Below are positions 1-64,000 of a stretch of DNA of 64,000 nt, in pieces. Under the pieces are notes generated by a model. That model worked only from the letters and a program-made list of their open reading frames with translations. It was not told where the DNA came from and did not search any database. A program made the position numbers and the translations under genes. Source of the DNA: Nitrospirota bacterium (GTDB lineage Bacteria > Nitrospirota > UBA9217); NCBI GenBank assembly GCA_963845065.1, contig CAWJQQ010000002.1:405597-469596 (forward strand), in the 5' to 3' direction. Each line of letters opens with the position of its first letter. Positions within the stretch are counted from its first letter, which is position 1.

Positions 1-1
1 T

Positions 2-196
2 GGTACTGTTACGTATAATCAAGCACTCGGTCAGCGACGTGCAGTGAGCGCAAAAAAATACCTGACTGATATGGGTATCTCAGGAAGTCGTATTTCGCTT
101 ATCAGCTATGGCAAGGAAAAGCCGGTATGCACTGAACATACTGAAAAGTGCTGGCAAAAAAACAGAAGAGATGATCTTGTTGCCTTAGGCCAGTAA
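2..196 (+). CDS. Peptidoglycan-associated lipoprotein (OmpA/Pal family), 3' part only; paralog of the pal at 56144-56701
   Basis: Manual translation GTVTYNQALGQRRAVSAKKYLTDMGISGSRISLISYGKEKPVCTEHTEKCWQKNRRDDLVALGQ* closely matches the C-terminus of the 56 kb Pal. Not in the ORF track. Confidence 0.9.
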   Translation, partial: GTVTYNQALGQRRAVSAKKYLTDMGISGSRISLISYGKEKPVCTEHTEKCWQKNRRDDLVALGQ

Positions 197-339
197 GGGC
201 GCTGTAGAAGGATATCAACCTCTTTGCATTCATATCTAAAAGTAGCTTCTCTACTTTATGATATTATGAAGGAGGTAAACGAGATACGGTTCTTCAAGCT
301 TCTCAATATTGTACCAGAAATATCTCACATAGGGTCGAT

Positions 340-559
340 AAGGCATTCGACAAAAGAAAATCCACAAAGTAAGGCTTCACACAAGGCTTGGAATTGGCTC
401 TTATTACTGCCATTCCTCGGGCTGATGTGGCCTCCCCTGTACGCAAAAACCGATCCGGTATTGTTCGGTTTCCCTTTCTTTTACTGGTATCAGTTTGCGT
501 GAGTTATTGCGAGCGCTTTTCTGACCGGCATTGTCTACCTCGCAACGCGAAGGAGGTAA
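340..559 (+). pseudogene. DUF3311-type small membrane protein (partner of solute:sodium symporters) with a premature TGA
   Basis: WNWLLLLPFLGLMWPPLYAKTDPVLFGFPFFYWYQFA*VIASAFLTGIVYLATRRR*. TGA at 500-502 falls where the family usually has Trp. The 5' boundary is approximate. Confidence 0.75.
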
Positions 560-563
560 TGCC

Positions 564-2131
564 ATGGTTAAGTGGACTGAACTTGGTGTTTTTATTTTTT
601 TCTTCCTGTTAGTAATTAGTAACCGTACCTCGGCTTTATTGCCGCGAAGTGGAGACGAGGTGATCTCAACCGCATCGAAGAGTGGGGACTTGCAGGACGA
701 CGGTTTGGGACTCTGGTAACGTGGTTCCTTGTAGGGGGAGATTTCTATACTGCGTATACGGTGATTGCGGTCCCTGCGCTGGTTTTCGGCGTGGGCGCCA
801 TGGGTCTGTTTGCTCTGCCGTATACGATCATCGTCTATCCTATCGTTTATCTCACTATGCCGCGCCTGTGGGCTGTGGCCAAACAGCATGGGTTTGTGAC
901 TCCTGCTGATTTTGTGCGCGGACGCTACGGTTCGCCCAGTCTTGCGCTGGCTGTTACGTTTACCGGGATACTGGCGACCATGCCGTACATAGCGTTGCAA
1001 CTGGTAGGTATTCAGGTCGTAATCAGGGCCCTGGGAATACTCGGCGCCGGATGGATGAAAGATCTGCCGCTCATTATTGCATTTGTGATACTTGCACTGT
1101 ATACGTACACAAACGGCCTGCGTGCTCCGGCGCTCATAGCGCTGGTCAAAGATTCGATGATCTATCTTATGGTCATCGCCGCGGTAATTATGATACCAGC
1201 GGCACTGGGCGGGTACTCAGAGGTGTTCAGGCTTGCTGATCGGGCGCTTGCCGCAAAAGCGACCGTGGGCCATCTTATTCTCCCCGCTGCCGGCTTTAGC
1301 ACATATGCGACGCTTGCGTTCGGTTCAGCGCTGGCAGCTTTTGTCTATCCGCATACCATTACGGGCATCCTGAGCTCATCCAGCGGCCACGCCATCAGGC
1401 GCAATGCGGCCCTTTTGCTCGCGTATAAGTTTCTTCTTGGGTTGATAGCTCTTCTCGGGCTAATGGCCCTTGCAGCTGGTATCAATCCCCCGACCCCGAA
1501 CGACGCTGTTCCCCAACTGTTTCTCAAGATGTTTCCGCCATGGTTCAGGGGGTTCTGTTTTGCTGCTATCGTGCTCGGGGCGCTCGTACCCGCGGCTATC
1601 ATGTCCATTGCTGCGGCAAACCTGTTTACACGGAATATCTATCGTGAATACATCAGGCCAGACGTAACGCAACAGCAAGAAGCCAAAGTGGCAAAGCTCG
1701 TGTCCCTGGTTGTAAAACTCGGAGCGCTTGCCTTTGTAATTTTCCTGCCACTGCAATACGCCATCGTGCTGCAGTTGCTGGGAGGCATCTGGATCGTAGA
1801 GACCTTTCCTTCGATCATCTTTGGTCTTTTTACCCGCTGGCTTCACCATCGTGCGCTGCTCGTTGGCTGGTTTGCAGGCATGATTATCGGAACAGGAATG
1901 GTGGCCACATCGGGTTTTAAGTCACCAATCTATACGCTCCATTTGGGTAGCTTGGCTATTCCGGCATACGCGGGGGTATATGCCTTAGCGGTGAACCTCA
2001 TCATCTCAGTAGTTCTGACCGTGGTCTTTGATGCCATAGGCATAAAACGGTTACCTGACAAGACCCGGCAAGAGGATTATGACGAAGACGCGGTAAGTGT
2101 TATGGTTACAGATATAAAAAAAGCAGCCTGA
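564..2131 (+). pseudogene. Solute:sodium symporter (SSS, MctP-like monocarboxylate permease), frameshifted near the 5' end
   Basis: AGGAGG then ATG at 564 (MVKWTELGVFIFFFLLV). After the tandem duplication TTAGTAA-TTAGTAA (~609-622) the family sequence YLGFIAAKWRRGDLNRIEEWGLAGRRFG...GGDFYTAYT continues in the frame of ORF 761-2131. Confidence 0.8.
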
Positions 2132-2200
2132 CCACTCCCCATTGTTAAAAGCAGGGGACTTTGCGCGAAGTTTTCGGTAAAGGGTAGAGAAAAAGGAAAG
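2127..2200. repeat. Dispersed repeat resembling an IS200/IS605 end, copy 1 (copy 2 at 55083-55160)
   Basis: CCTGACCACTCCCCATTGTTAAAAGCAGGGG...TCGGTAAA..GTAGA aligns with CCTGACCACTCCTCATTGTTGAGACCATGGG...TCGGTAAA..GTAGA. Confidence 0.55.
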
Positions 2201-2618
2201 GGTTACAGAAGTATTCAAGAACCTTGCTCTATACACGTATACACGGCCCCGACAGATTAGTGGTCGCATTTCCTCCAATCTGCCGGGGTCGTTTACGAGA
2301 TGTATGCTATGACTGGAAGCTGTTACAATTCATGTTGTATCAAGAAAGACGAACTTCACGCGACATAAAGTTGTCACGTAGGGAACGTTAAAAAGCCTTA
2401 ATTTTCGAATAAATTGCTTTCCCTCACTCCTAATATCGTCAAAACGTCCTTATACACGACGATCTTTGAAATGCGAGACGCAGTTTTCTGACCTAAGAAA
2501 ACTATTTCTTAACACAATAATTATTCTTTAGATGGCTCTTCGCGATACACCCGTTCTGGCGCCGGCCTCCGCTTGCGTAAGGTTATCCAGATCGTAGAGC
2601 TCTGCAGCGATCGGTATA

Positions 2619-2746
2619 GTGAATTACCCCGCAGCAGAGCTGCGGGGCATCAAAACCGATAGAACCTAAAACCAATCAGATTCTTATCCTGACTTCGTCA
2701 GGATTGTCCTTTTCATCCCCGCAGTAGAACTGCTGGGTATTCAAGG
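2619..2746. mobile_element. Non-autonomous IS200/IS605-like palindromic miniature element (about 130 bp)
   Basis: Two related hairpins, GTGAATTACCCCGCAGCAGAGCTGCGGGGCATC and TTCATCCCCGCAGTAGAACTGCTGGGTATTC, flank a short non-coding spacer. Confidence 0.5.
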
Positions 2747-2823
2747 ACAGGTTTTATAAATTGTTGTTTTAGAAGTGTGATGTGTTGAGTATATGTTCTT
2801 TATCTGAAACTCTAACCTGAGAG

Positions 2824-3576
2824 TCACAACCGTTTCCACTGCTTCGTGTCAGGGTTAAATGCCTCGCTGAATGCGGTAACCTCTTCTTTTAGCCCAACTT
2901 CGTAACCTTCACTCAGACCGAAATTCACTAGCATTTTGATGGAATGGAGTGAACTCAGGCTATTGGCTCCGATCCTGACTGCAAGCTTGTTTGCCTCCTC
3001 ATCAATGATATCTGCCGGGACGATATAGTTGACCAGTCCGATCCTTAGTGCCTCCTCAGCATCGATAATGCGGCCGGTATAGAGCAATTCCTTGGCCCTG
3101 CCAATGCCCACTGTTTTATAGAGCCGCTGTGATGTTCCAAAAATAGGTGGCACACCGAACTGTGCCTCAGGAAACGAAAAGACCGTACCAGTCGAGGCGA
3201 TTCTAATGTCCGCCGCGAGTGCCAGTCCAATGCCCACTCCCGTAGTTTCGCCTTTGACCACGGCTATGACCGGTACCGGAAGATTCTCAATGTGCTTGAG
3301 AAGGCTGTACCCTACCTCGGCAAAGTGTCCGGCTTCGTCTTTTGACATTTTCACGAATCCTGCATAATCGATTCCCGCGGAGAAGTTCTTCCCCTTCGCC
3401 GAGACCACGACCACGCGAAGCTCAGCCTTGGTGGAGAGCAGATCGCTCACAGTCTTGTTCAGCATCGAAAGGACTTCCTTATCCAGATAGTTATCCGGCG
3501 GATTGTCTATGGTGAGTGTGCTGATCCAATTGTCGCATTCTACATTTACGTATATATGTGACATGATTTCCTCCAT
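2824..3576 (-). CDS. Enoyl-CoA hydratase/isomerase (crotonase) family protein
   Basis: FSAGID, LALAADIRIAS, FSFPE and AKELLYTGRIIDAEEALRIGLVN crotonase motifs. Confidence 0.9.
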   Translation of the reverse strand: MEEIMSHIYVNVECDNWISTLTIDNPPDNYLDKEVLSMLNKTVSDLLSTKAELRVVVVSAKGKNFSAGIDYAGFVKMSKDEAGHFAEVGYSLLKHIENLPVPVIAVVKGETTGVGIGLALAADIRIASTGTVFSFPEAQFGVPPIFGTSQRLYKTVGIGRAKELLYTGRIIDAEEALRIGLVNYIVPADIIDEEANKLAVRIGANSLSSLHSIKMLVNFGLSEGYEVGLKEEVTAFSEAFNPDTKQWKRL

Positions 3577-3594
3577 TTCGCATTCCTCAATTTA

Positions 3595-6500
3595 TTATGC
3601 GGTCTCCCAGTTCTTCTTCTCTAGAATATAGTAAAATACTGGGATCACTACCAGCGTGAGCACTGTGGATGCCATCATCCCGAAGATGAGCGCAAGGGCC
3701 AGACCGGACCAGACCGGATCTGTCACGATTACGGCGGAGCCGAGGATCGCCGCTGCCGCGGTCAGCACAATGGGACGGGTACGGATCGCACCTGCCTCGA
3801 TCAGCGCCTGCACGAGCGGCATGCCTTCCTGCTTCTTGTCCAAGATGAATTCAAGCAACACGATTGAATTTCTGACTACGATGCCCGCCAAGGCGATCAC
3901 GCCGATCATGGAAGTAGCGCTGAAGTAAACATTGGTCATAGCAAAGCCGGGCATGATGCCGATCATCGAGAGTGGTATCGCGGCCATGATAACAACCGGG
4001 ATGGTGAAGGACCGGAATCTGCCTACGAGCAAGAGGTAGATCGCGATCAGGGCCACGCCCATGGCCGCGCCGAGGTCGCGAAATACATCAAGCGTAAGCT
4101 TCATTTCGCCGTCCCATTTAAGCTTATATCCCTCTGGCAACGGATGCTTCCAAAGATAGCGCATCATATCTATGACCGCGTAGACCTGGCTCCGGTTGCC
4201 CATCTCGCCATAGACGTAAGTCACAGGCTGCAGGTTTTTATGATAAATGGTCTTGTCCATCTCCGAGGGTACGATCTTCACCAAAGATGAGAGTGGCACC
4301 TGGCTGCCTTGTGGGCTGCTCAGATATACTTTATCCATGTCTGACAGCCCGCTACGGTCGCCTTTTGGCAGACGCAGCATGATCACTACGGGTGTCTTAG
4401 TCTCGGGGCGGTGCAGGGTGGATACGGCCATGCCCGCCACCGAAAGCCGCAGAGTCTGCACGATCTGTTCCGTCGAGATGCCCATAAGTGCCGCCTTTTC
4501 CTTGTCCACGAGCAACTGGTACTTGACCTGTATCTCTTTCACGCTGTCGTCGATGTCCACGACCTGGTCCGTTTTCGCAAAGAGTGTCTTGATATCCTGG
4601 GCGATTTCCCGCTGTTTGTTGTAATCGGGGCCGTAGATTTCCGCCACGACGGTGGCGCGGACCGGTGGACCCGGCGGATCTTCGACAAGTTTAATGTTCG
4701 CACCATAGGCCCGCGCGAGTTTGTCGATGTCAGGTCTGATTTGGAGTACAATCATTTCGCTCGACCGTTTCCGCTTTTCCTTGTCAATGAGGTTCACGCG
4801 GATATCGGCGAAATGGCTTGCCTCACGGAATGCACTTCCTCGAAGCAGACCGTTAAAATCCATCACCGAACCGGTTCCGACAAAGGTCTCATAATCCTTC
4901 ACCTCCGGGATGCGACGGATGTAGTCGCCTACTGCACGCACCACGCGGTCCGTGTTCTCTATCACTGTGCCAGCGGGCATGTCAATGGAAACGAGAAAAG
5001 TGTTCTTGTTCGCTTTGGGCAGCATGCGGAATTTAACCCACTGAAACACAGGAAAGCTCATGGTGATGAGAAAAAACACGGTAATGATGCCAAGAAAAAT
5101 CCTGCGTTTAGTCACATTCTCGAGCAGCGGTGAGAGAATCTTTTTATACAAACGAAAGCTCTTTGTCTCTTCTAGTGATGGCTGCGTTGTGCCATGGCTA
5201 TCCGACTTCATCAGCCGGTAGCTCGCCCAGGGCGTGACCACAAAGGCAACAAGGAGCGACGTGATCATTGCTACAGGCACATTAAAGGGAATCGGCATCA
5301 TATAGGGTCCCATCATCCCCGTCACAAAAGCCATAGGGATGAAGGCCAACACTACAGTCAGCGTCGCCAAAATGGTAGGCATGCCGATCTCGTTCACAGC
5401 CAGGATTGCGCCTTGCAGCCGCGAGTGCTGCTGCAGCTTATAATGGCGGTGTATATTCTCGACCACTACGATGGCGTCGTCCACAAGAAGTCCGAGCGAC
5501 AGAATCAGGGCAAAGAGCGTGATCCGGTTGATGGTCTGGCCCGCCACCATGCCTACGGCCAGGGTGATGAAGAGTGTGAGCGGTATGGCAAGCGCCACGA
5601 TGGCCGCTTCGCGCCACCCGAGGGTAAAGAACAGCAGGATGATGACCACAATGATCGAGACCACGAGGTGGAACACCAGTTCGTTCACCGCATCGTTCGC
5701 CGTCTTGCCGTCATTCCGCGTTACCGTAACTGCGATGCCGGAGGGGATCTGCGTTTTTTTCAGTAAGTCGAGCTTTGCCAGAATCTCATTCGAAATTTTC
5801 ACGGCATTCAGCTTCTGCTGTTTTGCCAGCGCTATGGTAACGGCCGGCCTCTCAGGAGATGTGCTCCTACTGTCCGCTTGTGTGACGCCATGATCCGCTT
5901 CATGATTGATGTTGAAGGCTATTCGCGTGAGCTTCACAGTTTCTTCGAATCCGTCGGTAACGTCCGCCACGTCGCTTAGATATATTGGTTTACCGTTCGC
6001 GACACCGACCACGGCGTTCCTCACGTCACTCGCCTTCTCAAAAAAACCGCCGGTCTCGAGCGGAAGCTTCCTGCTGCCCTGCTCAAGATTTCCAGACAGC
6101 ATATTTTCGTTCGACACATTGATCGCTCCTGCTATCTGGAGCGGAGAGAGCCCGTAGGCAGCGACCCGGAAAGGGTCTAGTGTTACCCTTACTTGTCGAT
6201 TCCTTCCGCCTATGATGTCGGTATTACCGACTCCTGGTACTTTTCGCAATTCGTCGAGCACATGATCTGCCACGATCCGGAGCTGTCCATCGTCGTAATT
6301 TGTTCCCGGCGCTCCTGAAAGCGTGATCGCCACGATAGGCACATCGTCCACATCAATGGGCTTCACCAGCGGCTGGGATGCTCCGGGCGGGGCGATATCC
6401 ATGTTGGACATGAGTTTGTCATAGAGCTTTACCATTGACCGCTCTTTGTCCTGTCCCACGTAGAATTTCACGGTAACCACGGACATTGAGTTCATGGATA

Positions 6501-6762
6501 CCGAGTAGACATCCTCAACTCCCGGAATCTCCCAGAGCTTGGCTTCGAGTGGTTTTGAAATGAGTTCTTCGACTTCCTGAGCTGAGGCGCCGGGCATCAT
6601 GACCATCACGTTAGCTGCGGGTACGGTGATCTGTGGGTTTTCCTCTCGCGGGGTGAACCACAGGGCGAAGAGGCCCAGTATTGCCGTTGCCGCCATGAGT
6701 AGCACAGTGAGCTGGGAGTTGATGAAGTATTGCGTTATCTTTCCGCTGATGTTGAGTTTCAT
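3595..6762 (-). CDS. RND efflux permease (AcrB/AcrD/AcrF family)
   Basis: 1055 aa with two periplasmic loops, GLLVDDAIVVVEN, GIVVRNSI and RTRPIVLT motifs. Confidence 0.95.
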   Translation of the reverse strand: MKLNISGKITQYFINSQLTVLLMAATAILGLFALWFTPREENPQITVPAANVMVMMPGASAQEVEELISKPLEAKLWEIPGVEDVYSVSMNSMSVVTVKFYVGQDKERSMVKLYDKLMSNMDIAPPGASQPLVKPIDVDDVPIVAITLSGAPGTNYDDGQLRIVADHVLDELRKVPGVGNTDIIGGRNRQVRVTLDPFRVAAYGLSPLQIAGAINVSNENMLSGNLEQGSRKLPLETGGFFEKASDVRNAVVGVANGKPIYLSDVADVTDGFEETVKLTRIAFNINHEADHGVTQADSRSTSPERPAVTIALAKQQKLNAVKISNEILAKLDLLKKTQIPSGIAVTVTRNDGKTANDAVNELVFHLVVSIIVVIILLFFTLGWREAAIVALAIPLTLFITLAVGMVAGQTINRITLFALILSLGLLVDDAIVVVENIHRHYKLQQHSRLQGAILAVNEIGMPTILATLTVVLAFIPMAFVTGMMGPYMMPIPFNVPVAMITSLLVAFVVTPWASYRLMKSDSHGTTQPSLEETKSFRLYKKILSPLLENVTKRRIFLGIITVFFLITMSFPVFQWVKFRMLPKANKNTFLVSIDMPAGTVIENTDRVVRAVGDYIRRIPEVKDYETFVGTGSVMDFNGLLRGSAFREASHFADIRVNLIDKEKRKRSSEMIVLQIRPDIDKLARAYGANIKLVEDPPGPPVRATVVAEIYGPDYNKQREIAQDIKTLFAKTDQVVDIDDSVKEIQVKYQLLVDKEKAALMGISTEQIVQTLRLSVAGMAVSTLHRPETKTPVVIMLRLPKGDRSGLSDMDKVYLSSPQGSQVPLSSLVKIVPSEMDKTIYHKNLQPVTYVYGEMGNRSQVYAVIDMMRYLWKHPLPEGYKLKWDGEMKLTLDVFRDLGAAMGVALIAIYLLLVGRFRSFTIPVVIMAAIPLSMIGIMPGFAMTNVYFSATSMIGVIALAGIVVRNSIVLLEFILDKKQEGMPLVQALIEAGAIRTRPIVLTAAAAILGSAVIVTDPVWSGLALALIFGMMASTVLTLVVIPVFYYILEKKNWETA

Positions 6763-6849
6763 GATGTATCCTTATGGACAACGTGAATAGAGAAACGTGA
6801 ATGTTCCCACCGATCCTTTTACGTTTCCCACCTCACGCTTTACGATTTG

Positions 6850-7938
6850 TTATTTCTGCGCCACAATGACTTTCCTGCCATCTATGCTCGTAGTCTGCCT
6901 GTTCACGATCACTCTGTCGCCTGACTTGAGGCCGGTCACTGCTTCGATCTGGTCGCCCTGGAAGTCGCCGGGCTGGATCATCTGGAACTCAGCGCTCCCC
7001 TCGGCGGTTACGATATAGACACCCAACAGGCCCGACATCGTGACGACCGCCGATCGGGGCACGAAGATTGCCTCGCGTTTGCCGATGCTAAAGAACGCCT
7101 TACCGTACATGCCCGTAATGAGGTTCTTAGCAGCAGGGATATCGATCTTGACCACAAATGAGTGGGTCCGCACATCGGCAGCCTGGACCACCTGGGCGAC
7201 GCGTCCCCTGATCTCCATGCTTGGCAGCGCATCGATCCGGACGGTTACGGTTTTGCGGGGCTTGATTGAGCTGAGTTCTTGCTCCCGGACCGTGACCTCG
7301 AGCCAGAGGTTCTTGTTGTCTTCAATCCTAAGGAGAGGTTGGCCGGGAAGCGCCATTTCACCGAGATTTATCCTTTTTTCCACAATCTGGCCTGCTATAG
7401 GCGCCGTAATGATCGTGTAGCTTTCCATTGCTTTCGCCGCGTTCAGCCCGGCCTTGGCCGACTCAAATCCGAGAGTAGCCTGGTCCATCTCCATCTGCGT
7501 GGCTGCTTGCACATCGAAGAGGCTCTTGAGCCGCTCATACTGAAGTCTTGCATTATTGAACGAGGCCTTGGCCTGGTACATTTGGGCACTGATCTCGCCA
7601 CTTTCGATCTTGAGCAGCAGTTTGCCCGCGGTCACATAACTTCCTTCTTGGACCGTCAGTTCCGTGACTTTTCCCATCACCTTGCTGGAAAGCACCGAGG
7701 TATTCTTGGAGTTGAGTGTCCCGACCGCGGACATGACCGCATCGACGGTTCTGGGTTCGACCAAGATTGTCGAGACATGTATCGGATCTTCGGACTTCGG
7801 TACATTCGCATAGCTGTTGCTCTTGCCAAAGGTCATATATCCAAAGCCCAGTACTGCCACGGCTACGCAAACCGATGCTCCGGCAATAACTTTTTTATTA
7901 ATGATTTTCATCTTTCCTTTTAAGTTTTGTACATCCAT
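6850..7938 (-). CDS. RND periplasmic adaptor (membrane fusion protein)
   Basis: N-terminal anchor, lipoyl half-motifs (SKVMGKVTELTVQEG, ITAPIAGQIVEK) and a coiled coil. Located between TolC and the RND permease. Confidence 0.92.
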   Translation of the reverse strand: MDVQNLKGKMKIINKKVIAGASVCVAVAVLGFGYMTFGKSNSYANVPKSEDPIHVSTILVEPRTVDAVMSAVGTLNSKNTSVLSSKVMGKVTELTVQEGSYVTAGKLLLKIESGEISAQMYQAKASFNNARLQYERLKSLFDVQAATQMEMDQATLGFESAKAGLNAAKAMESYTIITAPIAGQIVEKRINLGEMALPGQPLLRIEDNKNLWLEVTVREQELSSIKPRKTVTVRIDALPSMEIRGRVAQVVQAADVRTHSFVVKIDIPAAKNLITGMYGKAFFSIGKREAIFVPRSAVVTMSGLLGVYIVTAEGSAEFQMIQPGDFQGDQIEAVTGLKSGDRVIVNRQTTSIDGRKVIVAQK

Positions 7939-7977
7939 GATAATCTCCTCACTTTCAATTTCATTCTCAATCTTATC

Positions 7978-9333
7978 TTACAATGTCCCTGTAGCTAGCT
8001 TCAGCTCCGTTTGGGCAATATTATTGTCATAGAGCGCTTGAAGGGCGTTGGTCCGCGACCTGATGAGCGCGTTCTCCGCGCCTAGTACGTCAACGAAAGT
8101 CGTCATACCGGTTTCATACCGTTTCTGCACTATTCGGAGGCCTTCCTCGGCCTCCTGGACCGATGATCCCGATGCCGAGATCCGGTCGGTGGAAGCCGTC
8201 AAGTTGTAGTACGCCTGTCTGACCTGGAGTTGAACCACCGACTTTGTCTGCTCCTCAAGCGCCTGCATACGCTTGCTTGTTGCGAGCGCTTCCTTCACTT
8301 TAGACCTGGTTACAAGACCGTCGAAAAGGTTCCACTGCAGCACAGCCATAACAGCCCAGCTCTTCGCGTCATCGCCAGCGATCTTGCCGCTGTTCCAGTC
8401 CATTTGGCCCGTTACATTGAGACTCGGAAGATAATCGGCCCGGGCCATGGTGACGGATTTCTCTGCATTCAAACGGTTCAGATCCATCGACTGGAGATCG
8501 GATCGTTTCCGAGTCGCTTCGTTGATTAGAACATTTATTTCAGTCGTTTGGTCCTGCTCCGAAAGTGTACCGGCCACCTCGTATTCTGTTCCTTGGGGCA
8601 CGCCTATGGCGAAGTTGAGACTCGCCGCTGCAAGCTTTTCACCGTTCTCTGAGCGCGTCAGCATCTCTCTTATTTCGGCTAGCTGCACTTTTGCCTGAAG
8701 CAGGTCGGACTGGAGTACCGCACCCACCTTGAATCTCGCCTCTGCAAGCTGAACGTTCGCCTCGCTCGTTTCGACGGACTGGAGCGCGACGATGTGGTAG
8801 TCCTTGGCGAGCAGCAGCCCATAATATGCTTTGACGACATTGTAAACCGTTTCCTGACGAGTCCGTTCCCGGTCCTGGATCGAGGCATCCTTCGCAAGCC
8901 TAGCCTGATCCCAACCTATGTATTCCTTACCACCATTAAAGACCGGCTGCGTGACCGAGAGCCTCGCGTTGTAGTTCGATATTGCAGCGGGATTATTGAT
9001 TACCACCGGGTTGAAGTCAGTGGGAGTAATAATCTCCTGGTTCAGCTTGGTCCCGAGCACCATCAAAGGATTATCGGTTCTGCTCCAGGTTTCCGATATT
9101 GTTACCTTCGGCAAAAATCCCGCTGCCGACCCGAGCACTTCGGCGTCGGCTGCTTCAACCCGGGAATCAGCTGCTTTGAGTACGGGGTTATTATGAAGCG
9201 CTATATTGACAGCCTGCTCCAGAGTAAGGGACTCAGCTGCGTAGCTGTATGATGCGACGACCAAAACAAGCAGCATGAGCAGAAGAAAATAAAACCCAAA
9301 AATTCTTATTCTGCAGTTCAGGCTGACTGACAT
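7978..9333 (-). CDS. TolC-family outer membrane efflux protein
   Basis: Signal peptide, LTLEQAVNIALHNNP and duplicated OEP repeats. Start placed at ATG 9333 (the ORF track extends it to 9375). Confidence 0.92.
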   Translation of the reverse strand: MSVSLNCRIRIFGFYFLLLMLLVLVVASYSYAAESLTLEQAVNIALHNNPVLKAADSRVEAADAEVLGSAAGFLPKVTISETWSRTDNPLMVLGTKLNQEIITPTDFNPVVINNPAAISNYNARLSVTQPVFNGGKEYIGWDQARLAKDASIQDRERTRQETVYNVVKAYYGLLLAKDYHIVALQSVETSEANVQLAEARFKVGAVLQSDLLQAKVQLAEIREMLTRSENGEKLAAASLNFAIGVPQGTEYEVAGTLSEQDQTTEINVLINEATRKRSDLQSMDLNRLNAEKSVTMARADYLPSLNVTGQMDWNSGKIAGDDAKSWAVMAVLQWNLFDGLVTRSKVKEALATSKRMQALEEQTKSVVQLQVRQAYYNLTASTDRISASGSSVQEAEEGLRIVQKRYETGMTTFVDVLGAENALIRSRTNALQALYDNNIAQTELKLATGTL

Positions 9334-9341
9334 CAAGTCTC

Positions 9342-9668
9342 TTACCCCAAAGATGCATTTCCAGCCATATTCCATAGCATGATTCCGCCTTCCAGATTTT
9401 TTACTTTATATCCCAACTGTGAAAGATAGGAGCAGGCAAGGCACTCCGGTTGCTTACCCTGCAGTAGACTACGATCTATTTGTCTTTCGGGAGTTCCTTT
9501 ACCGGATATCCAGTTCCAGGAGCGGAGCAGATAAGACCCCACAAGGGCCTGCGTCTCGTTTTCCTGGGGCGTTCTTACATCGAGCAATAAAAAATCCTCG
9601 CCGCAATTTATTTATTCGTTCAAGGCCCTTGGCCCGATGTTCTTGTAATCCGGTGAATTGAATAACAT
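9342..9668 (-). pseudogene. Single-domain rhodanese (sulfurtransferase) pseudogene
   Basis: Reconstructed as ..NE*INCGEDFLLLDVRTPQE../..ELPKDK*IVVYCRVSNRSA/ACSYLSQLGYKVKNLEGGIMLW, with rhodanese motifs broken by several stops and frameshifts. Confidence 0.8.
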
Positions 9669-9815
9669 AATATCCATCCTTAAAAAACAGTTCTTTGCTT
9701 ATTGATTTCCTTATGATAATGGCATGAAGCTTGAACAAGGGACACTGTCAGGGGAATCCTTCGGTGGTGAATGGATGGGAGATGACAGTGCCCGTTGTCC
9801 TTGCTATGGGTATTA

Positions 9816-9832
9816 TTCAACTTACATGCCAA
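9816..9832 (-). promoter_or_regulatory. Putative sigma54 (-24/-12) promoter of the rhodanese-TolC-MFP-RND operon
   Basis: Minus strand TTGGCATGTAAGTTGAA against consensus TGGCACG-N4-TTGCW, with correct spacing and a variant -12 element. Confidence 0.6.
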
Positions 9833-9895
9833 AAAGGTAACCCATTGGTTTTTAAAGTATTAATTACCTACAAGTTTTAGATGGGATTGATGGAA

Positions 9896-9988
9896 GACAA
9901 CATTGTCGACATAAGACTTTTTTTAACTCATTAAAAACAACTTTTATCTTGTATTCATGAACTTTTCCCGCGTTCGACAATTTTGTCA
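9896..9988. promoter_or_regulatory. Two palindromic GACAA-N2-TTGTC boxes, candidate enhancer (bEBP) sites
   Basis: GACAACATTGTC (~9896-9907) and GACAATTTTGTC (~9976-9987), about 80 bp apart, upstream of the sigma54 motif. Confidence 0.5.
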
Positions 9989-10273
9989 GCTCAACCTCAA
10001 GAAACGAAAGCTTTTAGCAGCATTCATTACAGTCCTACATGCTACTGCTGCTGTTTCTTGGGCGACGCCTGATGTAGCGCGGCACGACGTCATTTAATTA
10101 TTTTGTAGAAAGAAGTTCAAACAGGCAGTCACAGTGGAATACCGGCAATCTTGTTATCAGTATCAGTAGGGTGAGCCGCCTATAGGTCGAGTTCGATGGG
10201 AGGAGGGCTGATTCCTTGATAATTAACCGGACCGTTTGGCGGTTTTTGATGTTATAAATACATCACTAAAATA

Positions 10274-11597
10274 CAGTAATGTCCGGTTACGTTTTTGCAT
10301 GGAGAATGCCTTCTCCGGACATTTTATAGCAGTCACGGTCAGGCGGCACGTTCTCAAACTCAGTAGATTCATTTTTGATTTTGCAGCGTAGCTCTCTGAC
10401 CCTTTTTATACTGACTTTCTCATTGTGCTGTTCGTGGCAATAAATAGCGAGAAGCAGGTAGGTGATGAGGCCTCCCAGTATTTGGACCATGAGACCATGC
10501 TTGCTTCTTGCAATCAAGTGATAGACCTTCAAATGGCGTTTCCACCAGCCGAAGAAGGTTTCTATGTTCCATCGGAGCTTGTAAACCAGCGCTACCTCCT
10601 CGGCTGAAAGATCGTACCGATCGGTAGCAACCCAGTATTCTTTATTCGCGACACGATAGGCGACTACACGGAGTTCTTTTTCCGTTTGATTCACGCCTTT
10701 GGTCCCGAGCAGGACAACGGCGTCATAGAAAACAATGCTTCCTGGCTTAACGGTATTGGCCTTGATAATAGTAATCGTTGTGTTTTCTTTGATCCGGCAG
10801 ACAAAATATTTTCTCTCAATCTGCCACTGATCGAAGCTCTTATGCCGCTGATAGTAACGATCCAGAACACTGGTCTGACCCGGAGAAATAATCTGGCTTA
10901 CAAAAGGGCGTTCATCTCCTTTGCCGTGGGTCAAAAATATCTTCGTCGGAATACCACGATTGATATCGAAGCCTATATGCGTCTTGGCTTTTTTTGAGCC
11001 GCCCCGATAATCGGCCCAGTGCATGGAAAGGACTGCATCTATCAAAGATCCATCAACGGCGATAAGGTCGCCGAGATTGCCGTATTCAGTCGGAAGCAGC
11101 TTGGTGGCTTTGGCTTGGAGTGCCAAATATAATTCCATAAGTTGATCAAGGCCTCTTGAATTAATGGCCTCGAAAAAACTGCTTTTATTAATACCGGATT
11201 TCGGCGCAATCGTCTGTCGGGCAAAATCATCTTCCTTGAGGACTTGCAACAGGTGACGACCTGAAGTGTGTTCCTCAAGGTGAAAGTAAATGAGCGCATG
11301 AAGCTGATCTTCAAATTCCATTTGTAGCGGCCTGTTTCCTCGTGCCTTAAGTAGCGTGATGTCGCTTAACGGCGCTTCCAGCGGTTGAAGCAGAAGGCTG
11401 AATGATGGTCGTTTGCCTGATTTGTTCTTCGGATCGAGCACATAGGGCATTTTCGTAACTCCTTGCAGTTAAAGGTATTTACGAAAATTTTTTCTGTGCA
11501 CGTTTTTCTAAATGTCAAGTTAATAGCGACCGAACATTAGAATGTTATGCTTTTTTATTGTCTCCTTTGAATGCAATTTGCTAACCGGACAACGCTG
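10274..11597 (-). mobile_element. Complete IS4-family insertion sequence
   Basis: Terminal inverted repeats CAGTAATGTCCGGTTA / TAACCGGACAACGCTG and a 9-bp target duplication ACTAAAATA (10265-10273, 11598-11606). Confidence 0.92.
10287..11450 (-). CDS. IS4-family DDE transposase
   Basis: AVDGS, VLDRYY and YKLRWNIETFF (YREK-type signature). Confidence 0.93.
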   Translation of the reverse strand: MPYVLDPKNKSGKRPSFSLLLQPLEAPLSDITLLKARGNRPLQMEFEDQLHALIYFHLEEHTSGRHLLQVLKEDDFARQTIAPKSGINKSSFFEAINSRGLDQLMELYLALQAKATKLLPTEYGNLGDLIAVDGSLIDAVLSMHWADYRGGSKKAKTHIGFDINRGIPTKIFLTHGKGDERPFVSQIISPGQTSVLDRYYQRHKSFDQWQIERKYFVCRIKENTTITIIKANTVKPGSIVFYDAVVLLGTKGVNQTEKELRVVAYRVANKEYWVATDRYDLSAEEVALVYKLRWNIETFFGWWKRHLKVYHLIARSKHGLMVQILGGLITYLLLAIYCHEQHNEKVSIKRVRELRCKIKNESTEFENVPPDRDCYKMSGEGILHAKT

Positions 11598-12091
11598 ACT
11601 AAAATAGAGCTTAAAATTAAAACCCGAATAGCACTTGACAGAACGCTATTCATAGGAAAGAAGTGAATTACGAAGCTGTTGCATTATTGATAAAAATGAA
11701 GGATCTTGGTTAACGAAAAATAAGATAAAAATTTTTCAAATATAATTTTTGTTTCAGTTCTATGAAACATAGAATTTAAACAATAAAATACCCCCTAGGC
11801 TAATAGACTTGCTAAATCTTTGTGATATACACGGCGAGTATTCAAGAGCTGTTATGATGAAATGCTGTTCTACGAAATTTTTAGGCAGATTATTCGTAGC
11901 TTGGTTAGTTAACGAATGGATTATCTGACACCGGTAAGAGCGGGTCCGACAGTACAATTAATAACTATAGGCAGAAGGGAATTATGAATAAGTCGAGATC
12001 AGGGTTGACAGTCATGCTGATCGGGAACTTCAGAGGAATCTAGACCAGAAAGCCACTGCTTTAACAAGACTACGTACTTGCCCCTGACATC

Positions 12092-12520
12092 CTATTTACA
12101 GGCAAAGGGAGCTTTCCGGTCCTTTGATGCGAATCGCGAATAATGCGGGGATGTGAAAATATCCATCAGCATATGCCTGCTGACCACACCCACATACTTG
12201 TTGTCCTTTACGACCGTAATCACAGAACAGCAGCTTTTCAGGAGTAAATTAATGAGCTCGTTTATAGGTGTGTCTGCATCAGCTATAATCGGAGCCGATA
12301 CCATGATCGCTGATGCATTGATCTCCTCCAGGTTTTTCTCTTCCTTAATCGCATCCAAAATTGCATTCTCCGCTACCACACCAAGGATCTCCCGGTTATC
12401 ATCCACCACCGGCATTGCAGCGAGACCGGATGAAATGATCTTCATCGCGACTTCCCGCGCTGTTGTATTGGGTGCGACGCTAATCTTCTCCCGCATGACA
12501 TGCCAAGCACTGATTCCCAT
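12092..12520 (-). CDS. CBS-pair domain protein
   Basis: Two CBS repeats (MPVVDDNREILGVV, TVVKDNKYVGVVS), with GGAGG upstream. Confidence 0.85.
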   Translation of the reverse strand: MGISAWHVMREKISVAPNTTAREVAMKIISSGLAAMPVVDDNREILGVVAENAILDAIKEEKNLEEINASAIMVSAPIIADADTPINELINLLLKSCCSVITVVKDNKYVGVVSRHMLMDIFTSPHYSRFASKDRKAPFACK

Positions 12521-13028
12521 TGTTATCCCCTCCGTTTTAACTCATCGGTTTTTTTTATTATACTACAGTTACCTCTTTCTTCCAATGTATTATTAAGTAC
12601 GATTTCAAACACCACTCCCTCGACTGAATAATTTAGAGCTCCAATACACATCGAAAGCACTCTACAATGCATCTGTGCTCGACTGGAAAAGTTCACGAAT
12701 ACTGATCGTGATTTTACATAGGATTAGTAACATCGCGTCTAACCCTATCCGGTTATTCCTTTGTCCTTTCCGGTAACGATATGATGACAGTTGCAAGGAA
12801 ATGAAATATCACTTCCCTTGTCTTATATCCATCCTCAGGAAATAGCTCAGCATCGTACGAAAGCCAACAATGGAGGCATGAATACATGCCTTATTCAAGT
12901 AAGCCGCTCCGCGGCAGAAGAGCAAAGCATCCATCCTGCGTCCATCCCACCTTGTCTGATATTTCCTGAATAATCTCCGTGTTACCATACATCTCCAATG
13001 CAGTTCAATCTTGTAGCACAAGGAGAGT

Positions 13029-13904
13029 ATGGTCATGGAAAACTGGTACGAGAAGTCCAAAGAAGCCCTGCAACTGAGCGGTAAGGGCGACACAACGCAA
13101 GAAAGTTACACACGCGCAGTCCGATTACTCATTGAGCATTTCGGCAACAAAACCCCCGATCTCATCACCGAAGAAGAGCTTCAGGAATACTTCCTCCATT
13201 GCAGGAACGTTCGCAAGTGGGCGCCCAAAACCATGGCTGTCTGCTATGCCGGCATCCGCTTTTTCTTTGAGAACGTCCTGCGCCGTGACTGGCATATCCT
13301 GAGCATCATTCGGGCGCAAACTGAACACCGGCTTCCGACTGTGCTTAGTATCGAAGAGGTACGCGCCACCCTTTCCCGCGTCACGTCTCCTCGCAACCAC
13401 GCCTTCCTCTCCACAGTCTATTCCTGCGGCCTTCGGCTCCAGGAAGCGCTACACCTCGAAGTCCCGGACATCGATAAACACCGTATGATGATCCATATCC
13501 ACCGGGGGAAAGGCGCTAAAGACCGTTATGTTCCGCTTCCCCGTACGACGTATGCTCTTTTGCGGAAGCATTGGGCCACTCACAAAAACCCCCGATTGAT
13601 TTTTCCCTCACGGGGCATATACAAAGATGGCTCGGACATTCGGAAACCGGTTTCATACAGTACGGTGCAGGCGGCGCTTCAGAACGCGGTACGCGCAGCG
13701 GGTATTCAGAAACGCAACGTCTCCATCCACACGCTTCGCCACGCCTATGCTACTCACCTGCTCGAAGCCGGCGTGAATCTGAGCGTCATCCAGCAGTATA
13801 TGGGCCACTCCAGCCTTGAGACCACGATGATTTACCTACATTTGACCACCAAGGGTCAGGAAGACGCTTACAAAATCATCGACCAGCTCATGACGGGGTT
13901 TTGA
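13029..13904 (+). CDS. Site-specific tyrosine recombinase/integrase
   Basis: YSCGLRLQE, GKGAKDR, HTLRH, MGH and TTMIYLH catalytic motifs. Confidence 0.95.
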   Translation: MVMENWYEKSKEALQLSGKGDTTQESYTRAVRLLIEHFGNKTPDLITEEELQEYFLHCRNVRKWAPKTMAVCYAGIRFFFENVLRRDWHILSIIRAQTEHRLPTVLSIEEVRATLSRVTSPRNHAFLSTVYSCGLRLQEALHLEVPDIDKHRMMIHIHRGKGAKDRYVPLPRTTYALLRKHWATHKNPRLIFPSRGIYKDGSDIRKPVSYSTVQAALQNAVRAAGIQKRNVSIHTLRHAYATHLLEAGVNLSVIQQYMGHSSLETTMIYLHLTTKGQEDAYKIIDQLMTGF

Positions 13905-14998
13905 CCATGGACACGATCAATGAGATTTTCCGCACCTATGCCCCGGAGTACGTGTCACGGTTTGGCGAAGCGATTCCTCTGGAACATCGCAAGGCAATAG
14001 ACGCAATTATCAACTGCCGCACTCCAGCTTGTGGGACGACCTGGTTCCGTTGCGAAGACTGCGGGAAAGACCATGCCATCCATCGTTCTTGCGGCAACCG
14101 TCACTGCCCGACCTGCCAGTATCATAAGAGCCGACAGTGGCTCGAAAAACAGATTGATCGGCGGATGCCAGGACATCACTTCATGATCACGTTCACGGTG
14201 CCCGAGCAGATTCGTCGGTTCATCAGAGGCAATCAACGAGCAGCTTATGCTGCCTTGTTTTCTGCTTCTTCAGCGGCTATGAAAAAGCTGGTTCTCGACC
14301 CCAAGTTCATGGGCGGCGATCTGCCGGGCTTCTTCGGGGTCCTGCACACATGGGGCAGAACACTGGAGTTTCACCCCCATGTCCACTATATCGTCGTAGG
14401 TGGGGCGTTTTCGTCCGAGGATAAAACATGGAAACCGTCAGGAACCGGTTTCTATGTGCCGGTCCAAGCGCTATCTCCCATTTTCCGGGCGAAGTTCAAG
14501 GATGAGATGAAAAAAGCAGGCCTTTTTGATCAAATCCCCGAAGAGGTCTGGCGCATCGACTGGAACGTGAACTCGCAAGCCGTGGGCGACAGCGAAGGGA
14601 GTCTCAAGTATCTTGCCCCCTATGTCTTTCGGGTAGCCTTGTCCAACAGCCGGATCGTGAAAGTCAAGAATCGTCAGATCTTCATTCATTACAAAAAGAC
14701 CAATAGCAATCGCTGGAGAACGCTGGAACTTGAGGTGATGGAATTTATGCGTCGCTTCCTCCAGCACGTTCTACCGACGGGGTTCATGAAGGTGCGATAT
14801 TACGGCTTCTTAAGCCCGACCTGCAAAGTCCCGCTTGAGAACATCAGGACGCTGATTGAGCTGGCTTATGGATTTGAGGTGACGATGTCTGAAGTCGAAC
14901 AGACGCCCCCAATGCCTCATCCAACATGCGGGTGCTGCGGTGGCTTTCTCAAAGTGATTTCGATTTCTCCGCCGCAGCACCTGGCACGCGCCGGATAG
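13901..14998 (+). CDS. IS91-family (Y2) transposase with N-terminal zinc-binding domain
   Basis: CEDC..SCGNRHCPTC, HTWG..HPHVH (HUH) and YLAPY (YxxxY). Confidence 0.93.
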   Translation: MTMDTINEIFRTYAPEYVSRFGEAIPLEHRKAIDAIINCRTPACGTTWFRCEDCGKDHAIHRSCGNRHCPTCQYHKSRQWLEKQIDRRMPGHHFMITFTVPEQIRRFIRGNQRAAYAALFSASSAAMKKLVLDPKFMGGDLPGFFGVLHTWGRTLEFHPHVHYIVVGGAFSSEDKTWKPSGTGFYVPVQALSPIFRAKFKDEMKKAGLFDQIPEEVWRIDWNVNSQAVGDSEGSLKYLAPYVFRVALSNSRIVKVKNRQIFIHYKKTNSNRWRTLELEVMEFMRRFLQHVLPTGFMKVRYYGFLSPTCKVPLENIRTLIELAYGFEVTMSEVEQTPPMPHPTCGCCGGFLKVISISPPQHLARAG

Positions 14999-15916
14999 CA
15001 TCCGACGATTTTGATTCACCACGTGTTTCTCGTGTAAGATCCCGCAGGCATCATCTGCGGGTCAACGCTCCCGTTCGGCCGCGCGAGCGGATCAGGCGAT
15101 GATTTCTGCGTGTGAGTATAATGGGAATCACGTTTGTTTTTTTATAATCAGACCGACACGAGCTCTCACTCTCCATAAACTGCCCATTCAGGCTTTAACC
15201 AAAAACGACCCCTCGAAGCATTACCCTATATATAGAGACTATCGGTCATCATCCTGCCGCTCCGGGCTTCTTGAATTATGGATTGAGTACGACGTGAAGA
15301 TGTCGTCACAATCCTTATTGATTCTAACTCAGGTTCACTGCAGAGCTGATGATATCAGCAGCGATAAAAATTTCCAGGCCCAGAAAAAGATGAGCTCCAA
15401 GACGCTGTAGAATGGATTTGCTCACGGTAACTGTGTCTTGTCTCGCAGAGAAAATTTAATGGAACCAGACAAAATAGTGCAAATCCTTACACTCGCACGC
15501 AAAGCCGGTCTGGATCGTCTTGACAATTCTGTTGACAAAGCAATGGGCAATCTCTATACTTATGCCAAATTAACTAGTGAAAGATTTACTTCCCTCTCGA
15601 CACGAAAGCATTCGATCTTAAGATAGATATCTTAAGCTTAACGATAAATATCAGTAATTTTATGTTAGTGAAGTGCATCGTGTTCCCTCGTCATACGTCT
15701 GAAATTCTGAATATGATATATCGTTGCATTCATATTTTACTTGGACCTCTTGCATCCTGCGCAGTCTTACCTCGAGCATCGCATTACAATAGTGATTAAA
15801 GGCTATGAAACTACTCCACGTACCATCGAAGTACGGTTATCGCCTCTATAGTTTAGCTGTATAGAAACAATAAAGTATTGAAACATTAATATTAAACAGG
15901 TCGAAAGGAGAACGTT

Positions 15917-17188
15917 ATGAAAAAAAGTATTGGTAATATGTTGTGTGCGTTCGTTTTTGGGATCGCGGCTGTACTGATGTCAACAGCGGCTTCGGCAACA
16001 AACGGCTACTTTTCCAACAGCTATGGTGTGATTGATCAGGCGTTAGCCGGCGCTGGCGTTGCTTTGCCGCAGGATACCCTTGACGCGGCCGTCAATCCAG
16101 CTAATATGGCATTCATCGGTCATCGCTATGATTTTGGCTTATCCTTCTTCAATCCGAACAGGCAGTATAGCGTGACTGGTAATCCTTCCGGCTTTCCCGG
16201 TACCTTCGGTTTGGCGCCGGGAACTGTCAAAAGCAACACTAATTGGTTCATAATTCCATCATTGGGTGCAAACTGGATGTTGAATTCCTATAGTTCAGTT
16301 GGCGTGTCGATATTCGGAAACGGCGGTATGAACACAAATTACCCGACAGATACGTTCGGTGGTACTTCGCCGACAGGCGTAAATCTCCAGCAGTTATTTG
16401 TCGCCCCCACGTACGCAATAAAACTGGTTCCTCAGCAAGCGATAGGTATTACCCCGATCCTGGCGTATCAGCAATTTCAGGCAAAAGGACTTCAGGCATT
16501 CGGTGGTTTTTCCAACGATCCTAGTAGCCTCACCAATACTGGCTACGATAATTCTTACGGCTATGGTGTAAAGATCGGATACCAGGGCGAAATAGTGCCG
16601 CGCCTGAATGTGGGCGTTTCGTACCAGAGCAGGATATACATGAGTAAATTTAATAAGTACTCGGGCTTGTTTGCCGAGGGGGGTGCTTTCGATATCCCTT
16701 CGAATTGGACCATCGGTCTGGCATATAAAGCCACTCCTGCACTAGCCATTTTATTTGATGTTCAGCGCATCAACTATAGTGAAATCAAATCCATCAATAA
16801 TCCGATGCTACCTAACCTCCAAACCAGTCAACTGGGTGATAGTAATGGGCCCGGCTTCGGCTGGCAAGATATGACGATCTACAAGTTAGGGGTACAGTGG
16901 AAGAGCAGCGACCAGTGGACCTGGCGGGCAGGTTACTCTCTAGGGACGCAGCCCATACCGGATAGTGAAGTGCTTTTTAATATATTGGCCCCCGGCGTCA
17001 TAACACAGCAGGCCAGCGTTGGTTTCACAACAGCGGTGAACAGCAGTCAGGATCTGAATTTTGCGCTCACCCGTGCTTTCCCGACCAGCGTCAACGGCGC
17101 AAATCCATTAGAGGCTCCTGGCCAGCAGACCATCCAGCTGAAGATGGATCAGTGGCAGATAGCGGCAAGTTACTCATGGAAGTACTGA
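15917..17188 (+). CDS. FadL/TodX/OmpP1-family outer membrane transporter
   Basis: Signal peptide, hatch region ATNGYF..ALAGAG..NPAN, beta-strand periodicity and C-terminal aromatic residue (YSWKY). Confidence 0.88.
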   Translation: MKKSIGNMLCAFVFGIAAVLMSTAASATNGYFSNSYGVIDQALAGAGVALPQDTLDAAVNPANMAFIGHRYDFGLSFFNPNRQYSVTGNPSGFPGTFGLAPGTVKSNTNWFIIPSLGANWMLNSYSSVGVSIFGNGGMNTNYPTDTFGGTSPTGVNLQQLFVAPTYAIKLVPQQAIGITPILAYQQFQAKGLQAFGGFSNDPSSLTNTGYDNSYGYGVKIGYQGEIVPRLNVGVSYQSRIYMSKFNKYSGLFAEGGAFDIPSNWTIGLAYKATPALAILFDVQRINYSEIKSINNPMLPNLQTSQLGDSNGPGFGWQDMTIYKLGVQWKSSDQWTWRAGYSLGTQPIPDSEVLFNILAPGVITQQASVGFTTAVNSSQDLNFALTRAFPTSVNGANPLEAPGQQTIQLKMDQWQIAASYSWKY

Positions 17189-17224
17189 TCGAACCATGAT
17201 CGTTACGTACGCGGGAAGCCAGGC

Positions 17225-17572
17225 TATAGTGACCGATTGGTAGCTGGGACAACGCTATGAGAAACTTCAGATTAATTTTAGGCTAATAGAGCGGCGGCTA
17301 ATCCTTTTAGCGCAGCAGGGACTTGATGGGTCCCAGATCCACACAACAGAACATGGGAGGGCCAGAACGTGTCCATGCTCGATGCAGCTGGTCAGGTTAC
17401 CAAGGAATTTATAGCTCGCATCTGGACAAACTTTGCTAAGAACCAGTTTCCCGATGCGAACATGAACAAGCGCTTCCCAACGATCATCAAGGACCACTAT
17501 AAGATCGGCGCGGGTTATATGATCACCAAGATCTCAAGCGTGGATGCATCATTTGAATACGTTTCTAAGTAG
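17225..17572 (+). pseudogene. Degraded C-terminal fragment of a second FadL-family porin
   Basis: WDNAMRNFRLI../WEGQNVSML..ARIWTNFAKNQFPD..FPTIIKDHYKIGAGY..SSVDASFEY parallels the FadL C-terminal pattern W.DQ..LRAG.N...P.PD..FPAI...H...G.GY. Confidence 0.55.
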
Positions 17573-17674
17573 GACAGAAAACGGCCAAGGCGTGACGCAC
17601 AATCAGTCCAAAGTTCAGATCATGAACAGCTATCGTTCCTAAATCCGTCAATCCAGAGCCGTTCGGAAACGGCA

Positions 17675-17720
17675 CTCATCCCCAGGCCGAGGGCTCATCA
17701 CCCCCGGCATTTTTTTTCTT
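17675..17720 (+). terminator. Putative intrinsic terminator
   Basis: GCCGAGGG..CCCCCGGC stem followed by a T8 run. Confidence 0.5.
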
Positions 17721-17822
17721 ACACTGTACTGCCCGCTTTTTTTGCATCGATCAAGCATTGTTATTATTTTTCTGAGTCGAGAAGCGGTCCTACAATAAAC
17801 CCATTGCGGAAAGGTAGAAAAT

Positions 17823-18167
17823 ATGATGACAGGGCTGCTGGCGTTCCTGCTCATGGGCTTCTTGCTTGGGGTGGCCGGCGCAAATGAAGCGCTTTTGAAG
17901 CCGTTTGTTCTTGGAACCCGAGGTCCCGGTTCAGTGGTGGAAAAAGTTGCTGAGGTGATGGCTGCTCTCGCATCGCAGGGATTCACCATAGTAGGAGAGT
18001 ACACTCCTTATCCTCAAGCAGCGATAATCGTTGCGACTCATGACGAACTGAAGAGCAATGCTGCCAAATCAGAACACGGCGGGTTTGGAGCATCAGTCCG
18101 CGTATCGGTCACCCAGGTCAAAGACGAAGTCCAAGTGGCATACACCAATCCTGTTTATAAGCACTGA
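17823..18167 (+). pseudogene. Exported hypothetical protein, 3'-truncated at an IS607 remnant
   Basis: Signal-peptide-like N-terminus. The ORF ends two codons after AYTNPVY, where low-GC antisense tnpB-like sequence begins. Confidence 0.6.
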
Positions 18168-18500
18168 GCAGAGATTTAATAGGCTTGATATCGTAGTTTT
18201 TATCAAAAGCTCCTTGCTTGTGAAATATTATCCATTGCTCGGACGTTATCAAAGCAGCAAGCTGACGGTATGACTTAACCGCCTTTACAACTTCTTTTAC
18301 TTTACCAGGATTGGCAAAATGCTTAAGCTCATATGCCTTAATCATTCTTATACTCCTGCAAAATTTTGGATGATTAAATTTACCGGCACGATAATAATTC
18401 CACGCAGTTTTGTATGTAACACTATTTTTTGCATAAACATATAGCTTTGTTTAGTATATATTAGCACAAAAATATACATATTTTAATATATCAACTGAAG
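18151..18500 (-). mobile_element. IS607-family remnant (internally deleted tnpA HTH plus 5' fragment of tnpB)
   Basis: Minus strand YAKNSVTYKTAWNYYRAGK (IS607 TnpA HTH pattern, ~18390-18440), then AGGAG and MIKAYELKHFANPGK..EQW..F..FDKN..LSAYKQ (18345-18151). Confidence 0.65.
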
Positions 18501-18665
18501 ATTATTGATACCACATCGTCCAAACAGCCTTGAACTTAAGTTGCATTAAAACCCACGACCGTTATGGTCACTCTTTTGTAGCAAATCCTTCTCCTCCCAT
18601 TTTAATGTAGTATAATTGTAATTAGATCTTTAGATTTTCAGAAACTTCATACTGGGAGGTAACCA

Positions 18666-20132
18666 ATGAAAGTAAAGAGGAAATATATTGCTCTCCTCAG
18701 CAAGTGTCTTGCTTTATCCGTAATTGTTATACTAACAGTAAGTTTTTCTACAGCCAATATCGCTTCAGCCAGGGAAAAGGTCATATCTCAGGAATCTATA
18801 AAAACGCTCAGCAGGCTAAGCGAAGCCCTGTCTGATGTCGCTGAGGCAGTACGCCCCGCGGTCGTGAACATATCAACGACCTCAATCGAGACAATGGAGA
18901 ATCAACCCTTAGGCGACATGTTCAACGACCCTTTTTTTAGACACTTTTTCGGCGACCAGTTTGGCGGCGGACATCCGGGGCAGAAACGAACATATAAATC
19001 ATCGGCCCTCGGCTCCGGTGTAATCGTATCCGAGAATGGCTATATTTTGACGAACAATCACGTTGTTAAGGGTGCGGAAGAGATCAAGGTCATCCTTTAT
19101 GATAAGCGTGAATTCAAAGGCAAGGTCGTCGGCACTGATCCACGAACGGATCTTGCCGTGATAAAGATCAACGCGAAAAACCTGCCAACTCTTTCCTTTG
19201 GTGATTCCGGCAAATTGAAGACCGGCGATATCGTGCTGGCGGTCGGCAATCCCTTTGGCCTTAACCAGACCATCACCATGGGGATCGTGAGCGCTGTGGG
19301 CAGATCGAATATCGGACTCGCCGATTTCGAAGATTTCATCCAGACCGATGCTGCAATCAACCCGGGCAACTCCGGCGGCGCGCTGGTGAATGGCAGCGGG
19401 GAACTCGTGGGGATCAATACGGCGATTTTCTCGACCAGCGGAGGTTACATGGGCATTGGATTCGCCATTCCGTCGGACATGGCGAAAACGGTCATGGACA
19501 GCATCATTAAGTACGGCAAGGTAATCCGCGGGTGGCTCGGCGTAAGCATTCAGAACCTTACACCTGAACTAGCAAAATCGTTGGGAATCAAGGAAACAGA
19601 AGGAGCATTGATATCGGGCATCGAAAGCAACAGCCCTGCCGACAAAGCAGGCTTCAAGCGGGGCGACCTTATCACTGAAATGAATGGTAAAAAGATTGCT
19701 GATGTTACAAGCCTTCGCAACATGGTCGCTGTAACAGCACCGGGCACACGAGTAGATTTTAAGATCATCAGAAACAATAAGGAAGAGTCGATTACGGCGA
19801 CGCTCGGCGAATATAAAGAAAAACAGATAATAAAGAAGACGGAGTACGAAAACGCGCTTAAGGGGGTAACGGTCCAGGAGCTCACGTCGAGCCTGCGGGA
19901 CAAGCTGAACCTGCCTCAGGGTATCGTCGGTGTTGTGGTCACCGATGTCAGCTCAGACAGTCCTGCCCAGGGGTTGCTGCAGGGGAATGACGTGATACAG
20001 GAGGTGGACCGCAAACCGATTCGGAGTGCGCAGGAGTACGAAGAGATCGTTTCGAAGATAGGTAATCACGACACAGTTCTCCTATTGATCTACCGGGACG
20101 GTGGGTCGATCTATCTCACGATACAGCAGTAA
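18666..20132 (+). CDS. degP: Do/DegP/DegQ (HtrA) serine endoprotease with two PDZ domains
   Basis: TNNHVV, TDLAVIK and TDAAINPGNSGG catalytic triad motifs, plus two PDZ repeats. Confidence 0.93.
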   Translation: MKVKRKYIALLSKCLALSVIVILTVSFSTANIASAREKVISQESIKTLSRLSEALSDVAEAVRPAVVNISTTSIETMENQPLGDMFNDPFFRHFFGDQFGGGHPGQKRTYKSSALGSGVIVSENGYILTNNHVVKGAEEIKVILYDKREFKGKVVGTDPRTDLAVIKINAKNLPTLSFGDSGKLKTGDIVLAVGNPFGLNQTITMGIVSAVGRSNIGLADFEDFIQTDAAINPGNSGGALVNGSGELVGINTAIFSTSGGYMGIGFAIPSDMAKTVMDSIIKYGKVIRGWLGVSIQNLTPELAKSLGIKETEGALISGIESNSPADKAGFKRGDLITEMNGKKIADVTSLRNMVAVTAPGTRVDFKIIRNNKEESITATLGEYKEKQIIKKTEYENALKGVTVQELTSSLRDKLNLPQGIVGVVVTDVSSDSPAQGLLQGNDVIQEVDRKPIRSAQEYEEIVSKIGNHDTVLLLIYRDGGSIYLTIQQ

Positions 20133-20199
20133 GAAATGTAATTATTGTTCTTGCCACTTGAAGATTGAGGGGGCTGAAATAAGTCCGAAAGGAGCTAGG

Positions 20200-22869
20200 A
20201 TGGGCAAGGGAAAGGCGTGTTTTGTAAGTGGAGCGTTCATATGCTTTCTGCTTTTGTCGTTGTCGATGCGGGCAGTCGCAGCCTCTGACATTGTCCGTGC
20301 GACGCTTGGAAACGGTCTGCGCGTAGTGATCGTGCCGAATGATCTTGCGCCCGTAGTTACCACGGAAGTAAACTATCTTGTGGGTTCTAACGAAGCGCCC
20401 GCTGGATTTCCCGGCATGGCTCATGCCCAGGAGCATATGATGTTTCGCGGCAACCCGGGAATGTCTGCCGCTCAGCTTGCGAACATTATCGCATTAATGG
20501 GAGGCAAGTTCAACGCAGACACTCAGCAGACCGTGACCCAGTATTTCCTTACGGTGCCCAAAGATGACATAGATGTAGCGCTGAAGGTAGAATCGGTACG
20601 CATGCGTGATGTCCTAGACTCCGAAAAGCTTTGGGCACAAGAACGAGGAGCCATCGAGCAGGAGGTGGCACAGGACCTGTCGAATCCCGAGTACGTTTTT
20701 TTCATACGGCTTCTTGAGAATATGTTCAGCAATACACCCTATGCCCACGATGCCCTGGGCACGCGGCCTTCGTTCGATAAGACGACCGGTGCAATGCTCA
20801 AGGAATTCTACAACACGTGGTATGCACCGAACAATGCTATTCTTATTATCGCAGGTGATGTAAATCCGGCCAAGACCCTGGAAAAGGTGAAGGAACTGTT
20901 CGAATCGATCCCTGCTAAAAGTTTACCACCACGCCCGGATATTCACCTTGAGGCACTAAGGCCGTCTTCGATCAAGCTGGATACCGACCTTCCCTATGGG
21001 CTTGCCATGGTGACATTCCGTCTGCCCGGCTACGACAGCCCTGACTATGCAGCTGGGCAAATCCTGGCTGATGTTCTGGACAGCCGCAGGGGAAGCCTCT
21101 ATACGCTAGTTACTGAAGGTAAGGCGCTCTTCACCGGATTCGACGGCGAGTCACTTCCAAAAGCATCGTTCGGGTATGCTACAGCAGCATTTCCCTCCGG
21201 TTGGGATGGTTCTGCACTTGTTGCTGCAATAAAAAATATAGTGGCCGATTACGTGAAAAACGGGGTTCCGGCCGATATCGTTGAGGCGTCAAAACACCAT
21301 GAGATTACGGACGCTGAATTTCAGTCCAATTCCATATCCGGGCTCGCTGCGGTTTGGTCCCAGGCGCTTGCCGTGGAGGGCCGCTCCTCTCCGGATGACG
21401 ATATTGTTGCAATCAAAAAAGTGACAGAAGCAGACGTGAACCGCGTTCTCAGGGAATACCTCGTAAATGATACCGCGATTACAGCCGTTCTTACACCGCG
21501 CCCCTCGGGAAAACCTGTATCAACAAAAGGGTTCGGTGGCAATGAGTCGTTTGCCCCGGCTGAGACCACTCATGCCAAACTTCCTCTTTGGGCGAAAAGA
21601 GTTGATTTATTACCGGGCGTCCCGATTTCCCGAGTAAAACCCACGGTCTCTACATTGCCTAATGGTATTCGTTTGATCGTTCAACCGGAAAACGTCAGTC
21701 CAACGATTACTGTTATGGGGCAAATCAAGAATAAACCGGATCTTGAAGAACCCCCAGGACAGGAAGGAGTCGCTGATATCCTGGAAAACCTGTTCTCTTA
21801 CGGGACAACGTCTCTGGATCGGTTGGCGTTTCAGAAGGCACAGGACGACATCGGAGCTACCATCTCGGCTGGTACGAGTTTTTCACTTAAGGTTCTCTCC
21901 GAATACTTTGACCGCGGCATGGCGCTTCTTGCTGACGATCTACTGCATCCCGCCCTACCCAATTCTGCGTTCGAAATCGTGCGGCAGCAAAAATTAAGCT
22001 CGCTGCCGGGACTGCTTAGAAGTCCTTCTTATATTTCGCGGCGAACACTGCGTGAGGATCTCTATCCCAAAAATGACCCATCGCTCCGCCAGGCTTTGCC
22101 TGAGACAGTAAGCAAACTTACGTTAAAAGAACTCAGGTCCTATTATGATACGGCGTTTCGCCCCGACCTAACGACGATCGTTGTCATCGGTCGGACAACT
22201 CCCGAGCAAGCCAGGGGCATAGTTGAAAAGTATCTCGGATCATGGGAGTCGCATGGAAACAAGCCGGAGACAGACCTCCCTCCGGTACCGACCAACAAGC
22301 CCTCTATGTCAACGGTGCCCGATGCAAGCAGGGTCCAGGATCAGGTAACACTGGCCGAGACGATGGGCATCACGCGTTCTTCCCCCGACTATTACAAACT
22401 TGTGCTCGGTAATCATGTATTGTCAGGAGCATTCTACGCTTCCCGGCTATATCACGATCTGCGTGAGAAGGCCGGTCTGGTTTATACAGTTGATTCGTTC
22501 ATAGAAGCGAAAAAGACCCGCTCTCTTTTCGGAGTCTTCTTTGCCTGTGATCCACCAAACGTTGACAAGGCGCGTACCATGGTGGAACGTGACTTGGGAA
22601 CAATGCAAACTGCCCCTGTTACCCAAACTGAATTGCGACGGGCCAAAATTCTGCTGATAAGGCAGTTGCCACTTTCAGAGGCAAGCACGGACAGCATCGC
22701 CCAGGGAATGCTTTCCCGTTCCCAGGAAGACTTGCCGCTCGACGAGCCTGTGAAGGCCGCCGAACAGTACCTGCACATCTCGTCAAAACAGGTGCAAAAT
22801 GCCTTTACCCAATGGATCCGGCCAAAAGGGTTTGCTCAAGTAACGCTAGGCCCGAATCCGAGCCCCTGA
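20200..22869 (+). CDS. M16 family (pitrilysin/PqqL-like) zinc metallopeptidase
   Basis: HAQEH (HxxEH), four-domain M16 layout and a signal peptide. Start placed at ATG 20200 after GGAG (the ORF track starts at 20101). Confidence 0.9.
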   Translation: MGKGKACFVSGAFICFLLLSLSMRAVAASDIVRATLGNGLRVVIVPNDLAPVVTTEVNYLVGSNEAPAGFPGMAHAQEHMMFRGNPGMSAAQLANIIALMGGKFNADTQQTVTQYFLTVPKDDIDVALKVESVRMRDVLDSEKLWAQERGAIEQEVAQDLSNPEYVFFIRLLENMFSNTPYAHDALGTRPSFDKTTGAMLKEFYNTWYAPNNAILIIAGDVNPAKTLEKVKELFESIPAKSLPPRPDIHLEALRPSSIKLDTDLPYGLAMVTFRLPGYDSPDYAAGQILADVLDSRRGSLYTLVTEGKALFTGFDGESLPKASFGYATAAFPSGWDGSALVAAIKNIVADYVKNGVPADIVEASKHHEITDAEFQSNSISGLAAVWSQALAVEGRSSPDDDIVAIKKVTEADVNRVLREYLVNDTAITAVLTPRPSGKPVSTKGFGGNESFAPAETTHAKLPLWAKRVDLLPGVPISRVKPTVSTLPNGIRLIVQPENVSPTITVMGQIKNKPDLEEPPGQEGVADILENLFSYGTTSLDRLAFQKAQDDIGATISAGTSFSLKVLSEYFDRGMALLADDLLHPALPNSAFEIVRQQKLSSLPGLLRSPSYISRRTLREDLYPKNDPSLRQALPETVSKLTLKELRSYYDTAFRPDLTTIVVIGRTTPEQARGIVEKYLGSWESHGNKPETDLPPVPTNKPSMSTVPDASRVQDQVTLAETMGITRSSPDYYKLVLGNHVLSGAFYASRLYHDLREKAGLVYTVDSFIEAKKTRSLFGVFFACDPPNVDKARTMVERDLGTMQTAPVTQTELRRAKILLIRQLPLSEASTDSIAQGMLSRSQEDLPLDEPVKAAEQYLHISSKQVQNAFTQWIRPKGFAQVTLGPNPSP

Positions 22870-22888
22870 GCGGGCTTACAAAAAAAGA

Positions 22889-23485
22889 ATGCTTCCCGCC
22901 GAGTGCGGAAATGGGTTCCGGAGCGAGTTGGCAGCAATAGTCGGGCTAGTCTCAAAGAAAATGGCTGGTATGAAGACGATTGTGTTACTATTCTGCTGTC
23001 TCATACTTCTTCAGGGTTGCGTCTATCCGATTTCAAAGGATCTTGTTGAAAAAACGGACAGGACCATCACATTTGAAATGCTGCAGGCAGACCCCAATCT
23101 GTATAAGGGGAAGGTCATCATTCTCGGTGGGAGTATCGCCGCAATCACCGGCATTGTGGACGGTTCGCTGATCGACGTTTACCAGACCCCTCTTGATTAC
23201 TGGGGCAGGCCCATCAGCACAAATAAATCAAGGGGGCAGTTTCTGATATATACGCCGATATATGTCGATCCTGATATCTACTCGCCTGGCAGTGAGATCA
23301 CCGTAGCCGGTGAAACCGAAGGAACAACACTAAAACTGCCCGGTAATACGGAACTCCCCAAAGACACCTATCCCGTTCTTGTTTCAAAGGAACTCAAGCT
23401 CTGGCCGAGAAAGCAGGGCTCGGAGGATCCCAACTGGTGGGATCATCTTTGGGATCCGCTTTCCCCGATATATTATCCCATGTAA
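22889..23485 (+). CDS. Slp-family outer membrane lipoprotein
   Basis: Lipobox LQGC, GG.I, GQFL, DP.IY..G..ITVAG and YPV..LW. The true start is probably MKTIV (22970). Confidence 0.85.
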   Translation: MLPAECGNGFRSELAAIVGLVSKKMAGMKTIVLLFCCLILLQGCVYPISKDLVEKTDRTITFEMLQADPNLYKGKVIILGGSIAAITGIVDGSLIDVYQTPLDYWGRPISTNKSRGQFLIYTPIYVDPDIYSPGSEITVAGETEGTTLKLPGNTELPKDTYPVLVSKELKLWPRKQGSEDPNWWDHLWDPLSPIYYPM

Positions 23486-23501
23486 TAGTGCGAGGGCAGG
23501 C

Positions 23502-23635
23502 ATGCTCAAGTGGATCTATACAACAACAGGAACTTTCGTGGACTCCTCCCCCGGTCGAAGATGTTGATGGAAAAGCGTATGTGGGGTCGGGAGGCAATAA
23601 GCTCGATGCCATAAACTCCAATGGCACAAAAGGGG
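23502..23635 (+). pseudogene. Single frameshifted PQQ-like beta-propeller repeat (gene remnant)
   Basis: LKWIYTTTGTFVDSSP/VEDVDGKAYVGSGGNKLDAINSNGTK matches the W....G..SSP....DG..YVGS....LYAIN.DGT repeat. Confidence 0.6.
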
Positions 23636-23867
23636 AAGGAGGTTTTTTTTCCTACCGCCATTGATGGCGGGACCGCGTAAACTTACCAACAATATTCATT
23701 ATCATGGATTGACTTAGTATTTCTTGAAAAACCGCGGCCCCTGATTTACACTCACCATCCTTCATTCTCTAACGTCGGTTCGCCGATTCTGTAAAACGCC
23801 ATGCGATTTCATCATTTCTGTACATATGTATAGCTGTGCCTCAATGGCAATATAACAAAACAACTTT

Positions 23868-25245
23868 GGCTCTTCCGGGTTTCCTATGGGTCGCATTTAG
23901 GGCCGGAAAGCGGTTTCAACCGCGACTGGTGCGGTTAGTTTGAGTTTATCGTTCTTTGAAAACTTGACACGTTTCGGTGCAGGGAGTATGGTCTTGTCTC
24001 ATGAAGAAGACCACTCTCCGCTCGCTCTACAGCTTTCCGGGTTTCCAAGCTCTAGCTACGTTGAAGGAGGTTCCGGAAGACCCCCGTGCCCGCATCATCG
24101 TCCTTCGACGTCGACAAAAAAAACGATTTGCTCCTGTGGTCACTCGCAAAAGGGTTTCTACGATCGGATCATCCATCAGGTCAGGGACCTCGATTCCGGC
24201 GGCATTCGCATTTATCTTGAGTTTGAGTATCGCCGGGTGCGCTGCAAGGGGTGCCAGACCGTGAAGCGCGAAACTCTCGCATGGCTGGCATCATCAAAAC
24301 GCTTCACGGATCGTTTTGAGCAGGCAATCGGTCGTCAGTGCCGTGAGATGTCCATTGTCCGCGTAGCTGAGATGAATCGCCTGAGTTGGGACCAGGTCCG
24401 GCGCATCGAGAAGAACTACATGCGTGCGCTCCTGGCCAAACATCCACCGTCCGATAATCTTCGGGCCATAGGAGTCGACGAGATATCTATCTCCAAGGGC
24501 CATACCTATGCAATCGTCGTCGCGGATCTGGATGAAAAGCGACCGATCTGGCTTGGCGGCGAAGGCCGCCGAGAAGAGGATATGGACCTCTTTTTCAATG
24601 AAATCGGACCGGAGCGAGCGAAAGGCATCCAGCTTGCGGTCATGGATATGTGGAAAGCCTTTAGAAACTCCACAATGAGCCATGCACCATCCGCGCAGTT
24701 CGTCTTCGATAAGTTCCATGTGCTTAATCATCTCTCGATGGCCATGGACGAAGTCAGGCGGCGCGAGTACAAACGTGTCAGTGAGAAAGAACGACGGTTC
24801 ATCAAGGGCCAGCGCTATACGCTGCTTTCTAACCGGGACAACTTGGACCTGGATGGCAGGCGATCCTTGAAACTTTTGCTTAAAGCCAATAGCCGCATCC
24901 ACAAGGCCTATCTTCTCAAAGAATCTTTCGGTCAGCTCTGGTCATACAATAATCCGACCTGGGCGCGGAAGTTCTTCGAGAACTGGAAAGTGCAACTCCG
25001 CTGGAGCCGTTTGGAACCGTTTCAGAAATTCGCTGCACTGGTCGAACGTCACTGGGATGGCATCATCAGTTACTGCAATCCCGATAACAAAGTCTCCCTC
25101 GGCTTCATGGAGGGATTGAACAACAAGATCCGGGTGATTCAACGTCGGGCTTATGGCATCAGGGATAGGGAATATCTTCGACTCAAGGTACTTACATCCT
25201 TTCTCTCAGATGCAAAAAATGACCCACACTAAACCCAGAAGACCC
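23868..25245 (+). mobile_element. Complete ISL3-family insertion sequence
   Basis: Imperfect 25-bp TIRs (GGCTCTTCCGGGTTTCCTATGGGTC / GACCCACACTAAACCCAGAAGACCC) and an 8-bp TSD ACAACTTT (23860-23867, 25246-25253). Confidence 0.92.
24001..25232 (+). CDS. ISL3 transposase, probably expressed through a -1 frameshift at the A8 run 24116-24123
   Basis: IGVDE, VMDMW, FDKFH and EGLNNKI motifs. An N-terminal frame MKKTTLRSLYSFPGF..RRRQKK can join the main frame (KTICSCG) at the A-run. Confidence 0.85.
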
Positions 25246-25253
25246 ACAACTTT

Positions 25254-25466
25254 CGATGATAAAAAAAATGGTCGTTAATGCGACAAGGAGAAATATTTTG
25301 CTGTCCACGTTGCAACGTCAAAATACATGCCGATGAGCATGTTGCGGACACTATAGGTAATTACCTATTGCTGCATCCTAATACGGTCGAACAAATAACA
25401 CTGCATCTTCCAAAGGGTCGGCTATGCTCCGTAAGGAATCGCCTTGTTGGAAGCTCAAACCATTAG
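25254..25466 (+). pseudogene. TnpB/Cas12-like C-terminal remnant (Zn ribbon plus RuvC-III-like HAD) beside the ISL3
   Basis: RQGEIFCCPRCNVKIHADEHVADTIG resembles F.C..C....HAD..AA.NI. Confidence 0.5.
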
Positions 25467-25556
25467 ATTAGTATTATCTTTTCAGAATGTCTCTCTGCTT
25501 AATATATATCGGTTCTTTACAAAATGGTTGAAGAGAGGGAAAAGTCAAAGTGAACT

Positions 25557-26207
25557 ATGATCCCGCTTAAAGATATCGACCGCAAACCCTCACGTTTCCC
25601 GGCTATAACTACTCTGATCATCGGGGTGAATTCACTTGTATTCCTGCTTGAGCTGGTGAATGGACCAACCTTTATCGCCCGATGGTCATATAATCCGTTA
25701 GAAATTATTTCAGGGCGAAACTGGATTACAATACTGACCGCCATGTTTATACATGGTGGCTGGTTGCATATAATAGGCAACATGATATTTTTTTGGGCGT
25801 TTGGACCCGAGATCGAAGATATAATGGGAAGAGCAAGATTCCTGGTTTTTTATTTATCAGGCGGATTGGCGGCATCCCTAGCACAGGTGCTCATTAGCCC
25901 CGACTCCTCCAGCCTGAATCTGGGGGCAAGCGGTGCGATTGCAGCGGTTATGGGAGCATTTCTCATCACCTTTCCCCGCGACAGGATTCGCACAATTGTT
26001 TTTTTCGGATTTTTTGTAACTATTTTATTTGTTCCGGCGATCATCCTTGTAGGATTATGGTTCGCCCTTCAGTTATTCAGCGAGGTCGGCTCGCTGGCAA
26101 TGCAGCAGACTGGCGGTGGGATAGCGTATGCGGCGCATGTCGGAGGATTTCTGTTCGGCATGATTTTTGCTTCTTTATTTGAGTCCCACCGGCGACGCGA
26201 TAAATAG
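25557..26207 (+). CDS. Rhomboid intramembrane serine protease
   Basis: FIHGGWLHIIGNM, GASG (catalytic Ser) and AHVGG (catalytic His). Confidence 0.93.
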   Translation: MIPLKDIDRKPSRFPAITTLIIGVNSLVFLLELVNGPTFIARWSYNPLEIISGRNWITILTAMFIHGGWLHIIGNMIFFWAFGPEIEDIMGRARFLVFYLSGGLAASLAQVLISPDSSSLNLGASGAIAAVMGAFLITFPRDRIRTIVFFGFFVTILFVPAIILVGLWFALQLFSEVGSLAMQQTGGGIAYAAHVGGFLFGMIFASLFESHRRRDK

Positions 26208-26588
26208 GCCAAAACGATCTGAAGCCGATAAACAGTAATGTGGCAATGAATGGCCCTGGGCATCATGGAGATGGTAGTGAATGCTCCCGCACAACCAAAT
26301 GTTGGTTCGGGCTTCCAAGAAAGCAGTTCCTCATTAGGGATAGCCGTTTGGAAGAGGCAGTGTAACTTACGAGAGTTTCTTATCGCAAACTTTGTTGTGA
26401 TTTACATGTTGAACGTATCGTTCTAAGACACCATGTTAGAGCCCATGTCAAATCACAAATTAGTCATGTTGCGCTGTAGGAATGAGTTTTTTATCTAGGT
26501 ACGATAAAAGGTAATATTTGCCAGGGCGCATAAGGAATGCATTCCGATTAGAAATCGGGATTGTATCGATCGGCACAGGAGATTAAAC

Positions 26589-29500
26589 ATGACAACAGGA
26601 AATATATCAGCGTGCATATTATGGTTTACTCTTTCTCTCACTGTGTGTCAGACAAACCTTTATGGTGAGGATAAAAAACCTACCCTGTCATTGCCAGTCT
26701 ACCGCCTCTCTGTCTCATTTGACTTGAAAAATAATCTTTTGATAGGCAGAGCGGTAATTACGCTACCCGAGGCTGGAGGTATAACGGTTTCTCCTGGCGA
26801 GCTCAGGATCACGTCAGTCATGTTGAACAGATCGCCCGTGGATTATAGAACTAAGGACAATCTGTTGAAGATTACCGGCACTGGGATACTCGAAATAACA
26901 TACAAGAAGACCTTCCGTGGAGATACGGGAAACACTGAAAATCTTGAGAATGCAGGCGTTGTCCCTACCGGGGTGGTGGACGAGGGAGGCATCTCGCTAA
27001 CGGGCAACTGGTATCCTGCAATTGACGGACTTGCTTATTATAAGCTCACCGCTCTTGTTCCAAATAATTTCATTGCCATATCGGAGGCGGATGAAATTAC
27101 TGCGAAGAAAACCGCTTCGGGTAAAGAGTACGCATATGCTTTTTCGCACCCTTTAACTGGGATAGACTTCGTTGCGGGCAATTACCGTGAAGTCAGGGAT
27201 ACAGTTGATGGCATAGACATTTATGCCTACTTCTTCCCCGAAGACATTTCCCTTGCAGCCGACTATATCGAACACACAAAAAAGTATCTCAAAATGTACA
27301 ATGAACTACTCGTTCCCTATCCATACAAAAGATTCTCCATCGTAGAGAACATCCTGCCAACGGGCCTTTCCATGCCCACCTTTACCCTTCTAGGACGGGA
27401 AATCGTACGTCTCCCTTTTATTCTCAGGACCTCTCTGGGCCACGAGATCACTCATCAATGGTTCGGCAATTATGTTTATGCAGATTTTAAGAAAGGCAAC
27501 TGGCTTGAAGCGATCACCAGTGATCTTTCCGACCATCTATATGAGGAACAGAAAGGTAAAGGATGGGAGTACAGGAAGAATATCCTCATCAATTTCCAGA
27601 GCTATGTGACCCTCGATAAGGATTTCCCCCTCAGAGATTTCACGGAGAGGACCGGCTTCGCCTCTATGGCGATTGGTTATGGCAAAGGAGCTATGCTCTT
27701 TCATATGCTCGAGAACCTGCTTGGAAGAGACACATTCTATAAATCGTTACGGAGACTAATCGAGGACAATAAATTTAAGCAAGCCTCGTGGGCCGACGTT
27801 GAGAATTCTTTTGAGCAGGTATCAGGCAAAGACCTCGCATGGTTTTTCAACCAGTGGCTCGACCGCAAGGGAGTGCCCTCCTTCGAAGTACAGTACCCAG
27901 GTGCTTTTGTTTATAATGGAATTCCGACCGCGTCATTCGAGCTCGTACAGAAGGGAGAGCCTTACAGGATGGAATTACCAGCAAAAGTTATTACAAGAAC
28001 AGGTGAAGTGAAACAGTCGCTGGCATTGGAAAAAGAAAGGCAATATTTCGACATCGCTGCAGAAGACAACCCTTCAAATATAATCTTTGATGACGACTAC
28101 AATACTATGAGGACTCTTGCACACAATGAATTCCCTCCTGTTATCGCACGGCTACTCGGTGATGAAAAAAAGCTTATCGTTTACCCAGAAAAAGAGAAAG
28201 AAATATATGCCGGACTGATAGCCATTTTCAAAGGAGAAGGATTTGCTGCTAAAGGACAGCTTGAGGTGAATGATAAGGATATCCAGTCTTCCTCGCTCCT
28301 TATTCTGGGTTCTGAAAGCCCTGTACTTAAAAGGCTCTTCGGCGCGGCTGGTGAAAGAAAACCAGGATTTCTGCTTATCGTTAGAAATAACCCTCTGAAT
28401 GCTTCAAAAGTTGTAGCCTATGCCAATGGAGATTCAAAAGAAGAAATCGATCTCGCTGTTGAAAAGATATTTCACTATGGGAAGTATTCAGTTTTGCGCT
28501 TTGAAAAAGGGAAAAATGTGACAAAGGAAATTGTCAATACAGAACGCGGTATGGTATTCAATCTTCATGCGTTGGTAGAGGGCGTCGAACCGGAAAAATC
28601 CCTGAAGCTCGATGAAATAATCGATGCAGTCAGCGATAAGCCTGTTATCTTCATCGGTGAACGGCACACTAATTATGAGGACCATAAGGTGGAACTTTCA
28701 GTAATCATGGGTCTCTTTAAAAAAGGAAAGAAAATCGCTATCGGCATGGAAATGTTCCAAAAGCCTTTCCAGAAGGCAATCGATGAGTACCTCTCTGGGA
28801 CCGTTGGTGAAAGAGAATTTCTAAAAAAGACGGAATATTTTAAGAGATGGGGGTTCGACTACAATTATTACCGGGAAATCATAGAATACGCCGGGGCGAA
28901 AGGTATTCCAATTGTCGGATTGAACCAGCGGTCCGAGAACGTGGACAGAGTGGCCAAGGAAGGACTCGATGCCCTATCCGAAGAAGAAAGAAAAGAGATC
29001 CCTCAGGACATGGACATGTCTGATGATTCATATAAAAGACGCTTGAAGGATATCTATGAAGACCATCCTGGACAGATCTCCTTCGAGAACTTTTATCAAT
29101 CGCAGATCATCTGGGATGAGACCATGGCGCACTCGGCAGCCCGGTTCCTAGAGGAAAGACCAGATCACCAAATAATCATTCTTGCCGGAGTTGAACATAT
29201 CATGTATGGTTCGGGAATCCCAAGCAGGCTTCGCCGACTTACCGGCAGAGACTATGTCACACTTATAAACGGAACCTTCGACAGGGACATTGGCACCTAT
29301 GTGCTGTTTCCCGAGCCCCTCAAACCTCCTTTTACAGCGAAACTTGGAGTGATTGCCCAGGAATCAGCGGGCATGGTGCATGTCACTAATTTCCCACCTG
29401 ACAGTCCTGCGTTGAAATCAGGTCTTAGCAAGGGGGACATCATTACCTCTGTAGACGGCTGGAAGATACAGACCATAAACGATATAAAGATCGCCCTCTT

Positions 29501-29594
29501 TGACAAGGAACCGGGCCAAACGGTAAGTGTGAAGGTGGTGAGAAAAAGACTTCTTTTCGGCGCGAGGGAACTTGAATTTAATCTCTCCCTGTAA
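26589..29594 (+). CDS. M1-type aminopeptidase fused to ChaN-like and PDZ domains
   Basis: HEITH-x18-E and YGKG in the M1 domain; IGERH, IGMEMF, WDETMA and AGVEH in the ChaN/Tiki-like domain; C-terminal PDZ (SPALKSGL..GD.I..VDG). Confidence 0.8.
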   Translation: MTTGNISACILWFTLSLTVCQTNLYGEDKKPTLSLPVYRLSVSFDLKNNLLIGRAVITLPEAGGITVSPGELRITSVMLNRSPVDYRTKDNLLKITGTGILEITYKKTFRGDTGNTENLENAGVVPTGVVDEGGISLTGNWYPAIDGLAYYKLTALVPNNFIAISEADEITAKKTASGKEYAYAFSHPLTGIDFVAGNYREVRDTVDGIDIYAYFFPEDISLAADYIEHTKKYLKMYNELLVPYPYKRFSIVENILPTGLSMPTFTLLGREIVRLPFILRTSLGHEITHQWFGNYVYADFKKGNWLEAITSDLSDHLYEEQKGKGWEYRKNILINFQSYVTLDKDFPLRDFTERTGFASMAIGYGKGAMLFHMLENLLGRDTFYKSLRRLIEDNKFKQASWADVENSFEQVSGKDLAWFFNQWLDRKGVPSFEVQYPGAFVYNGIPTASFELVQKGEPYRMELPAKVITRTGEVKQSLALEKERQYFDIAAEDNPSNIIFDDDYNTMRTLAHNEFPPVIARLLGDEKKLIVYPEKEKEIYAGLIAIFKGEGFAAKGQLEVNDKDIQSSSLLILGSESPVLKRLFGAAGERKPGFLLIVRNNPLNASKVVAYANGDSKEEIDLAVEKIFHYGKYSVLRFEKGKNVTKEIVNTERGMVFNLHALVEGVEPEKSLKLDEIIDAVSDKPVIFIGERHTNYEDHKVELSVIMGLFKKGKKIAIGMEMFQKPFQKAIDEYLSGTVGEREFLKKTEYFKRWGFDYNYYREIIEYAGAKGIPIVGLNQRSENVDRVAKEGLDALSEEERKEIPQDMDMSDDSYKRRLKDIYEDHPGQISFENFYQSQIIWDETMAHSAARFLEERPDHQIIILAGVEHIMYGSGIPSRLRRLTGRDYVTLINGTFDRDIGTYVLFPEPLKPPFTAKLGVIAQESAGMVHVTNFPPDSPALKSGLSKGDIITSVDGWKIQTINDIKIALFDKEPGQTVSVKVVRKRLLFGARELEFNLSL

Positions 29595-29882
29595 AACTCA
29601 TTGCTAAGAAGTGTTGAAAAAGGTATCAATTCACTAAAATATTATTTGTTGAAAAAATTTGGTTTATAAATGAGGTCAGGAGAATTATGGCAGAGAGGAA
29701 TATTCTCGAGGAAAATTCATACCCCGAATTACGAATATCGCCATGTTGTTTTCCTCTGCAACAAGCACGCCTTAAGTATGAGAATGTCCAAGGTATCATT
29801 TTTATGGATGGCTCTTTTGCTCGGGACTCACTATAATTGAATCTGGGTAGTAGTGTAAGAATAGTCCAATCCCGCACGGTTC

Positions 29883-32309
29883 TCACATTTCAAATTTCCT
29901 GAAAATATAATATTTTGGGAAATCTATGAAGAGCGTAAAAAGCGCTGAGAAAATAAGCACTGCTAGAACCTGTTTGAATGCAAGAGACGGCACAAAAATG
30001 CCATAAACGCCTAGGAGTGCAAATCCGCTGATAGTCGCTATGCTCAGGAGCAGCAAGTCCCGGCCCGGTAATGATGACCAAAAATGCCGCCTCTCCCGCA
30101 CGATCAACACCCTGAACTGGCTGTTGAATATCAGGTTCAGCATGACCAGTGTGCGCAGCTGTTCCCATTCAAGATTAAAATAGTTCCTGCCCATAAAAAT
30201 TACTAGCAGTCCTTCGACAATCAGGAGCATGCCGGGAACCAGCGATGCCAGCGTAATATTTCTGACGTTCCATCTGTTCGGATTTGGTGTAGACGTCACC
30301 CTGTCGGTCGCCAGGGACATGGTCACAAAATCGTTCGCGAATACGAGCAGCGACATGCCAAGCAGAGAGAGCACGATATCGTGGAGCCAGAAGAAGCTTA
30401 GGGTGATCAACCCGACAAATTCAATGACCTTTGTGACTTTGTTGAGGACCCAGGTGAGCATCCGCTGGTAAGTTTGCCTGCTTATTGTCACCGCATCAAT
30501 GATCACGCTGATCCCCGGTTCCGTCAGGACTACGCTTGCGGACGCCTTTGCTACGTCGGTTGAGTTGCTCACCGCGATACCCATCTCCGCCTGCTTGAGC
30601 GCTGGCGCATCGTTCACTCCATCTCCCGTCATCCCCACCATATGGCCCTGGGACTGCAGGAGCTTCACTACTTTGTATTTGTCCTCAGGATAGATTTCGG
30701 CGAACCCGCTGATTTCATCCACGATCCTGGCTTGTTCCATCTCGCTCAAACCTTGGATGTCCGCCATCCTGATGATATTAGTGCCAATCCCTACCTGATC
30801 TGCTATTTCTTTCGCTATGGCCATATTGTCGCCGGTAAGCATAATTGGCTTGATTCCCAGTTTTTGGGACTGTTCTATCATACTTTTTGATTCCGGTCTC
30901 AGCGGGTCGGCCATCGACAGCAAACCGGTAAATTTAAAATCATCCGGACCGTAACCCTCCGACCGTGCGACCGCTATTATTCTGAATCCGCTCCGGGAGA
31001 ATTCCTGTATAGTCTCGTTTGCCTTTTCTCTCACCTCTTGATCCATATCCCGGCACAGGGGCATGATAATTTGGGCTGCCCCTTTTACGGCTTTGAAGCG
31101 TCTGCCTTGAGCATCGATGACAGCCTCTGTCCTTTTGATGGAAGGGTCGAAGGGCTTAAACGTGAGTTGGCGATAAGGCTTGAGATCAATGCCCGTGTTT
31201 TTTGCATATTCAAGGACTGCGATGTCTATAAGGTCCATGCCATCCCGTTGGGATGCCAATGCGGCTGTGATAATGACATCTTCCTTTTGATACCCGGAAA
31301 ACGGAATGGCATCACTCGTCGACAACCTGTTCTGCGTTATGGTCCCTGTTTTATCAAAGCAGAGAACATCAATGGAAGCTGCATCCTCGATCGAATCGAG
31401 CCTGGTCACAAGCACGCCCTTCCCAGCAAGTTCCATTGCTCCCACAGCCTGGACAATAGTGAGCACTGCAGGAAGTGCTACGGGGACTGCGCCCATGAGG
31501 AAGATCACTGCCAGAGTCAGCACGGTGACGAGGTGTTCGTGTAAATTCAAGAGCAAGCCGTACGCCAACACCAGGATCAGCGCGCCTATTCCAAAGTACA
31601 TCATGTATTTGACAATCGCCATCATCACGGCTTCCTGATGGGACTTGGGCGTGGCTATCTTGACCAGTTCCGCTGTTTTCCCGAAGTACGTATTTGAACC
31701 GGTATTAACTACGACGCACCTCGCCTCTCCTCTTCGAACGACGGCGCTCGAGTAAATAATGTCCGATTCACCTATCTCCACCGGGAGGGATTCTCCAGTC
31801 AAGGCCGATGCATCGACAGAAAGGTTCCCGTTTACAACTTTAGCGTCGGCCGGCACGATATCCCCGAGTGCGACGGCAATAATGTCTCCGGGCGCGAGCT
31901 CTTTTGCCGCTTGTATTCCCCATTTCCCGTCCCGCAATACTTTTGCCCTGATCGCCAGCTTTTTCTTGAGGAGCTCAACCGCTTTTTGTGAACCACGCGA
32001 GTGAAGGTGGCCTATGACCGCGTTTACCGTGAGCAGCACGAAGATAATGACTCCCTCAAGGGTGTGATGCAAGGCGAGCGAGAGTCCCATCGCCAGCTCC
32101 AGTAACCATGGCATGGGGCCCCAGTAGCGCAGAAGGAATTCAAGGAAGGAGTTCTTCTTTTTTTCGGTTATTTCGTTATGTCCAAATATCGTGAGCCGCT
32201 TTATCGCTTCGGCCTGTGTGAGGCCATCTTTGGTTGACTCTAAGTTTCGTAGCGACTCTTCCCAGGAGAGACCCTTATAGTCGGAGGTATTTCTCAATTT
32301 TAAATCCAT
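29883..32309 (-). CDS. Plasma-membrane proton-efflux P-type ATPase (P3A)
   Basis: TGES, PVALP, DKTGT, KGAAQ, GDGVND and FAND (proton-acceptor Asp). Start placed at MDLKL (the ORF track starts at 32372). Confidence 0.88.
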   Translation of the reverse strand: MDLKLRNTSDYKGLSWEESLRNLESTKDGLTQAEAIKRLTIFGHNEITEKKKNSFLEFLLRYWGPMPWLLELAMGLSLALHHTLEGVIIFVLLTVNAVIGHLHSRGSQKAVELLKKKLAIRAKVLRDGKWGIQAAKELAPGDIIAVALGDIVPADAKVVNGNLSVDASALTGESLPVEIGESDIIYSSAVVRRGEARCVVVNTGSNTYFGKTAELVKIATPKSHQEAVMMAIVKYMMYFGIGALILVLAYGLLLNLHEHLVTVLTLAVIFLMGAVPVALPAVLTIVQAVGAMELAGKGVLVTRLDSIEDAASIDVLCFDKTGTITQNRLSTSDAIPFSGYQKEDVIITAALASQRDGMDLIDIAVLEYAKNTGIDLKPYRQLTFKPFDPSIKRTEAVIDAQGRRFKAVKGAAQIIMPLCRDMDQEVREKANETIQEFSRSGFRIIAVARSEGYGPDDFKFTGLLSMADPLRPESKSMIEQSQKLGIKPIMLTGDNMAIAKEIADQVGIGTNIIRMADIQGLSEMEQARIVDEISGFAEIYPEDKYKVVKLLQSQGHMVGMTGDGVNDAPALKQAEMGIAVSNSTDVAKASASVVLTEPGISVIIDAVTISRQTYQRMLTWVLNKVTKVIEFVGLITLSFFWLHDIVLSLLGMSLLVFANDFVTMSLATDRVTSTPNPNRWNVRNITLASLVPGMLLIVEGLLVIFMGRNYFNLEWEQLRTLVMLNLIFNSQFRVLIVRERRHFWSSLPGRDLLLLSIATISGFALLGVYGIFVPSLAFKQVLAVLIFSALFTLFIDFPKYYIFRKFEM

Positions 32310-32325
32310 TCCTACATTCTTCCTA

Positions 32326-33171
32326 TCAGGAGTCTTTTTTTGCGACCAGAACAGCGCAGCCTGCCAGCTCAACCACTTTTTCCGTCGTACTCCCCATCAG
32401 AAGTCTCTTGAGCCCCGTATTTCCGTACGCTCCCATGACGATCAGATCGACACCTTTGTCTTTTGCGGTTTCGACTATAACTTCATGAGGCTTTCCGACA
32501 AGGGACATCGTCTCTGTGTGAATACCGGCCTGCTGTGCCGCATGCGCGATATCGCCGGCATCCGCCCGCGCTTTTTCCTTCTGGTCTTCCGAGGGAACCA
32601 CGGAAACAACAATCAAGCGGCTTCCACAGCGTTTTGCGATTTCAATCGCTTCTGTACCCGCTGTGCGAGCGTGCTCCGATCCGTCCGTTGCGACCAAAAT
32701 ATTCTTGAACCCGATTCCTGCTGCCTGGGAAACAACCAGGACTTTGCACGGCGCGTGCCCGATAATTTTCGCGGCTGCTCTGCCGAGGAGGACCCTCTCC
32801 AGTCCGCTACGGCCCTGTCTGCCGACTGCTATCATATCAATTTCTTTTTGCGCCGCCTCTTCAACGATAAGCCGGGAGGCGCTGTCCCCACGGCGCAAGA
32901 TCGTCTCGCAGGACGGTATCGTTTCTAACGCCCTCACCTTGATTGATGCAAGGTATCGAGCGGCCTCCTGCGTTTCTTTCTGTAAAAGATCCGCGCCGGC
33001 GGTCTCATATTCCGGATTTTTTTCCACAACTGTCATGATAAATAATTTGCTCGAACAGTTTTTTGCAAAAGCTATCGCCGCGGTTATCGCACCTTCACTG
33101 AACAGCGAACGGTCTGTTGCTACGAGTAATCTTTCAAGTTTCAATACGGGACAGTACTGACCGTGGTTCAT
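32326..33171 (-). CDS. Tandem-domain universal stress protein
   Basis: Two USP domains (LVATD..S; DLIVMG..G..G....LMGS). Confidence 0.92.
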   Translation of the reverse strand: MNHGQYCPVLKLERLLVATDRSLFSEGAITAAIAFAKNCSSKLFIMTVVEKNPEYETAGADLLQKETQEAARYLASIKVRALETIPSCETILRRGDSASRLIVEEAAQKEIDMIAVGRQGRSGLERVLLGRAAAKIIGHAPCKVLVVSQAAGIGFKNILVATDGSEHARTAGTEAIEIAKRCGSRLIVVSVVPSEDQKEKARADAGDIAHAAQQAGIHTETMSLVGKPHEVIVETAKDKGVDLIVMGAYGNTGLKRLLMGSTTEKVVELAGCAVLVAKKDS

Positions 33172-34506
33172 GGTTTAACCCTCCTTGGATTGTAATTCTT
33201 TTGGTTTATTAGATTCCCTGTAAACCCTCGTCTCAATACCTCGCTTTGCATCGCCTTAGTCTTCTGCCGAGTTCAATATGTCCCAGAGGAAAAGAGGAAA
33301 ATGAGTAACAAGAGTTTGATTTAATTTTACCTCATTCTGTGGCCAGTAATGGTTCGCTGCAAACAATATGCAACAGAGAGCACAATTTTCATAGTAATGT
33401 CATGTGTTGGTTTTGGATATAGGAGATACTGTCTTTCGGTATAACTCCCCGAGCGGGGCTTGGGGGCCTCTATATAGTTATATGCGACAACCCTGCATGA
33501 GATCTTACGGCAGCCGCTTTATCTATCACCGGATAGCGACCTGTTTTTTTATACTGCTCAATTAAGTTGTCCCTTGCCTTCCTTTCTGATGTTGCAGCTA
33601 CATGGGACAATATTCATTCTTGACGTTAGTGCTTATTTTCACGTATTGACATAACGGCAGTGTGCGTGTAAAAGAGATTCTGCTGTTTATCATAATTTAT
33701 ATTGGAGTTCCGATTTGAAACGTATGAAGCTCTGATTGTTGGTTATTGTTCTGCTCCTGTTTAAGCTGAACTCTCTACAAGGTTCAGCGGCGGAACACGA
33801 CCCTTACCAAGAACATAATACCGCTCTTCTCATTGATGCCCCCAGCCACACAATGTGGATGTGTCAAATGAGTGATGCGATCGCCGGATTCCCAATAGCC
33901 AACTGCCATGTGGTGTAAAAAAGCGGCACAAAAGGGACAAAAAAACTTCCGTGGGTGTGTTCGGTCTTCGCATTACGAGACACCTCTGCAAGATCCGATT
34001 TTTTGCCGGGCTCATGGGTCTGGCGTAAGCGGTGAATGAGAGGATGCTTACGGCCCTTGCAGCTGGACAAAAAACATACTAGCTACCGATTCTCTCTTGA
34101 TTATGCCCGGTGGTGTTTTCACAGCGTCTACAATCCTTTTGGTCACAACGCCGCAGCAGGCCGTTGTGAATCACTACAACAGGCTCGGTGCGGAGGCAAT
34201 GATCTTATCCTCTGGTTTGCACTGTTGACTGTAGGAATTACATTTTTGAGATCTATCTGAATATTATAGACTATCAAAAAGAGGTTGCAACCCGTTATCC
34301 TGTGCGATGTGAAGGATCTCAAACTTTTGGAAGGTAGAAATTTTTCTCTGCGCGTGAATGATGAAGTCTTATATGTAACTCAGCTTGATCGAAAGGGGAT
34401 AACAAAGGTAGAAATATAATTGATAAGTTTGAAGAGACAGGGCTACGACAATTCTAGGAATCGAAGGAAAAGAGTCAGGTGAAAAAACGTAACTCCTTGG
34501 ATTAAT

Positions 34507-34584
34507 TGGCGTCCCCAAGGGGATTCGAACCCCTGTTATCGCCGTGAAAGGGCGGTGTCCTGGGCCGGGCTAGACGATGGGGAC
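34507..34584 (-). tRNA. tRNA-Glu (TTC)
   Basis: GTCCCCATCGTCTAGCCCGGCCCAGGACACCGCCCTTTCACGGCGATAACAGGGGTTCGAATCCCCTTGGGGACGCCA folds as a cloverleaf with encoded CCA. Confidence 0.97.
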
Positions 34585-34674
34585 GGATATTACCTATTCT
34601 TTCAAAGTTCAAGATGAGAGCGATGAGACACCAAATCATGGCTAAAAGCTCTTAACTCAAAACTGTATTTATAC

Positions 34675-34750
34675 TGGTGAGCCGGCTGGGATTTGAACCC
34701 AGGACACCCGCCTTAAAAGGGCGGTGCTCTACCAACTGAGCTACCGGCCC
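34675..34750 (-). tRNA. tRNA-Lys (TTT)
   Basis: GGGCCGGTAGCTCAGTTGGTAGAGCACCGCCCTTTTAAGGCGGGTGTCCTGGGTTCAAATCCCAGCCGGCTCACCA. Confidence 0.97.
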
Positions 34751-34818
34751 GCTCACGCGGTCTTCGCTAAAGCTGCATATATTAACAAAGAACTGCTATC
34801 TTTGTCAATAGAAAATAC

Positions 34819-36147
<1,329 letters not shown>

Positions 36148-36186
36148 TCAGCAAATTTGCTCTCAGCATTCGGTACATGGAATTTG

Positions 36187-37764
36187 CTATATTTTAACCT
36201 GTTTCACCGATAGAACGTTCGGAAGTTTCTTTATCTTTTCCATGAGGTCATCGGACACGGTGCTGTCGATGCTTACCACCGACATCGCGAGGCCACCTTG
36301 TTTCTCCCGGCCAAACTGCATTCTTGCTATATTGACCCCGTTCTGGCCCAAAAGGGTGCCGATGCCGCCGATGACGCCTGGCTTGTCGTTGTTCATAAGC
36401 ACAAGCATATCGCCCTCGGGTACAGTCTCCATCGGAAAATTGTCGACCTGGATGATGCGGGGCTCTTTCTTGCTGTTCAGTGTTCCCGACGCGGAAACGT
36501 CCTTGCCGCCTGCCTTAATTCTGAGCATAATGAGGCTCGTGTACTCCGTCGCTTCGCTCGATTTGGACACCTTTACATCGATGCCGCGGTCCTTGGCGAT
36601 GAGCGGGGCGTTTACGTAGTTCACATTTTCCTGGAGCGTCAACGTAAGTAGCCCTTTGAGCGCTGCTAGCGTTATCGGTTCCTGCTTAAGGTTCGCTACC
36701 TCGCCGCTGTACTCCACCGTCACCTGGGTGAGCCCCCCTTCGAAAAGCTGAGCGATGAACAAACCCATACGCTCCGCAAGGTTTATGTAGGGCGAGAGTG
36801 TTGGGAGCTGGTCTGCGGGTACCGAGGGCACATTCACGGCATTTCTCACAGTTCCGGCGATAAGATAATCTACGATCTGTTCGGCCACTGCCACAGCCAC
36901 ATTCTCCTGCGCCTCCAGTGTAGACGCGCCCAAGTGGGGTGTTGCAATAAAATTATCTAGTGTGAGGAGCGGATGGTTCTCTGGCGGCTCCTTCTCAAAA
37001 ACGTCGAAGGCAGCTGCCGCAACCTTACCGCGCTTCAGGGCCTCGTAAAGGTCCTGTTCATTCACAATGCCGCCACGGGCGCAGTTAATGATGCGCACGT
37101 TGTCCTTCATCTGGGAGATTGTGACATTGTTGATGAGGTTTGCCGTCTCCTTGGTCTTGGGTGTGTGGACCGTGATGAAATCAGCCCGTTTGTAGATCGT
37201 TGGGAGGTCTACAAGCTCAATCCCGAGGCTCTTCGCCTTTTCCGTGGAGATGAAGGGGTCGTAGGCCAGGACCTTCATGCCGAGGCCGATGGCCCGGCTC
37301 GCAACGACAGCGCCTATAGCGCCGAGACCGATAACACCCAAGGTCTTGGCATAGAGTTCAACGCCCTCAAATTTCTTCTTTTCCCACTTACCGGCCTTGA
37401 GCGATGCATAAGCCTGTGGGATCATGCGGGCGCAGGCGAAGATCATGCCGATAGTGTGTTCTGCTGTGGTGACCGTGTTCCCACCGGGCGTATTCATGAC
37501 AACAACGCCCTTTTTGGTTGCAGCCGGGATGTCCACATTGTCTAAGCCGCTGCCTGCACGGCCGACAATCTTGAGCTTCACTGCTTTATCGAGAAGTCCG
37601 GCCGTAACTTTTGTCGCCGAGCGGATAATCAAGGCGTCATAATCGCCGATAATCTTCTCGATCTCTTCAACCGATGTTTTGCTCCGGGCATCCACTTCAA
37701 GCCCGGCCTTTTTCAGTATCTCCACCCCTATTGGGGAGAGATTATCGCTGATGAGAATCTTCAT
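36187..37764 (-). CDS. serA: D-3-phosphoglycerate dehydrogenase (long form with ASB and ACT domains)
   Basis: RAGSGLDNVD, GLGAIG, NCARGG, TPHLGAST and a C-terminal ACT domain. AGGAGG lies before ATG 37764. Confidence 0.96.
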   Translation of the reverse strand: MKILISDNLSPIGVEILKKAGLEVDARSKTSVEEIEKIIGDYDALIIRSATKVTAGLLDKAVKLKIVGRAGSGLDNVDIPAATKKGVVVMNTPGGNTVTTAEHTIGMIFACARMIPQAYASLKAGKWEKKKFEGVELYAKTLGVIGLGAIGAVVASRAIGLGMKVLAYDPFISTEKAKSLGIELVDLPTIYKRADFITVHTPKTKETANLINNVTISQMKDNVRIINCARGGIVNEQDLYEALKRGKVAAAAFDVFEKEPPENHPLLTLDNFIATPHLGASTLEAQENVAVAVAEQIVDYLIAGTVRNAVNVPSVPADQLPTLSPYINLAERMGLFIAQLFEGGLTQVTVEYSGEVANLKQEPITLAALKGLLTLTLQENVNYVNAPLIAKDRGIDVKVSKSSEATEYTSLIMLRIKAGGKDVSASGTLNSKKEPRIIQVDNFPMETVPEGDMLVLMNNDKPGVIGGIGTLLGQNGVNIARMQFGREKQGGLAMSVVSIDSTVSDDLMEKIKKLPNVLSVKQVKI

Positions 37765-37955
37765 GAATCCTCCTGAATTCAATCTAACCACGAATAAATA
37801 CGGTAATACGTTGATTTTGATCCGTAGGGACACAGCGTACTGGAAAAAAAGAACGTAAACCTGAATTTCAAAAAAAATTTCTTAATTCATTGTTGCCGAT
37901 CTTTCTCGTGTCTAAAATTTTTCCAGTTTAACCATATTGATCCGCAGTTAAAAAA

Positions 37956-39092
37956 TTATTTCATCAATATTTCCTGAGCCGCTCCAACACCTGTGCCGAG
38001 TTTGACCGGATGACCCAAACCCTTTAGTACCATCTCGATGCCGGCGATGGCCGTGATCACGTCGAAGGTGTCAGCATAGCCCAAGTGCGCGATACGGAAG
38101 ATCTTACCTTTGAGTTTGTCCTGACCTCCCGCGCCGGTAATACCGTACTTCACGCGCAAATCTTTGTAGATCGCCTGGCCATCAACGCCTGCCGGTGCCT
38201 CGATTGCCGTCAGCGCATTGCTCGGGTTTTCCTTGGGGAACAGTTTGAGACCCAAGGCCGTTGCTCCCGCTCGCGTCGCTTTTGCTAGCCGTTCGTGGCG
38301 CGCAAGTACGTTTTCAAACCCTTCGTCCTGTAACATTTTTATGCAGGTGTTAAGCCCGATGATGAGCGTTACCGGCGACGTAAAAAGTGTCTGGTTCTTT
38401 GCAAGATTCTCCCGTTCCTTCTTGAAGTTGAAATAGAACTTAGGCGTCTTGGCCACATCAGCCATCTTCCAGGCCTTGTCGCTCACGGAAACGAAAGAGA
38501 GTCCCGGCGGGAGCATTACGCCCTTCTGGGAACCGCCGACCATGACGTCAATACCCCACTCATCGGTCTTGAGATCATGGGCTACGAGAGCCGAGATGGC
38601 GTCAACGACGAACAAAGCATCGGTCTTTTTTACGATCGAGGCTACGGACTTAATGTCGTGGTATACGCCGGTTGATGTTTCGTTGGCTTGAATGAACACT
38701 GCTTTGATCTTGGAGTTCTTCTTAAGGCTTGCCTCGATCTGCTCTGGCTTAACCGCGTAGCCCCATTCCACAACAATTTCTTCTACCTTCATGCCGTAGG
38801 ACTGGCAGATTTTGGTCCAGCGTTCGCCGAATTTACCACCGTTCACGACAAGTACATCGTCACCGGGGTTCAGAAAATTGTTCACCGAACCAACCATGCC
38901 CCCGGTGCCAGTGGAGCATAGAATGAGTACGTCATTCTTGGTCTGATAGAGCCATTGCAGGCCTTTTTTGGCTGAATCGAGAACTGGGAGAAAATCCGGA
39001 GCACGATGGTGCATAATAGGCATGGCCATGGCCAGAAGCGCCTCTGCCGGTACTGGGGTCGGGCCAGGGGCCAAGAGATATTTTTTTTGCAT
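37956..39092 (-). CDS. Class V PLP aminotransferase (serine-pyruvate/alanine-glyoxylate type, probably the phosphoserine aminotransferase here)
   Basis: PGPT, NETSTG, VDAIS and GSQK (PLP lysine). Adjacent to serA. Confidence 0.9.
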   Translation of the reverse strand: MQKKYLLAPGPTPVPAEALLAMAMPIMHHRAPDFLPVLDSAKKGLQWLYQTKNDVLILCSTGTGGMVGSVNNFLNPGDDVLVVNGGKFGERWTKICQSYGMKVEEIVVEWGYAVKPEQIEASLKKNSKIKAVFIQANETSTGVYHDIKSVASIVKKTDALFVVDAISALVAHDLKTDEWGIDVMVGGSQKGVMLPPGLSFVSVSDKAWKMADVAKTPKFYFNFKKERENLAKNQTLFTSPVTLIIGLNTCIKMLQDEGFENVLARHERLAKATRAGATALGLKLFPKENPSNALTAIEAPAGVDGQAIYKDLRVKYGITGAGGQDKLKGKIFRIAHLGYADTFDVITAIAGIEMVLKGLGHPVKLGTGVGAAQEILMK

Positions 39093-39396
39093 GAGTGTAT
39101 CCTCCAAAGTAGTGTAAACAATATCAATCGTCAGATTTTTGTTAGGAACAATCGCGAAAACGGAGCTGAATTATGCTCTGAAGTAAATTAATGTCCCGTC
39201 GGGATGGGACCTATGCCCGGGTTGGCATGTCGATGGGATAGAGTGGATGTCTGTGCTGTATCAAGGTAATACTGCCTCTCTTTGGATAATCCAGATTATT
39301 CACAATGACACTAACATAAGCCGGTGAAAATTGTCAAGAAAATAGTTAAGCCTGCAACTGTAGAGTGTCGCAGGCTATCGGGGGTGTTTCCCAACC

Positions 39397-39792
39397 CTAT
39401 TTTTGCACGATATCCATAATCAAACTCAAGGACAGCACCGGGTTCATTCGGTCGCTAGAATAAACGCTGACATACTTAACCACATGCCCGCTCTTGTCAG
39501 TCGTATCCACATCCGCTTTTATCTGTCCTACGGCCCCAGGGTCAAGGTGATTCGAACTAATCACCGCAGCAGTGCAGCCTCAGGATGGCATGATTCGCTC
39601 AATATCCAGAGGCTCATTCCCGCCATTTCTGATTTCAAATATGTGGCTTACTTTGGTTCCCTCGACGACTTTGCCGAAATCATATTGTACTTCCTTGGCT
39701 ATTATCTTTGGCCCTTTTGATTCCTGCGCCATGAGCGACCCGGCAGCCAAGAGGGCAACCAGCACCATGCTGATCCAAAAGATTTTCTTCAT
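39397..39792 (-). CDS. Exported DUF1573 (Ig-like) protein, predicted selenoprotein (UGA at 39580-39582 read as Sec)
   Basis: ..EPLDIERIMPS-TGA-GCTAAVISSNHLDPG..VSVYSSD..LSLIMDIVQK*. The TGA occupies the first Cys of the family SCGC motif and the frame stays open for 60 more codons. A SECIS-like hairpin follows. Confidence 0.82.
39546..39565 (-). promoter_or_regulatory. Bacterial SECIS-like hairpin of the DUF1573 gene
   Basis: GGTGATT-AGTTCG-AATCACC, a 7-bp stem starting 14 nt after the UGA, with G at loop position 2. Confidence 0.7.
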
Positions 39793-39859
39793 CACAATGT
39801 CCTTTCTGCAATAGGCCTTTACGCCTTTTTTCAGCATGTCGGATTCCGCGCCCCCATTT

Positions 39860-40567
39860 TCAGAGCCCCATTTTTTTCTGGTAAATCATGTTGATCAGTT
39901 CGTCTCGGCTAATCAATCCCTTCTCAATTAGAAGCGTGATGAGCGCCTCAAATCGCATTCTCGTGTCCTGAAGTGACTGCTGCGTCGATTCTTCCTTGGA
40001 TAGGATTGGCGATTTCACATCGTTCTCAGCATTCTTATTCATGCTGAGTTCGCTTCCGTGAATGATTTCCATCTTTCCGCCCAAAGTGTTCTTTTGATTA
40101 TATAAAGACCCACCTCTCTGTTTTCGTACGATCTCTTCACCATCATAGTACTTTTTGATGGCATCATTGATCTCGGACTCAAGGGCTAGCGACGGTTTAA
40201 TGTTCAATCCCGTGATAAATCGGACCTCGTCGATCGCCTCTATGTCAAGGGGGTCCGACATGGCGAGCATGAGGATACCCTTGTCCCGCCTCGCGGGGAT
40301 AATGTGATATTTCTTCGCGATCTCGGGCTTAATAAGCCTGATCAAGTTCTCGGGTATTTCAGGGTTAAACAGGTTGATATACGGCGTATGTAATTTTTCT
40401 GCGATAACTCTAGCGAGGTCTGCCTCACTTATGAATTCCAGTTCAATAATAATAGAACCGAGTTTTCCTCCCCAGTTCCGCTGGTACGATAATGCGGTCT
40501 CGAGCTGAAATTCATCGATAAGACCAGCCTCTTTGAGCATGTCGCCGAGTTTTTTTGCCTCGGCCAT
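39860..40567 (-). CDS. Stand-alone MshEN/GspE N-terminal (T2SSE_N) domain protein
   Basis: KLGDMLKEAGLIDEFQLETALSYQ..KLGSII and LAMSDPLD. No ATPase domain. Confidence 0.82.
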   Translation of the reverse strand: MAEAKKLGDMLKEAGLIDEFQLETALSYQRNWGGKLGSIIIELEFISEADLARVIAEKLHTPYINLFNPEIPENLIRLIKPEIAKKYHIIPARRDKGILMLAMSDPLDIEAIDEVRFITGLNIKPSLALESEINDAIKKYYDGEEIVRKQRGGSLYNQKNTLGGKMEIIHGSELSMNKNAENDVKSPILSKEESTQQSLQDTRMRFEALITLLIEKGLISRDELINMIYQKKMGL

Positions 40568-40820
40568 CGGATAGCCTCCCTTATATGAAAAATGTGACTA
40601 GAACTGATTCAAATTATATGCCGCTAATACGGGAAATGCAACGGTTTTTGACAAATAATTAAAGTTTTATATGCACGATCAAACACATAAAAGGTAAAAC
40701 GCAAGAAAATCCGGAATAAAGACAATCACTACTATTTCTCAACGTGACTCCCGTCAGCTAATTTTCTTCACTGTCGCTGCATCCATCCGGGAATACGAAG
40801 GATTATGTCTGTTCTTCGGA

Positions 40821-41573
40821 TTATGTCACCGGCGTCACTAGCAAATGCCTTAGATCCACATCCGCAAGCGCGGCAAGCAGGCTTGCTTTGATGCCGGGAT
40901 GCTCCTGTTCAAGCCCACTAAGCATTTTTTTTATTTTCACCCTTTTTTGGTCCTCGTCTCCGCAAGCAGGGCATGCGCAGCATGTGATAGGGAACCCACC
41001 TTCAGATGCGTAGCAAACGATATCATCCTCCGGCACATACACTAGGGGCCGGATTACCACATTCCGTCCGTCATCGGCACGCAGGAGGGGGGCCATTGCC
41101 TTTATGGCACCGTTATAAAATTGATTGAGCAACAGCGTCTCGATGAAATCATCGCGGTGGTGGCCGAGGGCCAGCTTCGTGCACCCAAGCTCCTGGGCTT
41201 GCGTATACAGCACGCCTCGTTTGATCCGGGAGCATAGAGAGCATGGCGTATCATCAGGAGTAAGTTTTTCGAGCATAAGTTGATGAATAGGCGCGGGAAC
41301 TACATGATATTCAAAGTCGTGAGCCCGAAGATAATCTTCCATCAGCCCGGTTTGGAAGCCAGGAAAGCCAGGATGCACAGTGACTGCGACGAGCGAGAAT
41401 GTGATTGGAGCACGAAGCCTCAGGCTGTCCAATATATGGAGTAGTGTCCAGCTGTCTTTCCCACCCGAGAGTGCGACGAGGATCCGATCATGGTTATCGA
41501 TGAGGCCGAAATCTCCGATCGCCTTGCCGGTAAGTCGTCGGATGGAATGTTCCATTCGTTCTAATGAGCGCAT
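40821..41573 (-). CDS. ttcA: tRNA 2-thiocytidine(32) synthetase TtcA
   Basis: SGGKDS PP-loop, CSLC, GHHRDD and CPAC. Start is near 41573/41555, not 41909. Confidence 0.88.
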   Translation of the reverse strand: MRSLERMEHSIRRLTGKAIGDFGLIDNHDRILVALSGGKDSWTLLHILDSLRLRAPITFSLVAVTVHPGFPGFQTGLMEDYLRAHDFEYHVVPAPIHQLMLEKLTPDDTPCSLCSRIKRGVLYTQAQELGCTKLALGHHRDDFIETLLLNQFYNGAIKAMAPLLRADDGRNVVIRPLVYVPEDDIVCYASEGGFPITCCACPACGDEDQKRVKIKKMLSGLEQEHPGIKASLLAALADVDLRHLLVTPVT

Positions 41574-41637
41574 ACGAGGAATGCTAATGCCTACGACCTC
41601 GTAAGTCAACCTTTTTTGTCGGAGATTAAGCTGAATT

Positions 41638-41679
41638 AAAAAAAAGGGCCCCCGGATACTCGATCCGGGGGCCCTTTTT
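41638..41679. terminator. Strong intrinsic terminator downstream of the histone-like gene
   Basis: A-run, GGGCCCCCGGAT..ATCCGGGGGCCC stem, then a T-run. Confidence 0.85.
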
Positions 41680-41689
41680 GGATTCTTTT

Positions 41690-42028
41690 TTAACGTCTTC
41701 TTTTGGTTGCCTTCTTTTTCGCTTTTTTCTTTGTGGCCTTTTTCTTCGATGCTTTCTTCTTTGTCGCTTTCTTCTTCACTGCTTTTTTCTTTGACGTTTT
41801 TTTCTGGGCTACTTTCTTCGCAGCCTTCTTCTTCGCTTTCTTTTTTGCCAGCTTTGGCTTTGTTACAGCTGCCGCAGCCAGTGCCGGAGGGGTTATCGGA
41901 ATGTTGCATTCCGTAGCCTCCAGGCCGCAGCAGTACACCGGCTCCTCGTAAACATCACCGGTCCTTGTAACATCAATCTTTCTGCCGCACACCCTGCACT
42001 CATACTGCATATTTTTTTCCATAGCCAT
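41690..42028 (-). CDS. Small protein with a desulforedoxin-like CxxC..CC domain and a Lys/Ala-rich histone H1-like tail
   Basis: YECRVCG..VYCCG then about 50 aa of KKKA(T/S/V) repeats. AGGAGG upstream and a terminator downstream. Confidence 0.8.
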   Translation of the reverse strand: MAMEKNMQYECRVCGRKIDVTRTGDVYEEPVYCCGLEATECNIPITPPALAAAAVTKPKLAKKKAKKKAAKKVAQKKTSKKKAVKKKATKKKASKKKATKKKAKKKATKRRR

Positions 42029-42239
42029 ACGCGTTGCCCTCCTTAGTAAGCTGATAACCCGCTTGAACGCGGGCGGTATAACGCTCTGACACTTTTACAT
42101 CATACTAGGAAAGACATTGAAGTCCTGGACAGAAAACGCCGCATGTAGCGCTAACACTACTCTTATTTGTTAACTGATACTGTAGAATCATCTTCATTAA
42201 ATGTCAAGCTTTTTCGTGAAAACTATCATGAAATCGAGC

Positions 42240-42431
42240 CTAACACCACACGCGGGACTGCTTCTTATTCGCGTTGATCATCGCCGTTTTTCTTTTGCCA
42301 GCTTTCGTTAGCTCCCAGATTTTTTCCATGCCTTCGAGTGCCGATAATAACGCCTCATCAGTCTTTTTCCCTTCCCATTCTTTGGTTTCGACGAGCCGAT
42401 AAAGCTCCATGATAACTTCCTCAAGAGTCAT
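42240..42431 (-). CDS. Small hypothetical protein
   Basis: MTLEEVIMELYRL.. looks helical and has AAGGGGG upstream. No recognised motif. Confidence 0.45.
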   Translation of the reverse strand: MTLEEVIMELYRLVETKEWEGKKTDEALLSALEGMEKIWELTKAGKRKTAMINANKKQSRVWC

Positions 42432-42503
42432 GCACAATCCCCCTTAAAAAAATTGTATTATCTTAAATTTTTTGTGCAGCTATTATCAACTATTTCTCTG
42501 CTT

Positions 42504-42530
42504 AAAAAACCGGGAGAAAAACTTCCCGGT
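42504..42530 (-). terminator. Putative terminator downstream of nrdJ
   Basis: Minus strand ACCGGGAAG..CTCCCGG stem followed by a T6 run. Confidence 0.6.
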
Positions 42531-42629
42531 AATAATGGTCATTTCATAATTTCTTCTTGCCCTGCTGCAATCAAGACAACTGGTTTATTCACATGACCTC
42601 CATGCTCTGATCTCCGAGCTCTTTGACGA

Positions 42630-44996
42630 TTAGCCGCATTTCGAAAATCCGCAACCGCGACAGAAAGCGCAACCTTCGCCGAACTCCAGTAGACCGCCGC
42701 AGTCCGGACATTCAGGGCAAAGGCCAAGGTGGTTCGTGTTGCTGCCCTTTGCATTATCGGACGGAGTATAACCTATAGTCTGCTGGACTGATGCGGTCTT
42801 GGGTTTATTATGGTTATGCTGGCGATGGCTCACATGCTCTTTTGTATAGCGTTCAAGCGCCCTGCCGATAGCATCGGGGCAGGACAGGATGGATCCGCCT
42901 TCGCCCCAGGCTGGAGACGGACAACGAATTCCCTTCACCTGCTTGATAATGGAATCGATGGACACTCCCGAGCGAAGCGCCAGCGAGACCATGCGGGAAA
43001 CGGCCTCCGACTGGCTTGCGGCGCACCCGCCGGACTTTCCCATGGTGGAGAAAACCTCGCAGATGCCTTCTTCGTCTTCATTAATTGTGATGTAGAGGTT
43101 GCCGCACCCCGTGGGAAGCTTCTGGGTTACACCTTGGGTAAGCGCCGGTCGACTCCTCGGCTTCTTCTCCTCGGCCAGTTCAGGCGAGGCTGAAGCGACT
43201 GTAATGAGATGGTTTGCTACCGCAGCTTTGCGCGCCTTTTCCGTAGCCCCTGTGGACAGCACCTGATCGTCGCGGGAGCCGTCTCGGTAGATGGTCACGC
43301 CCTTGCAGCCGGTCTTGTACGCAAGCAGATAGACTTTTTCTACATCCTTCTGCACGGCGCTGTGCGGAAAGTTCACGGTCTTGGACACGGCATTATCGGT
43401 GTATTTCTGGAACGCCGCCTGCATGCGGATGTGCCACTCCGGGGTTATGTCGTGGGCCGTGACGAAGATTTTCTGAACGTCCTCCGGAACGGTCTTGATG
43501 CCAGTGCAACCGCCGTGCTCTGCTATCTCTTTCATCAATGATTCGGATGAGAAGCTGCGAGCTTTCACGACCCGCTCAAACACGGGGTTCACTTCGATCA
43601 TTTCAGTACCGTCGAGCACCTTGCGCACAAAGGATAGCCCAAAGAGCGGCTCGATGCCGCTGGAACAGCCGGCAATGATGGACAAGGTGCCGGTGGGCGC
43701 GATGGTCGTAACAGTCGCGTTCCGGAGAGGCGCCATTCCCGGTTTATCGTAGATACTGCCTCTGAAGTTCGGGAAAGCACCGCGATCCCTAGCAAGTTCC
43801 TGACTAGTCTTCCGGCCCTCATCGGTGATGAACTTCATTACAGTCTCACCGACCCGCACCGCTTCGTCGGAGTTGTAGGGAATGCTCATCTCGAGTAGCA
43901 TGTCGGCAAAACCCATAACGCCCAAACCGATCTTGCGGTTAGAGCGGGTCATCTCGCTAATTTTGTCGAGGGGGTAGCGGTTTACATCGATTACGTTGTC
44001 CAGGAAATGGCACGCCTGCTGCACCGTGTACCGAAGCTTGTCGAAATCGATCGCCCTGCCATGCTGCGACAGCATCTTTGCCAGATTGATTGATCCCAGG
44101 TTGCAAGACTCGTATGGGAGCAGCGGCTGTTCGCCGCAGGGGTTGGTTGACTCCACCATGCCTACATGCGGTGTCGGGTTGTACTGGTTGATCCTGTCAA
44201 GGAATATGATGCCTGGGTCTCCGTTCTTCCAGGCCATATTCACGATCGTGTCGAAGACCCTGCGGGCCTGGAGCCGTTTAACCACTCTTTTACCGCGCGG
44301 GGAGACCAGTTCGTACTCGCCATCTTTATCCACAGCGTCCATAAAGGTGTCGGTCATGGCAACGGAAATGTTGAAATTATTAAGCCGGTCATTCTGCTGT
44401 TTGCAGGTGATAAAATCGAGTATGTCCGGATGGTCGACCGACAGAATGCCCATATTGGCTCCCCGGCGAGTGCCGCCCTGCTTTACCGTCTCAGTCGCAG
44501 CATCGAACACGGTCATGAACGAGATAGGGCCCGAGGACACACCTTTCGTGGACTTGACCACATCATTCTTCGGACGAATGCGGGAAAAGGAGAAACCTGT
44601 GCCGCCGCCAGACTTATGGATAAGCGCGGCGTTCTTCACGGACTCGAAGATATCGTCCATGGAGTCGCCCACGGGAAGAACGAAACAAGCCGACAACTGG
44701 CCCAGTTCACGTCCCGCGTTCATGAGTGTGGGGCTGTTCGGTAGGAACTCAAGGGACGTCATGAGGCGGTAAAACTCAGTCGTAGTCCGCTCCACTTCTG
44801 CGTCTGACTTGCCATAGGCGCGGTCGGCCTCGGCAATGGTCCGCGCCACGCGCGTGAACATGTCAACAGCTGTTTCAATAACAGTCCCGTCCTCATTCCG
44901 CTTAAGATAGCGTTTTTCGAGAACTTTGAGGCAGTTCTCAGAAAGATTGAGGCCTTTACCGGAAGCTGATGTTGAAACAGAAGTTGCGCTCTTCAT
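42630..44996 (-). CDS. nrdJ: Class II (adenosylcobalamin-dependent) ribonucleotide reductase with fused TSCPD/Zn-ribbon domain
   Basis: PNSPTLMNAG, SACF, TNPCGEQ, CNLGSINL, IAPTGT, LSCPD and terminal CRGCGFSKC. Confidence 0.93.
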   Translation of the reverse strand: MKSATSVSTSASGKGLNLSENCLKVLEKRYLKRNEDGTVIETAVDMFTRVARTIAEADRAYGKSDAEVERTTTEFYRLMTSLEFLPNSPTLMNAGRELGQLSACFVLPVGDSMDDIFESVKNAALIHKSGGGTGFSFSRIRPKNDVVKSTKGVSSGPISFMTVFDAATETVKQGGTRRGANMGILSVDHPDILDFITCKQQNDRLNNFNISVAMTDTFMDAVDKDGEYELVSPRGKRVVKRLQARRVFDTIVNMAWKNGDPGIIFLDRINQYNPTPHVGMVESTNPCGEQPLLPYESCNLGSINLAKMLSQHGRAIDFDKLRYTVQQACHFLDNVIDVNRYPLDKISEMTRSNRKIGLGVMGFADMLLEMSIPYNSDEAVRVGETVMKFITDEGRKTSQELARDRGAFPNFRGSIYDKPGMAPLRNATVTTIAPTGTLSIIAGCSSGIEPLFGLSFVRKVLDGTEMIEVNPVFERVVKARSFSSESLMKEIAEHGGCTGIKTVPEDVQKIFVTAHDITPEWHIRMQAAFQKYTDNAVSKTVNFPHSAVQKDVEKVYLLAYKTGCKGVTIYRDGSRDDQVLSTGATEKARKAAVANHLITVASASPELAEEKKPRSRPALTQGVTQKLPTGCGNLYITINEDEEGICEVFSTMGKSGGCAASQSEAVSRMVSLALRSGVSIDSIIKQVKGIRCPSPAWGEGGSILSCPDAIGRALERYTKEHVSHRQHNHNKPKTASVQQTIGYTPSDNAKGSNTNHLGLCPECPDCGGLLEFGEGCAFCRGCGFSKCG

Positions 44997-45111
44997 AAAT
45001 CTCCCTCCCCAAAATAGGATACATATACAAACGTAAACTCAGAAAGAGCACCCCAAAGGCTGCTCTAAAATGTTAATTGATGTTTGAAGGATTATTAGGT
45101 AAAACAGGATG

Positions 45112-45159
45112 CTACTTCATTTTGTGGACCGAGGTAATTATAACCACAAGATATTGTGT
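45112..45159. promoter_or_regulatory. Tandem NrdR boxes upstream of nrdJ
   Basis: CCACAAGATATTGTGT (45144-45159) and a weaker CTACTTCATTTTGTGG (45112-45127), 32 bp apart, which is typical NrdR spacing. Confidence 0.75.
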
Positions 45160-45638
45160 TGTCAAACAATTTATAAAAAAAACTTATCCGAGTGAAACAT
45201 CCGCATTCGACGCGTTTAATGCGGTTTTTTGGGCGCCTTTCTTACTACACAAGCGCCAGGCATGGCTAAAATAAGCCCTTATGCTAAAAATGCAAGCCTG
45301 TAGCCTCTATCCTCTTCGTGTTTATTTATCGAACGGTGTTTTCGAGGAGTAGTTTTATCTGGTTTATTGAAAAATGTGATGTCTTTTTTCGGTTGTGGTT
45401 CTCTTAGGGCGCCCGGTAAACCGGTAACAATGAAGAATATATCACACTGTTCTTTTAGGTGCCCCGCGCGAGAAACCCCACATGCTTTAACGGTGGGATA
45501 AGTCCTAAGGGCGAGGTGGTTCACAGAACTAAACGTATTGTTTCCCTGTCGTGAGGCATAGGTACTATGTAGCCGTGGGAGTACGTCAATATTATGAGGA
45601 CACTTGCGCACTCAGCATCTCAGTGCATAGCTCTCATA

Positions 45639-46217
45639 TCATTCCCCTTTTGATAGGATCACTGCTCGACTGAACCGAATCAGCGGAGCATCGATGATTT
45701 GAAATCCTGCATGCCGAGCGTATCCGAGGATCTTCTGAAACCTCCGATTCGGAACGTGCATTTTGGGTTCCGCATAAAGGAATTTACCTCCCTTTTTCAG
45801 GGCAGAATGAATCTGCTCAAAGAAAAACGGGATATTCTTTACCTCGTGAACCATCCAGAAGGCCAGCGCAAAATCAATCGGCTCACGAAGCATAAGGTCG
45901 TCCTCTTTCGCGCAAATCAATCGGATGCGGTCCGTTATGTTCGCTTTCCTGGCCCGTCTCTTCAGAAACTCAAGCATCTTCTCCTGAAGGTCCACAGCAA
46001 TGACCGAGCCATTCTCACCAACCATCTTCGCCATAGCGATTGAGAAATACCCCATACCACACCCGATGTCCGCAACAAGCATTCCTTCCCGGACATGGGG
46101 GCCGATAATCGTTTCGGGGTTTTGGAGAAACCTCCGGAGGGGGTTGTCGAAGGTCCAGATCATCCACCATGGACAAATGCGGTTTCTTCTAAAGAAAGAG
46201 AATCCTTGATCATTCAT
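45639..46217 (-). CDS. Class I SAM-dependent methyltransferase
   Basis: VADIGCGMG, AVDLQ and HSALKKGG. Confidence 0.9.
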   Translation of the reverse strand: MNDQGFSFFRRNRICPWWMIWTFDNPLRRFLQNPETIIGPHVREGMLVADIGCGMGYFSIAMAKMVGENGSVIAVDLQEKMLEFLKRRARKANITDRIRLICAKEDDLMLREPIDFALAFWMVHEVKNIPFFFEQIHSALKKGGKFLYAEPKMHVPNRRFQKILGYARHAGFQIIDAPLIRFSRAVILSKGE

Positions 46218-46290
46218 ATTTTGGATTCCCCCGTGGGAAAGTGGTTGAGTTTACAATGGATTATCACGCGTTGCTTTCATCCACTCGTTT

Positions 46291-46757
46291 TCAAAAAAGA
46301 GCGGACATAGACGACGAAAACTTCTTCAGCCGCGGGAAAAGGATATACCCCTCCAATTTGTGTTTTAGATACATGCCGAGGGCCCGGTCCGAGTACTTGA
46401 TATGATTGATCAGCCAGTCCGTGCACAATTGTTTCGTGTCCTCGGCAACCTGCGGGTTAATCCCTACCATAAGCATCCTCTCCTTCATTTCTCGAAGGTC
46501 TTAACGAACTGCTCATGCTGCGCCCTGTGGGCCGAGGTGCTGGAGTAGGAGTATTTCTCCATATATTTCTCTTCATTCCCAAAATGGAATACAACATAAT
46601 TACTCAAGTATTGGGTGACCTTGCTCATCTCAGAACGGTTTGCTGAGTTTTGATCAAAGGCGTTGATCAAGCTGTCGCTCCGTTTGAACAACTCTTTGTG
46701 CTGAGTATCGATATCTGATGAACCTGATGCAAGTCTGTCGTCCCATTGCAAAGACAT
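46291..46757 (-). pseudogene. Bacteriohemerythrin split by a 1-nt deletion near 46486
   Basis: IDTQHKELF, HFGNEE and HRAQH lie in one frame; WLINHIKYSD lies in the next. Confidence 0.85.
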
Positions 46758-46866
46758 AACATATATTCAGAGCTCCTTTCAAATACCGTGTCAAGGAACT
46801 CGGTTTCTTCTTCAATTAATATTTCTAAATTTAACATATTTTAATGGATATTGAGAATGAATTTCA

Positions 46867-47343
46867 TCATTCCACCACCCACACCGCACAGCCCTTCGCT
46901 TCATGGACAAGCTTGCTTGATATACTGCCAAAAAGGAACTCCTCGGCCTTCGTCTTATGATGACGGCCGACGACCACGGTGCAGCAAGTCATATCGCACC
47001 GGGTCTCGAGAATGGCGTCGGCCAAAGACATTGTTTCCCCGACGCAGGACATGATTCTAACCTTGTCCTCTGGAAACCCTGACTGCATGAGGATCTGTTT
47101 GTAGTTTTCGAGCATGTCGTTCGCCTTATCGAGTTTGCGCTTAACCCAAGCGTTCAGCTCTGCTTCTGAGTCATAAAAATCCTCCTCAGGATCGGGAATA
47201 ATGGAGATGAGTCTGACTGCGAATCCTGGAAACCCGCCAACTAAGTCGGCCACGTACATCACGGCGCGGCGGGAGCTTTCCGATTCGTCAACTGCGATAA
47301 GGAGCTGTTTGTCTTTGGTCTGAACTTTATTTTCGGATATCAT
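46867..47343 (-). CDS. Universal stress protein
   Basis: LIAVDES..S and VVVGRH..FLFGSISSKLVH. Confidence 0.88.
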   Translation of the reverse strand: MISENKVQTKDKQLLIAVDESESSRRAVMYVADLVGGFPGFAVRLISIIPDPEEDFYDSEAELNAWVKRKLDKANDMLENYKQILMQSGFPEDKVRIMSCVGETMSLADAILETRCDMTCCTVVVGRHHKTKAEEFLFGSISSKLVHEAKGCAVWVVE

Positions 47344-47479
47344 GACTGGACTCCTTAAAAAAAATTATAAAGCATTTGCGTGGAGTACGTTGAAACCGCA
47401 AAGAATTGATGTCTGATCTTGGGTTAAGAGATCGGATTGACGTAATTCTTTACGCCCTCATTAGCCACGGCAGTAATAA

Positions 47480-48466
47480 TCATTTTGGCCCCAATTCCTC
47501 CCTTACCTCTCCCAGGTCTTCAAGCAATTCCTTTGTCTCCTCATAATAAAGCGGCGCGCTTATCGAAAAATGCATTAGCACCCGGTTCAGCTTTTCCGAC
47601 ACATATGGATATATCTTTTTGAGGTTGCTCACGCGGTTTTGGAACACGATATTCACATCGTCTTCGGTGATACGGTCTAGAAGGTGCGGGGCATCACGTC
47701 GAAGTTGATAGGTCGTGATATCCCCGCGGCCCGTAATGAAAAGCAAGACGTTCCCGAGTCCGAAGAGGTCGTAGCCGAAGCGGCTCTCGCCGTGCTGATA
47801 GTTAAAATCGAAGTCGATCCATCGGTATCTGCCGGTCGAGAGATCTTTGATGATGTGGTCGCGCCGGATATCGCCATGTTTTTCGTTATTCTCATGCAGA
47901 AAGCGGATCGCCTCGACAATCTTGATGTATTCGTCGAGGAGGGCAGGATAATAATTATAGAAAAAATCCTCGTGGTCCCTACCCAATTCGAGGGTGAGCT
48001 GGGCGAGCGTCTTCCCTTTGATGTAATCCAGGACGTGAAGTTGATTCCCGGAGGAGTCGAGGACCGTCCTGCCCTGCATGAATTCCGGTCTGCCGTGCAC
48101 CAATTCAAGGATCCGTGCTTCCTTCTGTGGACTGCGCACGCACTCGAATATGAGATTCCCGATCTTTGCCTGGAACCGCTCCTTGAAGAGCCACTTCAGT
48201 ATCTTGACCTCACCATTCAAGAGGTTCAGGGCACGCTTGACCCAGAACTTCTGCTCATCATCGATACCAAACCTGCCCTCGCGCTCATTATTCCTGACAA
48301 GATAGGGTTCCCCATCAAGGATGACGACATCGTCGTAGTCCACACGAAAGAAGTCCGCTGTGTCCTTAACTTGCACGCGTTTGGGCACACGCTCGTTCGA
48401 GACCCACTTTCGAATCATGTTCGAGAGCTCTTTTTCTGAATAACCGCCCGCTGCAGTCGGCATCAT
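47480..48466 (-). CDS. Protein-kinase-like fold protein (atypical Ser/Thr kinase)
   Basis: KILK, EARIL, LDYIKG, HGDIRRDH, IDFD and DLFGLG follow kinase subdomain order. Confidence 0.75.
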   Translation of the reverse strand: MMPTAAGGYSEKELSNMIRKWVSNERVPKRVQVKDTADFFRVDYDDVVILDGEPYLVRNNEREGRFGIDDEQKFWVKRALNLLNGEVKILKWLFKERFQAKIGNLIFECVRSPQKEARILELVHGRPEFMQGRTVLDSSGNQLHVLDYIKGKTLAQLTLELGRDHEDFFYNYYPALLDEYIKIVEAIRFLHENNEKHGDIRRDHIIKDLSTGRYRWIDFDFNYQHGESRFGYDLFGLGNVLLFITGRGDITTYQLRRDAPHLLDRITEDDVNIVFQNRVSNLKKIYPYVSEKLNRVLMHFSISAPLYYEETKELLEDLGEVREELGPK

Positions 48467-48689
48467 AATCCTCGATCCTTATTACATTATATATCAACCC
48501 ACTTCAGTTTAAGGGTATGAACAGTAAAAACTGAACAATATGTGACTTTGATAAGCCGAAATTCACAATCCGGGGTCTGCAATCACAACCTTTTCTCTTG
48601 ACTTTTCGGGCAAATAACGCTAATTTCCCTATAATAATTATTCATGGCATGGACCGAAATGGCCCATGCACGGAGGGGCTTAACCACCC

Positions 48690-49448
48690 ATGTCGTATCA
48701 GATTAAACTCGAGATTTTTGAAGGCCCCATGGATCTTCTCCTTCATCTCATCAAAAAACACGAACTCGACATCTACTCCATTCCTATCGCACTCATTACC
48801 CAGCAGTACCTCGAATATATTAACCTCATGAAGAGCCTCGACATGGAAATTGCTGGTGATTTCCTGGTCATGGCGTCGACGCTCACTCACATCAAGTCCA
48901 AAATGCTGCTGCCTCCGCCGGAAAACCCGGAAAACGATGAGGATGGCATCGACCCACGAGCTGAACTCATCCGTCGCCTGCTTGAGTACAAAAGCTTCAA
49001 GGATGCAGCTGGTTCCCTCGAGAGTAAGGAAGAACTCTGGTCGCAGATGTACACGAGACCGGCAGAGACTACACCCGATATGCCTGCGGACGATGAACCG
49101 CTGCTTTTTGATTTTCATCTCTTCGACCTGCTCACGGCGCTCAAGGACGTAATGGCCCGCGTACCCGATGCCAAGTTTGAGATCACGGCCGATGCAGTCT
49201 CGATCACGGAAAAAATTTCCCAGATCCTCTCACGCCTCGAGATCATAGACAGCCTCCTCTTCTCCGATCTCTTCGAAGGGAGCACGTCCAAAGCCCAGGT
49301 CATTGCCACATTTCTCGCTCTCCTAGAGCTAATCAAAACAAGGGTCGTGAAAGTCTTCCAGATCGAGGAGTTCGGCGCTATCAGGATTATGAAGTCCGTA
49401 ACAGACACACAGGATAAAGACACGGCCACGGGGAGCCTGTTCGGATAA
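48690..49448 (+). CDS. scpA: Segregation and condensation protein A (kleisin)
   Basis: FEGPMDLLLHLI, FLVMASTL..IKSKMLLP and TFLALLEL. Confidence 0.96.
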   Translation: MSYQIKLEIFEGPMDLLLHLIKKHELDIYSIPIALITQQYLEYINLMKSLDMEIAGDFLVMASTLTHIKSKMLLPPPENPENDEDGIDPRAELIRRLLEYKSFKDAAGSLESKEELWSQMYTRPAETTPDMPADDEPLLFDFHLFDLLTALKDVMARVPDAKFEITADAVSITEKISQILSRLEIIDSLLFSDLFEGSTSKAQVIATFLALLELIKTRVVKVFQIEEFGAIRIMKSVTDTQDKDTATGSLFG

Positions 49449-49533
49449 GACTGAAGGCCTTTTTCGCCACAGAGGACAACAACGTCTCCATATCGTATTT
49501 TGTCTAAGTTCATCTGTGGTTACAATTAATTTT

Positions 49534-50382
49534 ATGAAACCCGACTTCAAAACTCTCGCATTGGAGAAAAAATTCGGCGCTATAGAAACCGCCGTGTATG
49601 AAGACAGGTCGCTCATCGGCAACCTCGTGGCTCTGCTTGCGGAAAAAAACGGAGACGTCCGCTCAGGCGTTCTGAACCTGCTCTCCCGGATCGGCTTTGA
49701 CTATCCGAACGAAACTAGACCCCATCTGCCGACCCTGATCGCGCTCATGGACGATCCGGATATGTTCATCAAAATTGACGCGGCGAATGCCGTGGGTAAC
49801 TTAGGCTTCAGCTTCAGGGAATCGGCGGCGCAAGCCACACCAAAATTAAAGGCTCTCCTGGACCATGAGCAGAGCCTGGTCCGTCAGGAGGCCGCCTATG
49901 CTTTGGGTAATATCGGTTTCGCCCACACGGACCTAGTCAAGGACGCGGTTCCGCGTCTGATTCAGATGCTCGAAAAAGGGGACGATGATGAGCGCGAGGC
50001 AGCCGCCCATGCCTTGGGCAAAGTCGGTATCAATGCACCGGAACTGATCCGTGGGATTCTGCCTAAACTCGTCGAAGTACTCGAATTTTCTAAGGAAGCC
50101 ACCTGCGGCGGTGTGCTCTTCGCCTTGGGCGCTATCGGCCTGCATTATCCCAGGGAAGTGGCGAGCCTTGTGCCTCGGTTAATGAAGTACCTGGATAGCG
50201 GCCACCCGAACGCAGTCAAAAACGCCGTAGCTGCCCTCGGCAACATCGGCAGCTCGAACCCCGACATTGTAAAAGATGCGATTCCCAAGATCCGGCAGAT
50301 CATGGATTCGACAAACGATATCGACATCAAGATGAACGCCAAAGTTGCCCTTGGAAGGCTTGGCGATCCGTCGGCGATATAG
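49534..50382 (+). CDS. HEAT-repeat protein (about 7 repeats of about 38 aa)
   Basis: Repeated P.L..LL....VR..AA.ALG.IG pattern. Start placed at ATG 49534 (the ORF track starts at 49516). Confidence 0.85.
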   Translation: MKPDFKTLALEKKFGAIETAVYEDRSLIGNLVALLAEKNGDVRSGVLNLLSRIGFDYPNETRPHLPTLIALMDDPDMFIKIDAANAVGNLGFSFRESAAQATPKLKALLDHEQSLVRQEAAYALGNIGFAHTDLVKDAVPRLIQMLEKGDDDEREAAAHALGKVGINAPELIRGILPKLVEVLEFSKEATCGGVLFALGAIGLHYPREVASLVPRLMKYLDSGHPNAVKNAVAALGNIGSSNPDIVKDAIPKIRQIMDSTNDIDIKMNAKVALGRLGDPSAI

Positions 50383-50490
50383 GAAACGACATCTTCATTG
50401 AGGAATGGAGAAAAAGATGTATGGATTAGGGTTTTTCTCCGTGATCTCCATGCTTGGTGGTAAAATCTGATTTGGTTTAAGGGGCTTATA

Positions 50491-51198
50491 TTGGAAGATA
50501 AGCAATTGAAATCTGCTATTGAAGCACTCCTTTTCATCTCGGGCAATCCCCTGTCCGTAGACAGACTCAAAGGCATCTTTGAAGACGCGACTATAGAACA
50601 GATCGAAGCACAGTTCCAAGCGATCAAACAGGAGAGCGACGACCGGAATGCGGGGATTACGCTGACAGAAGTAGCGGGCGGGTATCAATTTGCAACGAGA
50701 CCGGAGAACGTTGCCTGGGTCCGGAAGTTCAAGGCTGTAAAAGTCTCAGCTAAATTATCGAGGCCGGCCCTCGAAACGCTGGCCATAGTGGCATATAAGC
50801 AGCCAATCACTCGAATGGAGGTGGAAGCGGTGCGCGGTGTAAACATCGGTGGCATCATTCGAAACCTCATGGAACGCCGTCTCGTAAAAATCGTTGGCAA
50901 AAAGGATGTTCCGGGCAAACCTCTACTGTACGGAACCAGCTCGGAGTTTCTCCAGTATTTCGGATTGAAGGACCTCTCGTCCTTGCCGACGCTTAAGGAG
51001 TTTCAGGAGCTTGAAGCAGGGGAAGAGGTCATGGAAGAAGTCCCGCTTAAGGGAACGGACGGGCCATCGGACGGGGAGACGGCCGCGGAGGAATCTACGT
51101 CCGGAGAATCCGTTGAACTGGAAGATACAGAAAAAAGCACGGCATCTGGAACGGAACCGGTTACGGTGGATGCGACCGAGGAGAACGTGACAGGATGA
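50491..51198 (+). CDS. scpB: Segregation and condensation protein B (Kite)
   Basis: IEALLF, VAGGYQ, LETLAIVAYKQPITR and FLQYFGL, plus an acidic tail. Confidence 0.96.
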   Translation: MEDKQLKSAIEALLFISGNPLSVDRLKGIFEDATIEQIEAQFQAIKQESDDRNAGITLTEVAGGYQFATRPENVAWVRKFKAVKVSAKLSRPALETLAIVAYKQPITRMEVEAVRGVNIGGIIRNLMERRLVKIVGKKDVPGKPLLYGTSSEFLQYFGLKDLSSLPTLKEFQELEAGEEVMEEVPLKGTDGPSDGETAAEESTSGESVELEDTEKSTASGTEPVTVDATEENVTG

Positions 51199-52139
51199 TC
51201 GAAATACAGGATGCTCTGCGAAAAAAAGAGATATGGGCTATCGGCGGAGGCAAGGGCGGTATTGGTAAAAGTCTGATCACCGGCAATATCGGCATCCATC
51301 TATCGCGCCTGAAAAAAAAGGTCCTGCTGGTGGATGCTGACCTCGGCGGTGCAAACCTTCATACGACCATCGGCCTTGGAGTCCCAGAAGTGACGCTCTC
51401 CGATTTCCTGAACCGGCGTGTTGAAAACATTCAAGACGTAATCATTAGCACGTCCATCCCGAACCTCAGTCTTATCAGTGGCGCACAGGACTTCCTTGAT
51501 GCGGCCAATCCCAACTTCGCCCAGAAGACGAGGCTCCTCCGGCATCTCGAGACGCTCGATGCGGACTATATCCTGCTTGATCTCGGGGCGGGTACGTCGT
51601 TCAATATCCTCGATTTTTTCCTCTTCTCTGACCACGGCATTCTGATCGTTCTTCCAGAACCAACCGCTATCGAGAATGCGTACCGGTTTATCAAGAGCGC
51701 TTTTTACCGAAGGTTCAAAAAAGTTGTAGCGAACCAAAACATCAAAGACCTGATCGATGCTGCCATGGACCACAAGAACACGATGGGCATCCGGACTCCC
51801 TACGATCTTATCGAGCGCGTGAAAATGATGGAACGGGAAGTCGGCGAGATCCTCGAACTCGAAGTGCTCAAGTTCAAGCCCAAACTGATCGTAAATCAGG
51901 TGCGGACCAAACACGATATCCAGATCGGATTCTCGATGAAGAGTGCATGCCAGAAATACTTCGGGATCAGCCTTGAGTACCTGGGTTATGTTGAGTATGA
52001 CGACTGCGTCTGGCAGTCGATCCGGAGCAAACGGCCTCTAGCCATAGAATATCCGTATTCCCGGCCGTCACGGTGCATTGAGCGCATTGTCCATAACTTG
52101 CTCCGAAAGGAACAGCTCACGGCAAGCATGCTGTATTAA
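51195..52139 (+). CDS. MinD/ParA-family (FlhG-like) ATPase
   Basis: GGKGGIGKS deviant Walker A, DADLGGANL, DLGAG and PEPTAIENAY. ATGA overlap with scpB. Confidence 0.88.
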   Translation: MIEIQDALRKKEIWAIGGGKGGIGKSLITGNIGIHLSRLKKKVLLVDADLGGANLHTTIGLGVPEVTLSDFLNRRVENIQDVIISTSIPNLSLISGAQDFLDAANPNFAQKTRLLRHLETLDADYILLDLGAGTSFNILDFFLFSDHGILIVLPEPTAIENAYRFIKSAFYRRFKKVVANQNIKDLIDAAMDHKNTMGIRTPYDLIERVKMMEREVGEILELEVLKFKPKLIVNQVRTKHDIQIGFSMKSACQKYFGISLEYLGYVEYDDCVWQSIRSKRPLAIEYPYSRPSRCIERIVHNLLRKEQLTASMLY

Positions 52140-52275
52140 AAATGTTCACAGCAAAGGTACCAAGACACCAGGACGACAAAAGAATATCAGTGGATTGACC
52201 AAAGCCTTGGCGGATCCGTAAAATACTCCGTGCCTTTGTGTCTTTGTGATGAAATCAGTTTAGCCTCTTCCAGTT

Positions 52276-52977
52276 TTGAGAGAGGATAAAAACGTGCTCA
52301 AAAAAATTGAAAACCTGAATTACTACGAACTGCTGGAGGTTAGCCCCACTGCCACCTCGCAGGAGATCCATAAGGCATATGAACGGGTCCGGAGGATCTA
52401 CGAGCCAAACTCCATCGCACTGTATTCGTTATTCAGCACCGAGGAGACTGCTGCCATTCACCAGCGAATCGAAGAAGCTTACCGTACCCTTGTATACGAA
52501 GACAATCGAAAACGGTATGATGAGATATTAAGACGGCAGAATGATTTGCCGGAAACGTCGCCGCCTCCCCTACCACCGAAATATAAGAACCCGCCAGTTC
52601 AACCGGCGCTCTCGCTGCCATTAGACAATCATTACGGGGACAGCATGGAACCCTCTCAGGCGAAGGCAGAAGTGGTACCAGCCATCCCAGAAAAAGTTAC
52701 CCTCGTGTCTCAATTCATTTCCGAGTTTTCCGGCGCCGCCATCAAGATGCTGCGGGAACAACACGGTCTAAGCTTACGGGATGTTTCTGATGCCACAAAG
52801 GTAAGTGCCCGATATCTTGAAATGATCGAGCAAGAGAACTTCCTTAAACTTCCGGTCCGCGCCTATACACGGGGATTCTTAACGCTTTATGCCAAGGCCC
52901 TTGCCTGCGATCCAGATCGCGTGACCGCCGACTACTTGAAACGCTATGACGCTGCACGGGCGCCAAAGACAAAGTAA
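52276..52977 (+). CDS. DnaJ-like N-terminal domain plus RodZ-type (XRE) helix-turn-helix protein
   Basis: NYYELLEV..EIHKAY..IEEAY (J-like, lacking HPD) and C-terminal LREQHGLSL..TKV..YLEMIE..LP..Y.RGFL..YAKAL. Confidence 0.8.
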   Translation: MREDKNVLKKIENLNYYELLEVSPTATSQEIHKAYERVRRIYEPNSIALYSLFSTEETAAIHQRIEEAYRTLVYEDNRKRYDEILRRQNDLPETSPPPLPPKYKNPPVQPALSLPLDNHYGDSMEPSQAKAEVVPAIPEKVTLVSQFISEFSGAAIKMLREQHGLSLRDVSDATKVSARYLEMIEQENFLKLPVRAYTRGFLTLYAKALACDPDRVTADYLKRYDAARAPKTK

Positions 52978-53455
52978 TGGGAACAGGTGCAAGTTCACGA
53001 TATTGATTCACAAGCTTTATCCGGTTTATTCTCTTTCGCGCATCCTGTATTTTCTTTATAGTCTGCCGTTTACGGCCTTTCTCAGGTCTCTCTCCTTCCA
53101 GATCCCGCAAATCGCGGGATAACTGATCAGATCTAATATCGTCGATGTCACCACGCCGCCATCAGGTGCTGCGATCAGCTTCATAACGTCCGAGCCAGTC
53201 CCGTTTAAGAACGTGATTGGCACGTGGCCTGCGATGAGCACCGCCGACACCGTCATGATCTTGGGCCTGATTCTCTTAACCGCTCCTTTCATCACGGAGG
53301 CTTCTATGTCCTGGAGTGCATTGATCCTTCCTTCCTGGTGCCACCGGTTGTACGATAAATCAAAGTAAAGCAGCATCACAATGCCCGTCTCCGCGTCGAG
53401 GTCCGTCAGGGAGATTACGCCGACCCAAACCTCAGTACTCATTTGGTAGCCTAGG

Positions 53456-54825
53456 TGACAACTGTCACGACATCGTGCACTAACGTTCTTTGACAATCGA
53501 GTAGCCACATTCTGTACTATCATGGACACCACTAAATACAAAGGTGGTGTTCATGAAAAAGAAAGTGCAGCAGGAACGAGCGGCAACTGTGCAACGGTAT
53601 CTCGCCGGAGAAGACCCGGAGAGTATCTGCGCCTCATTGGGTAGATCGCGGCGATGGCTGTACAAGTGGTTGGCGCGGCATATCCCTGACGATTCTGCTT
53701 GGTATGAAGATTTATCACGGCGTCCCTTGGTAAACCCTCACCGCACACCTGCGGAGATCGAAAAGATCGTCGAGATGGTGCGATGGCGTCTGTACAACAA
53801 TGATCTTTTCTGTGGAAGCCAAGCTATTCTCTGGGAAATGGAGGACATGAACATTCAGCCGTTTCCCTCCATTAGTACAGTTGACCGGATCTTGCGCCTC
53901 CGTGAATTGACCTATAGGCGGACCGGACGATATACTCCAAAAGGAAAGAAATATCCGTCGCTCCCGGCGCTCTTGCTTAATCAAACCCATCAGGTTGATC
54001 TGGTCGGCCCTTGCTACCTTACCGGCCCAATTCGTTTCTACAGCCTGCATGCGGTCGATACTGCGACCAACCGATGTGGTATAGAGCCGATGCCCTCCAA
54101 AGCAGCGCAAAACGTTTTGGACGCCGTTCATGCGGTTTGGCTGCGCATGGGCATCCCGGAGAACCTTCAGGTGGACAATGAGATGGCCTTTTTCGGGAGC
54201 CCGATTCATCCCCGCGGCATGGGGCCACTTATTCGTTTCTGCCTGCATTATGGCGTTAAGCTATGGTTTATTCCACCATCCGAACCGTGGTGGAATGGAA
54301 TCGTCGAGAAGTTCAATGACCATTACGAACAGAAATTTTTCGACAAGGTTCCTATGGCCTCATTGACGCAGCTTCGGCAAGAATCACTGGCATTCGAGCA
54401 CTGGCATAACAGCACCTATCGCTACAGCAAACTTAAGGGGAAAACGCCCCTCAAGGCGTTGGCTGCTACAGAGAAGAAATTAATCTTCCCGAGCAAGAGA
54501 GATACCCCAAAGCACCCCTTGGATAAGCCGGAGGAAGGTTCCTATCACCTCGTACGATTCATTCGAAGCGAATGCCGGCTGAATATCTTTGATGAAATAT
54601 TCCCAGCTCCATCGGAGACCCAATACGAATACATTGTGGCTACTGTCGATGTCAAAGAACAAAAGCTCAAGCTCTTCTTGGATACGATCCAGGTAGAAGA
54701 ATATCCTTATTTGCTACGATGCCCATTGAAAATGGTCACGGCATCGGAAGATCAGATGGTTTCAGAGTTTCGATTGAACGATGTAGTGACAGTTTTTCTT
54801 GTGCACGATGTCCTGACAGTCATCA
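53456..54825 (+). mobile_element. Complete IS481-like insertion sequence
   Basis: 25-bp TIRs TGACAACTGTCACGACATCGTGCAC / GTGCACGATGTCCTGACAGTCATCA and a 6-bp TSD CCTAGG (53450-53455, 54826-54831). Confidence 0.9.
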
Positions 54826-54830
54826 CCTAG
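53544..54830 (+). CDS. IS481-like transposase (HTH plus rve DDE core)
   Basis: HQVD, QVDN and NGIVEKFN catalytic motifs with an N-terminal HTH. Confidence 0.88.
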   Translation: MVFMKKKVQQERAATVQRYLAGEDPESICASLGRSRRWLYKWLARHIPDDSAWYEDLSRRPLVNPHRTPAEIEKIVEMVRWRLYNNDLFCGSQAILWEMEDMNIQPFPSISTVDRILRLRELTYRRTGRYTPKGKKYPSLPALLLNQTHQVDLVGPCYLTGPIRFYSLHAVDTATNRCGIEPMPSKAAQNVLDAVHAVWLRMGIPENLQVDNEMAFFGSPIHPRGMGPLIRFCLHYGVKLWFIPPSEPWWNGIVEKFNDHYEQKFFDKVPMASLTQLRQESLAFEHWHNSTYRYSKLKGKTPLKALAATEKKLIFPSKRDTPKHPLDKPEEGSYHLVRFIRSECRLNIFDEIFPAPSETQYEYIVATVDVKEQKLKLFLDTIQVEEYPYLLRCPLKMVTASEDQMVSEFRLNDVVTVFLVHDVLTVIT

Positions 54831-55082
54831 GAAATAGAGGTACCAGACCGCGTCCACAAGCGAGAATGGGACTTCCAGTAGCACAATCGTGGCCTTTGAG
54901 AGCGCTTCTGTGTTGAGATAGATCAGCACGATAACATAAATAAAACAGTTAAAGGCAGGCATGCAAAGTATAATATTTTTTGTGAAACGCTTGCTGTGGT
55001 TGATGTAGTATTTGATACAGACAGCCAATGAATTACAGCGCGCCAATAAATCTAAAGCTTTCATTCTCGAGTAGAGGGATTA

Positions 55083-55160
55083 CCTGACCACTCCTCATTG
55101 TTGAGACCATGGGCATGTCGTGGGGAGACTCGGTAAACAAATGTAGATGGAAAAATGGAG
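55083..55160. repeat. Dispersed repeat resembling an IS200/IS605 end, copy 2 (degenerate)
   Basis: Aligns by eye with 2127-2200. Confidence 0.5.
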
Positions 55161-55174
55161 GAGGAAGAGGCTTG

Positions 55175-56014
55175 CTACCTCTCTATTTTGGCAAGACGGT
55201 CCTTAGCTATTTCCGCTTCATTGGAAAAGGGATGATCCTTGATGACTTTGTTCAAATACTCCTTCGCTTTGATAATATTTTTCTCACTTAGGTACGAGAG
55301 TCCGATCTTAAGCTTTGCACCGGCTACTTTATCGCTTTTGGGATAGTTTTTGATGACCTTGCTAAAAGCCTCAATCGCCTTGCTGAACTCTTTCTTCGAA
55401 TACAAACATTCACCGACCCAGTATTGCGCATTATCAACCATGCTAGTTTCGGGAAACTGCACTATATAATTCTGGAAGCCAGCGAGAGCAAGGTCAAAAT
55501 TACCCTTGTCGTAATCGCTTTTCGCCTGTCGATAAACTTCGGAAGGCTCAATCGTCTTGGGAGATGAGGACTTCTCCCCGGCCATCGCTGTCGTCTGCCC
55601 GGCCGAAACAGTCGCTGTCCCCGCACTCAGCATCTTTATTTTTGTCTCAATCCCATCAACCCGTGCTGAAAGTTCTGCGATTTTGACAGCCCGATCGTCC
55701 AGCTTCTGGGCAAGCTCCGCGATGCGAAAATTGTTTTCTTCAAGTTTGCCCTGAAGTAATTGTAAATCCGTAGTTAGCTGATCGGTTTTGGCGCCGAAAT
55801 CAGCCGTTACCTTCTGCACATCCACCGAACCCTTGACATTAGTATCGAGAAGATCGAGTCGCGTCTGCATCTCCCGAACACGTGCCTGCGTGGTTTTCAC
55901 ATCCTGGCGCAAATCGGTCATCTCGGACTGAGTCCTGACCAGTTCGGCCTGAGGGGCACAGGCGACCAACAGCACGAGAATACCCATGATGGTGATTAGA
56001 GGCTTGGTTGTCAT
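55175..56014 (-). CDS. cpoB: Tol-Pal system protein YbgF/CpoB
   Basis: Lipobox LVAC, coiled coil and TPRs (NAQYWVGE, AKLKIG). Directly downstream of pal. Confidence 0.9.
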   Translation of the reverse strand: MTTKPLITIMGILVLLVACAPQAELVRTQSEMTDLRQDVKTTQARVREMQTRLDLLDTNVKGSVDVQKVTADFGAKTDQLTTDLQLLQGKLEENNFRIAELAQKLDDRAVKIAELSARVDGIETKIKMLSAGTATVSAGQTTAMAGEKSSSPKTIEPSEVYRQAKSDYDKGNFDLALAGFQNYIVQFPETSMVDNAQYWVGECLYSKKEFSKAIEAFSKVIKNYPKSDKVAGAKLKIGLSYLSEKNIIKAKEYLNKVIKDHPFSNEAEIAKDRLAKIER

Positions 56015-56076
56015 AAGGCTCGTAAGAATTCCTTTAAGGCGGTGAACGAAAACCAGCCACGGGGAGAGATGGAGGG

Positions 56077-56110
56077 AAAAAAGGAGAATGCGGGGATGTT
56101 CTCCCGCATT
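56077..56110 (-). terminator. Hairpin or partial terminator between pal and cpoB
   Basis: Minus strand AATGCGGG..CCCGCATT stem, then CTCCTTTTTT. Confidence 0.55.
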
Positions 56111-56143
56111 ACCAGTTTTTCCTAGTTTCATGAACCCCCGCCC

Positions 56144-56701
56144 CTACTTCGTCACGGCCACGAAATCATCTCTACGGTTTTTCTGCCAGCAGTCTTCGGT
56201 ATGTTCCGAACAGACAGGCTTTTCCTTGCCGTAGCTGATGAGCGAGATTCGTTTTGCCGAAATCCCCAGATCGGTAAAATACTTCTTTGCGCTCGTTGCG
56301 CGGCGCTGACCAAGGGCTTGGTTGTATTCCTTGGTTCCTCGTTCGTCGCAATTCCCCTCGATCCGGATCTCTACTTTCGGGTTGGCTTTAAGCCATTCGG
56401 CATTAGCCTTCATGGCGGACCGTGCGTCGTCGCGGATAAAAGACTTGTCGAAATCGAAGTAGATCGGCTGCAAGCTGGCTGATGTGACCGCGGCGCCTTC
56501 GTTAGCCGCTGGCTGGACTTCTTCATTCTTCTGCTCAGCCTTTTGTTCGACCGCCGGCTCTTCCTTGGCAGGCGCGACAGACGGAGCGGTTTCCTTCTGT
56601 GATTCCGGCGCAGTAGCTACTTCCGCCTTTTTGGGACAGCCCCAGAGAACAAAGATACTCAGCAACACAATAACCGGAACATACATTCGTAGTCTGCTCA
56701 T
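56144..56701 (-). CDS. pal: Peptidoglycan-associated lipoprotein
   Basis: Lipobox LWGC, IYFDFD, EGNCDERGT.EYN.ALG.RRA and SYGKEKP. AGGAGG lies before ATG 56701. Confidence 0.95.
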   Translation of the reverse strand: MSRLRMYVPVIVLLSIFVLWGCPKKAEVATAPESQKETAPSVAPAKEEPAVEQKAEQKNEEVQPAANEGAAVTSASLQPIYFDFDKSFIRDDARSAMKANAEWLKANPKVEIRIEGNCDERGTKEYNQALGQRRATSAKKYFTDLGISAKRISLISYGKEKPVCSEHTEDCWQKNRRDDFVAVTK

Positions 56702-57164
56702 AATACATCCTCCTCTATTCTGATGTGTCAAAATGAATTCGACTAGACAAGCTAATGCAAAACGATACGCGAAGAAATACGTTCTGAAGATAGCATACAA
56801 CCCAACCCTTGTCAACGGCAAATGATTTTTTACCCTCTGGGCATCCTGTTGCAATGGGCATGGCATCACTCACAGTCATTGTTCCAAGGAACCTTCCGCA
56901 CAATCTCGCTGAGTTGTGCTCCTATGTGGCTTGAAATCGATGTCGCTTAAACTGTTATCCTATGCGGCACCATATTTGAGTCGTTCGCATGACTTCTCGA
57001 GTCGGTAACTTTTATGTGCGAGTCATGCTTCAGCAACCTTTTCATAGAATCATCGCCAACCATGCATTCGGGACGCTCAGTCCCGTGATTGCGGTGTCGA
57101 ATAGCCGTCCTTGTTTTTTCTCCTCAGTGCTCTAATGGTTTTCCCCTCTTCTGCTAGTCGCGGG

Positions 57165-57674
57165 TCACCAGCCGTTGTGGTGGACCCGCGAACCGTTGAA
57201 GCGGGCCTGTGCCGGCTTGATCTCCGCCGGGAACCCAAGTGGAATGAGAGAAAACGGCACGACGTGTTCCGGCAGACCCAACAGCCGCCGAAGATTTATG
57301 ATGCGGTCTTCCGTCGGATATACACCGCACCAGACCGAGCCAAGCCCTTTTGCATGGGCGGCGAGAAGCATATTCTGCGTCGCCGCCGCGCAGTCTAGCA
57401 CCCAGTGTCCTTTGTATTTTTCCAACGTCGTATCGCCGCATACGAGGATAGCCACATGAGCCTGTTTCAGCATCCCAGCATAAGGATGAAACTTCGGGAT
57501 CTCATCAAGGATCGCTTGGTCCGTCATGACAATGAAGTGCCACGGCCGTTCGCCCCCCGCCGAAGGGGCGCTCATCGCAGCTCTCAAAATTTCATCGATC
57601 ACTCCGCGGGAAACAGGCTTCGGTGTGTAGAGCCGGATACTCCTGCGAGTAAAGATCGCTTCCAGTGTTTCCAT
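57165..57674 (-). CDS. Nitroreductase-family flavoprotein
   Basis: TRRSIR, AMSAPSA, PWHF and QNMLLAAHAKGLGSVW. Confidence 0.92.
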   Translation of the reverse strand: METLEAIFTRRSIRLYTPKPVSRGVIDEILRAAMSAPSAGGERPWHFIVMTDQAILDEIPKFHPYAGMLKQAHVAILVCGDTTLEKYKGHWVLDCAAATQNMLLAAHAKGLGSVWCGVYPTEDRIINLRRLLGLPEHVVPFSLIPLGFPAEIKPAQARFNGSRVHHNGW

Positions 57675-57697
57675 ACTATCCTCCTTACCGCACCTGT

Positions 57698-58666
57698 TTA
57701 ACGCTCTTTCATCTGATAAGCCCGGACCAGGTCCTCGACACCCCGTTCCAAGGTATATTCAGGGTGCCAGCCGAGCAGGCGCCTGACTTTTCCATTGAGA
57801 AACAGAAGATTACAAGTCGCAAACTGAACATAGGTATTCAGGCTAAATTTTACATGAAAGACATCCCCAATAAAGTCTATGATTTTCGACGGTACACTCA
57901 GTGCCACGGTCGGGACAGGCAGGAGCCTGAATTTTTTCCCGAGTGAAATAGCAATGGTATTGAAAAAATCATACCAGCTGTGAGTTAGACCATCGGTAAG
58001 ATTGAATGTCTGGCCTATGGCATCCTTCATTATGCCCGCGAGATAAATGGCTTGGGAAAGATCTTGCACATGAATGAGCGGGGCGACATTATTTCCCTTT
58101 CCGATAGAGGGGAAGCCAAGCGGCCCGAATCGATCTACGGCAGCAACTAAATTTCCGAAGTACCGGGAGCCTGTTCCGAAAACCACTCCAGGCCTGATGA
58201 TGACATACTCTGCCACTGTCTGCGCTTCAAGAATTTCTTAACACTGTCTCTTATAAGCGGTGTAATGCTCCTCAGGAACAAGCTTCGGTTTCGTCTCTTC
58301 CGAGGCCGGAACCGCCGAGGGAATGCCTGCCACAGTCAATGAACTGATGAAGATGAATCGTTTTATGCCGGATTTATCAATGTTGTCTAATATCTTTTCA
58401 ACCAGTCGCACGTTCTTCTTCGCTGCAAGGGGTGATACGTTCCTCAACTCACCGATATGGTAAAATACGTCCATGCCCGCCATCGCATTAATGACCGAGC
58501 TGGCATCCTAGAGGTCCCCGGGAAAGAGAGAGACGTCTTTCCCTGCGAACTGAGCAGGTAGTTTATCCTTTCGTCCGAAGAGGCGGACGGTATGTCCGTT
58601 TTCCGCAAGAAGACCAACAACTTTGCTGCCAATGAACCCCGTACCGCCGGTAACGAGTGCTTTCAT
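57698..58666 (-). pseudogene. NAD-dependent epimerase/dehydratase (extended SDR) with two in-frame stops
   Basis: One frame: MKALVTGGTGFIG..PGDL*(TAG 58508-58510)..ISS..YTAYKRQC*(TAA 58238-58240)..IIRPGVVFG..IHVQD. Confidence 0.88.
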
Positions 58667-58678
58667 ACATGCCAGCTT

Positions 58679-59716
58679 TCAAGCGTCAATAAAGCACTGC
58701 GGATCTTCTGCGAGGAAATCTTCAATGCCGCGCGAACACGCATAGGCAATCGCCCGGCATCCCCTGCACTGCGCCCACCGGTCGCAGTTGCGGCACTTGC
58801 CCTTGTATTTGCTCCGATCCCGAAGAGCAGCGAGGACCGGCGACGTTGACCAGATCTCACGAAGAGAATCTTTCGTCACGTTGCCGAGAGAGAGGGGCAA
58901 TCTCCTGCAGGGCGTAACATTTCCATTAGGAAGGATGGTCAAGCCGGCAACACCTGCCGAACATCCACTGCTCGCAACATCTCCGGCGTCGCCGTTCGTT
59001 TTCTCCCGCATCTGTGACGCGACCGGGTCTCCGGTCACGATTTCTATATCGTCATGCTCAAGCGATAATACTGTTTCATAGAGGCCTCTCACCTGCTCCC
59101 TGGTGAGCATCTGGGAAAGCAAGGATCTGCCTTTCCCGGCAGGCACGAGGCGGGAAAACCCGACTCGTTGCGCTCCTACATGTGAGCAGAAAGCAATAAC
59201 TTTATCCACTGTCGAAGCATTGATGGCTGAAAGCGTAACGTTCAGCGTAACCGGAAGTTTAGCATCGACGAGGTACTCTATTCCCTCTTTTGATGCGCGG
59301 AAACTCCCCTTGCCCCGAATTGCATCATGGACATCCTCTGGACCTTCAATACTAACCTGAACGCCATCGACACCGAGATCACTAAGACTCCGAGCTCGAT
59401 CCCTGCTTACTAGTGTCCCGTTGGTGAGAAGGTACATTTTGAATCCCTTCTGCTTGATTTCTCCAAGAAACTCGAAGAGGTCTTTTTTCAGGAACGGTTC
59501 GCCCCCGGTAATATTCATGCTTGGAGAAAAAGCGATCCCGTAGATGTCTGACCAGTCCGCGATCATGTCCGACACTTCGCCGATCACTCGTTTCATTTCA
59601 GTTAGCGGCAGCTCTTCTTTGCCCTGCTCGCCCTGGTAACAGTGCATGCACCGAAGGTTGCAGTTTTCCGTTAAATGCCACTGGATAAAAAATTCGTAAG
59701 GTTTATTCGTTGCCAT
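58679..59716 (-). CDS. Radical SAM/SPASM-domain protein, putative peptide maturase
   Basis: CNLRCMHC and TGGEP, plus SPASM cysteines CSAG..GNVTPC..CRNC...CRGCRA..DPQC. Confidence 0.92.
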   Translation of the reverse strand: MATNKPYEFFIQWHLTENCNLRCMHCYQGEQGKEELPLTEMKRVIGEVSDMIADWSDIYGIAFSPSMNITGGEPFLKKDLFEFLGEIKQKGFKMYLLTNGTLVSRDRARSLSDLGVDGVQVSIEGPEDVHDAIRGKGSFRASKEGIEYLVDAKLPVTLNVTLSAINASTVDKVIAFCSHVGAQRVGFSRLVPAGKGRSLLSQMLTREQVRGLYETVLSLEHDDIEIVTGDPVASQMREKTNGDAGDVASSGCSAGVAGLTILPNGNVTPCRRLPLSLGNVTKDSLREIWSTSPVLAALRDRSKYKGKCRNCDRWAQCRGCRAIAYACSRGIEDFLAEDPQCFIDA

Positions 59717-59787
59717 AAGAATGATAAAATGATGCTAAGTGAGAATATTTTTTGATAATGCGATTATGATCTAAAAAAGATAAGGTA

Positions 59788-59844
59788 GCAGATATGGCTT
59801 GCAACACTGAACTGTTAGCACCGGTTCGCGCCAGCCATATCTGC
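59788..59844 (-). terminator. Long hairpin between the peptide gene and the radical SAM gene (attenuator or stabiliser)
   Basis: Perfect 12-bp stem GCAGATATGGCT / AGCCATATCTGC, followed on the minus strand by TACCTTATCTTTTTT. Confidence 0.7.
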
Positions 59845-59856
59845 AGCTTCGGTTTC

Positions 59857-59873
59857 GTTGCTGACCAGCAACT
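59857..59873 (-). promoter_or_regulatory. SECIS-like hairpin of the precursor peptide gene
   Basis: AGUUGCU-GGUC-AGCAAC closely resembles the E. coli fdhF SelB-binding hairpin GGUUGCAGGUCUGCACC. Confidence 0.72.
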
Positions 59874-59996
59874 TTAGCTCTTTCACCCCTTTCATTTGTG
59901 GCATACCGTGCCAGGATTTTGCTTATCGAGTAGCTTCTTTGCGGCCCAGTACGCAGCTTCTTTTGCGAGAGTGTCTTTGCTCATAGCCTTTTTCAT
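59874..59996 (-). CDS. Putative selenocysteine-containing RiPP precursor MKKAMSKDTLAKEAAYWAAKKLLDKQNPGTVCHK-U-KG-U-KS
   Basis: AGGAGGTG 8 nt before the ATG, TGA at codons 35 and 38, TAA at codon 41, an adjacent SECIS-like hairpin, and a position upstream of the rSAM/SPASM gene. Below the ORF track size cutoff. Confidence 0.75.
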
Positions 59997-60111
59997 CCTG
60001 ATTTCACCTCCTTTCAGTGGTATGTGGTATATAGAGATTATAATATCATAAAAAAATACCTCTAGTGGCGCATAGCACTTGTATGACTATAAATTAATCA
60101 GAGCAACCCAG

Positions 60112-60858
60112 TTATCTTCCTGCGGCTTCCTTATCGAGAAACCACGTAACTGTTCCGTTCTCGGTAAAGACCTGTCCTGCCGGATATCCCTTGGAATTGC
60201 CGTGGTAAAGGATATTTTGGAGCACGCTCGCTTTGGCTCTTCCTGCAACAAGAAAAAGTACATTAGATGCATTATTGATGACCGAAATCGTGAGCGTAAC
60301 ACGGTTAATTTGAGGATCTTCTAGATATACGGGATTGGTGATCCGAGCAGATTCAAAAACCGCTGATGAACCAGTAAAGAGCGATGCCGTATGACCGTCC
60401 GCGCCTACTCCCAGCATGACAAGGTCAAAGCTCGGGATAGTGACCGTACCAAAGAATGCCTTGATGTCCTGCTCATAGGCACGCGCCGCCTCTTCGGGAT
60501 CTGCTTCTCCATGCACGTTGTGAACATTGCTCTCGGGCATGGGAAGGTTCTTCAATAACGTATCGCGAACCAACCTGTAGTTGCTCGCAGGATTATCGGA
60601 CGGAACGCATCGCTCATCTGCCCAGAACAAGTGAACACGGCGCCAGTCAATGGTGTTTAGATAGGGTGGTGATCCGAGAAGTGTGTACAAGAGGCGGGGG
60701 GTTGTGCCACCGGAAAGGGCGACAGCAAACCTACCTTTTGCGGCAATGGCCGTACACGAAAGAGACAAAAATAATTCCGCTGCGCCATGGCTCAGCGATT
60801 GGAGGTCATCGAATACCGAGATCCGCACATTGCTGCGGCCATTCACAAAGGCCTCCAA
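60112..60858 (-). CDS. pgl: 6-phosphogluconolactonase
   Basis: ALSGGTTP, WADERCV and LGVGADGHTASLF. Confidence 0.95.
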   Translation of the reverse strand: MEAFVNGRSNVRISVFDDLQSLSHGAAELFLSLSCTAIAAKGRFAVALSGGTTPRLLYTLLGSPPYLNTIDWRRVHLFWADERCVPSDNPASNYRLVRDTLLKNLPMPESNVHNVHGEADPEEAARAYEQDIKAFFGTVTIPSFDLVMLGVGADGHTASLFTGSSAVFESARITNPVYLEDPQINRVTLTISVINNASNVLFLVAGRAKASVLQNILYHGNSKGYPAGQVFTENGTVTWFLDKEAAGR

Positions 60859-62420
60859 AAGCGCCCTATTCTTCTTAACAGGCGCAGTGCCTCGTTGGGT
60901 CCGTCCGTTCCCGCGGGGTACAATGCGAGCGGCACGCCCTTTCCCGAATCAACTGCATCAAGTACTGGAGTAAGCGCTGACCACGCAAGCTCTACGCTGT
61001 CTTCGCGCATGAAGAGCATGTGGTCTCCGATCATGCAGTCCAGCAGGACCCATTCGTAGGCGTCGAGTGCCACCCCACGAGGGTAATCGTATTTCATCTC
61101 CACTGGGTTCAAACAGATCTTAGTGCCTGCCTGCTTGGTCTGGAATGTAAGGCTCATGCCCTCTTCAGGTTGTATTTTGAGGATGATAGAGTTAGGTTCA
61201 ATGGGACCGCTGACCGAATCAGGGAACATGGAGTGCGGTACCTCGCGGAATAGAACGGCAATCTCCGTTTTTCGCACTGCGAGCCTCTTGCCTGAACGGA
61301 GATAAAAAGGAACCCCGTGCCAGCGCCAGTTGTCGACAAACACTTGCATGGCTGCAAAGGTCGGCGTTTTCGAAGCGTCTGCGACACCCTGTTCCTGACG
61401 GTAAGCGGCAACTTCCCCGCCGCCGATTGTCCCTTTTGCATATTGGCCGACCACAAGTTGATCAGCCAGCGTATCAAGGGACAGGTGCCTTAGGGATCGC
61501 AAGACTTTTGCCTTTTCATCCTGCACGCGTTCGGCGAAGAACACTGCCGGCGGCTCCATGGCAATAAGGCTCAAGAGTTGAAACATATGGTTCTGGAACA
61601 TATCGCGGATCACGCCCGCTTCTTCATAATAACCGGCTCGGTGCTCGACGCCGATGGTTTCTGTGGCCGTAATCTGCACATGGTCCACATACCGACGGTT
61701 CCAAAGCGGTTCAAAAATAGAGTTCGCGAACCGGAACATCAATATGTTCTGCACCGTCTCTTTAGCGAGGTAATGATCGATGCGGAATATCTGGCTTTCT
61801 TTATAATGGGTATGTACAAGCTGGTTTAATTTTCGTGCCGAGGCTAGATCATGACCGAAAGGCTTCTCGATCACGATATGGCTGCAGCCCTTTTCCTCGC
61901 GCGATAGCCCTGAAGCGCCGAGATTATGGATCACGCTTTCAAAGACCATCGGCGGGATGGCCAGATAAAAAATGCGATTCCCCATTGTCTTGTGCTTAAT
62001 CTCCAGCTTTGGAAGGATGTCGACTAAATCGACAGTGTACGATGCCAGGTTCTCGTAATCGAAGGTAGAGTAGTAGAGATGGTTCACGAACTCGTCCCAA
62101 AGGCTCTCCTCAAAATCGCGTGGAAGCACAGCTTTGACCGCATCCCGCATGCCCCCGCGAAATTGTTCGGTCGTCATCTTGATACGACTGGTGCCGAGAA
62201 TGAAAAACTGCGGCGTGAGCATCTTGTTTTTAAAGAGCTGGTACAGCGACGGCAAAAGCTTCCGACGCGTCAGGTCTCCCGAAGCCCCGAAGATGATCAG
62301 GCCCGCGGGACGTGGAATCTCCACATCGCAGTTCTCGATCCGGTGATATTCCGGCATCAGGCCTGCTTCGGTCGGTGCTAATCCCGTGCTTTGTTGACCG
62401 GTATTATCATCCATGATCAA
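60843..62420 (-). CDS. zwf: Glucose-6-phosphate 1-dehydrogenase
   Basis: GASGDL, EKPFG and RIDHYLAKE. Confidence 0.97.
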   Translation of the reverse strand: MIMDDNTGQQSTGLAPTEAGLMPEYHRIENCDVEIPRPAGLIIFGASGDLTRRKLLPSLYQLFKNKMLTPQFFILGTSRIKMTTEQFRGGMRDAVKAVLPRDFEESLWDEFVNHLYYSTFDYENLASYTVDLVDILPKLEIKHKTMGNRIFYLAIPPMVFESVIHNLGASGLSREEKGCSHIVIEKPFGHDLASARKLNQLVHTHYKESQIFRIDHYLAKETVQNILMFRFANSIFEPLWNRRYVDHVQITATETIGVEHRAGYYEEAGVIRDMFQNHMFQLLSLIAMEPPAVFFAERVQDEKAKVLRSLRHLSLDTLADQLVVGQYAKGTIGGGEVAAYRQEQGVADASKTPTFAAMQVFVDNWRWHGVPFYLRSGKRLAVRKTEIAVLFREVPHSMFPDSVSGPIEPNSIILKIQPEEGMSLTFQTKQAGTKICLNPVEMKYDYPRGVALDAYEWVLLDCMIGDHMLFMREDSVELAWSALTPVLDAVDSGKGVPLALYPAGTDGPNEALRLLRRIGRFWRPL

Positions 62421-63301
62421 GCAATCTTCCTTTTATCGGATTTTATCAATCTTTTCCAATCCTCGGAAAACCGCTCCATTCCCTTGGTCGTCAGTTCATG
62501 CCGGATATCGTAGTCTTCCCACTTTTTATCAAGTTTTATCTCTTTGTACGGAATGGGTTTTAACAATGCGGCGTTATAGTGGTAAGCGTCTCCAGGTAGA
62601 GGCATCCCTTTTTCACCCCAGGCTTTTAATTCTTCATAGGGCACCGTAATAATATCCGTACCAAGTTTGAGGGCGTACAAAAAGTGATCGATGTTCCGCA
62701 CGCTCGCAGTCAGGACTTCCACATGTCCGTCACCCTGAGCGTACATGCAGAGGATATTGGCGATCACGTCCATGCCGTTTTCACCACGATCGTCGAGCCT
62801 CCCGACGAATGGCGAGACGAATACCTGTCCTTTCTTCGCACCCCGCGTTGCCGCATACACGGCCGCAGCCTGTTCCTGTGAGAAGCAGAGCGTCATGTTC
62901 ACGCGCATTCCTGCTTGTACCGCCCACTCTGCCGCTTTAAGCCCTTCCCGGGTCGTCGGAAACTTCACTTGTGCATTTGCGATCCAAGAGAACATGTCTT
63001 TTGCCTGCTTCAGCATCGTGTCGGCCTGAGTCGTTACGTCGGCGTAGACCTCTACCGATACTGATCCACCCGGTAGCAAACTGCATAGTGTCGTTACTAC
63101 CCCCCGATAAAACTCGAGTATTTCTTCGGCACTGAATGTCTCTCCCCGCTCGACCCTTTTCATTGCCTCAGGATTTTTCGAAATTAGCGTCGGATTTGTA
63201 GTTTGACCGTCGAGAAACCCGAGGAATTTTAAGATCTCTTTCGTTTCCTCGGGATCACCGCCGTCCAAAAATATCCTTGTTTTAAGTTTTTGAGGTCTCA
63301 T
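62417..63301 (-). CDS. tal: Transaldolase-family protein
   Basis: FLD, TTNP, VKFP (Schiff-base Lys), NMTLCFS and SPFVGR. Start placed at MRPQ (the ORF track starts at 63355). Confidence 0.88.
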   Translation of the reverse strand: MRPQKLKTRIFLDGGDPEETKEILKFLGFLDGQTTNPTLISKNPEAMKRVERGETFSAEEILEFYRGVVTTLCSLLPGGSVSVEVYADVTTQADTMLKQAKDMFSWIANAQVKFPTTREGLKAAEWAVQAGMRVNMTLCFSQEQAAAVYAATRGAKKGQVFVSPFVGRLDDRGENGMDVIANILCMYAQGDGHVEVLTASVRNIDHFLYALKLGTDIITVPYEELKAWGEKGMPLPGDAYHYNAALLKPIPYKEIKLDKKWEDYDIRHELTTKGMERFSEDWKRLIKSDKRKIA

Positions 63302-63323
63302 ACCATTCCCCCCTTCTACCAAT

Positions 63324-64000
63324 TCAGGCAATTTTTCTTTTTTCCCCTTTCTCAATCTCTACCTCAGATGCTTTCACCTCGTGGCCGCCGAATTGATGCC
63401 TCAGGGCTGACACGATCTGTCCAATATAGCTAGGGTTTGCCTGCGACTGGAGACGAAAATCGAGCGCGCCCTTAATGATGGGCGCAGGGCTTCCAAATTC
63501 CTTCGCGGCATCTATGGTCCACATAGCCTCTCCGCTCTGCGCAACCGCGCCTGATATCCCCTGGAGGTTCTCGCCATATTTTCCATACGCGGCCTTGAGC
63601 CAGCCAACCAACCGCGATTCGATCACGCTCTTGTGGTTGTACAGGTCGGCGACCTTCGCTAGATCGAAATTAAAGCCAGAATGCTTAAGGATTGCAAAAC
63701 CCTCGGCAAGGGCTTGCATCATTCCGTATTCGATTCCGTTATGAACCATTTTAACGAAATGGCCTGCACCGGCTTTCCCGAAATGCGCGTACCCGTTGTC
63801 GACCGAGGCATCACGAAAGATCTGTTCATAAGTGTGAAATACGCTTTCGTCGCCACCGACCATAATGCACGCCCCGGTCCGTGCACCGGCCGGACCGCCA
63901 CTCACGCCGGCATCTAGAAAATTGATGCCCTTATTTTCCAACTCTTGAGCACGTCGTATGGACTCCCTGTAGGGTGAATTGCCGCCATCGATGATCGTAT
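63324..64000 (-). CDS. gnd: 6-phosphogluconate dehydrogenase (decarboxylating, short type), 5' end outside the window
   Basis: IDGGNS, DAGVSGG, GHFVKMVHNGIEYG and LRHQFGGH. Confidence 0.95.
   Translation of the reverse strand, partial: TIIDGGNSPYRESIRRAQELENKGINFLDAGVSGGPAGARTGACIMVGGDESVFHTYEQIFRDASVDNGYAHFGKAGAGHFVKMVHNGIEYGMMQALAEGFAILKHSGFNFDLAKVADLYNHKSVIESRLVGWLKAAYGKYGENLQGISGAVAQSGEAMWTIDAAKEFGSPAPIIKGALDFRLQSQANPSYIGQIVSALRHQFGGHEVKASEVEIEKGEKRKIA

What the first reader, a model, noticed from the sequence alone, without database searches (positions are those of the whole stretch)
57165..60012. Candidate selenocysteine RiPP system: hidden CxxUxxU precursor, SECIS and radical SAM/SPASM maturase
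Seen in sequence: on the minus strand a strong RBS (AGGAGGTG) opens an unannotated ORF at 59996 reading MKKAMSKDTLAKEAAYWAAKKLLDKQNPGTV-C-HK-TGA-KG-TGA-KS-TAA. The Cys and the two TGAs are evenly spaced every third codon. Directly after the TAA is AGUUGCUGGUCAGCAAC, whose GGUC loop lies 25 and 16 nt from the two UGAs. Next come a 12-bp hairpin, a complete rSAM/SPASM gene with no obvious PqqD/RRE domain, an SDR pseudogene and a nitroreductase. Established: bacterial Sec insertion uses a hairpin just 3' of the UGA (E. coli fdhF: GGUUGCAGGUCUGCACC), and SPASM enzymes build sactionine/ranthionine thioether crosslinks from Cys in short leader-core peptides. Inference: this is a 40-aa precursor with a helical leader and a C/U/U core, possibly matured to selenoether-crosslinked or selenylsulfide products. 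Sec-containing rSAM-linked peptides have been described (the TIGRFAM 'selenobiotic' family), but from memory their leader and core look different. Novelty is unverified.
Basis: partly seen in the sequence, partly recalled or inferred. Interest (0 to 1): 0.92.

Follow-up and report, generated by a model that had tools for sequence, protein, structure and literature searches.

The report
Hidden two-selenocysteine peptide with radical SAM partner
A tiny, never-annotated gene encodes a 40-residue peptide that ends in one cysteine and two selenocysteines. It is almost always found with its own radical SAM enzyme in anaerobic bacteria of at least two phyla, which points to a new selenium-dependent modified peptide.

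Summary
The minus-strand ORF 59996-59874 reads 34 sense codons, then TGA-K-G-TGA-K-S-TAA. A GGUC-loop hairpin follows, then a long hairpin with a T-rich tail, then a radical SAM/SPASM gene.

- **Selenocysteine machinery:** the genome has selA, selB, tRNA-Sec and two selD genes that each carry an in-frame TGA.
- **Conservation:** the peptide is in 72 of 401 sampled genomes of the window's phylum (related records are titled Nitrospirota) and 14 of 301 of a second phylum. Both TGAs are present in every locus I read through.
- **Coding past the TGAs:** codons after them change synonymously, including Ser AGC to TCC or TCG.
- **Hairpin:** it shows compensatory base changes.
- **No Cys variant:** none was found in two protein libraries (5.8 and 1.84 billion entries). 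Public records stop at residue 34.
- **Link to the enzyme:** peptide and enzyme co-occur almost perfectly (71 both, 1 and 2 singly, 327 neither).
- **Binding model:** a complex model with controls supports binding.

The pair fits no NCBIfam or Pfam family and is missing from a 2026 list of 119 selenoprotein families. The closest known system is SbtA/SbtM. Sec insertion, the modification chemistry and the biological role are untested.

The parts
60005..60012 (-). Shine-Dalgarno site AGGAGGTG, 8 nt upstream of the ATG
   Evidence: Read. GGAGGTG-type sites precede the start codon in 16 of the 17 relatives' loci where the upstream region was printed. The exception is L024, which reads GAAGGTG.
59874..59996 (-). 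Peptide gene of 40 codons plus TAA. Residues 1-31 form the leader, with invariant E13 and W17. The core is C32-H-K-U35-K-G-U38-K-S.
   Evidence: Translation. The family alignment A1 of 18 sequences has invariant M1 K2 K3 E13 A15 W17 K21 P28 G29 C32 K34 U35 K36 G37 U38 K39.
59892..59894 (-). First in-frame TGA (codon 35), read as selenocysteine
   Evidence: TGA is present at this codon in all 18 relatives' loci holding the peptide, in all 40 fetched loci and in 60 of 60 species-representative loci.
59883..59885 (-). Second in-frame TGA (codon 38), read as selenocysteine
   Evidence: Same calls as the first TGA. The two codons between the TGAs vary as KG, KS, NS or SS. Ser is encoded by AGC, AGT or TCC. 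The frame is always kept.
59857..59872 (-). SECIS-like hairpin with a 6-bp stem and GGUC loop. It lies in the 3' untranslated region. The stem starts 10 nt after UGA38 and 19 nt after UGA35.
   Evidence: It folds at -6.8 kcal/mol, z -3.26. On 52 sequences, 99.0% of 312 cells pair, 4 of 6 pairs show double changes, and 0 of 500 shuffles reach the covariation score. In the own genome, the hairpins after the two selD TGAs have GGU and GGC loops 20 and 17 nt after the UGA.
59773..59844 (-). Long hairpin (12-bp arms GCAGATATGGCT / AGCCATATCTGC) followed by a T-rich tail. It is terminator- or attenuator-like and sits between the peptide and the enzyme gene.
   Evidence: It folds at -30.3 kcal/mol, z -4.11. 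A perfect inverted repeat of at least 8 nt starts 22-36 nt after the stop in 37 of 67 loci, mostly with T-rich tails. The arm sequence GCAGATATGGC recurs across families.
58679..59716 (-). Radical SAM/SPASM enzyme of 345 aa. It has CX3CX2C at C19/C23/C26 and seven SPASM cysteines (C252, C270, C308, C311, C317, C320, C341). It has no RRE.
   Evidence: Pfam Radical_SAM 83 bits and SPASM 50 bits. No NCBIfam cut-off is met. The ten cysteines are invariant in 37 orthologs. The AF2 model has pLDDT 87.1. The top Foldseek hits are SkfB, SuiB, PqqE, anSME, CteB and ChlB.
57698..58666 (-). SDR/epimerase pseudogene with two in-frame stops. It is not a conserved part of the system.
   Evidence: It is not a conserved neighbour in the 40 loci fetched from other genomes.
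57165..57674 (-). Nitroreductase-family gene. It is a neighbour only in the window's own family.
   Evidence: Pfam PF00881, 99.1 bits. tblastn found it beside the enzyme in only some loci of family f1.

Best explanation
The region holds a real two-gene module that has not been annotated before.

**The module.** Gene 1 encodes a 40-residue peptide. Its last nine residues are C-x-K-U-x-x-U-K-S. Both UGA codons are recoded to selenocysteine by SelB acting on one GGUC-loop SECIS hairpin just past the stop codon. Gene 2 encodes a short radical SAM/SPASM enzyme without an RRE.

**Proposed mechanism.** The enzyme binds the peptide's helical leader through the KEAAYW motif. This threads the C/U/U tail into its active site next to auxiliary cluster I. 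I propose that the enzyme then modifies the tail after translation. The most likely chemistry is radical formation of carbon-chalcogen crosslinks (seleno- or thioether, as in PapB, Tte1186 and CteB). Beta-carbon oxidation to a seleno-heterocycle, as in SbtM, is the alternative.

**Proposed role.** No exporter, protease or immunity gene travels with the pair, and the core is nearly invariant across two phyla. The product is therefore more likely an intracellular selenium-based cofactor or metal- or redox-active peptide than a secreted antibiotic.

**Shown by sequence comparison:** the gene, the two conserved in-frame TGAs, the covarying hairpin, the Sec machinery and the co-inheritance with the enzyme.

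**Supported only by a model:** binding.

**Inferred:** Sec insertion itself, the chemistry and the role.
For: 1. **Sec trait in the own genome.** selB scores 369 bits, selA 609.5 bits and tRNA-Sec 63.5 bits. Two selD genes each have one in-frame TGA.
2. **TGA is otherwise a stop here.** The radical SAM and nitroreductase genes both end in TGA.
3. **Conservation.** The peptide lies upstream of the enzyme in 18 of 19 relatives' loci. It is found in 72 of 401 genomes of the phylum. That is 76 hits minus 4 weak partial hits without TGA. Of 79 match rows, 66 show 2 TGA, and the 8 rows with 1 TGA have the second TGA three codons further on. It is in 60 of 60 species-representative loci and in 14 of 301 genomes of a second phylum.
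4. **Translation continues past both TGAs.** Only third positions or conservative residues change: AAG/AAA, GGG/GGC/GGT, and KG/KS/NS/SS. Ser is kept by AGC, AGT, TCC or TCG. The tail ends two codons after U38 in most loci, or after whole-codon extensions such as KSS and KSE.
5. **Hairpin.** 99.0% of cells pair, 28 cells have changes on both sides, and 0 of 500 shuffles reach the score. Slid controls pair at 15-60%.
6. **Link to the Sec trait.** selA is in 66 of 72 peptide-positive genomes against 125 of 329 others. Two of the six exceptions carry a TGA-containing selD.
7. **Link to the enzyme.** The ortholog is in 73 of 401 genomes. Both genes are present in 71, the peptide only in 1 (its contig ends 65 nt after the peptide), the enzyme only in 2 (one carrying a TAA), and neither in 327. 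In 9 of 40 fetched loci the enzyme is not adjacent, yet all 8 genomes concerned have the ortholog elsewhere.
8. **Complex model.** Enzyme plus the 34-residue table-11 product, three 4Fe-4S clusters and SAM scored ipSAE 0.86, against 0.01 for the best of 3 controls. That mark was reached by 58 of 80 solved complexes and by 2 of 110 mismatched pairs. The three runs share at least 89% of contacts, and the partner's pLDDT is at least 77. W17 touches W55/Y59, E13 touches R286/W289, and C32 touches G251-C252-S253 and P231. All these enzyme residues except S253 are invariant or nearly so.
9. **Open iron site.** Only seven SPASM cysteines are invariant. By the ligand pattern described for CrpC (PMC13692751, passages read), that leaves auxiliary cluster I with three Cys and an open iron site.
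10. **Precedent.** PapB and Tte1186 make Se-C links from SeCys peptides (PMC10177961, abstract read). SbtM makes a selenooxazole (PMC9204691, passages read).
Against: - There is no direct evidence of expression, Sec insertion or modification.
- No Cys-containing homolog exists, so the usual Cys/Sec-pair criterion for calling a selenoprotein is not available.
- UGA35 lies 19 nt before the hairpin stem. From recall, that is farther than the roughly 11-nt spacing that E. coli fdhF needs. One hairpin serving two UGAs has not been tested.
- The enzyme has no RRE, and no discrete RRE, protease or transporter is conserved nearby.
- The enzyme's highest NCBIfam scores are to the cofactor enzymes AhbD and NirJ2.
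- One complete genome (G020) has the enzyme but no detectable peptide.
- The complex model lacked the six C-terminal residues that include both Sec. It may also lean on solved radical SAM-peptide complexes such as SuiB-SuiA, CteB and ChlB.
- Related genomes are not independent samples.
Confidence: 0.7

Rival explanations
1. The peptide is a real di-Sec mini-selenoprotein but is not the enzyme's substrate. It would serve the enzyme as a dedicated redox partner, as a selenium, sulfur or metal carrier, or as a cluster ligand. The radical SAM enzyme would be an AhbD/NirJ-like paralog acting on a small molecule such as a tetrapyrrole.
For: - The best NCBIfam scores are AhbD at 191.8 bits and NirJ2 at 175.6 bits.
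- The enzyme has no RRE, and no protease or exporter is conserved nearby.
- CxxU and UxxU are classical redox or metal-binding motifs in the 2026 selenoprotein table (PMC13188914, section 7 read).
- The core is nearly invariant, as expected of a functional site rather than a variable natural product.
- A binding model does not tell a partner from a substrate.
Against: - Scores to AhbD and NirJ2 are far below their 500-bit cut-offs. They are only slightly above scores to peptide maturases: ACGX 163.3, GeoRSP 150.4, SbtM 148.7 and MftC 145.8 bits.
- A true AhbD exists elsewhere in the genome.
- In the model the leader docks on the enzyme surface, and C32 enters the active-site region at C252 and C320, as substrates do.
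- The nearest solved folds are peptide-modifying enzymes.
Confidence: 0.15
2. The system makes a secreted selenium-containing antimicrobial or signalling peptide, a bacteriocin-like RiPP such as the 'selenobacteriocin' label given to SbtA.
For: - The leader-core layout and the strong hairpin between precursor and enzyme gene resemble RiPP operons.
- Some genomes carry extra orphan copies. G343 has three peptide genes.
- One contig carries two peptide-enzyme pairs (L164 and L166).
Against: - No transporter, protease or immunity gene is conserved in 41 loci (the 40 fetched ones plus the window's own). Only the enzyme recurs (30 loci by ORF clustering; 31 of the 40 fetched loci by tblastn), followed by a YceI gene in 11.
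- The core is nearly invariant across two phyla, unlike fast-evolving bacteriocin cores.
- Most genomes have a single copy.
Confidence: 0.1
3. The TGAs are ordinary stops. The product would be the 34-residue peptide that public databases hold, and the conserved downstream sequence would be only a regulatory or terminator RNA.
For: - All 119 database clusters end at residue 34.
- TGA is a normal stop in this genome.
- Conservation of the hairpin alone would also fit a regulatory RNA.
Against: - The 18 nt after the first TGA keep a reading frame.
- The second TGA is always exactly three codons on.
- Ser is kept through AGC to TCC or TCG switches, and extensions come in whole codons.
- The hairpin loop is GGU-type, like the hairpins after the own selD TGAs.
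- The peptide is found almost only in genomes with the Sec trait.
Confidence: 0.03

Closest known systems
SbtA/SbtM thio(seleno)oxazole system (TIGR04081 'selenobacteriocin' precursor; TIGR04082 maturase)
   Same: Both are short ribosomal peptides with in-frame Sec codons and a SECIS, encoded beside a radical SAM/SPASM enzyme. SbtA is said to have at least two SeCys. It is the only published SeCys RiPP installed by a radical SAM enzyme (PMC9204691, passages read; PMC13188914, table read).
   Different: - The enzyme scores 148.7 bits against a 350-bit cut-off. It aligns only to model positions 199-516, so the N-terminal 198 positions of SbtM are missing.
- The peptide has no NCBIfam hit at E up to 1.
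- SbtA carries Sec in a GGUG or SGUG motif. This family carries C-x-K-U-x-x-U-K-S.
- SbtAM is reported from Geobacter and Desulfobacteria. This family is mainly in genomes whose records are titled Nitrospirota.
SCIFF / ranthipeptide systems (CteA-CteB, Tte1186a-Tte1186, PapA-PapB)
   Same: Both are two-gene modules of a small Cys-rich peptide plus a radical SAM/SPASM enzyme, without an obligatory transporter. The substrate chalcogen binds an auxiliary cluster. The enzymes accept SeCys and form Se-C bonds in vitro (PMC10177961, abstract read). CteB is among the structural neighbours.
   Different: - Those enzymes carry an N-terminal RRE and this one does not.
- PapB scores 80 bits against a 340-bit cut-off.
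- Their natural substrates use Cys. In this family Sec is genetically obligate.
Cofactor-type RiPPs (PqqA/PqqE, MftA/MftC)
   Same: Both are conserved, single-copy short peptides with near-invariant C-terminal cores. The enzyme is a radical SAM/SPASM protein of similar size without a fused RRE, and the product stays in the cell. PqqE is a top structural and sequence neighbour.
   Different: - Scores are below cut-offs: MftC 145.8 against 265 bits, and PqqE 104.1 against 381 bits.
- Those systems have a discrete PqqD-type RRE protein and further tailoring genes. None is conserved here.
- Those systems contain no selenium.
'UXX-star' and other C-terminal-Sec selenoproteins; UxxU double selenoproteins (NCBIfam families listed in PMC13188914, table 1)
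   Same: Sec lies a few residues from the C-terminus, so the SECIS falls beyond the stop codon. Public records are truncated at the TGA. Two UGAs 9 nt apart (UxxU) are predicted in other bacterial families.
   Different: No NCBIfam or Pfam model matches. Those families are thioredoxin-fold or metal-binding proteins and are not rSAM-linked 40-mers. Most have Cys homologs, and this family has none.
AhbD heme b synthase / NirJ2
   Same: They give the highest NCBIfam scores, have the same length and share the radical SAM/SPASM architecture. One public source names homologs 'AdoMet-dependent heme synthase'.
   Different: The score is 191.8 bits against a 500-bit cut-off. The genome has a true AhbD at 529.6 bits on another contig. 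The gene is co-inherited with a peptide, not with heme genes.

Membership tests
Bacterial selenoprotein gene (SelB/SECIS-dependent UGA recoding) | In-frame UGA conserved among homologs, with coding conservation downstream of it | tested here: met
   Both TGAs are present in all loci read (18 of 18, 40 of 40 and 60 of 60). Variation after them is synonymous or conservative.
Bacterial selenoprotein gene (SelB/SECIS-dependent UGA recoding) | Stem-loop with a G-containing apical loop a short distance 3' of the UGA | tested here: met
   The GGUC loop starts 16 and 25 nt after the two UGAs. Covariation is shown. In the own genome, the hairpins after the two selD TGAs have GGU and GGC loops at 20 and 17 nt. 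The accepted distance range is recalled, not tested.
Bacterial selenoprotein gene (SelB/SECIS-dependent UGA recoding) | selA, selB, selC and selD in the genome | tested here: met
   for the own genome. selA is in 66 of 72 carrier genomes and in 5 of 5 carriers with other record titles.
Bacterial selenoprotein gene (SelB/SECIS-dependent UGA recoding) | Cys-containing homologs aligning with the UGA | tested here: not met
   None was found among 119 clusters or 72 short hits of the profile search. The one full-length record, P0248, has W at the TGA sites, which is a code-4-type translation. This is a customary criterion, not a defining one.
Bacterial selenoprotein gene (SelB/SECIS-dependent UGA recoding) | Selenium shown in the polypeptide | not testable with these tools
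   This needs 75Se labelling or mass spectrometry.
Radical SAM / SPASM superfamily | CX3CX2C motif, and Radical_SAM and SPASM models above Pfam cut-offs | tested here: met
   C19/C23/C26 are present. PF04055 scores 83 bits (cut-off 29.5) and PF13186 scores 50 bits (cut-off 21.5). Seven SPASM cysteines are invariant.
SbtM (TIGR04082) / SbtA (TIGR04081) | Score above the curated cut-offs, with the full-length architecture | tested here: not met
   The enzyme scores 148.7 bits against 350 and covers only model positions 199-516. The peptide has no hit.
AhbD (TIGR04545) | Score above 500 bits | tested here: not met
   The score is 191.8 bits. The real AhbD is at G000:C6:100020-101036 with 529.6 bits.
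RiPP precursor-maturase pair | Short peptide gene beside the modifying enzyme, and co-inherited with it | tested here: met
   They are adjacent in 18 of 19, 31 of 40 and 58 of 60 loci. The co-occurrence table reads 71 both, 1 peptide only, 2 enzyme only and 327 neither.
RiPP precursor-maturase pair | Leader recognition by an RRE (fused or discrete) | tested here: not met
   No N-terminal domain precedes residue 15, and no conserved small neighbour exists. The model instead puts the leader on helix 38-59 and the SPASM helix 285-291.
RiPP precursor-maturase pair | Enzyme-dependent post-translational modification of the core | not testable with these tools
   Only a binding model is available.

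The most novel reading that the evidence does not exclude
The module makes an obligately selenium-dependent peptide cofactor. The radical SAM enzyme would convert the Cys-Sec-Sec triad into Se-C crosslinks or a seleno-heterocycle, or into a preorganised Se2S metal site. This would be the first natural selenoether-type RiPP. It would serve as a housekeeping redox or metal-handling group in anaerobic Nitrospirota and Desulfobacterota-type bacteria. It would also explain why no cysteine version exists anywhere.
Probability: 0.3. Interest if true: 0.92.

Novelty: new variant of a known kind. Interest (0 to 1): 0.82.

Why it matters
**A missing selenoprotein family.** The family is absent from the annotation resources checked here. 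Public protein records stop at residue 34 and are at best called 'hypothetical protein'. No NCBIfam or Pfam model exists. The 2026 inventory of 119 prokaryotic selenoprotein families does not list it.

**Three unusual features.**
- Two Sec codons 9 nt apart are served by one hairpin that lies beyond the stop codon.
- Sec is obligate at both sites, and no Cys homolog turned up in billions of proteins. This argues that selenium itself is the functional group.
- The peptide has a dedicated radical SAM/SPASM enzyme that lacks an RRE.

**What it would add.** Only one SeCys RiPP made by a radical SAM enzyme (SbtA/SbtM) has been published, as far as the texts I could read show. A second, unrelated and wider-spread system would open natural Se-C bond-forming chemistry to direct testing with a 40-mer peptide and a 345-aa enzyme. 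It would also correct the selenoproteome counts of these phyla.

Tried and rejected

**Rfam.** The scan of 59600-60100 gave only noise, with E at least 0.67 and all scores far below gathering cut-offs.

**Promoter and terminator scan.** It found no sigma-70-like site. It did not flag the minus-strand long hairpin, whose loop exceeds the scanner's 8-nt limit.

**Folding.** The 65-nt fold did not pick the small hairpin. The 24-nt and 127-nt folds did.

**Expression.** No RNA holder was listed for the stretch. Only soil-metagenome DNA runs came up.

**Neighbouring genes.**
- The SDR, the nitroreductase and the pentose-phosphate genes (pgl, zwf, tal, gnd) are neighbours only within the window's family.
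- A YceI gene follows the enzyme in 11 of 41 loci.
- An unassigned membrane protein (cluster c4) and a thioredoxin-reductase-like gene each occur in 4-5 loci.
- None is conserved.

**Ideas considered and dropped.**
- *Alternative genetic code (TGA as sense).* Neighbouring genes end in TGA.
- *U-x-x-U-K as a selenium analogue of the CXXCK heme-attachment motif, tied to the AhbD likeness.* The resemblance is recalled, not tested. K39 is R in one locus, and no heme-lyase gene travels with the pair. I dropped it as unsupported.
- *G020, which has the enzyme but no peptide.* Neither the motif nor the hairpin was found in its 4-kb locus.

**Record titles.** Titles can disagree with the tool's grouping. 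The contig of L170 is titled Chloroflexota, but its length and peptide match G377, which the tool places in the window's phylum. The two-phylum claim therefore rests and not on titles.

**Papers not held.** I saw nothing of the following: Haft & Tolstoy 2025, Lewis et al. 2021 and Haft & Basu 2011. Supplements were closed. Any of these might mention the family. Six literature searches found no description of it.

Full report
**What is in the sequence**

On the minus strand an AGGAGGTG ribosome-binding site (60012-60005) precedes an ATG at 59996. The frame reads 34 sense codons ending in C32-H-K. It then reads TGA, AAG, GGG, TGA, AAG, AGC and TAA.

One base after the TAA lies a 6-bp hairpin with a GGUC loop (59872-59857). 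Its loop starts 25 nt after the first UGA and 16 nt after the second. It folds on its own at -6.8 kcal/mol with z -3.3.

A second, long hairpin follows, with 12-bp arms at 59844-59833 and 59799-59788. It folds at -30.3 kcal/mol with z -4.1 and has a T-rich tail.

Next comes a 345-aa radical SAM/SPASM gene (59716-58679). Downstream are an SDR frame with two in-frame stops and a nitroreductase gene. TGA is an ordinary stop in this genome, because both the radical SAM and the nitroreductase genes end in TGA.

**Can this organism make selenoproteins?**

Yes. The window's genome is 5.2 Mb in 13 contigs and 99.4% complete. It has adjacent selB (369 bits) and selA (609.5 bits), a tRNA-Sec (63.5 bits), and two selD genes that each contain one in-frame TGA.

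The hairpins that follow those two selD TGAs have GGU and GGC apical loops. They sit 20 and 17 nt after the UGA. That is the same type and distance as the hairpin studied here.

**Is the small ORF a gene, and are the TGAs translated?**

*Conservation of the peptide.*
- Orthologs of the enzyme occur in 19 of 41 near relatives. Of those 19 loci, 18 have the same peptide just upstream, with both TGAs.
- A profile of these peptides found the family in 72 of 401 sampled genomes of the phylum. That is 76 hits minus 4 weak partial hits without TGA.
- Of 79 match rows, 66 carry two TGAs. In 8 rows the alignment stopped before the second TGA. Reading those loci showed the second TGA three codons on.
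- A scan of one genome per species found 60 loci, all with both TGAs.
- A sample of a second phylum, centred on a carrier whose record is titled Syntrophorhabdales, gave 14 of 301 genomes. All handles were new, so this phylum is distinct from the window's.

*Variation after the first TGA looks like coding sequence.*
- K is encoded by AAG or AAA, and G by GGG, GGC or GGT.
- The two residues between the Sec codons are KG, KS, NS or SS.
- Ser is kept through AGC, AGT, TCC and TCG.
- The last residues are KS, KT, KA or RS.
- The stop (TAA, TAG or TGA) follows two codons after the second TGA in most loci, or after whole-codon extensions such as KSS and KSE.

*The hairpin covaries.* On 52 sequences, 99.0% of 312 cells pair. 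Four of six pairs show changes on both sides, in 28 cells. None of 500 shuffles reaches the covariation score. Slid controls pair at 15-60%. The loop keeps GGU.

*The Sec trait goes with the peptide.* selA is present in 66 of 72 carrier genomes and in 125 of the other 329. Two of the six exceptions have a TGA-containing selD. The other four are 63-86% complete. Five carriers with other record titles all have selA. Relatives are not independent samples, so I give these as counts and not as a statistical test.

**No cysteine version exists**

In the 5.8-billion-protein collection, 119 clusters match. All of them cover only residues 1-34, and no source calls them anything but 'hypothetical protein'.

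The exhaustive profile search of 1.84 billion representatives gave 78 hits.
- Six are long repetitive proteins.
- Seventy-one short hits end at or before profile position 34.
- One (P0248) covers all 40 positions but has W at the two Sec sites and at the TGA stop. That is a TGA-as-Trp translation.

Sec is therefore obligate at both sites in everything searched. This is unusual, and it removes the customary Cys/Sec-pair argument.

**The enzyme and its link to the peptide**

*The enzyme.* It has the CX3CX2C motif and seven invariant SPASM cysteines, and no N-terminal RRE. It passes no NCBIfam cut-off:

| Family | Score (bits) | Cut-off (bits) |
|---|---|---|
| AhbD | 191.8 | 500 |
| NirJ2 | 175.6 | 500 |
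| ACGX | 163.3 | 400 |
| SbtM | 148.7 | 350 |
| MftC | 145.8 | 265 |

A true AhbD lies on another contig with 529.6 bits. The name 'AdoMet-dependent heme synthase' that one source gives to homologs is therefore probably wrong.

The AF2 model has pLDDT 87.1. It is closest to SkfB, SuiB, PqqE, anSME, CteB and ChlB, which are mostly peptide- or protein-modifying enzymes (by sequence).

*Co-occurrence in the 401-genome sample.*

| Peptide | Enzyme | Genomes |
|---|---|---|
| yes | yes | 71 |
| yes | no | 1 (contig ends 65 nt after the peptide) |
| no | yes | 2 (one enzyme gene broken by TAA) |
| no | no | 327 |

*Adjacency.* The enzyme is adjacent in 31 of 40 fetched loci and in 58 of 60 species-representative loci. 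The 8 genomes behind the 9 unlinked loci all have the ortholog elsewhere. No other neighbour is conserved. YceI, in 11 of 41 loci, is the next most common.

*The complex model.* It used the enzyme, the 34-residue table-11 product, three 4Fe-4S clusters and SAM.
- The score was 0.86, against 0.01 for the best of three controls.
- That mark was reached by 58 of 80 solved complexes and by 2 of 110 mismatched pairs.
- The three runs share at least 89% of contacts, and the partner's pLDDT is at least 77.
- The tool warns that its calibration fits this job only roughly.
- The invariant W17 and E13 of the leader touch W55/Y59 and R286/W289 of the enzyme. W55, R286 and W289 are invariant and Y59 nearly so.
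- C32 touches G251-C252-S253 and P231. The contact list also includes C320 and R271-R272.

The model supports binding but does not show it. It lacks the Sec-bearing tail, and solved radical SAM-peptide complexes may inform it.

**How it most likely works**

- *Step 1 (inferred from the sequence anatomy).* The strong ribosome-binding site drives translation. SelB, bound to the single hairpin, recodes UGA38, which lies 10 nt before the stem. From recall, that is close to the E. coli fdhF spacing. It also recodes UGA35, which lies 19 nt before the stem. Termination follows two codons later.
- *Step 2 (inferred).* The long hairpin with its T-rich tail lowers transcription into the enzyme gene, which gives an excess of peptide.
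- *Step 3 (model-supported).* The leader helix docks without an RRE, and the tail enters the active site.
- *Step 4 (inferred).* Only three invariant cysteines are left for auxiliary cluster I. This follows the ligand pattern described for CrpC (PMC13692751, passages read). A Cys or Sec of the tail can therefore bind its open iron, as shown for PapB and Tte1186 with SeCys peptides (PMC10177961, abstract read). The 5'-deoxyadenosyl radical then abstracts a hydrogen. Either a carbon-selenium or carbon-sulfur bond forms, or the beta-carbon is oxidised toward a heterocycle as in SbtM (PMC9204691, passages read).
- *Step 5 (inferred).* The product stays in the cell and works through its selenium atoms as a redox or metal-binding group.

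**Comparison with what is known**

The closest published system is SbtA/SbtM. The present pair fails both of its models, lacks SbtM's N-terminal region and has a different core.

It resembles SCIFF-type and cofactor-type RiPP modules in layout. It resembles 'UXX-star' and UxxU selenoproteins in how Sec is encoded.

The 2026 review table of 119 prokaryotic selenoprotein families lists nothing like it (PMC13188914, section 7, parts 1-2 read). Six literature searches found no description. Three relevant papers and all supplements could not be read, so a prior mention cannot be excluded.

**Verdict**

The module is real and conserved, and it is very probably a two-selenocysteine peptide with a dedicated radical SAM/SPASM partner. 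I class it as a new variant of a known kind, the Sec-containing rSAM-linked peptide. The chemistry and the role are open.

| Claim | Confidence |
|---|---|
| Sec peptide is real | about 0.93 |
| Peptide is the enzyme's partner or substrate | about 0.8 |
| Any specific chemistry | about 0.3 or less |

Overall interest: 0.82.

Noticed in passing
window 59773-59844 (-); loci L074-L113: The arms of the long hairpin after the peptide gene are conserved in sequence (GCAGATATGGC and its complement) across families whose proteins are only about 55% identical. The hairpin is also present after orphan peptide copies that have no enzyme downstream. In the 127-nt fold the purine-rich core codons pair with the U-rich tail. 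This could be more than a plain terminator, for example an attenuator tied to Sec decoding.
   Followed up: partly
window 57698-58666 (-): The SDR/epimerase gene has two in-frame nonsense codons (TAG at codon 53, TAA at codon 143) and no frameshift. Relatives keep intact 320-327-aa genes in 5 of 9 loci checked.
   Followed up: yes
G000:C9:522423-523334 and G000:C1:538876-539799: The genome carries two selD genes, each with one in-frame TGA, so both are selenoprotein forms.
   Followed up: partly
L106, L107, L108 (genome G343); L164 and L166 (one contig): One genome has three peptide genes, only one of them beside the enzyme. The N-terminus of the third copy looks degenerate. Another contig carries two separate peptide-enzyme pairs.
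   Followed up: no
protein P0248: One public protein record of the family was translated with TGA read as Trp. It therefore reads W at both Sec sites and runs through the hairpin.
   Followed up: yes
homologs of window 58679-59716: One public source names this enzyme family 'AdoMet-dependent heme synthase'. The genome's true AhbD is elsewhere (G000:C6:100020-101036), so the name is probably a mis-annotation.
   Followed up: partly
window 53544-54830 (+): A 428-aa ORF has HTH_23 and rve/rve_3 integrase-core domains. This is a transposase-like gene.
   Followed up: partly
window 55175-56869 (-): Directly downstream of the nitroreductase gene lie an OmpA-family gene and, after it, a TPR/YfiO-like lipoprotein gene.
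   Followed up: partly
window 60112-63998 (-): A pentose-phosphate gene row (gnd fragment, transaldolase, G6PD, 6-phosphogluconolactonase) lies directly upstream of the peptide gene. pgl is also upstream of the peptide in most loci of the window's own family.
   Followed up: partly
L079, L084, L090, L095 (cluster c4): A roughly 200-aa membrane protein lies near the module in 4 loci. It follows the peptide directly in L095. By eye it has an RHPTYL-type motif reminiscent of ICMT/PEMT methyltransferases, but it has no Pfam hit at E up to 0.01.
   Followed up: partly
L170 (record titled Chloroflexota) versus G377: The record title disagrees with the tool's phylum grouping for what appears to be the same contig (same length and same peptide). 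Titles of MAG records are unreliable for taxonomy.
   Followed up: partly
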